Of a stretch of DNA of 64,000 nucleotides, positions 1 to 64,000 are shown piece after piece (positions within the stretch are counted from its first letter, which is position 1; each line of letters begins with the position of its first letter). This stretch comes from Klebsormidium nitens (Eukaryota; Plantae; Klebsormidiophyceae): assembly GCA_000708835.1 (NCBI GenBank), contig DF237252.1, positions 1-64,000 of the forward strand. Reading direction: 5' to 3'. The position numbers and the translations under genes were made by a program. The notes under the pieces are model-generated. The model did not search any database and was not told the DNA's origin. It saw only the letters and a program-made list of their open reading frames with translations.

Positions 1-193
1 CTTCTAACAGTCCTGCAAGACTAATCAAAAGAACAAGAGACGTCGAGAATGCTATCAGCGTTGTATTATTGATGGCCGGCTGCCCTTTCATCAAAAACCC
101 TTGCTCGTTTCAGAGAGCCCATCGAGGACAAGGGCCTGGCGGCCTACAGCTCCGCGGAGTTCGCCGTTTTCCTCGCCGGTGCTGACCCGACAG

Positions 194-3100
194 AAGTGGA
201 CTTGCAAGACGACCGCATTCTGCTCGACGGCGAGAGAGCAAACCAGGACCTCCTGGTGGGCCGCCTCAAGGAGTTCTACGAGGCGCAGGCGGGCGCCCGC
301 ACCGGAGCCAGCCACGTGGCGTGGTGGGCTGGCTTCTCCGCGCTCCTTGAAGCTGTTGTCTCGCGCCGGGTGACCCGCGTGCTCAAGTGGGTGGACGCCA
401 AACTGACGGAATTCCGAGACGAGGACGGGACGCTGAACGAGGCGGCCGCTCGCTTTCGAGCGGAAGCGGAAGCGAAGGCGCGGGAGCTTCAGGCAAGGTG
501 TCCGGACGAAGTAAAAACTTTTGACTTGCTCTTGTCTTGTGACTTTTCTCTGTCCCAGACGCAGAGCATCAGACTCGAAGCTCCATCATTTCCACAACTT
601 GAGATCCACAACATGAAAAACCACCTAAATCGGCTGAATCATTTGGTTCTGTGTTCCTTTTGAGCGGATAAGCGGATGCGTAGTCTATGTAAAATCAGTC
701 TTCTATTTGGTTTTCCATTGCCGCTTACCACGTCCGTTGTGAAGCTTGTAAAGCCCTCCGGAATATTGGGAGCTTATTTTACGCTGTAATCTTGAAAGCG
801 GTGCTTTTGCTTTCATCCCAGGCGACTTGAGAATTCTTGCGCTGTTGCTTCTTGGGATCTTTGACGGTTCGTCTTTCTGTGTGCAACTTCCGCCGTCTCT
901 CAATCTTCTCATTTCACGGCTTCTGAGCTTTTTGCAATCCTTCCCCGCTCATGCACTCACATAAGGTACTTTCGATGGCCATCAGGGTCGTGACTTGCTG
1001 CCTTTAGAAACACCCAGCCTTTACATTCAAAGAAACACCTCCAACCTAAGGGCGGAATCGTTTCTACTGCAGGCGGAGTGGCGGCTCTGCAAGGCCCGGT
1101 GCGACCACTGCTTCCTGGGCTGCCTATCCATCAAGAATCAAGAGGTCCAGGTGCACTCATGCATGGGAAGCCACAAGTGCGACAGCGCAGGCGCTTACTG
1201 CGTCGATGACGGCGCCGCTGAGCAGAACGCGTGCGGCGAGAGGAACGGGCACGCCGGCGTTCACGACTGCCGGGTCAAGGACCACACGTGCGGGGCCGCC
1301 TGCCACTTGGCACACTGCCTCAACTGCAACAAGGTACGACTCTAAAGAAGAAAAGCTTGGTCATGTTGACGCTTGGAACGCTTGCTTTTGACTTTCCTCT
1401 TTTGACTTGCTACTGCATCCAGGCCAGAAATTGGTGAGCGAGCATCGTTCGTCTGATGTGTTATCTTAGGTCCTTTTTTAATTGCTCAGATCATTGAGAC
1501 GCTTCTTTCAAAAAGTACAATTTTTGAACGAAAGTGACGCTTCTTGTCCAGATCTGTCTGTTGTAACTTGTGCATGACTGAATATGCTTCGTTGCAGTTG
1601 CTGGCTTTGGAATGTCGTGAAGACGGCTTCTCGGGCAAGGAAAACCAGGCTCTTTTAAACTTTCTTAATCTGCTAGCATTCCTTTATTTGCAACCAGGTC
1701 TGCGCGCGCAAGTCGGGCCACGCGCGCGACGCGCCGCACCTCTGCAACGCGCCCGCGCACATGTGCGGCGCGCCGTGCACCGCGCCGCGCTGCCAGGGCC
1801 GCTGCAACATCAGCATCGGGAAGCAGCACACCGTGCACAAGTGCCCCGAGGTCGCGTGCACGCACCAGTGCGTCCTGCCCAACTGCGCGCAGAGCTGCGC
1901 CGCGCGGGATCACTTCCACGGCAGCGCGCTGTCGCGCACTTTCCTGGAGGAGAACGCGATCGCGCCCGACGCCGCCGAGGAGGCGCGCTTCCAAGGGGCA
2001 CACTTTTGCGGCCAGCCCCACGCGTGCAGCGAAAAGTGTGAGATGGACGGGATCTGTAAAGTTTCCATCCAGGAGGTGAAGGAGGAGACCGAGATTTTCC
2101 AGGGCAAGCTGTCGACTTTCGAGTACCGCGCCGTCTCGGAGGCGAACGGCGAGAGGCGCGACTGCTGCGAGCGGATCCCGCCGTTCCAGACTGAACATTC
2201 CGGCGTGCACCGGCACACCACAGACCCGCGGGTCGTGCAATACTGCGACAAACGCTGCCCCACGTGCTGGTAAGTCGAGCGGCTGTGCAGAGCTTATATA
2301 TGCGAGCTTCTTGCTTTTCTAGATGCGTCTGGTCTTTAACCCTTATCAAGGTCAAAAGTGGCTGGAATGTCGAAGTTTTACAACGCTCTCTTACCCTGCC
2401 TGCTTTGTTTCAATACTTGTTCTAATCAATCATAGCCAAAATTTGAGAACGCGTTTCTCTGAAGATCAGCACGTCTTCCCCCTTTCATACCGCCGCAGGA
2501 CCTATCATTCCGTCCTGATTGGTTCAAACTCCCGAACCTGACGAACTCTGCAGATACTTTCAACCAATAATCGATTGAGGCCCTTTCGAACTCGCAAGGT
2601 ACTTTTGCGAGCTCGAGTACGGCCACAATGGGCTGCACAAGGGCGCGCACGGCATGATGCGCCGCAGCTTCTTCGTCGCGGACGCCGAGGAGATCGACCT
2701 GGGCGGCGGCCGCGTGTACGCGCCCGGGGAGTCGGGGCGCGCGGAGATGTGCGACATGTTCTGCCGCTCCACGGGCCGCGGCCACATCCACATCATGGAC
2801 TGCGACTCGGCGGATCCCCTCAGGTGAATTCCTTGGACAGTTTAAAGCTGTGTGTCCTTTCACTTCCAACCGCCCGCTTCCGGATTGGGGAAGTTTCTTC
2901 TGTTGCTTCCGCGGCGACCTGCACGTCAATCGAAGCTGCTTTGCAGCAGTGACAGGTTGCGGCTGACTCCAAAACAGGCCATCGCATATCAGGGAAGCGT
3001 GTTGCAATGAGAACGGTATGTGGCCTCTTTGCCAGTAGCTCTCCAAGCACCTCATTATCCCGCCCGTTCGACTTTTATTTAGCCTCATGTGGCCGCAACC

Positions 3101-4131
3101 ATGGCGTAAACCATAGAACGTTTTGCAGATGCACGCACGCCGCTGAGGACGGACGGCGTCACCAGACACGTGTCTACCTGCCGAACGGGCACGTGCCCAA
3201 GGACGAGCTGACGCACGCGGCCTACTGGGACACGGTCGGCTGGGAGGACAGCTGCTCGGCGGCCGACCGCGCAGAGTTCGCGCGGTGCGGCTACGCGTGC
3301 GGCCACCCCGCGCACTGCGCGCCCGGGGCCGCGAAGTCGCAGTGCGTCATGCCGCTGTGGCACCGCCCCGTTACGGAAACGGCCAGCACGAGAAACGCTC
3401 TGGCGATCCAAGGAGATCCTGGGGTCGTCTCCTCAGACGGACACGTGTACAACTGCAGCCCCGCCCACCCCCTTGCGTCCGGCGACAATTACCACGTGGT
3501 TCTCGTGCTGGACTCGTCGTACTCCATGAACGGGGCGCCCTGGGCGCAGCTGAAGGCCGCCGTTTCTGCGTTCGTGCAAACGCGGCTCGCGAAGAGCTCG
3601 GCGGACGTCCTGTCAATCGCGCTCTTTGACGCGAGCGCCCGCATCGTCTGTGAGGCGCAGCCCTTCTCGGCGCAGCCCCAAACTGCCCTCCCGGCTCAAG
3701 CCACCGGCGCGGACACCCGCTTCAGCCCCGCTCTGTCGACGACTTTCGAGGTCCTCCAGAGAGTGCGCGCGCGGGGGTCTGCGGTGTCCGCATTCCGCTT
3801 CGGGGTGTCCGCATTCCGCTCCGGACAAGTGGTGTACACGCCCCTGGTCCTCTTCATGTCCGACGGGTGCGGCTCCGGCGGCTCCGCGGAGATGGATGCG
3901 ATCTACAGGGCCTTTAGTGGCGACAAGCTGGAGGTGCACACCGTGGCATTTGGAAATGCGAACAAGGATCAGCTGAGGAGCTTGGCAAACAGGGCGCAAA
4001 GGCACTTCCACGAGTCGGTGGACGGCGTGGCACTGAAGGATACCTTCGTGCGGATCTCGTCGCAGATGAAGGTCCATGTCAGCCTGGTGGCCCAGCCGAC
4101 AGGGGTGAGCGATGTGAAGCTCAATCTTTGA
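194..4131 (+). CDS. 3' part of a multi-exon Cys/His-rich protein with a C-terminal von Willebrand factor A domain (5' end lies upstream of the window)
   Basis: Exons ~194-490/510, 1073-1333, 1698-2269, 2599-2823 and 3129-4131 join in frame (the first donor is ambiguous). There are many C/H-rich repeats (CKARCDHCFLGC, CGQPHACSEKC, CPTCWYFCELEYGH). The last exon has a vWA fold with intact MIDAS residues (VLDSSYSM...GADTRF...FMSDG) and ends at TGA 4129-4131. Confidence 0.85.
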
Positions 4132-4396
4132 GCTTCGAGCTTTGGTTGAAAGCACTTGAAGGCGATCTCTGAAGCACAATCAGTCTGGGCAGCAGATTTA
4201 TATATGAAGATCTCGACGCGTAAGCTGAGGAACGGAACAAAGACGACTCATCAAGCTTGCTCGTCTTTTCCCGATTTGTTGGACCGCAGAACTGTACTTC
4301 AGAATCGGTATCATTGCGTTTGGAATCTGAAGAGCTACTATTGTCAAGCTGCTAATTAATGTCGTCTGACTATGCAGGCGAGAGCAGCCCAGGCGA

Positions 4397-5797
4397 ATGG
4401 ACCCGCAGCAAACGCGAGAGAGGTGATACATTTGTGCCAGACTTAGGGATCAAAGTAGAAATTCTTGATTGTGTGCCTGGCTGCGATTTCTCCTGAACAT
4501 CCTTCAATGTCGTCAGAAGCCGATAATGTTGGAGATTGGAGCTCGTCTCGTTTCGAAACTGACGATATCGGTTGCGGATCTGCTTAACCGTCATTAGCGC
4601 TTTGCCTGCAGTGATGTCGCCCGTTCAAAAGCGAGTAGCTGGCAAACTCTAGCCTCTGCGGAGTCGGGTCTGCTCTTGTGTAGTCCCCAGTCAAGGGTAC
4701 TCGATCATCTGATGTAGAAACTATTACAGGCAACCTGGTGGCCACCATTCAGCGGATGTCAGCCCAGAAATAATTTCTGACAATCCGGTGAAAGACCAGC
4801 CGCTACGGCTGCCTGGACTCAAATCAGAGATTTTCCTCTCGTCTTAACTCAGATTGAGAGGGTCAACAGCTTCCGGCAGCAGCAAGAGAAGGCGGCTGAA
4901 GATGATGCTGAGCGCGAGAGACTAGGGGAGGCGGCGAGGGCGGAGATTGCCCCAGTCAAAGAGGCTGCCGACGGATCTCTTCTGGACCTGCTCCGCCGTT
5001 TGGGGATCCCTGTATGCAACCCAAATTCTGGCCCTTCTTTCTTTTTCGGAGGTTATGTCTCAGTCAACAGTATAAGGGGATCGTTCAAGTGTTCAAAGGA
5101 CGCTCGTAGCTTCCAGCAAGTGCAGCTGTTTGAGCGCAAGGGTTAGATATTTGGCAGGCCGTCAAATGATGGGAAGGTGCCACGCTGTGCATTTGCCGTG
5201 CTGCCACATGGCCTCAGACTTATCTCAGCCGCAGTCGCCATCTAAACTTGCTATCAAGCTCGGTTTGTTTGATCAGTGCATGTGTCGGCTGGTTGAGAAA
5301 CTTCAATGGATAACGGAAGTGACGCGTATCTTGGCGAAGCGCAAAATTTGAGTTTGAAGTTGTCTCTGCTGATCCTACAAGGATCAGGAGAAGCATGCTG
5401 CTTTCCCATTGGAACAACTCTCATTCTATCTCTCGTGTAGATTGAAGAAACCTTTTCTCCTTGCCACCCTGGCCCCCGGAATACATCGACTTTATCATTG
5501 TCGTAGGTATGATCCAAACGTTATAATCCAGCCAGAATCAGCCACAACGGTTCGGTTCTCTACGATATCTTTGTGTCCAATCCAGTGCTGACCGCCCGTT
5601 GCCGCACGCCGCCCGGCTTGCAGGTGGGTGGGGGCGAGAGACCGTCCCGAAGTGACCTGAAGAAGGCCAAAGCGGCGGCCAACAGGATGTTCCATCCCAA
5701 CACCGCTGGCAACGCTCAGAAGAGTCTCTGGGACCGAGTGTACGGGGAAGAAGTCATCAAGGAGCTCCAGAACCACCCAGACTGGAACGCGTTGTGA
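4397..5797 (+). CDS. Small protein with a C-terminal J-like (DnaJ-like) domain, HPN in place of HPD
   Basis: Exons 4853-5011 (IERVNSFRQQQ...SLLDLLRRLGIP|gtatgc) and 5624-5797 (VGGGERPSRSDLKKAKAAANRMFHPN...L*) join in phase 0. LLRRLGIPVGGG...FHP resembles the C-terminus of plant DnaJ-domain superfamily proteins (recalled, not searched). The 5' exons (from ATG 4397, and 4729-4787) are phase-compatible but tentative. Confidence 0.55.
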
Positions 5798-7077
5798 TGC
5801 GCTCTTGCGAGCCAGCGGTTTGTGTGCACGTTGGGCTAAGGTTGGTTCTCAAGAGTTTGGAAGAATCTACGGGTAAGCTGGAGGCTGGGCATACTTTCGG
5901 GTCGCGGGCACGTGATGAGGGCGGGCCTTGCCTGAATGCGCCGGAGGCGCGCGGTTTGTATATATGTGTTGCCAGCGTACGTATGGGAGGTGCACACAAC
6001 AAGTCCCTGTTAGTATACAGCTTGATTTCGACCAGAGACAAATGAGAGGTTTGACCTGGAGCGTCAGTTCCTCTCTCGTAGATATAAACGCTCTAGAGTC
6101 CAATCCGCTTTACGTTAGAACCGCATACTTGATCGGAGCTAGCATATACCCCGCTTCAATCCAGAGGTCGTAGAACACCACTTTGTATCAGTCAGCCCAC
6201 TATATCTGAGTAGCATCGGTGTGAAGTCGAAGAAGACGGGAGGATGCAGACCTTGGCTGCCGCCTACTATACTAACCGTCCCATTAGGGTGCTTCGATTG
6301 TTTCCCCCAGGCTTCGTGGATATATTTAATGATTGCTAAATTGTCACCTAGCTCCGGCTTATCCGACGACACTCGAATCTTGCCACCATCCAACTGTATG
6401 TTTCTGCGCCATGCATTGCGGAAATGCTTTAAAAGATGTGCAGGCAGGCGGCCCGGCCGCCGTCTCGAGTCAATATAGGACATTGACACTTCGGTACTGG
6501 TCATGAAATGTTATCGAACGGACCCGCGTGGCGCATATCCGGGCCGCGCTATGATGCATGGCAGGACCTGGAATCATGCTTGGCTTATATGCATTTGTAA
6601 TTGCAGAGGAATTGCAATACCTCTGGCCATGGCCGGGCCACTATATAGTAGCACTCATATAGCTGCAGCTGTTCAATCAAATGGAGCTATTGCCGTACTT
6701 GAGAACCAGTCTTTCAATAGAGATTCCATGGCTTTACAGAAGCGCGAAGAATCAAGATCGCCCGCGCGCCGCAGACCGACGTCATGTGCGCACGCAAGTC
6801 AGCACCGTTATTGTTGTACGACTTTGGTTAAGATGTAGGGCCTGAACCAGTTGTCGGGCCGGCCAGGGTGGAATCGGGCAATGCCTTCGCAATCAAATGC
6901 GGAGTTTCGAAACAAATATCAATCAATATTCGTAATAAGATTGTCCATTGTGCACTTACGAATCGCACCATCGCACCCGGAGGTCACTGCTTGTGAGTGA
7001 CTAACCGTGCTATGAATGTATCAACTCTCGGGCTCAAAGCTATGTACATTTACTTGCACGAACCTTCAACGACACGT

Positions 7078-9285
7078 TCATCGCATTCGGAATGCTGCTA
7101 CCAGTCCCACAGCCACGCCGAGCGCTAGTTTCGGAATAATCCTCCCTAGGCCCTTGTACACATCACCTACGATTGGGATCCGTTTTACTATGCCGGCCGA
7201 CATGAAGACGAGCACGGTTCCAGCCGGTATGAAGATTGCTAGCCGGTGCGATGACCGGGAAATTGCGAAATGAACGAAAAACGAGCGGGCAAAGTGCCGG
7301 AACGCCTCCAGGCTGAGGGTGTCCCGGCCGATGAAGAAGATGCCCTTTTCGATGACTTCGTCCACGTCTTGCTGGGTCGGCGGCCTGCGAAGAGGAGGCA
7401 TCGAGCGAGATGTTTCAGATATCGAACGTGTTTCCCACCTGGATTGACACAGGATTTTCTGGAGCGTAATTCTTGTGTTGTGAACCTATTCACGTCACCT
7501 TGGCTCAAAAGCCAATACAGAGTAGAGCCGTTCAGCTCATTCTACTTCGGTTTCAACTCAAACAACAACTAGACTGAGCACTGGCGTCGAACTGACGACT
7601 TTGCCTCGAAGTGGACGGTCAGAATGTCCATCCGGTGACTTAATCTCTTTGCGGAAACACTTGCCCGCCACCAACAGGTTTTACCGACTTGATGAACGAG
7701 ATGCCTGGGAGTTTCTGGTGGGAGCTTGATTGAGAACAGGATGAAATAGGGATAGTCTCGCAGGGCTTCTGGATGTCGGCATGGCCTAATCTTTTGAACT
7801 GATCTTGGAATTTGATCTCTACTTCTAATAAGGGCGACAAATTCGTCCACTGCCGCGAGCCACATCCCTGGCCTTGAATCAGAAGCGGCGCAAAGGAAAC
7901 GGTCGGACGAAGTCCAGTGCACTGTATCTTATGGATGAATTTGTTGGAAAGCTTGAACTCAAGACCTGCCCATCAGTTTACTAGAACGGCCTTGTCTCTC
8001 TTTGCCCGGGGGAGGCATCCCACTAAAAACCACCCACCCATTAAACCACCCGTTGGACCACCGATTAATCCACCCGGTGAACCACCCACTGAATCTTCCA
8101 TTGGGTGGTTGAGAACCGGACATAAGACACAGAACCCTTCCTCTCCAACCCCCAAACAGGACGTACAGGACTTCGAAAAGTTACACAAGCTACACAAACC
8201 ACAAAGTGAATGTAATCATTATTGCGCCGTCAAAGCTCTCAGCAGTTTCGCAGCCATTGGCGGTCACCTTTTGAACCCGACTCGGTGAGACTTGAGTCTC
8301 GGAGAAGAAGCCGGTTTGTTTATCACTTGGCACCAGAAGTCCTGACCTAAATGGGGCAGTGACAATCAGCAATCGGATCAATGTTCTGCAGATCTAAGCT
8401 TGTTTCAGATGAGCAGGGGCTCGCTTCACACGGGGTATATGCTGCATACCTCCGCATCCACAGCTCTGCGAATGGCAGCTCCATCGTTCCCATCCGGACG
8501 TAGATCCGCTGGATAGCTTCATAAAGCTGCCAGCCAGAGGGATCCAATCAGTCCGGTTTTACATCTGCCACCTACATGAGAAGGACTCTGCCGCTCTCCT
8601 CGTTGGCTATCAAAACGGAACTGGACTCAAGTTCGACGAATGTTGGAACAAGAAACACCTGAAGAGTGAATGCAAGTCAAAAGGAAGGTGCAGCTTGCAA
8701 CGCCTCGAAAAGATGGATAAGAGGGCACAGGCATAAGCTGTCCAAACGTGACTTGAACAATCAGTAAGTGACTCTAGAGGTCCCTGCCAGTAAGCGGGTG
8801 AGCCGTACTGATCTTACTCTCGAATGCGGTTTGAGGCGCCAGCGGACTGATTATTGACTGGCTGGGGCATGCTTTGGAAGGAAGGGGTGTTGTAAAGTGT
8901 GAAGCATTGTAAACCACGGGCACTTCTAAGCAGTCACATCACACCAGCAGCCTTATCTTGGGGGGCAAACAGTTTGGGGCTGAACCTGTGCCCGCTCAAA
9001 TTGAGTTCCTGAACTTCACAAGTTCTAAGAACGCCAAGATTCCACAGGGTCCACTTATCCACTCTGGTTAGAGCTCCTCACCTGCCACTTGTGCAGCCCG
9101 TGCGCCAGCCCCCCCCCTTCCGCAAACGACCACTCAACCACCTCTTGGAAGCCCTCTGAGCTGTCAAGGACGTGCTCCGCCTCAGCCTTCACCCGCTGCG
9201 AAAGTGTCTGGCCCATCGGATGGTTCTGAAACAAATCTGACAACCTGCGCTTCACCCCTTCCAGAGACTGCTCAAGGTTGTCCAT
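7078..9285 (-). CDS. ~195 aa plant EF-hand-derived membrane-associated protein (LYxA...PP...hydrophobic C-terminus family)
   Basis: Three minus-strand exons, 9285-9082, 8526-8450 and 7384-7078, have canonical GT/AG and matching phases (0, 2). They give ...LHKWQ|LYEAIQRIYVRM...WMR|RPPTQQDVDEVIEKG...FRHFARSFF...IPIVGDVYK...LVAAFRMR*. The C-terminus is hydrophobic. Confidence 0.65.
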
Positions 9286-10125
9286 TCACAACCTTGGACT
9301 GGACGGTGCCTGTTCAAATTGGCAATGAACTCTCCAATAACAAATGCCTCTGTGCTTTACGGTTTGATTGCGCATTGATCCAATTGTCCGAGGGGCTTGC
9401 CTGAAGAGGTCTGGAAGCTCAGTTGAAGCGGTTCAGAAGCTGGATTGTAGCCTCTACAAACCAGCACGGGCAATGCAAGAGGCGGACAATTGTGGCTAAC
9501 GTCAGAAGCGGAACTGGTGCTCATCGGTGGCATTGCTCATGGCGCACCCTGCGTTGCAGTCTACAGCAGCCGCATCTACAAGCTCTAACTCGGAATATGT
9601 GAGCTGTGCAATCAAACAAAATTCACCATCCTACATAAAACTGGAACTTTCTACCCAGAAACAGAGCTTTCAGCTGCCAGCTCCTTGCTTCAGCCTTGCT
9701 TCAAGTTCAACGTTTCCTTTACTGTGCCACTGCCAGAGCTTGGAGTGACCCGCGTGACCTTCCTCTTCAGACTTCAACAAGTGCTTCCAAAATACAGAAA
9801 GTCTACTAATATGATAATATTGCCTTCTGGCACCTTTTAGGTAGGCTTATGATATTTCGCCATCGAAGAAAGCTACATGCGAATTTCGCCTTGCTTGAAT
9901 TCGACTCGCTTCATAAGTGCCTGCACGGCTATAGCCCGCTATAGCCCTTGTCCATGCTATTTGTTAGGCCATTTCAAGCTTTCGGACTAGGATAGCATAG
10001 CGGCCAGCCATTCAAGAAACAAGCTCTGAAGAGTTGTACTACATAGTAGTTTGTACATGGAATCTGATCCTCGTTGCTAGAAAACTCGAAGGTGAACCCA
10101 TTGGCGCTCCGCCCCCTCTCTCAAG

Positions 10126-13100
10126 ATGGCAGAAGGGGGGGGAAAGCAGAAGCATGGCAAGGGCCGGGGCCCCGCCCCTGTGATTGCAGACCCTCGCTTT
10201 GCCAAACTGCACAGCGACCCCCGCTTTCAGAGGATCCCGCGTGGCCAGCAGAAGGTGGCCATCGATCCCCGTTTTGAGGCAATGTTCAAGGACCCTGCCT
10301 TTCAGACCAAGTTTGTGGTCGACAAGCGGGGTAGGAAGAAGAAGGGCCAGGATGCGGATAATCTGGAGAAGTATTATCGGTTGGAGAAGGGAGAGACGAA
10401 AGGTCGGAAGAAGGGTGAGGAGGAGGAAAGCAAAGATGAGGAGGTGGTTGTAGCAGAGGGCGATGAGGCTCTTCCTAACCAGGAGAACTTGGTCAAGAAG
10501 GGGTTTAGAACTGATCAGCGACGGCCCAAAAAGGGCGCCACGGAAAGTAAGGTGGAGAATGCTGTGCCACAGAAGCGGAGCGGCAGAAAGTTGCGCGAGG
10601 AGAGCGATGAGGATGAGAAAGACGGGGGGAGTGAATTTGAAAACGATAGCGATTCTGAGAGTGGTACGGATTCAGAAGCGGGACCCGGCGACCGGGATGT
10701 ACTGAGGGAAGGTTTTGGGAGCGACGAGAGTTCGTCGTCAGAGGATGATGAGGAGAGCGAGCTGGAAGATGAGGCTGAAGACAAGGTCCGTCCAGCATTT
10801 TTTTGTTTCTAGATCCTATGCTTAACTTTTTTGTAAGTTTGATCTATTCAACATGATGAAGGGGAAATTAAGTTCTGAAAGTGATGCGCCCCCGTCGTCA
10901 GCGCACCACCACCAGGAACCAAAGCATCGACCATTACCAGACTGCTTTCACTCTGTGGAATTGTGGATTGGATTTGTAAAATCCTGTGGGAGTTGTGGAT
11001 GTTTCCTTGAAGGACCAATTGAGTGACAGGGCTTGGGAGCAAGAAATGATACGCTGTAGGGCAGATTTTGGAGGCTCGCTGATCTTGAATGGGAGAATGG
11101 GCCTAAAATGTGAAGAAATTTTCTAAAGCGCTTTATGGCTCATCGGAGAAGCATAAATACAGTTGAAGCCTCTTTTCTTCGACAACCTTCCTGTGCTAGA
11201 CACAAAGCAGGGGCATCTGGATGCAGCGACCACCCTTGTGAGTAGAAGGGAAGAAATGAGTACGAACGCCAGATACAAATGCAAAGTGTTTTTTGAGGCT
11301 TCTCTAAGCTCCTTTCACTCTCTACTTGTTTAATATATTCACCATGTGGATAATAATTGTTTAGGAAGGCACAGGGGAGGACCTCCAGCTGGCGGGCACA
11401 TTGTCTGTTGTGTTCCGAAGCGTCGACTGAGAGACTTTGCAGTGCTCCGTGCACCTGCGACGTCTCAGTTTGCGCTGAATGGATCTCGGACGTCCATCGG
11501 GACTGCTTGAATGCAGCCTCAATCTTCCGGAATTGACTGGGAGCTCCAGAAGGAAGACGCTCGCAGAATTGACATGTCTCAGGTTGCAAAGTTGGCCCTT
11601 GCTGAGGGATTTGCCGCACTTATTCCATTTTTTGCAGTGGGAGGAACCTGAGAAAGTGCCTACGAGCGCCGAGGAGACCCGGAGGCTCGCGATTGTCAAT
11701 CTGGACTGGGAGTACATCAGGGTAAGTCGCCCCTCACGCGGCCGAATTGTGGTGGTTTGCAGACGTCATTGATGGCCAAACTTGCTGAGTCTGGAAGGTT
11801 TAGCCATGTGCAGCCCAGTTGCACCGAGACATGATTCCGCAGAAGGTTTTGGCCAAACAGGGCAAAACCTCGAAAAACAAAAATATTTTGCCTGGAAAAG
11901 TGACACCAAAGATTTTGCAGTCGCAGTGAACCCTTCTGCTACGTTCTCGGAAGACGTCTTACTGGCAGTCGACGTTTACTGTCTCAAGAGCCATTCCCTT
12001 AGGGTCTACGATCAGTAATGCTTACGTAAGGCACTAAAGAGAATGTTCGATAATTCGTCGCTTGAACACTTAATGACCAGATGTACGACTTTTGCAGGCA
12101 GTCGACATTCTAGTGATGCTCAAGTCATTCCTCCCCGAGAGTGGTTCTATCGAGTCGGTCACGGTCTACCCCTCCGATTTCGGGCTTGAGCGGATGAAAG
12201 AGGAGGAAGTCAAGGGGCCACAGCCGTTGTGGGGTGGGGACGCATCGGAGGAGGACGATGATGAGAGCGATGAGGACGGCGCGGGGGTGAACATGGAAAA
12301 GTTGCGGGAGTACGAGAAGTCGAAGCTGAAGTGAGTGGAGAGTTTATCTTCTCTTTTTGTGATCAAGGGTCGTAAGCTGCAGTACCCAGAAAGACGTGTC
12401 ATCGAGTCATAGAGTGACTATGACTTAAGCTGTTATCAAAGTTCGACGGCTAGTGCAGTTGTTCGTTTCAAGATTCTCTTTCGTGGCGAAGATGGATTGA
12501 TCGTAAAGGCGCTATTGCGAGGGAGTTGCATGGTTGGGAAGGTCGAAAAAGCTGAAGACGGGAAAGGAAGTCTTAAATTTGATGTAGTGGGCATGGCTTC
12601 CGGAGTCGAAGCTGGTGTGATGAGGAGAAGGCAGCTGTAGCAGGAGTTGGAGCAGGAAAGCTGCTTTTCAGAGGAAAAGGCTGCCTGGGTTAGAACTGGG
12701 CGATCAGATCCCTCTGAGTGCCCTGTAGATCTGTCCTCCTTTCAAAGGGTTGCAACATACGGAGAAGGGCAGCAGACCAACGGTGAGAAAGGAGAACGCT
12801 GCGTCCGAGGGAAGTGTGGGAGAAAGAGTCCTGTCAATGTCAAGGATGCGAACATTGCTGTGAAGTTCGTTCGTTTTGGATGTCCTGTTCAAAATGGTGG
12901 TAACACTGTTCCCTTCTGGTCCACACCATTCCGCCCAAGATATTTTCCTCTACCAGAGTTTCGCCCCAAGAACTGATACGCTGTCAGTTTGCGCGACTGG
13001 CTGGCCCCATTGGGCGTGCCCCGGTCTCAAGCTAACCCGGTTTGAGCGAGGGTGGTCAATCTTTCCGTTCCCTCGCCCTCTCTACTGGCATGGGACATTT

Positions 13101-16100
13101 GCTCGGTTTTGTTGCACGTGCAGTTTTCACCCCACTCCTTACAAAGCCGCGTGTCAGAAAAGTTCTGTCATTACTATCCAACAACCTACCGTTAGCCTGT
13201 CGTCTTACTGCGATTTGCCCGCCACTGCACACAAAGCCTCATGTATCAGAACTGGATCGTATTCCGTTCATACCCTTCTCTGATGACATTGGACCGCCTT
13301 TCCGAGGTACTCATTACGCCGTTATCTCCTGCGACGCCCCGGCCACCGCGATCTCGCTCTATGCGCTGTGCAATGGCCTCGAGTTCCAAAATTGAGTGCC
13401 TTATCCCGTCTAATTCCGTTCCGGCCCGGTCTCTTCTGACACGGAGTTCGTCCCCAGGTACTACTCCGCCGTCGTTTCGTGCAACGCCCTCACCTGCACG
13501 GCCGAGCTCTACGCGCAGTGCGATGTCCTCGTGTTCTGAAAATGAGAGCCGTATTCCGTTCCGTCCTGGTCTTTCTGACACCGGAATTGCGTCGCCAGGT
13601 ACTACTACGCCGTCGTTTCCTGTGACGCCCCCGCCACCGCGGCAGCGCTCTACGCGCAGTGCGATGGCCTCCAGTTCCAGATTCGATTGCCTTATTCCGT
13701 TCTGTTCCGTTCCGGTTCGATCTTTTCTGACACCGGACTTTCGTCCCCAGGTACTACTACGCCGTCGTTTCCTGCGACGCCCCCGCCACCGCGGCCGCGC
13801 TCTACGCCCAGTGCGACGGCCTCGAGTTCGAAAAGTCGTCAAACAAGCTCGACCTGCGGTTCGTACCGGATGCTATGAGCTTCGACGAACGTCCGAAACG
13901 AGACACCGCGACGGCCGTACCGTCCGATTACGCGGCGCCCGACTTCGAGACGCGCGCGCTGCAGCACAGCAACGTCAAGCTCACGTGGGACGAGGATGAA
14001 CCCGCGCGGCGCAAGACGCTCCGGCGCAAGTTCGGCAAGGAGGAGGTGAGGCTACTGGAATTACTCAAACTAGAAGTTGCCCGGATTCTTTTGCTTTCAA
14101 GTAGCACTGAGGTTGTGTATGTGCTGCTAATTCGGAGGATTAGATGTTTATTTGAGGGACAATTCCGCCGGTCGACGAACGAACCGTACGAGCAGTGATC
14201 TGGCTGTCTTCGAGAGAGCCCACGGCGTTATGCGTGCCGTTACCTGGATTGATGATGGTCCGAGTCTTATCAAGCAGATCTCGGTTTGTCGCCGTGATCC
14301 TCACCTCATGATTATTGCATCTTGTCACTAGGATGTATGCCTTGTATGCTCAGGTGCGTCTTGGAAAGTCTGATCTCGCGTTTCTGGGGAAGATCTTGGG
14401 GACATCATTGAGATTTTGGTGGCGGTCAAGGGCCGGTCTCGAACCTCGCTTGGCCTGCTCGCATCTGCATGGGGGCCCTTCCTGTCACCCTCGGTTATTC
14501 GCTGTGCTCTTCCGGAAACATCCTGTTCTCAGGAGGAAAGATCTTTGAAAGATTTTCGGGTTGATATGTTTCTCAGGACTGATTCCGTCTTTTCCAGGTT
14601 GACAATATGGACTTCCACGCCTACATGGCTTCGAGCGACAGCGACTCCGACGAAGAAGGCTCAGACGCCGAGCCCAGCGCTGCGGATCGGGGGGGTCAGA
14701 ACGGCAGCGGAGAGGTCCCCCCGGAGGACGACAAGAAGGCGGCGAAACTAGAGAAGCGAGAGAAGGAGCGGGAACGGCTGAGGGCGCTCCTGCTTGGGGA
14801 TGTGATGAAGACGGGAACGAAGGGAGGGGGTGAAGATGGGAGTGAGGATGAGGACGAAGAGATGGAGATTACGTTCAATACGGGGCTGAACGACCTAGGG
14901 GAAAAGCTGGAGCAGAAGAGGAAAGAGAAAGAGCAGCTGGTGGGTCCATCATCTGAGATGCTTCGGGAGAGTTGCATTTGTGTTTGACGACATTCGCGGT
15001 TCTTCTTTCCTTCCCTCTGTGCCATCTCCTTCGCGCGACGCCAGCAGCCGCAAAGAGGAAAGGAGAGCGAGCTTTGTTTTGCATGGTCGCAAATGCGGGT
15101 CGGCTTTCTCTTAAGAGCGAGCGCAGAAGGTCAGGTCGCCTCCTTCCCACCTCGTGTCGATCCTCAGGAAACCATCTCTCTTGTCTTACGTTCTGCCGGA
15201 ACCGGCTTCAGATTGCCGCTGTGCTTCGTTTCTTTGCACAGCAACGAGGTTGAGTGCATTTATCCCGCCAGGTTTTGCTTATCAACGTGTCTGCTTCTCT
15301 CGTCGAGGAAAGATTGGGTCTCCCGCATGAGAACGCATAGATTGTCTGTGTTCTCTTACGTCTTGGACGTTTCCTCTCTCTGTCTTCGGCTATCAAATGT
15401 ATCCTTTCGCGTGTTGGCCTAATTTAGGTATTATAAGGGCCAGGTATGAAAAGCTAACCACCCTGGGACGGGTGGGGTGAGTTTGGGGATTTAGAGTGGG
15501 TACGAGTGCGGAGCGTGTAATCTGTTGGGTCAGGTTTTTAGTAAGCTTTAATGTTATACCTAGCTCTTATTTTACCTAAAAAAGTCCGTCATTCCTTTCG
15601 CCGCCTTTTGCAGAAGAACGAGACCACATGGGAGGCCTACCTCCGGAAGAAGAAGGAGCGGCGGAAGGGCCGGAAGAAGGGCCCGGCAACGGACGGCGGA
15701 GACGAGTCGGACGCCTCCATCGACGACCCAGACGGCTTCTTCCAGCACGACGAGAACCCGTTCGACGACCCCTTCTTCGCGGACGACAAGCCGGCGAATG
15801 GAAAAGCGCCACGTGGCAAGGCTGAAAAGGGCGACAAAAAGACGGAACGAGAACTAGAGCGGGAGAAGAAACGGGAGGAGGCGGAGGCGGCGAAGCGGGA
15901 CGAGGCGCGGCGAAAGGCGGACCTCGAGCTGCTGATGATGGACGACGACCTGGCGTTAGCGGGGCGGTTAGGGGGCGGGTTAGAAGCGAAACCCGCGGGG
16001 TACAATCTGAAGGCGGAGCGGCGGAAGGAGAAAGAAAAGCTAAGGAAGAAGAAGAAGGGGGAGCGAGTGGATGAGGACGCGATTGAAGACGAGCAAGCGG

Positions 16101-16862
16101 CGGAGGGCGCGAAGGTCGACTTCGAGGACCCGCGCTTTGGGGCGCTGTTCTCGTCGCACCACTTTGCGATCGACCCGACAGATCCGCGCTTCAGCAAGTA
16201 AGCGACTTGCTCACTGAGTCGATCCTCGATGCTCGAGAACTGATGCCTGTTAAGGGATGGCCTGTTGCTGACCCTGCAAGCCCCTCTTTCACAATCTGCT
16301 TGTTTGCTCCACATTGGAACTGCTAACCTAGGCAAAGAAAGCGGCGCACCAGTTACTGTATCTCTTACGAAAAACAGGAAGGTGATCAGAACGCAAAAAC
16401 CCGGTCCGTGTCCTTTCTGGACTGCGTCGACGACTTGTTGCGCTCTTAAAATCCTCGGATCCTACTTAGTACTTCAAACGCCCGCATTAGCTCTAAGGAG
16501 ATAATCCGTTTCCGTTCTACCCGTTACTTTGTGTTCGTGGACTTTTTCTTACACACTTGGATGTGTTCGACTTTGCGGGTCGTGCTCAGACCAGCTTTTG
16601 TTCTCTCGTCGTTAGGTCCGCTGGACAAATGGAGGTCCTAGCTGAAAAGCAGCGACGGCGTATGCAAGACCTGCAAAAACAGCGGCAACTTAGTGGCGAC
16701 AACGAAAGAGTGGTGACGGCCGACGAATCCGCTCCAGTTAGGAAGCAGCCAAAGGCGGAGCTCAGCTCCTTGGTCAAGTCGCTGAAGCGGAAGGTGGAAG
16801 CTAAAGCTACAAAGGAGAGCCGAAACAAGGAGACAAAGCGGACGAAAGCGACGCCGTTTTAG
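10126..16862 (+). CDS. ESF1: Pre-rRNA processing protein ESF1 (NUC153 domain)
   Basis: Exons 10126-10786, 11638-11721, 12098-12330, 13751-14045, 14598-14939, 15614-16197 and 16616-16862. ESF1 motifs present: DPRF...DPRF...DPRFEAMF...VDKRGR, RRLAIVNLDW, YYYAVVSCD...LYAQCDGLEFEKSSNKLDLRFVPD, KLTWDED and NUC153 DPRFGALFSSHHFAIDPTDPRF. Confidence 0.95.
13160..13750 (+). repeat. Intronic tandem array of degenerate copies of the ESF1 exon-4 acceptor plus exon start (141-152 bp period)
   Basis: Copies of '...ccag|gtactactacgccgtcgtttcctgcgacgcccccgccaccgcgg...' begin at 13599, 13458 and 13307, with a fainter one near 13160-13290. The real exon starts at 13751. Confidence 0.9.
15411..15592 (-). mobile_element. 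Non-autonomous TIR element (MITE, 9-bp TSD, Mutator-like), copy A, in ESF1 intron 5
   Basis: 182 bp flanked by the perfect direct repeat tcctttcgc (15402-15410 and 15593-15601). The reverse-complemented core (ctccgcactcgtacccactctaaatccccaaactcaccccacccgtcccagg) matches copies B and C. Confidence 0.8.
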
Positions 16863-19504
16863 GTGCATGCATATTATTCGAATGCTTGATTTCAATTGGC
16901 ATGCGGTAAGTGACCACGTTTCGGTTGTGTCGTGCGTTCTTTTACCTTGGAACCACTGATATAAGAAGGTTCTTGAAAGAAAGCGAGGGTCTCGGTGCAG
17001 CAGCAGTTGTGGCCATTGATTCATCCTATCAGTCTTCGTGCATTTCTGGCCCTGGCCGGAGTTTGCCGCGTCGAAATTCTCGTGCAGGATGACGCTGCCA
17101 AACGGATCTTGCATGCATGATGCAAAGCCTCGAAAATCTATGCAAAGCACGGGCTAATATGTGATCTAGCTGAAAGAGCCTAGCTCATCTGTCCAAGTAT
17201 CTCAGGCTCAGCCAATCACCATACCGGTAAGCACTGCTTCAAGAGGGCCTGAGCAGCTCAAGACCATTGCATCATGTGACGGTCTGATGTAGTTCACACC
17301 ATGTTGGAAGGTCCGGATAACCTGCCACCGTTGCGGTTACGTTTAGCATCAGTTTATCAGTGAGAATTTGGCAACACTGTGCGCGGGATTTCCATTGAAT
17401 CTGCACTTCGTGCTTTGATGCACATATAAAGGAAGCATGTTTGCTGGCTCATGCCCGGGTGCCAGCCTTTTTAGCCTCACCAGCCGAAGCAAAATGCTTG
17501 GCTCTCAATGATGATAGCTGAAGGGCAAAGAAACTCCTCAAATTGAAGCTATTCAGATACCATTGCTGATGCCAGCAAAACAACCCAAAATATAGTGTCA
17601 TTGAAGCCTATGCAAGTCTCGCTTAGGTCTTGGATGATCCCTCCATGCCTGACAACATGCAATTGAAACGTATCATTCCTACGGTCACTACAGCTGGAGA
17701 AGGGCTGCCTCAAGTACTTCCTCGTGACACGAACGAGAGCTGGCTGCTCGCTGGCTGTGGCTTGTCACCGACAAGAGCAAAACGATCTGAGCAAGAAAGA
17801 ACGAGTCTGAGGACTCATTTTACTCCCTTTCATGCAATGGACAGCCATGGAAGCACGTCAAACTAACCAGCCATGTCGGTCTAAGCAAGCCTGTGATCTG
17901 TGTATGTTTCAGTACAGCCTTGCCTTTGATGAAACCGGAATGGTGATAACAGGTAGTCAGAAGCGGTGAGTTGCGCGTGCAAATTTCAAACCCACAGACT
18001 GGAAAGGTTAGTTCGCTGCAGCCAGCTCTTGTTTGTCGATGTTTAACCGATGTTGAGCGCCAGAGAGTTGGTTGCTGACACCACACACAGCTTGAGAAAG
18101 AGACAACATGCCTGAGCCCATGAGGCTTGGGCAGCGGAAAGTGGTGCATTAATCCAATGACGTCATTTAGAAGCGAATTTGGTGAAGGTAGGGCCCTTGG
18201 GTTAACCGCCGGCGTCCGGCCGAATCCAACTATTTTATCGACGGGTCTGGATTGCCTTACAAAGTCAACGTTGCGGTCTTGACCGTCGATCCGGGATCCC
18301 AACGCTCGGGCCGGAACTTAACATTGGGAGGCCCGCAGATATGTCGCATGATGCCATATATATATGTTGCATGATGCCTCTGACACTTCCTGTCAGGCTC
18401 AAGTTCCGATGGTTTGCAAATTGCAAATCACAAAGCTAGATCATGATGGGTCATTGATCAGTCATGGATGTATGCAAGCTCATGAGATGCATTTGTCTAG
18501 GTATAGCCAGGGTACAGCACATTTCAGGCATGCTGTAACTTATCGTGGATTGTCAGTGTCCGACAGTGGTCACAGCAATTTGTCTCAATACTCATCACCA
18601 GCAATATGATCCATGAGAGCAGTGACTGAGAGAACGGCCCGCCAGGGGTCTGGTGGATCACTTTTCTTCTCTTTGCAACAAGATGATGTAAAAAGCGCTT
18701 CTCCTGCTGTTTTGCAGTCTCCGCGGGGGCCGCAACCTCCATGAACCTGGCATTTCGTAGGACATGATGAACAGCAGGCATGCCTCCACATCTCTCTGCC
18801 CCGGAACTTTTGAAAGGGAGGTCGAAGTTAGATCAGCAGGGCGGTCGAACTGGGATAACTCTCCGCTTGGGGACTTATGGTCCAACGGTGGTCGGAATTA
18901 GGTTAGAAGGGCGAGTCGTATCAAGCTTTCAATCACCGCAAAGTCCAATGGGTGGTCCTGTGCCCCTGCTGGTGTCTTTGAAAGTCTTTGGGGCGCCCAG
19001 CCGGCCAAAGTTGAATCTTGCGTCAGCCCTATGTCTGATGGCACAAGTTTGCTCAGAGCCGCGATTGGAGAGCTCGGAGCTCTGGGGGGGCCAGTCCAGC
19101 GCTTCTCTTTTGATTCTATGGCCCCTGGTCTGAAGGCTCAGCCTGTGACATGTCGAAAGGCTGACCAGCATGTGGCAGGAAAGACGGTAGATGCAATATA
19201 AAGAGGATCTTATCATGCAGGAGTGAAGAGTTGATTGCGTCTGACGTAAGTAGCGGATCGGCCCCAGTCCACCTGCGCTACTATCACCAAGAGAGCATGC
19301 ATAGCTAGTGTTCAAAAAAACTCCAGGGAAACACACAAGGAATCACAAGTGGACATGCTTCAGAGCAATCACAAGCATAGTAGCTGCTTATAGTCGCTAG
19401 GTTCCTTATAGAATGTTTACAAGCAATTAGCGAAGCTCAGCTCAGTCTCACCTCGCTCAACAGTAAAATTCTCAAAGCCTTGCTCAGCAATTAGGCATCT
19501 CAAA

Positions 19505-22500
19505 ATGGCTTCTGACTATACCCACAATGTGGATGGTCCTAGTCCTCCGGGGGTGCCTAAGAGGGAACGCATCGCGCAAGCGTCGGTGCTGCTGAAGAGG
19601 GAAGCTGATCGCCAGGGATTCGACCATATGGTCTTGATTACAAGGCTGGGGATAATGGTACGCCACCACAACTAATTGCTTCGTTCTTGTTTTGATTCTC
19701 ACTTCAAAGCCGAGTGTGAGATAATACATTATGCTTCTTTTCACGACACCGCTAAGAAGCTGAAACAGCTTGACCCAGATTTCAAAGGCTAGCTGCAGCT
19801 GAATAGAGCAAACACTCTTACCTGATAGGGGCACATTTATCTGTGGGATGAAACAGCTGAACTCCAAGCTCAGCAGCTGGTGACTGGGACTCTGTTCGAG
19901 AATTGTCTTTTCAATATGGTCTAAGCTGCAGCCTCTCCAAAATCTTGGATGCACCTTGAGACTGAAGTGGACAATACGACTAATACTAGTCCGTGTCAGA
20001 CTTTCTTCCTACCTTATTCAGAAGTACATGTACAAAAGTTGCCTTGAAATTTAGGACAAGGTATGGTTTCACAAGGAAGTTGAATCATGCATCTGCCAAG
20101 CGTCCCTTAAGTATGTCTGATACTTGCAGAGCTCACTGATTTTGCATCATTGTAAGCAGCACTCCTGTAGAACGTATCAGTAGCCTTGCTTATGACGAGA
20201 TTGTAGCTCCTATCACTATTGAAAAGCTGGTCAGTCCTTGGTCGAGCGACTCTCTGCCCGGAACTGGATGTAATAGGTTGTTGCTTTACTTTCGCACCAG
20301 TCATCTCTTGGTCCATATGCTTTGGCTGTTTAGCATTTCCAACCCCATCCTTTGCTTCCCATCTCCTCAGGTACTCATGTGTGTATTGGTCGCAGCCATG
20401 GCATTTTCAACCTGGTATCAGATGGATGTTACAGCCCGCCGAAACGTCGAGCAGCTCACTGAAGAGAACCAGGAGCATGCACTTGAGTTTGGGGCAAAGT
20501 CATTCTCAAAGTACCTGAGCGGAACAACGCAGATGGCCAGGCAGATTGCAGAGACCATCATCCTCACCCCACAAGTGCGATCTGCAGATCTGACCAAGTC
20601 CAGCGCACTTGAGCAGATGGTAAGGGTCCACGGCACTACGATTGCTTGCTTTGACTTTGTCGTTCTGAGGTCATTCTCTTGAAACCACATAGATGGAGGC
20701 CATCGAGCAATGCTTGAGGTCAGAGTGACCAACTGAATGTTGGAGGACCTTCAGTCTGATCTCCGATTGATATGCAGTCTCTTGTGGCACTTCAAGCATG
20801 CCAAAGGGCAACAGGTACCGGGCAAAATAGAATGTTTGCAGGAAAAAATACGCGAGGGGAGAACAGCTTCAAAGTGAAAGGATTGAAAACGGTTTTTCGG
20901 AATACTGTATTACGGACTATATTGAACGATGGCTTCAGCATAGCATCTTGTGACAGGCTGCAGCAGGTAGAGCAGTCGTGGCCTCTTCGGTTAGTGAGAA
21001 AAACGCAAGCCCTCCTTTCGATCGAGGGGTTCTCGTCGATGCAGATCATACACTTGTAAGAGGGCGTAGCTTGAGCATGTCCGGTTTCCATTGGCAGACT
21101 CTTGTTCCCTTTTCTGAGTACAACCTTTCTTGAACGCAGTGTCGGTGAGTTGATCTTCAAGTCGGAAAAGTTCAGTCGTCCGACTTGTGAGTCGAGACGA
21201 TGATCAAAGCGTCACTAAGTTGAAATGAATGATTCTGGACCTAAGTTGCAGCAAGCCCGCGCATCAAGCAAATCAAGTTCGGAGCATCAAATGGAAACCG
21301 TTGCAACATCTTGCTCCTGCTTCACTGACACTCAATTTTGATTACACTTGATTGATCTTACCTCTTTTTGGTCTCTGATCTCCAACACTGATCAAACTGG
21401 ACTCCAGATCAAAGCTCCTGTTCATCATGTTTTCCCTCTGCAGGTCTCTCCTATCATCCTGGCGACTCTCAAATCCTCCCCCAGCGCCAGCTTCTGCCGC
21501 TTCCAGACCCCAGACGGCCTCGTCAGCGGCTTCCGTCGCTTTGACGACGGCGCCATCCGGCACTTTTTCGCCAACCAATCGAGCGCACCCCCGAGCAGCT
21601 CTACCGGGTACTCCACCATGCCTTTGTTCATTGTGAATGTGGATCGGTTTGGAAACCCGACTTCCCCGCCCAAGAGTGCACTACCCGGGGACTTCAGAGA
21701 GACTGCACCGTACAAGGAGACGTTGATCACTGGCAAAATGGCCTGGGGCATCGTAGTAAGCGCTCTTGCAACCGTCGTTACGTTTGGCAGCACACATCAC
21801 TTAAAGAGCCAACTTAGTGTCCTGGCCGCTCGGAGATTGCTCTTCAAAGACGCTTCGATGAGTACGGACCAGAGTTTGAGGGCTGAGTGATCGAGCTGCG
21901 GATGCTGCTTACAGAGACTTTTCTTGCCCCAAATGACAAGCAGCCTGTGTTCAGAACGAGCGTCTGAATGACGTCGGCATCTTGTCAGCTTGAGCTTTGC
22001 CAGCCACTCATCCATCTCTGAAACCTGCCGCAGTGGGCCTACAACAGCACCCTCGTCTTTCTGGCTGCGCAAGCGGTCAGAGACCCGGTTAGCAACGTAA
22101 CCCTGGGCGTCGCGCTCGGCACGGCAACCACGGTCACGCTCAGTAACCTGCTCGCGAGCAACCGTCCGCAGCACGCCGGGCTTTTGTACGTCTTCGAAGC
22201 GGAGACCGGAAAGCTGATCTGCAGCTCAGACCTCACCGGACTCTACGGCTCTATGCGCGTCAGTAAGTGTGTCAGCGCGCTCTGATGAGCCCTTAGGATT
22301 TCACCAGATTCTCTTCCTGTAGTGGACTTCGATGTGCGTTCTTTGCCCCGCCTTTCAAGCACCACCGACGGATGTGAGCCTGTAGTACCCTAGGGGCTCT
22401 CAGCCCACCGATTCATTGTCCAGGTTTGCACGAACCTTTGGAAGCAGATGTCGTTTGGATCCCATAACAGAGCCTGCAAGGTCTCACGGACGTGTCTGGC

Positions 22501-25500
22501 GCCCCGGCTCAAAGCGTACACACCCAGAAACGTACCTTCGATGGGACTTGGCCCTTCGAATCAAACACCGCTCCTGCGAAATGGCCCCCACTGAGCAGTA
22601 GAACCACCCAGGGCCCCCGGCCTGGGTTTGCAAGCGCTTTTAAGCTGGCAATTGTTACGTCAGCAGACAGAACCTGTACACGATTGACAAGTTAGGACTG
22701 CCAAGTTAAAAGAGAATGCAACTTTAATCAAGCTTGGGAAACAGGGCGCAAAGTTTTGGCAGCTCTTCAATCGAAAATCCAAGCGCCTTCTGATCAGTCT
22801 TTTTCCCAGGGTCATTCCGGCCCGGCTCCCCAAACTCGAAGCTCCTGAATCGTGTTCGTTCTTGCGTTGCCCGCAGCGTCGGATGACGCCAGCATTCTCG
22901 TGGCCAACGCGTCGAATCCGCTGATGCGCGGTTCCGCGCGCGTTCTTTTCAAGGACGCCGCTACCAAAAGTCTTTCTCAAGTCGGCAACGCAAGCTTCGA
23001 GAGCGTGGACCTAGCGGGGGCCAAGCACTACGTGTCCAGCATAGAGCTGGAGGTCGAAGGGAAGAAACTGGTGAGCTCTTCAGAGAACCCGTTTCACTTA
23101 CTCTCGTGGCCCTGTGAACATTCTGTTCTTCTAGGCCTAGAACTTTGGGCTGGGGCCCTGCCAGGTTCGTGTCCAATTTGAGTGTCAACTCGGATTGAGA
23201 GACAACAGCTCACGCCAACGGCAGTGTTGCGGTGTCAGATCAGGGCATCTTCTGCTCCTTTCAACACAATGAAGTAGTATTGAAAAGGCGCATTCCAGGT
23301 GCCCAAGCGCAAAGCAAGGGACTCTGCTGACTAGCCAAGTCTGGGACCAAAACCTCGCATGAGAAGGAAACGTAGCCTAAAGAGCCTCTGGCCTTTACTT
23401 CTCTTCTACCTCCGCCTTTGTCGGTCATCAGTTTCGCCTTTCCTTCTAGTGTCATAGAAAAGCGCTTTCCTCACTTTCTGCTTCCTTGGATCACGTCTTG
23501 GCAGGCAGGATTCCTGCTAAAGGTTTCAAAATTTATAACCAACGGCAGCTGAGCGCAGTCAAATCGCCAGTCACCTAACATCCTCTGCTAAGCCCTCGAC
23601 TGCCAATCCTTTTCACACTAGTAACTCGATACGCAGTGACTGCTTCCACTCGCGTTCATGTTTCCCTCCAGGTCAGGGTCATTTTCACCTCCCTAACCTG
23701 GTTATCATTAACCTGTGACGTTTTACACCTCTTCAGGTCACGGTGATGGTCATTCCTCGGTCAGTCACCTGGGACGACATCGACAAAACCTCCAGCCGGG
23801 AGCTGATTATCATCAGCGCCATCACGGCCGGGGTTCTCGTCCTGGGTTGCGTGCTAATCGTGCTGCTAACCTGCCGGGTTAGCCGGGAGATGCTCCTCCG
23901 GGCGCAGCTGATCCGCAGTATGCAGCTCAAGGAGCAGGCGGAGAAGGCGTCCGATTATAAGAGCCAGTTCTTGGCGGCCATGAGCCACGACGTGCGGACG
24001 CCCCTCTGCTGCATCATAGGTGAGGCCGGACGTCCAAATGTCGATGTCACAGCGGTTTGCGTGAATCGGGTCCTTCCAAGTTTGGTCCAAGTTCCCATTC
24101 TGCGATCCTGGAAGTTCGATCGCTGTGCACGAACATGGGGAAGGAAGCAACCCCCTGTTCACAATTCTGGGGCGTTCGCGTGGTGATATACGGGCAAAGC
24201 ATTTGGATGGGGTCTAAACGAAGTAAGGCAAAGTTCCATGATACCTATACCGCAATTAGACATGGGATAATCTGACACATATCTGGAGTTTTTCTTGGAA
24301 CTTCTTGCACGGTCGATTGAGGTTTCAACTTCGTGTACTCACGAACTGCTTTCGAACCCGCGGGTGACGAGTTCCACTCAAACGGCTGTATGGGAACCTT
24401 TGTGAACTCGTGGCTTGCCAGCTTTATGGGTCTCTTTGGAACCTGCATCGAAGGCCGGACGTCCGCGACCTCCTCAGATTTTAGGTGCTGGCGCAGGCAC
24501 GGTTGTTAATACAGTATCGGGGAATCTTATGTCTCTGGAGAGAGTGTTTGGAATCTTTTGGCCATCAAGACTCAAAGGAAACGGTTGATCGCATTGGTGA
24601 TCTTGTTTTCGGAGTCTTCCCTTCGTTCCGAGAGTGTCGCATCTAGGTGTTACAAGCCAAAGCTATCACAGACCCTGTTTGCAGGGATCTTAGCCTTTTC
24701 CTTCGAGCTCCGTAGCTTTCAGCTTCGTAAATTGCTTCTTGGCCCCATTGCTCATTGCAAGAGCCTCTCTCTTGATTGCACCGCAAACAGCGCTGCCATA
24801 CCCGAGGAAAGTTGCAACGCCTTTTACACTCAGTACTTGAAAAACTCCTCTTGACGCACCTCACGTGTATTTTACATTCTTTCAGGCTTGCTGGAGGTGC
24901 TGCTGGGCGACAGTCGGTTGCACATCGAGCAGCGCAGCAGCCTGAAGCAGGTCCGGCTCTGTGCGCTGCAGCTGCTGGACCTCCTCAAGTCCATCCTCGA
25001 CCTGTCCAAGGTGAGCTGCGCTCTGCGGATGCTTGTATCCAGTTGTTGACGCCGGTACGATTGGAAAAACAGAGCTGTCAAAAGGTTTACGTTTAAAAAC
25101 AACCCGAGATCGTTTTGAAGCAAGATACGCGTAGTCTGCTTCTACCAGCACATGCCTCCTTTGCGGCATTGAAACTCGAACGAGTCAATACGCTGGGCCC
25201 CGTTTTTCAGACGTGAACTCATGAGCGATTGTGGCAAACGGGCTTTCCATGAAAGGCTGCAGCGGTACATAATGCTCGATTTCCCGGTCAGCTAAGATTG
25301 GGGGCCTGCGCTTACCTGCGGACGCTGACGTTGTCTGACGTGGACGTTCAGGTGGAGTCCGGCAAGCTGACGTTGGAGCCCGGCCCGTTTGATTTGGGCC
25401 AGGAGCTGGAGGCGCTGGTGGACATGTTCGCGGTGCAGTGCGCCAAAAAGAACGTCGCTCTAGTTCTCGACCTGGACGACTGCCTGCCGCGCAAGGTCGT

Positions 25501-28500
25501 CGGGGACTGCGCGCGCGTGCGGCAGATCCTGGCGAACCTCGTGGGGAACGCCGTGACGGTGAGCACCAAGAGCGTATGACCTTCCCGCCACAATTTGAAA
25601 AGTTGCGGGTTCGAATCTTTGAACCAGCTATACAGCCTGGTCATGGTTTTTATCTGCCGCAAAGCAACGGTAGTCATTCCAAATCTATATGTAAAAACGG
25701 AGGAGAGGAGATTAATGTGTACGGGATCCTGAAGGGCAAGGCGACAGCTCAATAAGCGAGAGGACGGATGAACGGCCGGTTGAAAGAGCTTCGCCGCTTA
25801 CATGAAGACTTACTCCTTGGATTCTTTTGGCAAAGATCGATAGGGTGAGCCGAAAAGAATAAGGAACGTTTCGAGTCCCCTTTCCCAGCTTTCCCAATGT
25901 CTCGTGAACGGGAACATGCCCGCATCGTAGGTGATTGGAAAAAACAACTTTTGCTTCTATGAGGTCTCATTTCGCTTCGCCTTGCGTCGATCCCGAAGTC
26001 CTGTACTCAACCTCAGCGCGTGTACTCTTCTCAATATTATGTACAGGCTTTTCAACACCAAGTGTAATGGTTTCAGGTTTTATCAACTCTGGAAGATCTG
26101 ACAATTGAACAACGGCCCGCGATTCCGTCCGCAGTTCACGAACGAGGGCCAGATCGTGGTCCGCGCCTCGCCGTCCGGCGCGCGCGCGCCGCGCCCCGCG
26201 CCGCGGCCCATCCTCAAAGCGCTCCGCACGATGGTCCGATCGGTGTCGCAGCGCTTCTCCAGGAGTCGACGACGCACGACCGTTCGCAGCGAAGGTTCCG
26301 GTGTCCGGCAGAGCGCGCCGCCGGAACCCCGGCAGAGCGCGTTGGCGGAATGGATTGCGGGGTATGCGAACAAGCTGAGAGCCGCGATTCTGTCCCGCGT
26401 GACGGCGGAGCAGGCGGGGAAAATCACCGTCGTCTTCGAAGTCGACGACACCGGTAAGGTTCCTTCCCTGATTGTGGCACACGTTTGAGCTCAGGACAAA
26501 TCAATGCCGCTCCTACACTCCTACTAGGAAGCGAGAGCTTCATCGCTGTTGACTGCTTTCGTACCAGGCTCCATGTGCAATTGTTCTGTGGATCTGTGCC
26601 AGGAAGGAGTACGCTGCAAAGCTTGGGTAAAGACACAGACCCCAATTGTCTGGAAATCATTTGACCTACTCTCGCCCATGTATGCCTTTGCATTCTTGCT
26701 CTCAGATTATTCCCGTTGACTACCACAAATGATGAGCGAGCCAGGGGAATATAGGAAGGGCATACGGCATGATCAGCTCTTGTTTCCCCGAAATCACTTC
26801 GCGCCTCGTCTCCCTCCCCATCACTTGATTACAACATCAAAACCTGTTGTTATAGATTCCAGGCGTTGGCATCCCCCCCAGCCGGCAGAAGGCAGTCCTC
26901 GGAAGTTTCACTTAGGGCTGCTCAGCTTGATTCGTTAACATACTCTAGATTCGCTTATTCTTGCAACTATGATCACAAACCTGTTCTTGCGTTCTCCAGG
27001 CGTTGGCATTCCTCCCAGCCGGCGGAAAGCGGTGCTCGGCAGCTTCACCCAGGGATCGCGACAGGGCGGCGGATACGGACTGGGCCTCGCGATGGTCCGA
27101 AATCTAGTCACCCTCATGCGGGGGGGGCTTCACATCGAGGACAAACAGGGGCCCGGAACTCTCTTCCGGTTCCACATAGTGCTGGAACTTCCCCCGAGCT
27201 ACGAAGAGAGCCCTTTCAGCACCCCCAAGGGGACGTTCAAGTCTAAGGCGTCGCGGCGGGCGACCGCAACCAAGACCTCGCAAGTCGCGGCGTCGCCTTT
27301 TCCCAAAGGGCCCAGCCGGAGAGCGACGGGTGTGAACACGCCCGGTGTGAACGTGCCCCAGTTCGTGCGCCAGGAGCTGTCGTTGCTGGAGCAGGTATGT
27401 CGTGACACTTCAGGGATAGTAAGCTTAAACCAAACACTAAAATTTTAACCGATCACCTGCTCCGCACCCGTACCCACCCTAAACCCCCAAACTAACCCTA
27501 CCCGTCCCAGGCCGGTGATCTTACTATTCCTAAAGCTTACTATTCCTAAAGCTTACTATTCCTAATGCGTCATTGCTTGGCGCAGGTCGAGGGGGGCACC
27601 GTCCTGCTGCTGAAGGCCGACCGCGTCGGGCGCGAGGCGGCCGCGGGCTGGATGACGCGCCGGGGGTTTAGGGTTTTGGAAGCGGAGCGGTGGGGCGGCC
27701 TGCGGCACGCGTTCCGCGTTCTGCTCGGGGGCAAGCACACCGTCTGGTTTGAGGACGAAGAGGCGGACGACCTCGCGGAACTGAGGACGGGCCAAAACGG
27801 ACGTCCGAATGGTGACGTCAGCCCAGACAGCCGCGTCCGACGTCCGTCCAGGTTTCGGCAGAGCGAAGGAGATGCGGTCCCCGGCGAGAAAGGAACTGAC
27901 AGAAACGGACGGCCGGATGGTAACGTCAGTAGCGACAGCCGCGTCCGACGTCCGTCGGCCATACGGCAAAGCGGAGGAGATCCCGCTTCCAGCGACAAAG
28001 TGACGTTAGCGGACAGTCATCTTTTCGGACAGCTTCTCGAGGGTGACAGCCGCGTCCGACCTCCGTTCGCAGTGCGGCACAGCGGAGGGGAACCCGTTCC
28101 CGGCGAGAAAGTGACGGCAGCGGACAGTCAGCTTTCCGGACAGCCTCTCGAGCGCGACAGCCGCGTCCGCCGTCCGACCGTGACAGTGACCGCCACACGG
28201 CACAGCGGCGGAGACTCCGTCCCAGGCGAGAAAGTGACGTCAGCGGGCAGTCGGCTTTTCGGACAGCCGCTCATTGGTAATTCGACCAGGCAAAGCGGCC
28301 GGGGCAAAGCCCCGGGCACATGTTTCCTGATCCTCGACACTGCGGTCGTGCCCGGTTTTCCGTCCCCCGAGGCTCTAGCCACCGCGCTGCGCTCCCTCAT
28401 GGAGGAGTACGATCCGACGGCCCCAAACGCGCCACGTGTCGTCGTGGCGTGGCTCGTCTCGTTCGCGCTGCCCGGCGCGGTCTACGAGGAGATGCGCTCC

Positions 28501-31060
28501 GCGTCCGGCTGCCGCATCATAGCGTATGACGTCCTGCACCCGTCGCGCCTGATGTCCCTCCTAACCGCTATGGTTAGCGATAACCCGAACCCGGACGTGT
28601 TGCTAGGAAGCGCGGTCCCGGCGGCGGCGGCTCCGGTCTGGTCCCAGTTTGTGCGGTCGCCGAAGAAGGCGTTCGCTTTAACGGAAGAGGAACGGCAGGA
28701 GGTGCTGATCCAATCGGGAATGGCGTTCGCCTCGACCCGCGGCGCGGTCGACGAGAAGGGGCCGGAGCGCGCAGCGGATTCCGCTCCCTCCGGCGGAATC
28801 GCTTCAAGCACAGCGGAGAGAGTCTTGTCGCAGGAGTCCACGACGACGTCAGCGACAAATGGCGATGACGTCACCGAGATCAAAGCCCCAGCGTCGCTGA
28901 CGGTTGCAGATAACCAGGCGGGGTCAATCGGGGTTAACCAAACGGGTGGCGGTAAGGAAATTGTGAGCCCGGGGAAAGAGCCGGGGGGCACGGGTTTGGC
29001 ACTTGCGGGAGTTCACGTTCTGATCGTGGAAGATACGGTCATGCTGCGGAAGCTGGCGACGACCATCCTAACTAGGGTTGGCGCGAAAGTGTTCGCAGTC
29101 GAAAACGGGCGCCAGGTGGGCTCGCCACTTCCGCCGCTCTCCATTGCGCTCTTTCAGACCTTTTCAGACTTAGTCGGAATCTCATGACGTTTAGAGTGTG
29201 GCCAAAATTGAATTGAATGCTTTGCCTCACGAGCTGAAAGGTGACAAGACACCGGTGGAAACTTCCTTAGGATCACATTTTCCGCCGGGAATCCGCTGAC
29301 CGAGTCTTGCTGTTTTGCTTCCGGTCGAGATGACTGGAAGTACAATCGCTAGAGTGCCACCCTATATTGTGTGCCGTAGCCGAAAGGGTTCGAAGCTGGC
29401 CCCAAAGTCTTTCAGTAAATCCTCAAGCCTTTAACCTTTGAAGCCTTACCTGTCTTCCCCGCTACTAATCTTTCCTCTCCTCGAAACCGCGTGAAGTATG
29501 AAACCATCGAGTGTCCAACCTCTTACACACCCGTTTCTCATTTTAGAATCCCTAGGAACCCTCATTCCCAAAACCCCGGACTTTTGCTTCTCTCCTCAGG
29601 CGGTAAACGCTGTTCTAGCCGCCATGGCTCTGCAATTGTGCACGCAAAAGGCCGCCCCCTCGCTGTCCGAGTTCGGCCCCCCTGCGGACGCTCTCGCGGA
29701 GGACCTGCGGACGTCCGGCTGCTTCGATCTAGTTCTCATGGACTGCCAGATGCCGGTGCTGGACGGCTACGGCGCCACGATCGAGATCAGGCAACTAGAG
29801 CAGGGAGAAAACGTGCACGTGCCCATCGTGGCGCTGACGGGTGAGCCCTGAAAGCCCAGGGTCAAGGTTTTTGAAGTCGGAAACTGAAACCCTAGACTTT
29901 CAGACTTGATTTGCAGCTTGAGTTGCTCTGTTGCTTCACATGTTTGCCCTATCTTGACGACGGGCAAGTTTCACGGGCTTTCTCCTGCGAGTCTTTCTCT
30001 TGTTGGTGTGGCTCGCACACACAGGTGCGGCCGAAGCGAAGTCAGCAACTAGATCGATCGACATGTTGCCAAGTACAGAGGTTCGTCTGACCAGAAACGC
30101 GTTCACTTCAAGCTCAGCGCATCAGTCTTGGTAAAGTAGAAGTTGCTGGAAGGAATTTGTTTTTGCGGGCCCAGAAGCCTTTTGAAGCGGTAAGTCGAGA
30201 ATGAATTCTCTTTTCAAGACAGACCATGCTCTTGCCCAGACCCGAACCGAAAGATTGGGAAAGCCTGACACGGCATGTCCAAGTTGTGGAGTGCAAGGGC
30301 TCATGCTGAATTATAGCGCTTTAATTTGTGCAGCCCACGCCATGGCGACAGACAAGGAGAAGTGCCTCAGCGTTGGGATGGATGGGTAAGACCGCGAAGT
30401 TTTCAGTGCTTTGATCGCCCGTCAGAGGTTGGAAAAAAGACGTGCTGAATCTAAACCTAGATTGCTGATCTGTTTCCCCGCCCGATTGCCTTCCAACAAC
30501 GGTGCCTTCCAATTCGCCGCCGAGAACCTGAGACGACCGCTTTCGGTTGGCGCGCTAGACGGTGTTCGAAAAACGTTTCTTGTTCCAGCCTCTTGATTTC
30601 TTCGAGGATGTTTGTATCCCTGTTGGTTGGGGGATTTCAGCTTGACCAGCTTTCAAAAGCCTTTCATTGCCATTATGAATCTCAGGCGGCACATCTTGTG
30701 ACACTTTCTGAGCCTGTTTGTCGACGAAGCTCAGCTTTGGTTCAGAGGCTTTCTTGGTCACTACGTTGCCAGGCTTAATTGAATCATGCTTTTTGTCTTG
30801 AAAACTGCGTACATCCTGTAGTCGTACTCGGTCGACGATTCCGTTGCTTCCTTTACTGGCTTCTCGTTCAAGAAGCCCTCGGAATGATCCTAGTGCTCAA
30901 CGCGCTGAGTGCTCAAGTCGATGGCATCCATCTTGATTCCGACCTGTATGAAACTTGACTTTTTGAGACTTTCCTGACCAGGTACCTGACAAAACCAATC
31001 AACGTGCCCTTATTGGTCAGCACCATAAGGAGCTTCGTCAAACGGGAAGCGCCCACATGA
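19505..31060 (+). CDS. Hybrid sensor histidine kinase 1, AHK1/CKI1-like (TM, extracellular Cache-like region, TM, HisKA, HATPase_c, receiver), ~1455 aa
   Basis: 14 phase-consistent exons: 19505-19657, 20371-20619, 21444-21755, 22034-22262, 22877-23070, 23737-24019, 24886-25010, 25352-25558, 26135-26453, 27000-27394, 27586-29115, 29600-29840, 30334-30385, 30982-31060. Motifs: FLAAMSHDVRTP, QILANLVGNAV, FEVDDTGVGI, GYGLGL, VLIVEDT, DLVLMDCQMPVLDGY, PIVALTAHAM, GMDGYLTKPI. Confidence 0.93.
27397..27578 (+). mobile_element. MITE copy B, filling almost the whole of HK1 intron 10 (27395-27585)
   Basis: 182 bp, starting atgtcgtgacacttcagg and ending cctaatgcgtcattgctt. Flanked by ggagcaggt (27388-27396) and ggcgcaggt (27579-27587), an 8/9 match. 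The 16-bp subterminal unit cttactattcctaaag occurs three times at 27520-27567. Confidence 0.9.
27826..28275 (+). repeat. Coding tandem repeat in HK1: four 36-40 aa units starting DSRVRRP
   Basis: gacagccgcgtccg starts at 27826, 27934, 28045 and 28156 (spacing 108, 111, 111 nt), all in frame within exon 11. Confidence 0.9.
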
Positions 31061-31808
31061 TGGAACCACAGTACGTCTGGCCGCGTTGGCACGCCCGCGG
31101 TCGTCCGCTGGCCCGCGTAATTGGTCACTAAAATCGTCAATTGGTGACGTATTTGTGCAAAAGAGCGGGAGGTCCTGATCGGATGCAGCATTACAGTCGG
31201 CAATGCTAGCAATCTAGGACACGTTTCTATAATATACTGGTAGATCATTCCGTTCCGGAGGGAACTACAGAAATTGTAGTGAGCGCGGACCAAGATCACG
31301 ATTGAAACCATAATTTGACACATAATCATAGGCATGTAACATTGTTGTGCAGCTCATACACCGTCGTGTGCATTTATTGTACCTTTGATCTGTAGCCAGT
31401 CACTGAGTGCGGACACGATTCTTGATCAGTTGGAAGCACAACCTATGACACTAATCAGAGGCACGTAGCATTGTAGCCAGCTCAAATTCCGTCTTATCCA
31501 ATCAGTTTATCCTCAAGTTGCACGTTAAGCCAGGGCACAGACCTGCAGAAATAGAAGATGCATAGAATAGGCAGGCTGTGTACCTTAGGTTTAACTAGAC
31601 AATTGATCATTGAACCTCGCGGTAAAGATGCGTTAAAAACACCGCGCATTCATATCATACCGGTTACCGTAAATTTTGCATCTTCATTTAATGTCGGAGC
31701 TGTAAATGGACTCTGCCAATCTTAAGCTTCTTTGACCCAGGAGGTTCCTCAAGAGTGCTTCGCATCAGGACTGGTGAAGATCATTTGATTTGGTATACCA
31801 AGTACCAT

Positions 31809-34800
31809 CTAACCTGCTTCTGCACCTGCTATAGATCTAAGTTCACCACGAGAAATGCTGAGAGGATCGTCCTTTTGGTCCGTTAGCATCACGTAATCTG
31901 GGAGCACAAGAGGGTACACTGGTCTCCCAAACATCGTAACCGTCTGAAGCTCTTGGTCCGGATTACAGAAGACCTCTTCGTTGCCGGGCGCAAGCTCGGG
32001 AGCGGCGGTTTCTTGCCCTTCCTCCAGCAATTGATTGCCGCCAGGAAGGCTGCTGACTGTCAGCAATCGAATCGAGCCGAACGCGATTCCCATCTCAAGG
32101 ACCGCTCCGTGGGCCACGGCGCCAATAGAAGACGCAATATCACCCCGGTTTGCTGCCTCCGCAATCGCGGCAACGCGCTTTCCAAGATCCGCAACCATGA
32201 GGGAGAAGATCCGCTGAAAGTGTTGTATCCGGAATTCACTAGCCGCTTCGCCCAATGCATCCGTCTCCCCATTCCTTTCGCTATAACCCGGCAGACCCGC
32301 TTCCCTCTCCGGCTCTTGAAGCGCGGCTGACGTCAGCGCGTGCGCGGTGAGCGTCAGCTGAACGAGCCACTCCGCGGCAGCCGCAATCAGCTGCGCGAGG
32401 CCTTCCGTTTCCTCTTCTACGCGCGCGCATCCCGCGCAAACCGCCTCGACGACCACCCCGCAGTCCTCCTCCAGCGACCCGAGTGCGCGCGATGCGACCG
32501 CCTCTAGTTCTGTCGCATCCAGCACAAAGCCCCCATAGCTTATGGCAGCGGTCGGATCTTGCTCGACCGGGTCATCTAAACCGGGGCCCAACCGAGGGCA
32601 TATTAGGGCGACCGCAAGCTCCCAGTTCGTGCAAACTGTCGCCAGCCGCCGGGTCACGGTGAGAAGCCCGTTACCGACTCCCGGGGAACAGCTCAGCAAC
32701 ACACTCCTAAGGTCCCGTGCAAACTCTGCCACGTCGTACAGCACCCTCGCTTTGGCAGACCAGAGCAGCTGGTGGAGCACCTCCTGCGCCCCGCTGGGGG
32801 AATAGTACCGTACGACGTCGCTCTCCGTTCCATGCTGCTCCGGGACCGAACCGGAACCGGAGACCATTTCCGTCAGAATGCGCAGCGACTCGTCCGCCGC
32901 TCCTTCAATCTCCGGAAGCCCGCCCTGGATCACGGCGCCGACGGCCGCCTCCGCAATTGCGAGCCGCTTCAGCAGCGCGGCCGCGTCGCCCTCCCTCCGG
33001 CGCGCGGTCCCCGCCTGCGCGCGCATCAGCGCGCCCTGCCGCCCGCTCCTCCCGGCCTGGACTCGCACATCTTCCGCATGCGCGCGTGCGACGCGCGCAC
33101 ACCCCTCCGACAGATCGCGCGCGGCGCGCGCGACTTCGTCGTGAAGCTCCGAAACCCAACCCGCGATCCGTCGCTCGAACGGTTCCGCCCAGCTTCCGCC
33201 CCGCGTTGTGGGAGGCCCTGTGATCGGGTCCCCGTCCACATCGTCGTGGCCGTCGCCCAGCCGTTCGATAGCGTCTCGGTCCCTCCGCAGGGCCTCCTTT
33301 TGTTGTATAAGAACCGTCTCCGCGCTTTGAAGGCCTTGTTTTTCCATGGCGTCGATTTGGTCTTGCAGCCTTTGTTCCTGCGCGCGCACGTTTTCCAGCA
33401 GGGCGTGCTTCTCCTTGGCGATCTCGACGTTCAACGCCTCCAGCTTCGTCTCGGCCTCGGCCGCACGCGCCTGGAAAGCGCGGCAGATGGCGACGTTGTG
33501 ATTCGGTCTTGTGGCGTTAGGATTCGTTACACTGGGTCCCCGTACATGATTTATATCGTAAATAAAGTTGAATCCGCTGAGTTCTGTTAAAGCACGAGGT
33601 AATCAACAGGAAGAGATAGTTCCGTTCCGCTCTTACAAAGAGGAGAGTTTCGGGGCACAGACGCCAAGTAGGCAATCAGCAGATCTCGCCACATCAACTC
33701 GACGTTGCGCTCTGCAGGGCATTGACTGTATATCACCGAGTCCGGCTCGTGTAAGCTGACCGCTGTCCTAGGAATGGAAAGTTGTTGGCATTTGGAGGTC
33801 CAAGGAGGGATATTTCTAGGAGGGCCACTCCATCAAGAAGTGACTGGGGTCTTTAAGGGGAGGTGGCCCCTTCTTATACAAGACTGAAACACTCACCTGG
33901 TGATTTCTTTCCCCAACGGACGAACATCTTTCGCCTCTACGTGGAGACTTTTGCCTTTGGCCTTCCTGTTCCTTTTTCACCATCAAGGGAAAAGCGTCAA
34001 ACTCGCGTCCAACGTAAGTGTGCAATGTTATCGTCGTGTTTGCAAGCACTCTGCCGGCGAAGCCTCTCGCTTACCTCCGTTGCTTTACTTCGTTCGCGCG
34101 CCGCGCGCAGCTGCTCTTCCGCGAGCAGTGCGCGCGCTTCCAGCGCCTTGGACCGCTCGGAAGAGGAGCCGACAAGCTCACCCAGCGCGCGCTCGCGCTG
34201 AATCCTGCGGGAATGAGAAAAGGTTTACTAAAACAATCCGCAGAAACTGCTCTTTACTCTGGGGAGAACGGACTGGCCACTTAAATCACGAGGAAAGAGA
34301 AAAGAAGGGAGGTGAAATGAGATTCGCGATTCTGATGGAGAGGATAGTACGATACCGAACGGAGCAACAAAGAGTGCCCATGTCGTTTTAAATTCGCCTA
34401 GTATGTAGAGTCGGACAGCATACTGTCCAATTCTTCGCGATTTTCGACTCCAGGATCAGCTGTTCAAGGAAATTGGTCCAAAGTTCCTTGTTGAACACGA
34501 GAATGACGGGCAAAACAAACGCTACTGCAAGAAAACCAAAAACCCCCAACCAGATCAGACTCCAAAAATAACCGTGGGGTATGCTCTATCACGTGCCCTC
34601 ACTTGACTTGCGTCAGCTCCTCGTCCTTCGTATGCAGCCGCAGCTCCAGGTCCGCGGCCCTTCTCTTCGCCTCCGCGCCGCCCGCGGCCGCGCGCTCCAG
34701 TTCGGCGGACAACTCGCGCACTTTTGCCTCCAGGGTCTCGCGCATTCTCCTTTCGGAGTTCGCCGTCTCGACCGCGAGGGCTTTTTCTGCGCGCAGTTGG

Positions 34801-37800
34801 TCGTGCGCGAGACCCTTGGCAGCGAGGGACGCCGCCTCTTGTTTGGCCTGGAAAAGCGGGGTTAGCGAGTCTTCTTTGGTCTAGAAAAGCGGGGTTAACG
34901 AGTCGGTCTGGAAAAGCAGGGTTAGCGGGTCTTGTTTGGCATGGCAAACCAGGAATAGCAAGTCTTCAATGGCCTGGTCAACCGGGGTTAGCGAGTAATC
35001 AGCCTCGCAAACGGGTACAGGATGTTCATGTGGATTAGAATGAACGGAACGAGCGTGATAGTTGAACGTCATTGGATGTTGTCTAGGTTTAAAGTCACTG
35101 AGCGAGGTGGAAACGAAATGTAGAAGTTTGAACATGGTTTGACCGTAGTACTAAATGGTCCAATCAAGAGGCAGACTAGTATAGAGTCAGTCGGAATTGA
35201 TGCCTTTTTAGACAAGGCGTCCGTTAGCAGCTTTGAAAGCCTTGAACATAACACACAAGATTCGCCAACGCCTGCGGTCAGAATATCCGTCCGAGGACCT
35301 GGAACCGGGCTAATCGGCTTTAGCTTTGCAAACACAATTTGACTGATTTGATTTCCTCTTCAGAGAGCTTCTCGAGTTAGTCGTCACCTGTACACACTCC
35401 CTGTGCGCCGTCTCCAGCGTAACTTTCATTGTCGTCGTCCATTCCTCCAGCCGCAAGTTTGCCGCCTCTAGTTCTTGCACCCGGGCTCTGAGCTTCTCGA
35501 CGAGGACGCTGTTCGCAGCGCCATTTTCCTGCGCTCCACAAGAGAAGGAACGTGAATTCAACACCCATAATAAGGAAAGTCCAGCGTTTACCGCTTAGAT
35601 TGGAGACTGTTGACCAGTGTGCTGGAATTCTTCGCTTACCCAAATTTTGCGGAAATTGGATACGCGCACTAATTCTTCAAAGACAAGCGGAGCTGTATCA
35701 AGTGTGTGGACGACATCTTTCCCAAGCAAAGCTTGTCAAAGCTTGCTTTATGCCAGGCTCGGTCTCCAGTTTCTGCGGACTCGACGTCACATGTGCCCGT
35801 CCCTTTCAAGCTTACCGGACCGAGACCCCGTCAAACGGCCGTCACTATTCTGACGCGGTCCGTTTTACGTGCAACTTCTATCAGATATCAACACCCACTG
35901 TGAAGAGCCTCCAAACGAACACGGTCAAGATCCACAAGTTCATGTCGTGACACTTCAGGACTAGTGAGCTCAAGGAATAGTAAGCTCAAACCAAAGACTA
36001 AAAACCTAACCTAATAAAATTACCTGCTCCGTACCCGTAACCACCCTAAACCCCCAATCTAACCCTACCCGTCCCAGGCTGGTAATCTTACTAATCCTGA
36101 AGCTAACTACTCCTGAAGTGTCAATGCATCACAAGTTCCTGTATCTCACCTGTTGCTGCCGAAAGAGCTCCAGAACGCTCTTCAGCCGCTGCAACTGGCC
36201 TATGTACTGCGCACTTTCCTCATCCACTTCTGCGGTTTCTTCCTCTTCCGCTGCGCCTTGCAAGGTGCAGTGCAGGTCATTCAATTCCTCGTCGTGGTGA
36301 CCCTTCCCGCCCCTTTTCTTCTGCTTCTCTGCTTGCTGTGCGTTCAGCAATTGCTGAGACTTCAGGTCCTCCAACTGCATAAGTGCAAAGAGCCTGGCGT
36401 GAGGAATTATTACAGGAGCGGAGGGGGAAAGCTTATGGCGCCTGCCCTGCAACATACTGGAAGAGAGATTTGCAAACGGTTACGAACAGTCTGCCGGACT
36501 GTGGACCATATTCATCCTGAACCACTTTGTCGTACTCCTTTGTTTCTCCCACAACATTCAGGCAGGTTTTCAGCAAGTCGAAATCTACGAAGAACCACTT
36601 TCTCAGTCGGATCACCGCAGTAAACCAACCCCCAGCCTCATCCTCAATCACTCTCCAAAACCCCTTGACAAGCAATGAATCTTAGTTCTACCAGGTAGCA
36701 TCAGAAAAGATAATCATAGGCTTGCGTCTAGTAATCTGAAAATGCCGCCAGCGCTCAGTTTCCACTCATCCACCAGTCTCCTCATGACTTTCTCCAAGGA
36801 GCGTACCTGCTTGCCGAGCAAGTGCAGGTCTCGCTCCCTCCGCTGCTTCTCCTGCTTGACCCTGGTGGCTGCTTCTTTGGTCTCCAACAGCTCCTTGCGC
36901 AGCGCCGCTATCTCCTCAGCAAGGCTCTCCTTGTCTCGATTTTCCAGGCCCTTCAGCAGGCTCTTGTGCGCTCTGTTTGCAGAGTTGTCGTGCTCCCTGC
37001 ACAGAAAGGGACAGCTCGCACACTTCGTATCTTGTTGCGCAACTCTTACTCGATCATTTGATACCAATGCATGTTTTGAGTGTTGAGAACAAAGGAGTGA
37101 ATCAGTGTGCAGGTGTCGTTGAATGTGCTGCAGGTTGTTGGTAGGGCTTTCGTATGTCTCCAAGCGCCTACAACCTGGTAGTTTGCCAGGTTTCAAGGTT
37201 TTTTGAGTAACAGTCAGCGTCGAGTGCATGCAAAACATATGCCACCGTTGCTATCACAGGACAATGGCATAGTCTCGGCATACCTGCAAAGAGTATGTTA
37301 ACTTTGAGTTGAATCAAATGCAAGCCTTCCGTCCTTCAAACACAGCCAACATGTGAATCGTTCTTCATGCGGGAGAGCTCGTTGTCTCCTAGCAGCTCAC
37401 CTGATTGGGAGCTCAGCAAAAGCAAACTTTGGGCCAGCTGGTCTTGGTGGTGGAATCCCCTTCACAGGCTGGGGCACAGCGCTCCGTGGACGAATGCCTG
37501 GCTTGAAACCCTTAGAATGCTGCATTCTGCTCATGCAAAACCCCTTCAATTTGATCAGACAGGAATGCTGTCTGATTGATCAGAGGAGCCAGCAGACTGG
37601 CCTCAGAAGACTCTAGCTTGCAGAGCTACCTACTTAGCTTGGGCATGCACTGCTATGTATTTTTTGGAACTTGGCACGCCAACCCAGCTGTAAACCTGTT
37701 TGTCCGTGAATCAACGCTGCAGGCAGGTCCCGAAATGCGCCTTGCATCATGGCGTAAGTCCTCATGCACTGTTGGTGAACTAGGTATGTCGGACGTCGAC

Positions 37801-37823
37801 AGAATTACACGGAAGTCAAACAT
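31809..37823 (-). CDS. Large coiled-coil protein of unknown function (multi-exon)
   Basis: Minus-strand exons near 37000-36826, 36385-36150, 35531-35388, 34847-34610 and 34209-34060, plus a final exon from ~33473 to 31809. They encode E/K/R/A/L-rich heptads. The 5' exons (ATG 37823; ~37530-37400) are phase-compatible but less certain. No family recognised. Confidence 0.75.
34848..35010 (-). repeat. About five tandem ~28-36 nt copies of branch point, pyrimidine tract and AG, upstream of a real acceptor
   Basis: On the minus strand the real site is gactcgctaaccccgcttttccag|gccaaac (exon starts 34847). Upstream variants include gactcgttaaccccgcttttctag|acc, gacccgctaaccctgcttttccag|acc and two more degenerate copies. 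Confidence 0.85.
35942..36129 (+). mobile_element. MITE copy C, in an intron of the coiled-coil gene
   Basis: 188 bp with TIRs atgtcgtgacacttcagga ... tcctgaagtgtcaatgcat. Perfect 9-bp TSD cacaagttc at 35933-35941 and 36130-36138. Same core (acctgctccgtacccgtaaccaccctaaacccccaatctaaccctacccgtcccagg) as copy B. Confidence 0.92.
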
Positions 37824-39745
37824 ACTTGGGCTGCAAGAAGAAAGCTTGGAGCAGATGCCAGATTGAGGTGAGACCCTTGCATAGCTCAGCTCCGGACAGC
37901 AAGCGTTCAAGAGACCCCCTGAACTTGTTACCGTTCAAAGTGGGCGTCGGATCTCATAAGCACACTAGTGAGACTGAGTCCTGAGGGCGGGTTGTAGAGG
38001 CTAGCGGTGGACCGTCCGATAAATTCAACTCAGCTGTTAGCATCGTCCAAAGTTTCCAGGTGAGCTCGCGAGCCCTACGCCCACTTTAAAGATAATCTAT
38101 GTATGGTATATCTTATGTATGGTATTCTTCGCTTGAAGCTTTTCAGCCTGCTGGCAGAACTTGAAGGTAAAGTTGTATTCACCAGCCTTTGCCGGGTCGC
38201 GCGCGCAGCCTATCAGTCAGCAGTCATAGCCGTCGATCGACATGCAAGGGCGGCCGCCCATCGTTCGATTGTCACATTGAGGGGCAATCGCGTACAATAC
38301 TTATCGAATTAATGTACGGTCGCGGGCGGGCCGCGCGCGCTCAACTGGCCACCCGGCGTGCAACGCAACAATTTCAAGTTTCCGGTTATTAGCTTCCCCT
38401 ATAATGTTTTAAACTACAGTAGAGGCTCATCATCTCGTGAGCTCAAACTGCATCAATTCTGTCGCGACCAGCACGCACCACACGGGAATCCTGAAGCTGA
38501 TGGATTTTGAGTACAATATCGCGATGACGCCAGCATATATATACAGATTGCACCATTGCGATGGTCGATATAAGGAACTGAAGCAGTGAGCTTGTGTTCA
38601 ATAGGAAGCCTAAGTGAATCAAGTGTCATGCACATGGTGAGCTGCTTGAGGCCAGGTAAGGGCTGCACCCAAAGAGAGGTAGTGCTCTGTCGAAATCATG
38701 TTCTGCGCGGACGATCTGCATTAATTTGCAATTGTTGTAGCTTGCAGGATCTGCCGCCTGCACACATGACTCACTCGCTTCGATCCAAAGATGACCTGCT
38801 ATCTAATGAGCTAGCTGTATAAGTGCCTAGCAATTCAATAGCGTCAGCAAGTTTCAACTATATGATTAACCATGTACCCGTACGACAGTCGACTCCGAAC
38901 GGTTCCTTCAATGCACTTCAAGGTTGTCAAGGACGTTTCTGAGTATCAATTTTTCATGCTGTCTGAACGTTATAAACGGCAAAGCATGCGGCTAGCTGAA
39001 TCTTGAAGTCCTGCCCTGACTCGGAGTGTAGTATTTTGTTGCATGCAAAATCTCCTATGATTCAATCAATCGTTCTGATATGCTTTCAGTTGGTTATTAA
39101 GATGTTTAGTTCGATGGGGATGTGTTGCAACCAAGTTCCTAGACCAAGCTACACTAATGGAAGCTTCAGGGCTGATGCCAGGCTCATACATGACAGCGTC
39201 AATGACTAACGTCTTTGTTATGTAACCACTTCTGCACACCCTGCGTGTACTACTACTACTGACCTCGTCCATCCTGCTGCCCTATGCTCAAGACGACAGG
39301 TTCAGGCCATATCCAGTGCCTACTAATGCAAGAAAATAAACACGAACGTGCCTTTGAGCACTTGCTCTGCGATACGCTTTCTATAGATTGTCTGCATCGC
39401 TATGCATAAACTATTTGCACCCGGGCACAGCCGCGCCGTCCTTAGTATGCTTACAAACTAATGCATCGGGCCTCTGATTACAAAAGCCCGCTTATGGAAG
39501 CTACTAGCTTCAAAACCCCAATATAGAAGCCTGCCTTGCAGCATGCAAAGAGTGCCTACTTTTACTTGTACAATTCCTACCCCTGCTCTGACCGCCCCTT
39601 CATCCTAAACGCCAACGACAAGCAGGGCCGCGCGCCAAGCTGCATCTCGGTTACATCCGCGCGCTTTTCGGGGCTTTTTCTCTTACTATTTTACGAAAGG
39701 CCTACTATACTACTAGCCCGCCGCTGCAATCGAGTTCAACGTGCG

Positions 39746-42700
39746 TCAAGTAGCCGCCTCCCGCTTGACGAAGCTCTTGATGGTGCTCACCAGCAACGGC
39801 ACGTTGATTGGTTTCGTGAGGTACCTGATCGCAAAAGGAAGCAACGTAGGAACCAAGCTTTGAAAGGGCCTACGCAGGGATACGATGGTCAAACAGGTTG
39901 TATTGTCCAGTTGAGAGCGTGATTACATATGAACGAAAAGCGGAGGGGACTTGGGCTGTGATAAGGTCTTCTTAGATGTAAAGATTCAAGCCGGTGGTGT
40001 GCTCGCTGAAATCCTATATGCTTTTCGTTGAACCAGTGCTCTGACCAAAAGCCTTCTGATGCCGCTATAATTCTGATGCCGCTATTATCGCTATTAAGTC
40101 TCTGAACGATATGGACGCCACTTTGAATTCTGATTGCATCGCTGAATCATTGGTTGCCACAAGCTTGCCTAGGATGCAGACCTGCTGAATCTGCCTTGAA
40201 GGCAACATCAGTCCAACATATCCTGGGGCGAAACAGCTCCAAGAATCGGCAGGACAAACAGCTAGCAACCAAGCCTTGACGAGCAGGTTCGTGGATCGCA
40301 GGCAGAAAAGCGGGGCGACAAATTGCGGTCTCACCCGTCCATCCCGACGCCGAGGCACTTCTCCTTGTCCGTGGCCATGGCGTGCGCTGCACAAATTCCA
40401 TGTAAGCGTTTCATAAGGTTTGCCTTTGTCATAAGTCGCCCTCCAGGCGTCTTGTGTCAGCGAAGCGGCTCTTCAAACTTCTCGCCCCGAGGGAAGCGAG
40501 GACCCACGAGGCGGGTCGGCTTCCAGACCTTGGCTTACAGGCCCTGATTCCCATATAGTACATCTGTTCGTTCAAATCCCACCCGAAGAAGGGTGAACGG
40601 CCGGACTCGAGCTTCTCGAGAGGGCCTTCAGGCCAAAGTCAGAAGGATGTTTCCAAGCTGAGGTCGAACGGCCTCTTCCTCTCTTCTGCGCGTTCACGCT
40701 GCCCGTTCATGTTTCTGCAAGTGAACGGTTTACGACCTGTAAAACAGCGTGGCAAAGTCAAAAGCAAACGCTGCCGCTTTCAGGGCTCACCCGTCAGCGC
40801 CACGATGGGCACGTGTACTTTTTCGCCCTCCTCTAGTTGCCGGATTTCGGTGGTTGCGCCGTAGCCGTCCAGCACCGGCATCTGGCAGTCCATGAGAACT
40901 AGATCGAAGCAGCCGGACGTCCGCAGGGCCTCCGCGAGAGCGTCCGCAGGGGGGCCAAACTCGGACAGCGAGGGGGTGGCTTTCGGGGCGCCCAGCTGGA
41001 TCTCCATCGCAGTCAGGATAGCGTTGACCGCCTGAGAAAAAACAGGGACCCAGCTTATTGAATGAGATGGTTCGACGGAGGGACCCGAGCTTGGACACAC
41101 CACCTCACCACACTGTCTCGTGTCTGTCGTTGGCCTTCGAAAGTTCGATTTAAGAAAGTAAAGAGCAGGGCAGTTTGAACGTGTTCGATTGAAGGACATC
41201 GTAACATAACCTTGTCAGAAGATACAATCAGGCGGGCAGCTCCTGTTGGCGTCTGGCACAGTCTTTCAAGCGCCAAGGACCAAATCTGGTAACGCTACTT
41301 ACCAGATACTTTGCAAGCATTTGAGATTCGAGACAGACATACGGGACCGTAAAACATTTGAGACGCATCTGACCAACGTACAAGCACTGCACCGATTATC
41401 GCGGGTGACGTATTAAGTGGGGAGGCCGCCCCAAAATTCATCTACTCCTCCTCGAAACTGACGTTGTTCCATTCTCTAGTACAAGTGAGCTTCTTTCACT
41501 TTGGGAGCTTCAAATGTCAAGGCAGATGCTTCAATCCTCCAACCAGAGCCTCAAAACCTTCGAAAGACAAGGGATCTTTACTAGACCAGAAAACCCACCT
41601 GCCGCCCGTTCTCGACCGCGAAGACTTTCGCGCCAACCCTGGTAAGGATGGTAGTCGCCAGCTTCCGCAGCATCACCGTATCCTCTACGATCAGAACGTG
41701 GACCCCCGCCAGCGCCAGGTCCGCTCCCCCGGGCTCATGCCCGGGGCTTACTATCTCCTTTGGCTCACCCTTAGGAACCGGGTTACGGATAACTCTTGAT
41801 ACTGGCTGTAGAGTAGAGGTTGCTCTGATTCCCGTAACGCCGTTTGCAATCGGGTTGGGTATCCGCGGGAGACTGTCAGCGGCCTTCACGCTGAAAGAGT
41901 TTGCAGACGCGGCTGGATTGGCCGTGCTGTCCGGCCCCTTCTCATCGACCGCGCCTCGAGTCGAGGCGAACGCCATGCCCGCTTGGATCATGAGCTCCTC
42001 CCTCTCCTCTTCGTTCAAAATAATTGATCTCTTGGACTTTTGTACCTTCTTGGACGCCTTGTTGGAGAGCACCGGAGGCGCGGCTGGGAGCGCACTCCCC
42101 AGCAGCGAATCCGGGTTCGGATTATCGCTAACCATGGCGGTTAGTAGGGATAACAGGCGGGACGGGTGGAGGACGTCGTACGTGATGATGCGGCAGCCGG
42201 CGGCGCAGCGCATCTCCTCGTAGATCGCGCCGGGCAGCGCGAACGACACGAGCCACGCCACCATGACACGTGGCGCGTTCACGGCCGTCGGATCGTAGCC
42301 CTCCATGAGCGAGCGCAGCGCGATGGAGAGCGCCTCGGGGGAGGGGAAACCGGGCACGACCGCAGTGTCCAGAATCAGGAGAATGGGCCCCTGTGAAGTG
42401 CCCCGGTCAGTCTGATCGCGGTCGAGGAGCTGTCCGAAGAGCTGGTCGCCCGCTGACAACACGCTCTTGCTGGACATCTCGTCCGTCTCGCTGCTCCTTA
42501 TTTCGGACGGCCTTCGGACGGGGCCACCCTGGCTAGCTTTATTGATGGGTCCTATTGATGGGTCCGCATCCGCGTCCAGCCCCTCGGTGGAACTCCGGAC
42601 GGTCTTCCCGAGCAGACGCCGGAACGTCTCCCGCAGCCCGCCCCACCGCTCGGCCTCGTAAACCCTCAAATGTCGGCGCGCCATCCAGGCCGCGGCCGCC

Positions 42701-45700
42701 TCGCGCCCGACGTAGTCCCCCTTCAGCAGCAGGACGCTGCTTCCCTCCAGCTGAGGGAGCAAGGAAACCTCTTGGCGCATGTAGTCGGTCGTGCTGACGT
42801 TAGACCCGGCGGACGGCCGCGGCGCGACGCGCGCGGTCTTGCGCCCGGCTAGCCGTTCCCCGAAACCTCGGGGCGCCCCTTTGGGTGTAGCTATGGGTGT
42901 AGGGCAGTAGCTCGCGTTCGCGTCCTGCTCGGTGGAATGCTCCGGGGAGAGTTCGAGAGTGATGTGGAACCGGAAGAGGCTGCCGGGCCCCTGTTTGTCT
43001 TCGATTCGGATGGCGCCCCCCATGATTGCGACCAGGTTCTTGACCATCGCGAGGCCCAGGCCGTACCCGCCGCTGTGCCGCGAGCCCTGGGTGAAGCTCC
43101 CGAGCACCGTCTCCCGCCGGTTGGGGGGGATGCCGACGCCTAGACATAGGAGAACAAGGTTATTAAGCATAGTGGAAACGTGTGACGAATAGGAAATAAT
43201 TTGTAAAAGCGGTGACGTGAGCCCTGGGTGGAGCTCCCGAGGACCGTCTCCCGCCGGCTGGGGGGGATCCCCACGCCTGGAAAGTGTAAGAACAAGGTCT
43301 GTAAGCATTGTGGAAACATGTGACGAGAAACTTATGGCGGAGCAGGTGAACAAATAGGAGCACCAAGTAGGAGCACAAGGTATTCTGGAAGAATAGCTGT
43401 GACGGTATGTAATGAGAGAGGTGGTAGAAGAGTGTTCTGACGAAATAGGTGCCACTGTGCGGATCAATTCCGTGGTTCCGAAGCTACTTTGTCACCTCAA
43501 ATGGCACGCACATTTGGAGATTCTCATGAAGAAGAACGCAAGCTAGCTCTCGCGAACCGTGACTCCATTTTGTAACCTGCAGCCTGTAAGTAATCGCGAG
43601 TAACAAGCAACTCACCGGTGTCGTCGACTTCGAAGACGACCGTTATGTTTCTCGACCGCTCCGCCTTCCCGCCGGGCAGTATGACCGCTTTGAGCTTGTT
43701 TGCATACTCCGCGATCCAAGTGGATAGTCCGCTGTCTCGAGGGCCTTCGTCGCCGGACGACGCGCGGACCTGGTTTAAGCTCAGCTTCCTCGACACCGTT
43801 CGCGCCAACGTGCGTAGCACTTTGGGGAGCGGCTTCGGCGAGCTTGGGGCGCCTTGCGACCCGGAGAGATATGCGCGGACCACGATGTGGCCTTCGTGTG
43901 TGAACTGCAGAGAGGATCATCAATAATATCAGGCTTCACCAGAGTTTCGATGCTCCAACCTTGCTGGAGATGAGTCGGCTTTGGCCTGCGCACAAAGCGT
44001 TTGAATCGAAGGGGAAAGCTACGATAAATGGCACCTTTTCACAGATCCACAGCTTTGGCGATCACAATTGCTCATTTCTTATGATTGAGTGAAGGCGATC
44101 ATGGCCCCATAGTAGTCTCGTGAAGGTCCTTCACATAGGAGGGGAGAGAGTATATGCCCAGAGACTCACCGTCACGGCGTTCCCCACGAGGTTCGCCAGG
44201 ATCTGCCGCACGCGCGCGCAGTCCCCGACGACCCTGCGCGGCAGGCAGTCGTCCAGGTCGAGAGCTAGAGCGACATTCTTTTTGGCGCACTGCACCGCGA
44301 ACATGTCCACCAGCGCCTCCAGCTCCTGGCCCAGATCAAACGGGCCCGTCTCCAACGTCAGCTTGCCGGTCTCCACCTGGATGTCCACGTCAACCAACGT
44401 CAGCGTCCGCAAGTAAGCGCAGGGGACGCGGCCGAAGTCCGCGGAAGGGACATCTTCCGAAAGCGTCGAAAGCGTTGTTGAGACATGGTAATGAGATAGG
44501 CGAAGCAGCTCGGTTTTGCCGGTTAAGAGGATGCAGGATCTCTACGCCGCCCTGCAAATGTACCTGAGAGTGCCGATTTCATTTTTCTCGATGATACTTT
44601 AGTAACAGCATCTCCCTTTAGCAGGTTGATTGGACGCGAGTTTGGGGACCAGGAATTATTATGGGCCCGTGGAATAGTTGTCAGGTAGCTGCAAGGCAAA
44701 ACCTACGGCGCATTCTTTCACGGCCGCAAAATGCAACGCGGCGGCATTGCTCCAAGAATGCCAGACGTGCTGCTCGCGCTTGCATACTATTGACTCACCT
44801 TTCGAGTAGAGCACAAACCGGAAAGATAGGTATATGAGCATCGACTTCTGGTTTGAGGCAGAGTCGCTTTGAACACCAAAGTCGACTGTCTAGAAAGATG
44901 CTCCACGAAGATCGAGATTGTGACTTTCTAGTTTAATAGTAGAAGGCCTGCAATCTCGATTGCAGGAGCCACCAAAACCGCCCGAGCGAGCAGCCTTCCG
45001 CTAAGGACAGCTCACCTTGGACAGGTCGAGGATGGATTTGAGGAGGTCCAGCAGCTGCAGCGCGCAGAGCCGGACCTGCTTCAGACTGCTGCGCTGCTCG
45101 TTCTGCAACCGACTGTCACCCAGCAGCACCTCCAGCAAGCCTGAAACGAATATACGTTCATGTGAGATGTTGAAGGATGAGGGTTCAGTACAAGATTCGT
45201 TTGAGATGTTCAAAGATAAGGGTCGAGTGCTCAATACGAAGAGGCCATGCAGTTCCAGAAAAGAAGGGCTGTGCTGCTCGTATGGCAACCGACTGTCGCT
45301 AAGCAGCCTTGCCAGCAAGCCTGGAGTAAGTCTAGATGTGCGACAGAGGCTCGGAGCTTGAGAATGTTGCTTGCTCCTTTAATCACATGACACCCTTATT
45401 TTCGGCACAATCTGCTGCCGAAACATTGGAGTCTAAAACTGTAAGGTCCAACGGCGAGATGAGCACCTGAGATCTCTCTAGAGCATCGAGTGGAAGTCTG
45501 GACACGCTTCAGTCGCTCTTTGCTTCAGAAAAGAAGAGGCGACATTGAACTTCATCTGGCGCCAAATGTTTTCCGTGCACCGATTGATCAACATCTTTTC
45601 GACGTTAGCTGATTGGATTCCCTCCACCTTACCTGCTTCCGCCTTAGAGGCAGAGTCATGCGACTCGTCGAGTTGCCGAAGCACACTTAAACAAAAAGTT

Positions 45701-48700
45701 ACATGAAGTTTCGGGTTTAGACGTCCCGCTTCACCTATGATGCAGCAGAGGGGCGTCCGCACGTCGTGGCTCATGGCCGCCAGGAACTGGCTTTTGTAGT
45801 CTGAAGCTTTCTCCGCCTTCTCCTTGAGCTGCAGACTGTTGATCAGCTCCGCCCGGAGGAGCATCTCCCGACTAACCCGGCAGGTTAGCAGCACAATCAG
45901 CACGCAACCCAGGACGAGAACCCCGGCCGTAGTGGCGCTGATGATAGTCAGCTCACGGCTGGAAGTTCTGTCGATGTCGTCCCAAACGACCGACCGAGGG
46001 ATGGCCATAACCGTGACCTGTAAGAGGTGTAAACTGTGCAATTTAAGAATGAGCAGGGATGGGCATAATTGTAACCTGAAGCGGTGTAAAGTGGCGCAGA
46101 TAGGTGCTAACCACGTGAGATTAAGGGTTGCGGGCTAGCCGTTGACTTGCAGGCTGAGGCTCAGCAGAGCTATAGCCAGCGATGCTAGCTTGAACATTAG
46201 CGCCAACCGCCGAAGAGCTTTTTCGTTGGTAAGGCCCGGTAAGGAGAAGGCAAATTTCTCCCGCGTTATTTAGGGGGAAATAACGGACCAAGTATTTGGA
46301 GAGCTGGGACAACTCAAAGGATTTTAGGGTGTGCTGACACAAGCAGATCAAGAAGAGCGCAAAGCTGCAATCCTTTTCGATGAAGCTTGAGAGTGGAGCG
46401 GATCCAGAATAACGCACCAGTGTTCTGGCTTCGACCACAATCTGGAGATGGGAGAGGTAGTACTCGCCCCCAGCCAATCGCACGTTATCATGAAAGCTCG
46501 TGACCCCAAGCTCAGGCCAGCCTTCGACAGCCGCTTCAGCAACAAGAAAGCGCGCGGAGTCGCGCATGATCGGGTTGGAGGCGTTTGCAGCCAGCACGAT
46601 CAAGGACTCCGAAGCTGCGGTCAACACAAAAAGTTATAATTTCACAAAACGTTCCTGGACGACAAACTGAGCCAGGTTGCCCAGAGCAAATTCCCTTGTA
46701 CAAGAAACTTTTCTCAGCTTAACCTATGTGAGTCTACTGCAGGGCAATCCCAAGGAAGTGTACCGACCTTGGGTGATAAGAACGCCAATCGAGTCGCTAT
46801 TTGCTTGAGGAGAATACTGCAAGCCTCCAGTGAGAGCCCTTGAGGATTGTCGATGTGATACCCCTTACAGTATGAACTGCTTAGCTTGCTCGAAACGAAC
46901 CATTGAAACTAGGTACCCCCATGGATATTATCGACGTATCTTTCGTATGAAACGCGACTCCACCAAGTCGACTTTCTCTTAGCTGTGCCTAGTCTTTCCT
47001 TACATAAACTTGCAGCCTCCACCATTGGCTAACTCAGAAGCAACAGCAAACGATAACATCTGTTGAAGCAGACTCAAAATCAATTGGTGCTTTTCTGTTT
47101 CCGAAAGCGTAACCAGGAGGGATCAGGATTTCTTACTGATGACCGTCGAGTTGTAGAGTCCGCTCATGTCCGAGCTGGAGATCAGCCTTCCGCTTTCTGC
47201 TTCAAAGACGTACAAGAGTCCGGCGTGCTGTGGCCGGATGCTCGCGAGGAGAGTCGTCAGCGTGACGGTGGTCGATGTCCCCAGCGCGACTCCGAGGGTT
47301 ACGTTGGTAACCGGATTCCTGACCACTTGAGCAGACAGGAAGACTAAGGTACTATTGTAGGCCCACTGCACCAAAGGAGGCAAGGCTGATTTGGTCGAAG
47401 ATGCAAGGGAAAGTGCGTATTTTGTTTTTGGTGGTTGGATTTGGACCAACGACTTAGTTTTGGAGGACAATCCGAACCTGCGAAGTCTGATCAACCTGAC
47501 CGTTTCAGAGTTGCCGCATATCTTGTACCCCAGCAGTGTCCTTGCGCCAGCTCTGTGTATGATATGGTCCCAACTAGAAGCCTGAGCACGACCAGCCTAT
47601 AGCTGAATCGAAGGTGCCAGGGATTGTCTTTTGCGGTTGAGCAACACCGTCTCATAGCTTTTGCTGCCACCAATCAAGCAGAGACCGGCACTACTCACAA
47701 CGAGGCCCCAGGCCATTTTCCCGGTGATCATAGTCTCCCTGTACGGTGCCGTCTCTCTGAAGTCCCCGGGGGCCGCAGGTTTCGGCCGGGAGGTCGGGTT
47801 ACCGAACAGGTCCACGTCTTGAATGAACAAAGGCATGGTCGAGTACCCGGTCGAGCTGCTCGGGGGGGGGCTCGAACGGTTGGCGAAAAAGTGCCGGATG
47901 GCGCCGTCGTCAAAGCGCCGGAAGCCGCTGACAAGGCCGTCTAGAGTCTGGAATCGGCAGAAGCTGGCGTTCGGGGACGACAGGAGAGTTGCCAGGATGA
48001 GAGGAGAGACCTGGAGACGAAGAGGTTTGGAATCAGGGTGATGTGCGTATATGAGAGCGTATTTCCACCCCTTGGCATCGAAAGAAATAGGCGAGGGGAC
48101 GTGAAACCCCATGGTGGGAAGTGTGCCCCAAAACGGAGCACGAGAAGCGCGGCAGGAAGTCGAAAGCGTTCAAAATTAAGGGACTTCTTTTCTAGAAATG
48201 CTAAAGGCAAGAAGGGGAGCTTCAAACAGGAAATGGCATGAAAAGCTTGGGAGCTCGGAGAAGGAAAAAAGCGACCGACATTCGGTAATTAATCTGGCAT
48301 GCTTCAATGTTGAACCTATGCTGCCCTACGAAGCACTTTCAATCAAGCAAATACCTGTGCAAAAATCAATGAGAAAACCGCAGACTTCGGCTTGATTTAG
48401 CTGAACGACTCTTTGTACTTTGTAAAGTTGCAAACGGATTGAGTCTTCTTCTAAAGCCAGGAAAGTAGACAAGAAAATGAGTGATTGTATACTAGTAGGG
48501 ACACAACGTTTTGACAAAACATGCAATGAACAGAATTTTCCGTTCAACGTTGGACGAAGAGACAGAGCTTACGACCCATTGCTCGGTAGGCATCAGCTCT
48601 AAGAGGACTTGAAGCCGAGGTGCAAATCTGGCAACCTTCCCTTCAGCATCTGGATACTGTTGCTGCTTGTTTAGACTGTGAAAGTTGGTGTGCCTCGCAC

Positions 48701-49794
48701 GACCACAGACTTTTAAGCTTGAGTGGCCTTTCTGTGCTGAGAGCTGGATGCATTACAGCCGCATTTCGCTCGTTGAATGTACCATCATTGCAATGGATTC
48801 AAGGTGCACAATTTGGCGACAGCTCAATGTTGAAAGGGATGCTTGTGACATCAAACCAAGTCTCTTACATCTTGGTATCTGCTGCATGAATGACCTGCCA
48901 CCCTTTGACCTTCAACAAAGAGTAGGCACAACATGGATCCTTACCTCCTGCTCAATCACGCTGATCTTTGTCAGGTTAGCAGTCCGTATAGTCGATGATA
49001 GGGCCATAGTCGTTGCAATTTGCCTGGCCATCTGCGTTGTCGCGCTCAGATACTTTGAGAAAGACCTTGCACCGAAGTCGAGAGAGTGCGCCTGATTCTC
49101 TCCAGTCAGTCGCTCAATGTTGCGCCGCGCCGTGACATCCATCTGATACCAGGTCGAAAAGGACATGGCTGCGACCAACACACACATAAGGACCTGGATG
49201 CAGAGGAGAAGCAAGAGTCAGGGTGGTGAAGCATAATCTTACATCTAAGAAGCACAGGCGTTGCCTGTAGAACTTTGGAAAGCCTTGTCGACCAGACTCT
49301 GGGGCTCAGCAGCAGGCAAGATGGTAAAATACCTCCACGTCCTTCTGGAAACAAATGATCAACCGATCAGTATGACAAGAGTACATTGGTGTGCAGGGGC
49401 GGAGAGATTCAGAGGGAGGAACCGGTCTGTGACTCTGTTCATTGCTGACGTGAAGGATATTACAGAAAGAGTGACAAGGATGGTATGAGAAGGACTGAGC
49501 TCTTGCAAAGGACCCTGGCTTTGCCTCCAATATCCTGGATTCAGTCAAGTCACTTCACGCCTCTAGCACCATGGCACTTTCTATTGCATCTACCCTCAAG
49601 TATACCAATTCAGGCTGGGCACAGCTTCTTTAAGGACAGCTTATTACCATGATTCCCAGTCGAGTGATCAAGACCATATGGTCAAATCCACCCCGGTTCC
49701 TGTGCTCCAGGGACATGGATGCCTGTCTTTCTTCCCCCATGACTACCCCTTTGACGGTGGATCCTCCTTTTCGGGATGGATCACGTAAAGGCAT
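39746..49794 (-). CDS. Hybrid sensor histidine kinase 2, inverted paralog of HK1 (13 exons)
   Basis: Same domain order and intron positions as HK1, except that one intron is absent. Exon 1 (49794-49648) ends GFDHMVLITRLGIM, identical to HK1. The long exon 43139-41599 is uninterrupted. The last exon reads YLTKPINVPLLVSTIKSFVKREAAT* (stop at 39746-39748). Confidence 0.93.
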
Positions 49795-50993
49795 CTAGTG
49801 ACTTGGCTCCAAAGTCTGGACAACTCAGCTGATTTGTGCTGATTGAGTTGAGCTTCTCTGCAAGTATGTCTGAGCTCATTAGAGCCGGCTCACGTACTTT
49901 CCAACGCTGTTGATCTGCATGTTTGCTCACATCCTACATTTCCACATTATTGATGCTTTTCATGCTGCTCAATCACAATGAGCGGCACTTCACCCAACGC
50001 CCCTGTGCTGTGCTTCCATGCCTTTTCAGCTCGTTGTATTCCCCCAGAACAAGGAATTCCTCCCATCATGCTGCTAGCAAGGCATCAAACGCCGAACAAC
50101 CAACTCGCAGGATTATCTGATAGGAAGGACCTGGAGTTCTCTGCAAACTGCATCTAAGGAAAGTATTTTGTAGAAAAGCCTGAGGTTCTTCTATCCTGCT
50201 GAGATTGATCTCTCTGAACAGCTTGCGGGTGGCGTCAAAACGCCAGGGAAACCTGTTGTGCAGGCAGGTGAGAAGGAGCTAGTAGTTTTTGTTGCGCATT
50301 CTGCAAGCAGGGAGGGGGCACATTACAGCCTTCCTGCGATGTCCATTTTGAAGTCCTTGATTGAATAACAACGAGCTCGATGTCACTGACGAGCAGCAAC
50401 AGCTGCGAAGCGCTCAAGTCCCTTAAGTTCTCAGCTTTTGTGCTCAGACATTCAAAGAGCCTATAGTCGCAAAAGCAGTCGGCCCCTGATTCCAGCCAGG
50501 GCCTCAACACAGATTGCTTACTCCGGGTCATCCCTGTACGATAGCCCAAGCTGGTAGATTCTCAGAAACGAAGCAGAGCAAGCAGAGGCCATGCTCGCCC
50601 CGAAGCGGAGCCAGACTGCGTGCAGCACCACGCTTCTTGCGTATCATTGATGTCAATCTCATATTATGCTCTCTTTCAGAACTAGGGCCGTGCCGCACGG
50701 CATGCGACCCGCATCCGGGGCGTCGCGTGTACGAGCCATGTGTGGTTGCTCAATGAATTAAGCTCAGATCGAAGGTGCAACCATGAAAGGTCTGAGACGA
50801 TGAGGTCTCGTAATAGTCTCAGCCAATCACACTAGAACAGTAGGAAACTGTAGGATACCTACCTGTGCCAGTGGTGTGCGGTAGTTTGTCAGTCCGACTC
50901 AGCTACCGTGGTGGCCCGGTTGAAGGTGATCCTAGTAGCGGCCCGCGGCCCGCGGGCCGGCCGTACGCCGTACAGCGCACGGTTATGGGTGTG

Positions 50994-51580
50994 CACGTGT
51001 CGGCCCGCGGGCGGGATGCAGGTGTTACCCAGGTTACCAGGCCAGAACAGGGACTCCGACTCCCAGGGAGGGGCCCGATACGATACGGCGCCCAGCTGTG
51101 CGTTGGCTCGCGCCGGGTGCCCACTGCCGTGTCCCCGGTTCCATGAGAATCATATCTACCGTACCTACCTATCCTACGTGATATTACCTACCTATTTAAC
51201 AGGCAACAGTTCCCTATCCAGTGCACTTCCAGTCGTCCGATTGAGCAGCAGACGGCAATTACCGTCGATCGCATGCAATTTAATGCCCAAAACCTACTTG
51301 CCACGTGTCAGATTCTCTGCACTTGCCGCGTACCACGTGTCCACACGGACAAATATGTCAGTCGACGGTTGACGGTACTGTGACCTTGCGAGTACTGGCG
51401 TCCCATGAAACATGAGCCGTTTTTTCGGATGCGGTCACAGTACGGTAGGTGTGTGTCAGGTACCTTAGTACTGTAGCAGGTACCCACGTGACACACAGAA
51501 CCGTATCCAAGCAAGCCAGTACTACGTACCATTCTGACAGTAGGTACGTCCATGTAAGAATCATTTTGTCGTCAACCGAT
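50994..51580. promoter_or_regulatory. Dense cluster of GTAC cores and CACGTGTC (ABRE-like) boxes with several perfect inverted repeats, upstream of HK2
   Basis: GTAC at 51161, 51330, 51375, 51392, 51440, 51460, 51468, 51480, 51519, 51526 and 51544. CACGTGTC at 50994, 51302 and 51334; CACGTG at 51485. The motifs are seen directly; their function is not demonstrated. Confidence 0.35.
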
Positions 51581-52044
51581 TTTATTAGTGGCTCAGCCAA
51601 TTATGGTTCAGAATTCACGCGCGATCATACATGAAGGGAGATTTCCTTTATCCATACATACAATTTGCAATAGAAGATACGGTACATGCAATGTCTTGGA
51701 CGAAGCGCGAGCTCGAGCTCCTCTATCATTGTGTAAAGGTCTTGCAAAAGTCTGAAATTGGATCTCGAACCATGTAACATGTTATACAGATTCCAAATGA
51801 AGTTATACTGCTCCACAGGCCATTCTACTTTAAGCACTTGATTGATCATGCACTTTCGACTGAGTAACTCGATTTAAAGAGTACAACTCATGTGTTACAT
51901 TCAGTCTCGCACGTTGAAGAGCATGAGCAAGCAATGCATGTACAGGATGTGTGACATCACTATCCTCTGCACTATTGATCCAGGATGGGTGCGCAAATCC
52001 AGTGGCAAACCGATTATCGACCTGTAGGACTGTCCAGCTTTGTC

Positions 52045-55000
52045 CTATGACGCATCGCCTTTCCCTTTCTGAGCTATGCTGTCGTCCGACGCTGCAATAC
52101 TCTCAGCAGGAGGCACGACTTCCGTCTTATACTTGACAACTTTGCTGTAAATCATGGAGTAGCTATTGTCCCACTTCAACGTGTAGCTCCCGGCACCCAA
52201 CGAAAAGAAGTGGCCTTGGTGGGACTCGTAGCGGGTGTATGGCAGCATTGGCTGCAAGCACGGAAGTCAATCTTGGGACGTTCACAATGACCCATGAGGA
52301 ATGCCTTTCGCAGAATCTGAGCCGAGAGGAGTAAAGAACGTAGGTTTGAGAAACGAGGGGCAACCTAACCTTGCTGCAGACCTCAGGGGGTTCAGGCGAG
52401 CGGGTCTCACCATTTTCACCTTGTTCTCATCGGCGTAGTCCACACTGAACCCGACGTCCTGCGAAGAGGAGAAAGCACTTTCAGCATCCGGAGAACAATT
52501 CGGTGGATGAATCGACTTCAGACAGCCGCAAAGCGTACGGACACGGAATTCGTTTTTACACCCCATCATAGCCTCCTCATTCAGAAGCACTGAGTTGAAT
52601 CGGCCTTCAAAATCGGCTTTTAGAACTCCTAAACCAACAGGTGTCAACCTGAAAGGTCCTGATCGCTCTTACGTTTATGTGCGCTTGTCAGGCCCTTGGC
52701 ATTTGAAAACCAATTTGATTGAAGGAGGCTTCTCTCTTGCAGTTTAAAAACCAGGAGCCTCCATCAGACTCTCGGCGTGGCACACCTGCAATAGTCTAAA
52801 CCCTTCGCAAATACAATCATGTGGAAAGAAAGAGCACTCGCTCCATTCGAAAACGGTGCTTTTTAGAGATACGCTCGATTCTTACTCGCCGACCATCCAC
52901 GCTGAAGTCCCACGCGATCATGGTTCCCTCCCCTTCCGTGGCTAAGGTCACCTGCAAGAGCAAGGCAACAGGCGTCTCTCCCAGAACTTAAATCTGACCA
53001 TCTTGCAAGCAGATCATAGATCCACCTAACCATTTGGATCGACTATTTCACAGTTTTCCGTATTCTTCCCTGGAGTCTCGTGACTTGGGAACGACGGTAT
53101 GGAGCACCCGGCACGTCATCAACAGCTCATAGCAGATACGGTACTGACTTTACTATTCAAGGTTTGGGTTTTTAGGATGTTAAGACTCCTGAATCCGCAC
53201 TAAGGTGCTCGATCGATACAAACCGGGTGTCTCAACCAAAAGCGTCTCATCAAAATGTGTCGGTAGTCCCGCCCTCCGAACTGACCGCTTACTCGAACAC
53301 CAATCCGACTTACCTCAAAGGCTTCTCCCCTCGCAATAGTCCGTTCTTGGAACTCGTCCTTGACATCTTTCCTGCAACCGTCCAAAAGATAGCGTCAACA
53401 AGTGAGCATTATGGAGTTTCGATGCGTAATGAGAACATCTGGAAAACCCGTCTCAACCCGGGTGCAATGCTGACATAAGGAGGCAGTTTTTTGCTCAGCA
53501 AAACGACCAGACAGCTTCGAAAGTGCTCTCATGCTGCGAGTAGAGGGGACTTACCCGGGCTCGAGCGCCAACGCTTCTGATGCTTCGATCAGGAATGGCG
53601 ACTTGTCGAACACGTTCCTGCAGGAGCAAATTGCGGTGCCTAAACGAATATGGATAGCAAATTAGGAGCTCACAAGGAACAACTCGAAGGAAGGTGCCCT
53701 AGATACAATATGGATGGCATATGGTCGAAATTGCACCCGGTTCTCTGTAAGAAGACCTTGCACAGATCAGCTTATGTCGAGTCAAAGAAACGAAAGAACT
53801 CGAGCGGGACGTGGATAAGAGTAGATCAAGGGAAGTATGAGGACACGAAACGCTCTGCTTTGAAAGTCGGCAGTTTTCGTCACCTTTTCTGCCTGTGGTT
53901 GTATGGAAGGAGTGTGGAACATCAAATAGTACGGACCCTAGCACCGCTCTGACTTACCCGATGAAACAAAGAAACCGTTTCGTCTCGGAAATGTACAAGC
54001 TGGTCGCCTCCTGCAGTACCGCCTCAAACTCGCTCGACCGTCTGCGAGAAGAAGCAATCACCGTGACCTTGACAAATGCTGCTGGAAAAGAAATGACTTC
54101 GATTGAGCCTAGAAGCTCTGCAACCCGTCCGTTACGACCTGTCAAATGTCTTCTGCTGCTGTAAGAATTCGTATCAAGCAATGAAAATTTCCAGAGGGTA
54201 AGGCAAGGATGGCTCTGAGGGACTGGGCGACCATTGATCTGAGCCCTGAGGGAAGTAAAAAAATAACGCTTCGAAGACAACCAAGTACCGACGTGCAGAT
54301 CAAAGCTCTACAGGCCCCTTCCCCAACCTGCAGAAGATGCCAGTCTCTCGATAGTGGCCAGACTACTGACCCTTGTCTTGCAGAAAGACAAAGCAGGCAC
54401 CCAGCGGGATCGGATGATAGAAGGTCTTAAACAAAGATACATCATTGTGAAACTCAACAAAACTCCTCCTTGTTGGGAAACGCCGAAGCCTTCAAAGAAG
54501 CTGAGTCGTGCACAGAGGGTGATCTGATAAGCGCTTCTGCCTCACGAACAAACGCAACTCCTTCAACCTCGATGAAAAGCGAAAGCAAAAGCCAAAGCCC
54601 TCACCCAGCGGTCGAGTCGTGCACGCTCCACCACGCCGCAACAAACATCCGTATGTGGTTCACGAATGACGTCAGCTCGTACAGCGGCGGGCCATATCGC
54701 TCGCGCTGCTCCTCCATGGGGCCGTTGTGGTCGTTAATCTGGCGCACAAAGTCGAGCAGCACCTGGGGCACCCCGGCCAGGTACGTCACCAGCACGCGGA
54801 ACATGCCCGTCGCGTTCCCGAGAGCGGCCAGCGTCTTCCGCCTGTAAATCTAGGAGATTGCTGACGTCAGAAATGTCATGGTCGAGGCACGGTGAACAGG
54901 GGGGAAGAGGATAAGAAGCAGGCGAGTCTATAGAGTCCAAAATGCCGGTCGCGTTTCCGAGAGCGGCCAGCATTTCCGCCTGTAGGTCGTGGAAGCTGCC

Positions 55001-57972
55001 GGCGTTTGAATATAACTGACGCGAAATGCAGAGCCTGAAAAGAGGGGAAGAGGAAAAGAAACGGTCAATCTAAGAACTGCAATACGGTATCCGACATGCT
55101 GGTCGCGTTCCTGAGAGCAGCCAGTGTTTCCCGCATGTAGGTCGACGAAGTTGCTGACGTCAGCTTTGTTATGGCCGAGGCGAGATGGAGAGCATGAAAA
55201 GTTGAGAAATGAGGAAGAGAGAGGGGCGGCCGCCTCATGACTGCAGTACGGACTCCAACATGCCGATCATGTTCCCAAGAGCGGCCAGCGTCTTCCACCT
55301 GAGAACTGGGAAAGTTGCTGACGTCACGAACGTGATAGTCAAGCAAGTTATGTGCAGGAAGGAGGAAAGGAAGGGGCCCAGGGACTTGAAACAACAGTAG
55401 TGAGTCCACGGAGTCGAAAACAGGGGTACGGAACTTGTGGGTGGCGGGGCCCCAAGGGGCAGTCACTGTCTGCATAATGGATTTTCGCCTCTTATTCCAC
55501 CATCTCATGCTTTTCGAAGAAAGACGACTGCCAGAAGGCCATTACGAAGCACGAGCCAAATAATGCGGTGGAGAAGGTCCTCATGCCTGTGTAACATTGC
55601 AGCTCATTCAACTTTATGTCGGAGGCTAAAATGCGCCATAGCCTGCGATTGACCAGAAAGATCATGTGGGAGCTTTGGATGAAATGACCCATGCATCGCC
55701 GTAAAGGTATACCTCAAGGGCTGAAGCAATTTGCTTACCGCTCCATTTGTTGCCTCCAAAGCAGCTGGTACTTTTCCGAGATGCTGGCGCCTCCCTTCAC
55801 AAGCTCGTCCACCTCTAGTTGCCGCTTTGTCTCCGAGCGCTCCCGCTGCATCTGGATCAGCGTCCCCCTGAAGTCCTGAGGCATGAATGATGCAACTGCA
55901 AGAGTTACACGGCTGGGTGTGAGCAACTGACGTAAGTAATATAAACGGAACGCCCAAGGAAACGTAATGAGGCACGAAAGCGGCCCCTATCAAACTGCTG
56001 CTTTCAGACGGAAAAATCTGAAAGGCAGACTTCATTTCCCTCTAATTTGGCAACATTATCCCTCTTGCCAAAGGCAAAACTCATGTTGAATGTGTCCAAC
56101 GGTTGCCTTGAAATCTCGAAACAAGGCACACAGTACACAAACAATTGCAGATGACGCTCTTCCACAGTGCCTAAAAGAGAAATCAGGACGTCCTTTACAA
56201 GCACTTCTGAGGCACTGAGCCCTTTTGCGACAGGCCCTGCCAACTCTCAGCACAAGTGGTGAACAAAGACAGAAGAGGTGTCTTTCTTTGACCAACTCTT
56301 TGGTTACAGATTCTCACCCATCTTTGCAACTTTGTCAGCGGTATTCTTTTGGAACTGAGAGATGACGCCAAGGATGTCTTCAAGCTCTGCAACGACCTTC
56401 TCCACGGCTTCTTTCCCTGACTTGGTGGCTGGCGTGTCTGCTTTGTCCAACTGCAATCAAAGGTTTCATCATCACCATCAGTAGACATATTCGTCATACA
56501 TCATAAACTGCATTCAGGGACTGAACCTCTGCTCAGGGAGCAACCTCTAAATCAACTTGTAAGGAGCAGATAAGGGGAACAAGATGAGGAAGGTCACAGG
56601 ATACAGATTTTTAACTTCGGTAGGAGGAGTGGCAGGTGAAATATCCCAAAGCATAATCGAAACAGCACCACTACAAGAATAAAGGGGCGACTCCAGAATC
56701 AACAGGAGGTTACAAAGAATGTTTGACTCACCGCAGCGGGCTTCTTGTTTTTCAAAAGGTCAAGCGCCTCCTCAATCTGCTCGCGGTGCCGCCAGAGGTT
56801 CTCATCGATCTTGTGCGGAACGGTGATGGTCAACGAGGATGCCAGAGACATGTCATCTGCGGTCAAGGATGAGCACTGGAACTTAATGTCTGCCTAAAAT
56901 GAGCATCGCGTCTTCTGTCAACAGAATAAACCTCTCCGACGCCGACTCCTGCTGCAGGCTCTCAAGAGGTAGGCAACCCAAATCGAGCAGCTGGACCAGG
57001 CTCCTTGACTGCCAGGCAAAGTCAAGGAAGCGAACAAAGCTCTAAAACCCATACACATTTTGAGATAGGCATCATAGTATCAACAGCTGTCAGAATTGAA
57101 TTGGATTCTCCAGAACACAGATTGTGATGTTCACCACCCCAGGTCTCCATTGCTCCTTATACTGACCAGATCATGGGCCTTGCGTCCAGAAGTCAAGCTG
57201 GAACCAAAGACGGATGACCAGCACCCGGAGTAATCACTGCATGTTTTCCGGGTGGCCTGGAGAAACACCCCGCCCATGTCTCAAACACATTTTCAAACAT
57301 GCCCAAACTACTGATGAGCAGGAGTCTGAATCATCTCAAGCGCTTTAGTTTTGCATATACAAGTCAACAAGTTTGCTACTCCAGGAAAATATATCAAAAA
57401 ACAGGAGAGGCTCATCCTGGAGGCTCCAGACTTCACCCGTCCGACTGGAACAGACTCGGTGATCACAAGGTTGCCAATGAGGTATCCTGGTACCGACTTC
57501 TGTTAGATCTTCTGGATAGATCTTCTAGACCCAAAACTCTCAAAAATTGTGCATGCAAATTTGTTTCCAGCTCTTTCTTAACATTGACAGTTCCTTTCTA
57601 ATCAATTGTGGCGCTCAATGCTGACAAACGCTGTCTCAATACCCAATTCGATGAGATTAAGATTACACTCTCATACTTGCAGGGGCAACAAAGCTTTTGA
57701 CAACCACAGACAAACAAGGGCTAGGCCCCTGGCTTTCCTGCTCAGCGGTTTCTTAACCCGGGCATTGCCTTGCGCCGAGGACTCCATGATTCACATCCTT
57801 GCTTACCTGCACCCTGCTTTCTCCATTCAACCTCAAGTTCGTCTACCAAACCCTGAAGCCTCGCCTGCACCTTTTTAACATCCTCACTGATCGGCTCAAA
57901 GGGGTGCTGATCGTAAAACTTGCTCAGGAACGCCCTGGTTATTGGAACAAGGTTTGCAGTTGGTGCCGCCAT
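52045..57972 (-). CDS. Plant-type GOLD-domain protein (resembles the Arabidopsis At5g01010 family)
   Basis: Exons encode MAAPTANLVPITRAFLSKFYDQHPF, PHKIDENLWRHREQIEE, FMPQDFRGTLIQMQRERSE...LLWRQQMER|RKTLAALGNATG...GVPQVLLDFVRQINDHNGPMEEQRERYGPPLY and a C-terminal GOLD-like ...GSYTLKWDNSYS...KVVKYKTEVVPP. The family match is from recall, not from a search. Confidence 0.88.
54900..55345 (-). repeat. Three intronic degenerate copies of the GOLD-gene acceptor plus exon start (138, 155 and 164 bp spacing)
   Basis: The real site is ttacag|gcggaagacgctggccgctctcgggaacgcgac (exon starts 54841). Copies have acceptor-equivalent positions near 54980, 55135 (AG mutated to AT) and 55299. They still translate in part as MLAALGNATG and ETLAALRNATSM. 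Confidence 0.9.
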
Positions 57973-58242
57973 CACATGCAAGAATGGTGCAGACACAAAA
58001 CCCCGTTTCTTCCAGGGAATGCTGCAAGATCCTATGGCCGCCCTCCGCCCCGCAAATTGCTTCTTCACTTCTCCACAAGAATGCCAAAGCTCTATATTAG
58101 ACTCGTCCGAGAGACAGCGCCTTCACGCTGATTGTAAATCAGCAACAGCAATGCAAAGCGAGAGATCTGATGCGCCTTCGGTGTCACATATGCTGGCCCT
58201 TTGCGCATATTCAGCCCGGAAATTTTGCCCCGGAAAAGTGGC

Positions 58243-58251
58243 AAACCCTAA
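58243..58251 (+). promoter_or_regulatory. Possible telo-box (AAACCCTAA) in the divergent GOLD/F-box intergenic region
   Basis: A single exact motif between head-to-head start codons 57972 and 58815. It could occur by chance. Confidence 0.25.
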
Positions 58252-58814
58252 AACTGAGCGCACTCGAAGTTGCGTTAGGCAAATTCTGGTTGCGGTGGGG
58301 AAAGCCACCGTGCTTGTCCCCTGGGCAAAGGTTGGCAGTGGGTCGCGCCTCTCCATGCGGGAAGAAAGTGACCGGTAGGCTCAAAAAGGAGCGTTTTCGC
58401 AGTTTACCCCTCTGTCCGGGAAGAAGCACAAAGCGCAGCAGAGGAGTGTGACGCGGATCAGGAAGTCAGGGCTGCAACAACGATTGAAAGATTGCAGGGA
58501 GAGCCTCCAACCTGGGCCCTGAAAACTAGACTCTAGAGTTGTCCTTGACAAGGGGGAAGCCTTTTCGGCGGGTGGTTGATACTGCGCAAACCTGCTTTGG
58601 TCAGGACGATGCGGGGTGCATGAGAAGAGAAAAGTTGGTTTTTCTGAACGGGAGCAGTCAGCGCGGCGCTTTATTCTCGTGCAAGCAGAGTTTACAAACA
58701 GTCACAGGCAGTGTGGGCTCTTAGCGCCCTTACTGTCCCTGGTCGCAGGAAATACTTTTTTTTCAGGATATAGTCGCATCTTCAGAAGTTCTTCCCAGGA
58801 CAAAGGCAGAAAAA

Positions 58815-61800
58815 ATGGATCCAATGGAGGTGGAGCAAAGTACGGAGGCTGTGGATCAGGTGGCAAGCATTCCAGACGACGTCGTAATCCGCATCCTGTC
58901 CTCACTCAAGGTAGGGCTGTCCCCAACCATTTGTTTTTGCCGCTCTTCCACTGAAGCAAAGGGTTTTTTAGCAAGCGCTAGTTCAATTGTTATGTACCTT
59001 CAAAACACTCCTGCGAGGTCAGATTGCAATAATGCATGTGGTGCTTCAGATCGGTGGACCAGAATTCTTTCAGCTTGAGCGCACCCCTTGTGCTTAGGCA
59101 TGTCTTTTCAGTTGTCGTCCTATCAGGGTTCTTGCGTACTTAGCTAAGGCAGGTTGGCCTTTGCCTCTTGGTCTTTTGTGGAACTTGCACAACCTGCAGT
59201 GGACAATTTGGACAACACTGGGTCAGCGTTCGGAGACGTTCATTGTCAAGTTCCACGAGAATCTCAGTCTGTGGAGGTTTGTGGATATGAGAGAAGGAAG
59301 TTTTGTGCTCAGTGAAGGCTAGATTAGCCTCAAAGCCTAAGCATATCCATGCGCTTCAGAGTACGGAGTTCACAAAGTACTCTAGTCAACCCTAAGAGGG
59401 GTCCGTGTCTCTCAGCTCTTTGCTGTTCAATACCCAGAAATGGAGACTCATCTGATTAGCACAGATTGGGCTTATCAGAGAAGCAAGGACGGATCAACGT
59501 GAGGCAGTTTTGGCCCTATAGTCGACTTTGAACAAAAGGATCTGCTTCACTTGAGCTGCTCAATAAGATTGAAGTAGCAATGACATCTTTGACTGCCGTG
59601 GTCGTACATTCCGTTGGATCGGCGGACACGATTTTGGTTTACTTTTTGAACGGCAGTGCGCATGGTTGGTGCCTCTCTTTGAGTGTTGCAGTGACTGAAA
59701 TCAGCTCAACTTGGATCAGTGAAGGGAATCCATTCTAAATGGGCCACACACAACAAGCGTCCTCCGAAAACATACTGAGCTGATGTCTGCCGTGATCACA
59801 GTACCTCGCTCAAGCTTCTGGTTAGTTACGTCGAATCCTGCTGTAAAATGTCATTGTGCAACCCTTTTGGTATGTTCAAGTCACCCAATTTCCTAAAGAA
59901 AGACGTTGCCTTTTGTTCCTTGCAGGACGCGCGCCTAGTTGCCAAGTGCTCGCTGGTCAGCAAGCGGTGGCAGCAGATGTGCGCGCGCGTGCAGACGCTC
60001 CACTTCTACAGCGGCCTCTTCAAGGGGCACAACGACTATGAGGAGATTGTTGGGAAGATGGTCCTCAAGACCTGCGAGCTGCGGAGCCTGCAGGTGGGTG
60101 TGCTTTGACGTCTCGCTCTCTAGCTCCGCTTATGGGCACCATTATTGCTGAAGGAGATTGGGGATGGCAACTTGCAGAGAGAATGGCAGTGGCAGGGTGA
60201 AGACGGGATTCTGCTCGAAGTACTCTTGGACCTTGAGATTGGTCTGAACTCGGACGTCCTTTTTTTCTTCGTTGATATGGTAGTTCTTCATGATAGTGTT
60301 TAATTGTGTCCTGTTGTACTCACCATCCTCGATCTCCTTGAAACCATTGGCAAGAGGACGTCGGATTCTATGGGGATTCTGCTCTGCCAGGCCTAAGTAG
60401 CGTCGGCCTGTGGCAAAGATTACGCCAGGCTTGTTCATGGTCTGTGAGCATCTGATGTTAGTCAGTTGGGGGCACATTCCTTTTTTTCGAATTAAGTCTC
60501 ACATTTTGGAATTTGACCTTCTGGAGCTCACAAGAAAGCTCACCCTTCCTCAAGTCCTCCGTTGAAACAAGCTTCAGCTCTCCCAGTCCTCCCGTAGCTG
60601 TCGTACTCAAGGCACCCTTAATTCAAGGCCAGATTCTCGGCGAACAGCACTTCAGGGCTCTTGTTTCTATTTATCACGGCACCTTAGGTCACCCGTATGT
60701 AAGTATTGCCGTATGAGACCCGCCACGTTTGTGGCCGACAGCAAGCCAAACTCCTTTGATGTTCGTTAGCAAGCCTCAGCCTAAGCTATGACGAACATCT
60801 AGTCGGAAAGAGCCCCACGTTCCATAAGAGCCCGACATTTAAAACAACTTTGAAGCCTTGAGACCAGTTTCCCCCAACAACCCGCGTTGCACTAAGATTC
60901 CCGCACAGATGCCAGTGATCCCCATCATGACTCGCTCTAGTGAGAGCTTCTTCATGCGCATTTTTGTTAAGTATCTTCTGCGGAAAGACCTGACGTCCTG
61001 CAAAAGCTGACGTTCTAAGAAAACCACAATGGGGGGAACAAGCTTGACGCCTTTGCAACGCTCGTTCCCAACAGGTCGCATTGCGCCAGGACTGTTGCAC
61101 AGAGTTTGTCCCTTATTCTCTTGACTCTTCCTATCTGATCATAACTTTTGGTGGAGACGTGTTTCATATGCACCTACTCTAGGTGCATATGAATCACAAG
61201 ATTTGCTGGACGATTGCAATCAGCTGTTATTCGGGAGAACCCTGACGGTAACCCCAAGCTTTCAGAGACAGCCTAACGTTCGAGAGAGTAGCCTTGACAC
61301 CTCGCACATAATTCCCGCAGGTCGCGTTGCACCAGGACCGCCACACGATGGCCGACGGCAACCGGCCGCGCGGCATCAGCGACGGGGAGCTTTTCAGATG
61401 GCTGGACCACACGGCCCCCCACCTCGAAAACTTCTACATCTCCGATCTCGGCGACGGACTCCCCGAAGCGAAGCTCTGGACGGGGCGCTTCGCGCGCCTC
61501 GCGACGTGCACCATGCTCAAAACCCTCGTTTTGAGCAACTCCGAGATTACGCACGCGCCCGGGTTCGATGCTCCCCCCCTCAGCCGGCTGAAGTCGCTGA
61601 CCCTGTATGGGGTCGTGTGCGGGGCCGACTCGGCGGAACGGGTGCTCGGGTTATGTCCCCGGTTGGAGAAGTTACTGATAACGGGGTGTCTGGGCGTGAC
61701 GAGTTTGAGGATCTCCAACCCGCACTTGACGACGTTCGCGCTGAAAGAGCCCCCGACGCCGGTTAGCAGCATAACCCTGCGGACGCCGGCGCTAACCAGG

Positions 61801-63876
61801 TTGAGCTTGGAGCAGGTCGCGGGGGTGAGCCTCGAGGCGGGGCGCGCACTGACCAAGCTGCACCTGCGCTCGGACCACTCCATCGTGCTCAACTTGCAGA
61901 ACACCGGGAATCTGCAGGTGGGTTGAAGCGGGCCTGGAAATCTTTCTTGGTGTTATGTGTATTGTGGCTTTGAGCTGAAGGTCCTGAAAATTGTGGCAAG
62001 GGCTGTGACTGGGACAGCATTCAGCAGTTGCTCTATGCTAACCCCAGGGTTAAGAACCTGATTATAACCGCAATCACACCTTTACACCTTAACATTTTCA
62101 GCCCAGTTATGCTCGATTCTGACGTGAGATTAACCCGGTTCTTGACCTCTTTTCCAGGACCTCAAAATCGTGGGCAAGGGTTGGGACTGGGACAGCATCC
62201 AGCAGCTGCTGTACGCTAACCCCAAGGTTAAGAACGTCGCCTTCTACATCAAGTGCCGGGACCAGATCCACGCCAACGGAGTCCCCGTTGAGCCCGTCCG
62301 GCTCGACCGCTTCTTCTACACGCTGCAGGTGCGGGGCCTTGCTTTGCTTGTGTTTATGAGGCTCTTCCTTCTTCTCTTCTTCGTGGTATGGATCAGGGGC
62401 TGGCTTATGGCTGCTATCAGTTTAGCCATATGCTATGGTCGGTTGTTTAGCTGGCACGTTGGCTGTTCGCGCGGGTACCGCATTCCCTTCCTGAAGTCAT
62501 GTCTTTTGCTGAACGGGCTGGATGTTCTCTTGGGCGTAGCCCGCTGCCTTCGGATGCTGCGCGTTTCGTATTGATCCATCTTTCTTGCACGATGCCCACA
62601 ATACAGGTACCGGTGTACGTCCGTCATGCCTCTTCTCTCCGTCCTTCTCCTTTCCTTCCCAACATCGTGATGGATCAGCATTCTTGGGGGCAAGATTGCC
62701 AGTGCTATCTCCTTTCCTTAGGAGGTCCGGAAGAAAACTTCCTGTCCTCCTGCGGAAGGACCGCATCCTGGGATGCTGCTATGTTACTTTCCTTTATCTT
62801 TTGTTCTCCTCTTTTTCAACATTCCGGTCTTGAATGGTAGAACAAGACGCAAAATATGCTCGTCTGCTCGCGAAGACCTGACTGGGGCGGATTTGGGTCG
62901 TTTGTTTCCTTGCCTCTCAAGGGTCTGGTGACTTGGCCTTTTGTGTGGACCCAAATCATTTCATCTTCGTTCCGCAGGAGGTGCGCAAGATGGAGATCGG
63001 CGCGGAGCTGATGTGGGTGCTGTCGGCGGGGCGGCTAGACGCGGCCACGATCGCGGAGGCGAACCCGGTGTGGATGCCCAAGGTGCAGGAGATCAAGCTG
63101 GGGGCCGTCAAGGCCAAGGCAGTCTACATTGACGTCCTCGCCGCGCTGCTCAAGTGAGACTTTGCTCTATCTCGTAGATGATTTTGATTGACATCTCACT
63201 TTTGTCCCATTGTTGCTCCAAGCAGTTTCAGAACCTTTTCTCCTCCCCGGAAATTGTGGTCATCATTTTTCCGCCAGGTTCTTGCAGGTTGGCCACCTCT
63301 GTATCTGTTTCATCCCACTCTTTCAACCAGGACCCACGATTGGGCTCTCCTGACATTCATTTTATCCCCCTCCCCGCAATCTCTCCCGTTCAACCGGTCC
63401 TCCAACCGGGCCACTCCCGGCGCTCACTCCTTTCCTCTTCGTGCAGCCAGTCCCCTTCCCACCAGAATGGAGAACTGGCCAACCTTGAACCTGATTTTGC
63501 CCTGCTTAATAAAGTGTCCTTCGACCGGCCATTTCTGACACCTATTCTCCCGCCCTCCTTTGCAGCCAGTTCCCCTTTTAAAATGAAATTGAGAACCGGC
63601 CACCCCTGACCCTCGTTTTGTCCCGCCCTGCTTCCATTTCTTTTCCGGTCACTCCAACCGGGCACTCCTGGCACTCATTTTCTCCCCCCCCCTCCCCGCA
63701 GCCGGTGCCCCGAGCTGAAGCGCGTGGTGGTGGACACGAGCCAGCTGAAGAAGAGCAGCTGGAATTGCTCCACCTTCTTCTCCGACGTCCTGCGGCTGCA
63801 GCGCGCGCACCCCGCCACCGACATCAAGATCAACATGCCCGACCTGTTTGTGCCCCCCAAGGGCCGAGAACAGTGA
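58815..63876 (+). CDS. F-box/LRR (RNI-like) protein, ~460 aa
   Basis: Exons 58815-58910, 59926-60093, 61321-61917, 62158-62328, 62978-63153 and 63702-63876 join in frame. F-box: IPDDVVIRILSSLKDARLVAKCSLVSKRW. LRR-like segments follow (LKTLVL, LKSLTL, LEKLLITGC, LTRLSL, LKRVVVD). Confidence 0.88.
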
Positions 63877-64000
63877 GCGCGCCTGGGGCGGAGAGGCGTG
63901 TCGGTTGGTAACAGTGAAACGCGCACCGGGCAGGAAGGTGTGTCGGTCGATAATAGTGATCGCGACCCGGGCATTTAGGCGTGTCGGCCAAGGACAGTGA

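What the first reader, a model, noticed from the sequence alone, without database searches (positions are those of the whole stretch)
27388..27587. Introner-like intron gain: a 9-bp-TSD MITE forms a complete new intron in HK1 that the paralog HK2 lacks
Seen in sequence: HK1 reads FVRQELSLLEQ|VEGGTVLLLKAD across a 191-nt intron, while HK2 reads YMRQEVSLLPQLEGSSVLLLKGD with no intron. This is the only intron-position difference found between the paralogs. The intron is GT + a 182-bp TIR element + ggcgcAG. The left TSD copy (ggagcaggt) supplies the donor and the right copy (ggcgcaggt) supplies the acceptor, so splicing restores exactly one TSD copy and the reading frame. The right TIR also carries a CTAAT branch-point-like motif ~20 nt before the AG. 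Established: DNA-transposon introners that co-opt TSDs as splice sites are known (e.g. in Micromonas and Aureococcus), and 9-bp TSDs typify Mutator elements. Inference: this is a recent, transposon-made intron in a streptophyte, possibly from an undescribed introner family.
Basis: partly seen in the sequence, partly recalled or inferred. Interest (0 to 1): 0.92.

Follow-up and report, generated by a model that had tools for sequence, protein, structure and literature searches.

The report
Transposon insertion that became an intron
A 182-bp mobile element landed in a coding exon of a Klebsormidium nitens histidine-kinase gene, and the 9-bp duplication it made supplies both splice sites, so the cell splices it out exactly: a clean example of a known way of making introns.

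Summary
Window 27397-27578 is a 182-bp MITE flanked by a 9-bp target-site duplication (GGAGCAGGT / GGCGCAGGT). Five other copies, two in the window and three at a paralogous K. nitens locus, confirm the family; four of them have perfect 9-bp duplications.

The intron (27395-27585, 191 nt) is exactly GT + element + GGCGCAG and nothing else. RNA contigs from three runs skip exactly these 191 nt. The public K. nitens protein model also reads ...SLLEQVEGGTV...

A 3.3-kb genomic DNA contig from a related species (about 91% identical) carries the orthologous exon with an empty site. It also keeps part of the upstream intron, so it is not cDNA. HK2, a third paralogue and four or five more distant homologues also lack an intron here. 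The other 11 intron positions are shared.

This is therefore a true intron gain by transposon insertion, made after the split from that relative. Three claims are not shown:
- Membership of a real "introner" family. Only 1 of 6 copies seen forms a whole intron, and a published survey lists K. nitens without introners.
- Mutator affiliation.
- Great recency.

The mechanism is already described in other algae, so this is a new member of a known kind. First readers flagged one similar, unchecked case elsewhere in this genome.

The parts
27000..27394 (+). HK1 exon part upstream of the new intron (end of the HATPase_c domain and a linker); ends ...CTG GAG CAG
   Evidence: RNA contig joints 26452>26999 and 27390>27582; translation; 100% match to the annotated K. 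nitens protein P0153
27388..27396 (+). Left copy of the 9-bp target-site duplication, GGAGCAGGT. Its last two bases are the intron's GT donor
   Evidence: boundary fixed by the identical terminus of copy 2
27395..27585 (+). The new 191-nt spliceosomal intron: GT + 182-bp element + GGCGCAG. If retained it adds 17 codons and then a TAA stop at 27446-27448
   Evidence: Skipped in RNA contigs of runs X1, X2 and X3. Absent from the DNA contig of a related species in X29. Open frame ends at 27445
27397..27578 (+). 182-bp MITE. Left terminal repeat 27397-27414; C-rich telomere-like core about 27451-27515; three 16-nt subterminal repeats 27520-27567; degenerate right terminal repeat 27561-27578
27579..27587 (+). 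Right copy of the target-site duplication, GGCGCAGGT (one mismatch). Its AG at 27584-27585 is the acceptor and its final GT is exonic
27586..29116 (+). HK1 exon part downstream of the new intron (receiver-like region up to the start of the receiver domain)
   Evidence: RNA contig piece 27582-29116 with 0 differences; translation
42715..42783 (-). Homologous site in the paralogue HK2, uninterrupted (…SLLPQLEGSS…), inside one 514-codon exon 41599-43140
   Evidence: 100% match to the annotated protein P0154
35933..36138 (+). Second copy of the same MITE (element 35942-36129, 188 bp) with a perfect 9-bp duplication CACAAGTTC. It appears to lie inside a larger intron of a minus-strand gene, 20 nt from a GTGAG donor
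15402..15601 (-). Third copy (element 15411-15592, 182 bp) with the same core but different termini. Perfect 9-bp duplication GCGAAAGGA, 12 nt upstream of a putative plus-strand acceptor

Best explanation
A non-autonomous terminal-inverted-repeat DNA transposon (a MITE of a family with roughly a thousand copies and 9-bp target duplications) inserted into the large ninth exon of the hybrid histidine-kinase gene HK1 of Klebsormidium nitens. The target was GGAGCAGGT, within CTG GAG CAG GTC.

The duplicated 9-mer contains AG|GT. The upstream copy therefore offers a GT, and the element's first bases ATGT extend it to CAG|GTATGT. The downstream copy offers an AG, preceded by the element's pyrimidine-rich subterminal repeats with CTTAC and CTAAT motifs.

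The spliceosome removes 2 + 182 + 7 = 191 nt. This leaves exactly one copy of the 9-mer, so the mRNA and protein equal the pre-insertion state and the insertion is tolerated.

Shown: the element and its duplication, the exact splicing, the empty site in a relative, and the absence of the intron in all paralogues and outgroups.

Inferred: which motif serves as the branch point, the transposase superfamily, and that this was a chance hit on an AGGT-containing target rather than the work of a specialised intron-making element.
For: - Sequence anatomy.
- Family membership: an identical 18-nt terminus and a second copy with a perfect 9-bp duplication. A third copy and two copies at K. nitens locus L001 also have perfect 9-bp duplications.
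- Copy number: the summed contig depth of the core is about 940 times the single-copy flanks in the organism's own DNA run, and about 3,300 times in a relative (a crude measure).
- Splicing: one 2.4-2.5-kb RNA contig in each of three runs removes this intron together with two neighbouring GT..AG introns. The annotated protein P0153 reads SLLEQVEGGTV.
- Empty site: a 3,307-nt contig from DNA run X29 lies on 26958-27391 and on 27583-28700, skipping the 191 nt. It includes about 41 nt of the upstream intron, so it is genomic.
- Polarity: HK2, P0002 (L001 exon 9577-11171, contiguous), P0001, P0151, P0003, P0004 and P0152 are all uninterrupted at the site. The tree shows three paralogue clades plus outgroups, and only HK1 is interrupted.
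- Atypical features: the intron is 191 nt with a GTATGT donor, against 366-924 nt and GTRAG in most of the 11 introns of the paralogue.
Against: - The duplication has one mismatch, and the right terminal repeat matches copy 2 at only 13 of 18 positions, so the insertion is not very young.
- No contig of the organism's own DNA run covers the right junction. Depth is 0 at 27571-27631 in X25, although the left junction is covered with 0 differences.
- The runs are labelled 'RNA?' and 'DNA?' (guessed). Their nature is inferred from which introns their contigs keep or lack.
- Logan contigs drop rare variants, so partial intron retention cannot be excluded.
- The empty site in the relative could in principle reflect a precise loss there.
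Confidence: 0.9

Rival explanations
1. The MITE belongs to a true introner family. On this reading, its termini (ATG...CAT next to the duplication) and its GTAAGC / GCTTAC subterminal repeats are adapted to be spliced, and it has created many introns in Klebsormidium.
For: - The element's first bases complete a good donor after a duplication ending in GT. Its arms carry a donor-like GTAAGC on the left and branch-point-like CTTAC/CTAAT with pyrimidines on the right, in either orientation.
- The family has about a thousand copies.
- First readers noted one other MITE-shaped in-frame intron in this genome (s1-285644). That note is unchecked.
Against: - Only 1 of the 6 copies examined forms a whole intron. 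Four appear to sit inside larger introns (two checked against an exact gene model, two inferred from sequence) and one lies downstream of a stop codon.
- The survey in PMC9860276 required at least 4 introns similar up to both boundaries. As I read the unlabelled columns of its table, it lists Klebsormidium_nitens without introners.
- With about 1,000 random insertions, a handful of AGGT-target exon hits is expected by chance (my estimate).
Confidence: 0.12
2. The intron is ancient. A MITE later inserted into it, and HK2 and the other homologues lost the intron.
For: Four of the other five copies of the family seen here appear to lie inside pre-existing introns, so such insertions are common.
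Against: - The intron holds nothing except the element and the duplicated bases. Both duplication copies straddle the exon borders.
- An orthologue about 91% identical has the empty site.
- At least three independent precise losses would be needed on the tree.
Confidence: 0.02
3. The insertion predates the split from the related species (organism B), and B lost it by precise excision or precise intron loss.
For: The family is present in B at high copy number, so it was active before or around the split. The HK1 copy is somewhat degenerate.
Against: Excision of such elements normally leaves a footprint, and a footprint here would damage the exon. It needs an extra event. Either way the intron is still a transposon-made gain on the HK1 branch.
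Confidence: 0.06

Closest known systems
Introner elements of Micromonas pusilla and Aureococcus anophagefferens (Huff, Zilberman and Roy 2016, cited from my own knowledge and through PMC9860276 and PMC11282704)
   Same: Short MITE-like DNA transposons with terminal inverted repeats and target-site duplications. Their insertion into exons yields a spliceable intron that leaves the mRNA unchanged, and the duplication is co-opted as a splice site.
   Different: Those elements carry one splice site themselves and have made hundreds to thousands of introns. Here neither GT nor AG comes from the element, and only one intron is shown.
Florenciella-type introners (PMC9860276, Fig. 2E as described in its text)
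   Same: Both splice sites are recruited from the insertion site or duplication, not from the element.
   Different: That is a prolific family in a marine stramenopile. Here it is a single event in a streptophyte alga, from a MITE most of whose examined copies are not introns.
AGGT-duplication model of intron gain, and Ds/Ac elements spliced as introns in maize (Rogers 1989; Giroux et al. 1994; my own knowledge, not checked here)
   Same: Two copies of AG|GT flanking inserted DNA give a donor and an acceptor whose use restores the original reading frame.
   Different: In the duplication model the copies arise by tandem duplication of host sequence. Ds splicing in maize is usually imprecise and uses sites inside the element.
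Land-plant introners reported in Panicum virgatum and Salvia splendens (PMC12130899)
   Same: Transposon-derived introns within Streptophyta.
   Different: Those were found as families of similar introns. Klebsormidium is not mentioned in that paper's text.

Membership tests
MITE (non-autonomous TIR DNA transposon) | Terminal inverted repeats | tested here: met
   24-nt arms, 83% complementary. The 18-nt terminus is identical in two copies and recurs inverted with 3 mismatches.
MITE (non-autonomous TIR DNA transposon) | Target-site duplication of fixed length at independent copies | tested here: met
   9 bp at five copies: four perfect and one 8 of 9.
MITE (non-autonomous TIR DNA transposon) | Many copies, small size, no coding capacity | tested here: met
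   182-188 bp. Three copies in 64 kb and three in the 17-kb locus L001. Core depth is about 10^3 times single copy.
MITE (non-autonomous TIR DNA transposon) | Empty site in a related genome | tested here: met
   A DNA contig of run X29 skips exactly element plus one duplication copy.
Introner family (as defined in PMC9860276) | Insertion creates an intron that is spliced so that the mRNA is unchanged | tested here: met
   RNA contigs in three runs; annotated protein P0153.
Introner family (as defined in PMC9860276) | At least four introns in unrelated genes similar to each other up to both exon borders | not tested
   No whole-genome search was possible. 1 of 6 copies seen is a whole intron. 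The published table lists K. nitens as negative. One unchecked lead exists (s1-285644).
Mutator / MULE superfamily | 9-11-bp target-site duplication | tested here: met
   9 bp. However, 8-9-bp duplications also occur in other superfamilies (my knowledge).
Mutator / MULE superfamily | Autonomous partner with the same termini encoding a MuDR-type transposase | not testable with these tools
   The terminus occurs only in the two MITE copies in the window. The genome could not be searched.
Intron gain by AGGT duplication | Direct repeats containing AG|GT at both intron borders, with splicing that leaves one copy | tested here: met
   GGAGCAG|GT ... GGCGCAG|GT; the joint has a 6-nt ambiguity.

The most novel reading that the evidence does not exclude
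This roughly thousand-copy, 9-bp-duplication MITE family, in its several terminal-repeat subfamilies, could be a low-rate 'facultative introner' of Klebsormidium. Its ATG... termini and its GTAAGC/GCTTAC subterminal repeats would make any insertion into an AGGT-containing exon target spliceable. It would then have seeded a set of short introns of about 190 nt across the genus. That would be the first introner family in a streptophyte alga, missed by the 2022 survey.
Probability: 0.12. Interest if true: 0.7.

Novelty: new member of a known kind. Interest (0 to 1): 0.5.

Why it matters
Individual intron gains for which every step can be read are rare outside the few lineages with prolific introners. 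Here the donor element, the duplication, the empty site in a relative and the exact splicing are all visible.

This case shows that, in a close algal relative of land plants, an ordinary MITE can create a working intron in one step. It needs only a target that contains AGGT.

It gives a natural substrate for testing what a new intron minimally needs. Because the element family is abundant, it also makes the rate of such events in Klebsormidium measurable.

It does not change the current picture of how transposons make introns.

Tried and rejected
- Metagenome scan for more copies. I scanned for an 18-nt core motif, hoping to run an 'excise and restore the reading frame' test. It returned 55 loci, but BLAST showed similarity only at the seed, so they are chance matches.
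- Close HK1 orthologues by protein search with the downstream exon. Only HK2-like, P0002-like and distant fragments came back. The orthologue was found through DNA runs instead.
- RNA folding of the intron. There is no unusual stability (z = -1.3), and the minimum-free-energy fold does not pair the terminal repeats. A hairpin that brings the splice sites together is therefore not supported.
- Literature. No paper in the library links Klebsormidium with introners or MITE-derived introns. PMC12130899 has no supplementary files held.
- Checking intron positions in distant streptophyte kinases (P0007, P0008, P0011, P0013) was dropped as unnecessary once the empty site in the orthologue was found.
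- A genome-wide census and a search for the autonomous partner could not be done with the collections on offer.

Full report
**What is in the sequence**

At 27394/27395 the HK1 reading frame (…FVRQELSLLEQ) stops at CAG|GTATGT. It resumes at 27586 (VEGGTVLLLKAD…) after …GGCGCAG|.

Between these points lie 191 nt. The central 182 nt (27397-27578) have inverted ends, a C-rich telomere-like core and a 16-nt subterminal repeat. That repeat is present three times on the right and once, inverted, on the left.

The 9 nt before the element (GGAGCAGGT) and the 9 nt after it (GGCGCAGGT) match at 8 of 9 positions.

**The element boundaries are not a matter of taste**

A second copy at 35942-36129 begins with the identical 18 nt, ATGTCGTGACACTTCAGG. 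One search found 3 matches in the window against 0.03 expected by chance. This copy is flanked by a perfect 9-bp duplication, CACAAGTTC.

A third copy (15411-15592, minus strand) shares the core but has other termini. It has a perfect duplication, GCGAAAGGA.

Three more copies of the core lie in a paralogous K. nitens locus (L001). Two of them have perfect 9-bp duplications, CCTGACCAG and GCCGGAAGC.

With the boundaries fixed in this way, an 8-of-9 match at the HK1 copy has a chance probability of about 1e-4 (my arithmetic). The element is therefore a MITE with 9-bp target-site duplications. The intron is exactly GT (from the left duplication) + element + GGCGCAG (from the right duplication).

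**Organism and genes**

The annotated Klebsormidium nitens proteins P0153 (1362 aa) and P0154 (1316 aa) were found with the paralogue P0002 as query. In tblastn, their exons match the window at about 96-100%, many at 100%. The window is therefore K. nitens, and HK1 and HK2 are its two convergently oriented hybrid histidine kinases.

P0002, the third paralogue, has HisKA, HATPase_c and Response_reg domains. P0153 reads …SLLEQVEGGTV…, so the public gene model already treats the 191 nt as an intron.

**Is it spliced?**

RNA contigs of 2.4-2.5 kb in each of three runs (X1, X2, X3) lie on HK1. They skip 25558-26133, 26453-26998 and the 191 nt, all with GT..AG ends.

The joint at the new intron has a 6-nt ambiguity. 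That is the part of the duplication shared by both sides, as expected if splicing leaves exactly one copy.

Retention would add 17 codons and then a TAA stop at 27446-27448. The protein therefore depends on this splicing. Logan contigs drop rare variants, so some retention cannot be excluded.

**Gain or loss?**

- **Anatomy.** The intron contains nothing but the element and the duplicated bases, and both duplication copies straddle the exon borders. An old intron later hit by a MITE would not look like this.
- **Homologues.** HK2 (41599-43140, a single 514-codon exon) and the third K. nitens paralogue P0002 are uninterrupted at the site. The exact spliced map of P0002 gives exon 9577-11171 of L001. 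The fragments P0001, P0151, P0003, P0004 and P0152 are also uninterrupted. P0001, P0003 and P0004 were fetched and lie on contigs with separate exon-like ORFs. The contigs of P0151 and P0152 were not inspected.
- **Tree.** There are three paralogue clades (HK1; HK2 + P0001; P0002 + P0151) and an outgroup. Only HK1 carries the intron.
- **Other introns.** The other 11 intron positions are shared by HK1, HK2 and P0002 at tblastn resolution.
- **Empty site.** In DNA run X29, from a differently labelled related organism, a 3,307-nt contig lies on 26958-27391 and then on 27583-28700, about 91% identical. It skips exactly the 191 nt. It also aligns to about 41 nt of the upstream intron, which the RNA contigs splice out. 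It is therefore genomic DNA, not cDNA or a processed copy. This is an orthologous empty site.
- **The organism's own DNA.** In run X25, a contig runs without a single difference from the exon across the left duplication to 27481 inside the element. The insertion is therefore real in reads. No X25 contig covers the right junction, as often happens at repeats in short-read contigs.

**How it works**

The 9-bp target contained AG|GT at its 3' end. After duplication, the left copy's GT abuts the element's first bases ATGT, giving CAG|GTATGT. The right copy's AG is preceded by the element's pyrimidine-rich right arm (CTTACTATTCCTAAAG in three copies, then CTAAT 20 nt before the AG).

Splicing from the first GT to the second AG removes 2 + 182 + 7 nt and restores CTG GAG CAG GTC. 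The branch point is inferred, not shown.

The new intron looks unlike its neighbours. It is 191 nt with a GTATGT donor. The 11 introns of the paralogue are 366-924 nt, mostly with GTRAG donors.

Folding gives no sign that pairing of the terminal repeats matters.

**How it compares with what is known**

Transposon-made introns (introners) with inverted repeats and duplications co-opted as splice sites are established in Micromonas, Aureococcus and many other lineages. PMC9860276 explicitly describes families in which both splice sites come from the duplication or insertion site (Florenciella). The mechanism is therefore known.

That survey found none in land plants. As I read its supplementary table, it lists Klebsormidium_nitens as surveyed without introners. 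The columns are unlabelled, and my reading rests on known introner species scoring 1 in the second column. Its criterion was at least four introns similar up to both borders.

PMC12130899 later reports introners in some land plants. Its main text does not mention Klebsormidium.

I found no paper linking Klebsormidium to such introns.

**Is it an introner family?**

This is not shown. Of the six copies I could read, one is a whole intron, four appear to sit inside larger introns and one is downstream of a stop codon.

The family is abundant. The summed contig depth of the core is about 940 times the single-copy flanks in K. nitens, and about 3,300 times in the relative. This is a crude measure that the tool itself warns is not a copy number.

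About 2% of random 9-mers contain AGGT. If roughly a fifth to a quarter of the genome is coding, a thousand insertions should give a handful of spliceable exon hits by chance (my estimate). One such event, or a few, is what an ordinary MITE would produce.

First readers of this scan flagged one more MITE-shaped in-frame intron on another piece of this genome (s1-285644). I could not check it.

**Age and superfamily**

The insertion postdates the split from the relative in X29. It is not brand new, because the duplication has one mismatch and the right terminal repeat matches copy 2 at only 13 of 18 positions. The copies differ by 13-17%.

A 9-bp duplication fits Mutator-like elements, but not only them. 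No autonomous partner could be sought.

**Verdict**

The interpretation as a transposon-made intron gain is supported by transcripts and by an empty site. It is a new, unusually well-documented member of a known kind, of moderate interest.

Noticed in passing
window 35933-36138 and 15402-15613; L001 4487-4701: Three of the four copies that appear to lie inside larger introns are within about 12-20 nt of a splice junction. Copy 2 is 20 nt after a GTGAG donor. Copy 3 is 12 nt before a putative acceptor. The L001 copy is 17 nt before the acceptor of intron 2. The fourth is about 43 nt from an acceptor. The sample is small, but this is more than uniform placement in introns of about 550 nt would give.
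   Followed up: partly
window 15411-15592; L001 4487-4684 and 12846-13029: Copies share a C-rich, telomere-like core (…CCCACCCTAAACCCCC…CCCGTCCCAGG) and 9-bp duplications but have unrelated terminal repeats. This suggests several subfamilies built around one core.
   Followed up: partly
window 27416-27424: The left arm holds ATA|GTAAGC, which resembles the usual local donor. Its use would add 24 nt (8 in-frame codons, no stop). By inverted-repeat symmetry the right arm holds GCTTAC, which is branch-point-like. No RNA contig uses the internal site.
   Followed up: no
window 27552-27578: Compared with copy 2, the right end of the HK1 copy differs at 7 of 27 positions. Five of those changes are to T, which raises the pyrimidine content just upstream of the acceptor. 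This could be drift or could be tuning after the insertion.
   Followed up: no
window 26840-27036: The start of this exon and its acceptor region are duplicated about 137 nt upstream. One contig of DNA run X25 'goes back 137' there, and tblastx shows the same duplication in HK2. This is the subject of another first-reader note.
   Followed up: no
DNA run X44: A run with the same species label as the window's organism holds many copies of the MITE core. It holds essentially nothing of the HK1 flanks at 85% likeness or more. It may be a divergent strain, a mislabelled culture or a filter gap.
   Followed up: no
L003 (JGI metagenome 3300060284) and L004-L006 (Logan SRR14092358-60): Environmental and other genomic contigs carry homologues of this kinase family, 40-49% identical. 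The equivalent of this exon is one uninterrupted ORF in each. They contain no copy of the MITE core.
   Followed up: partly
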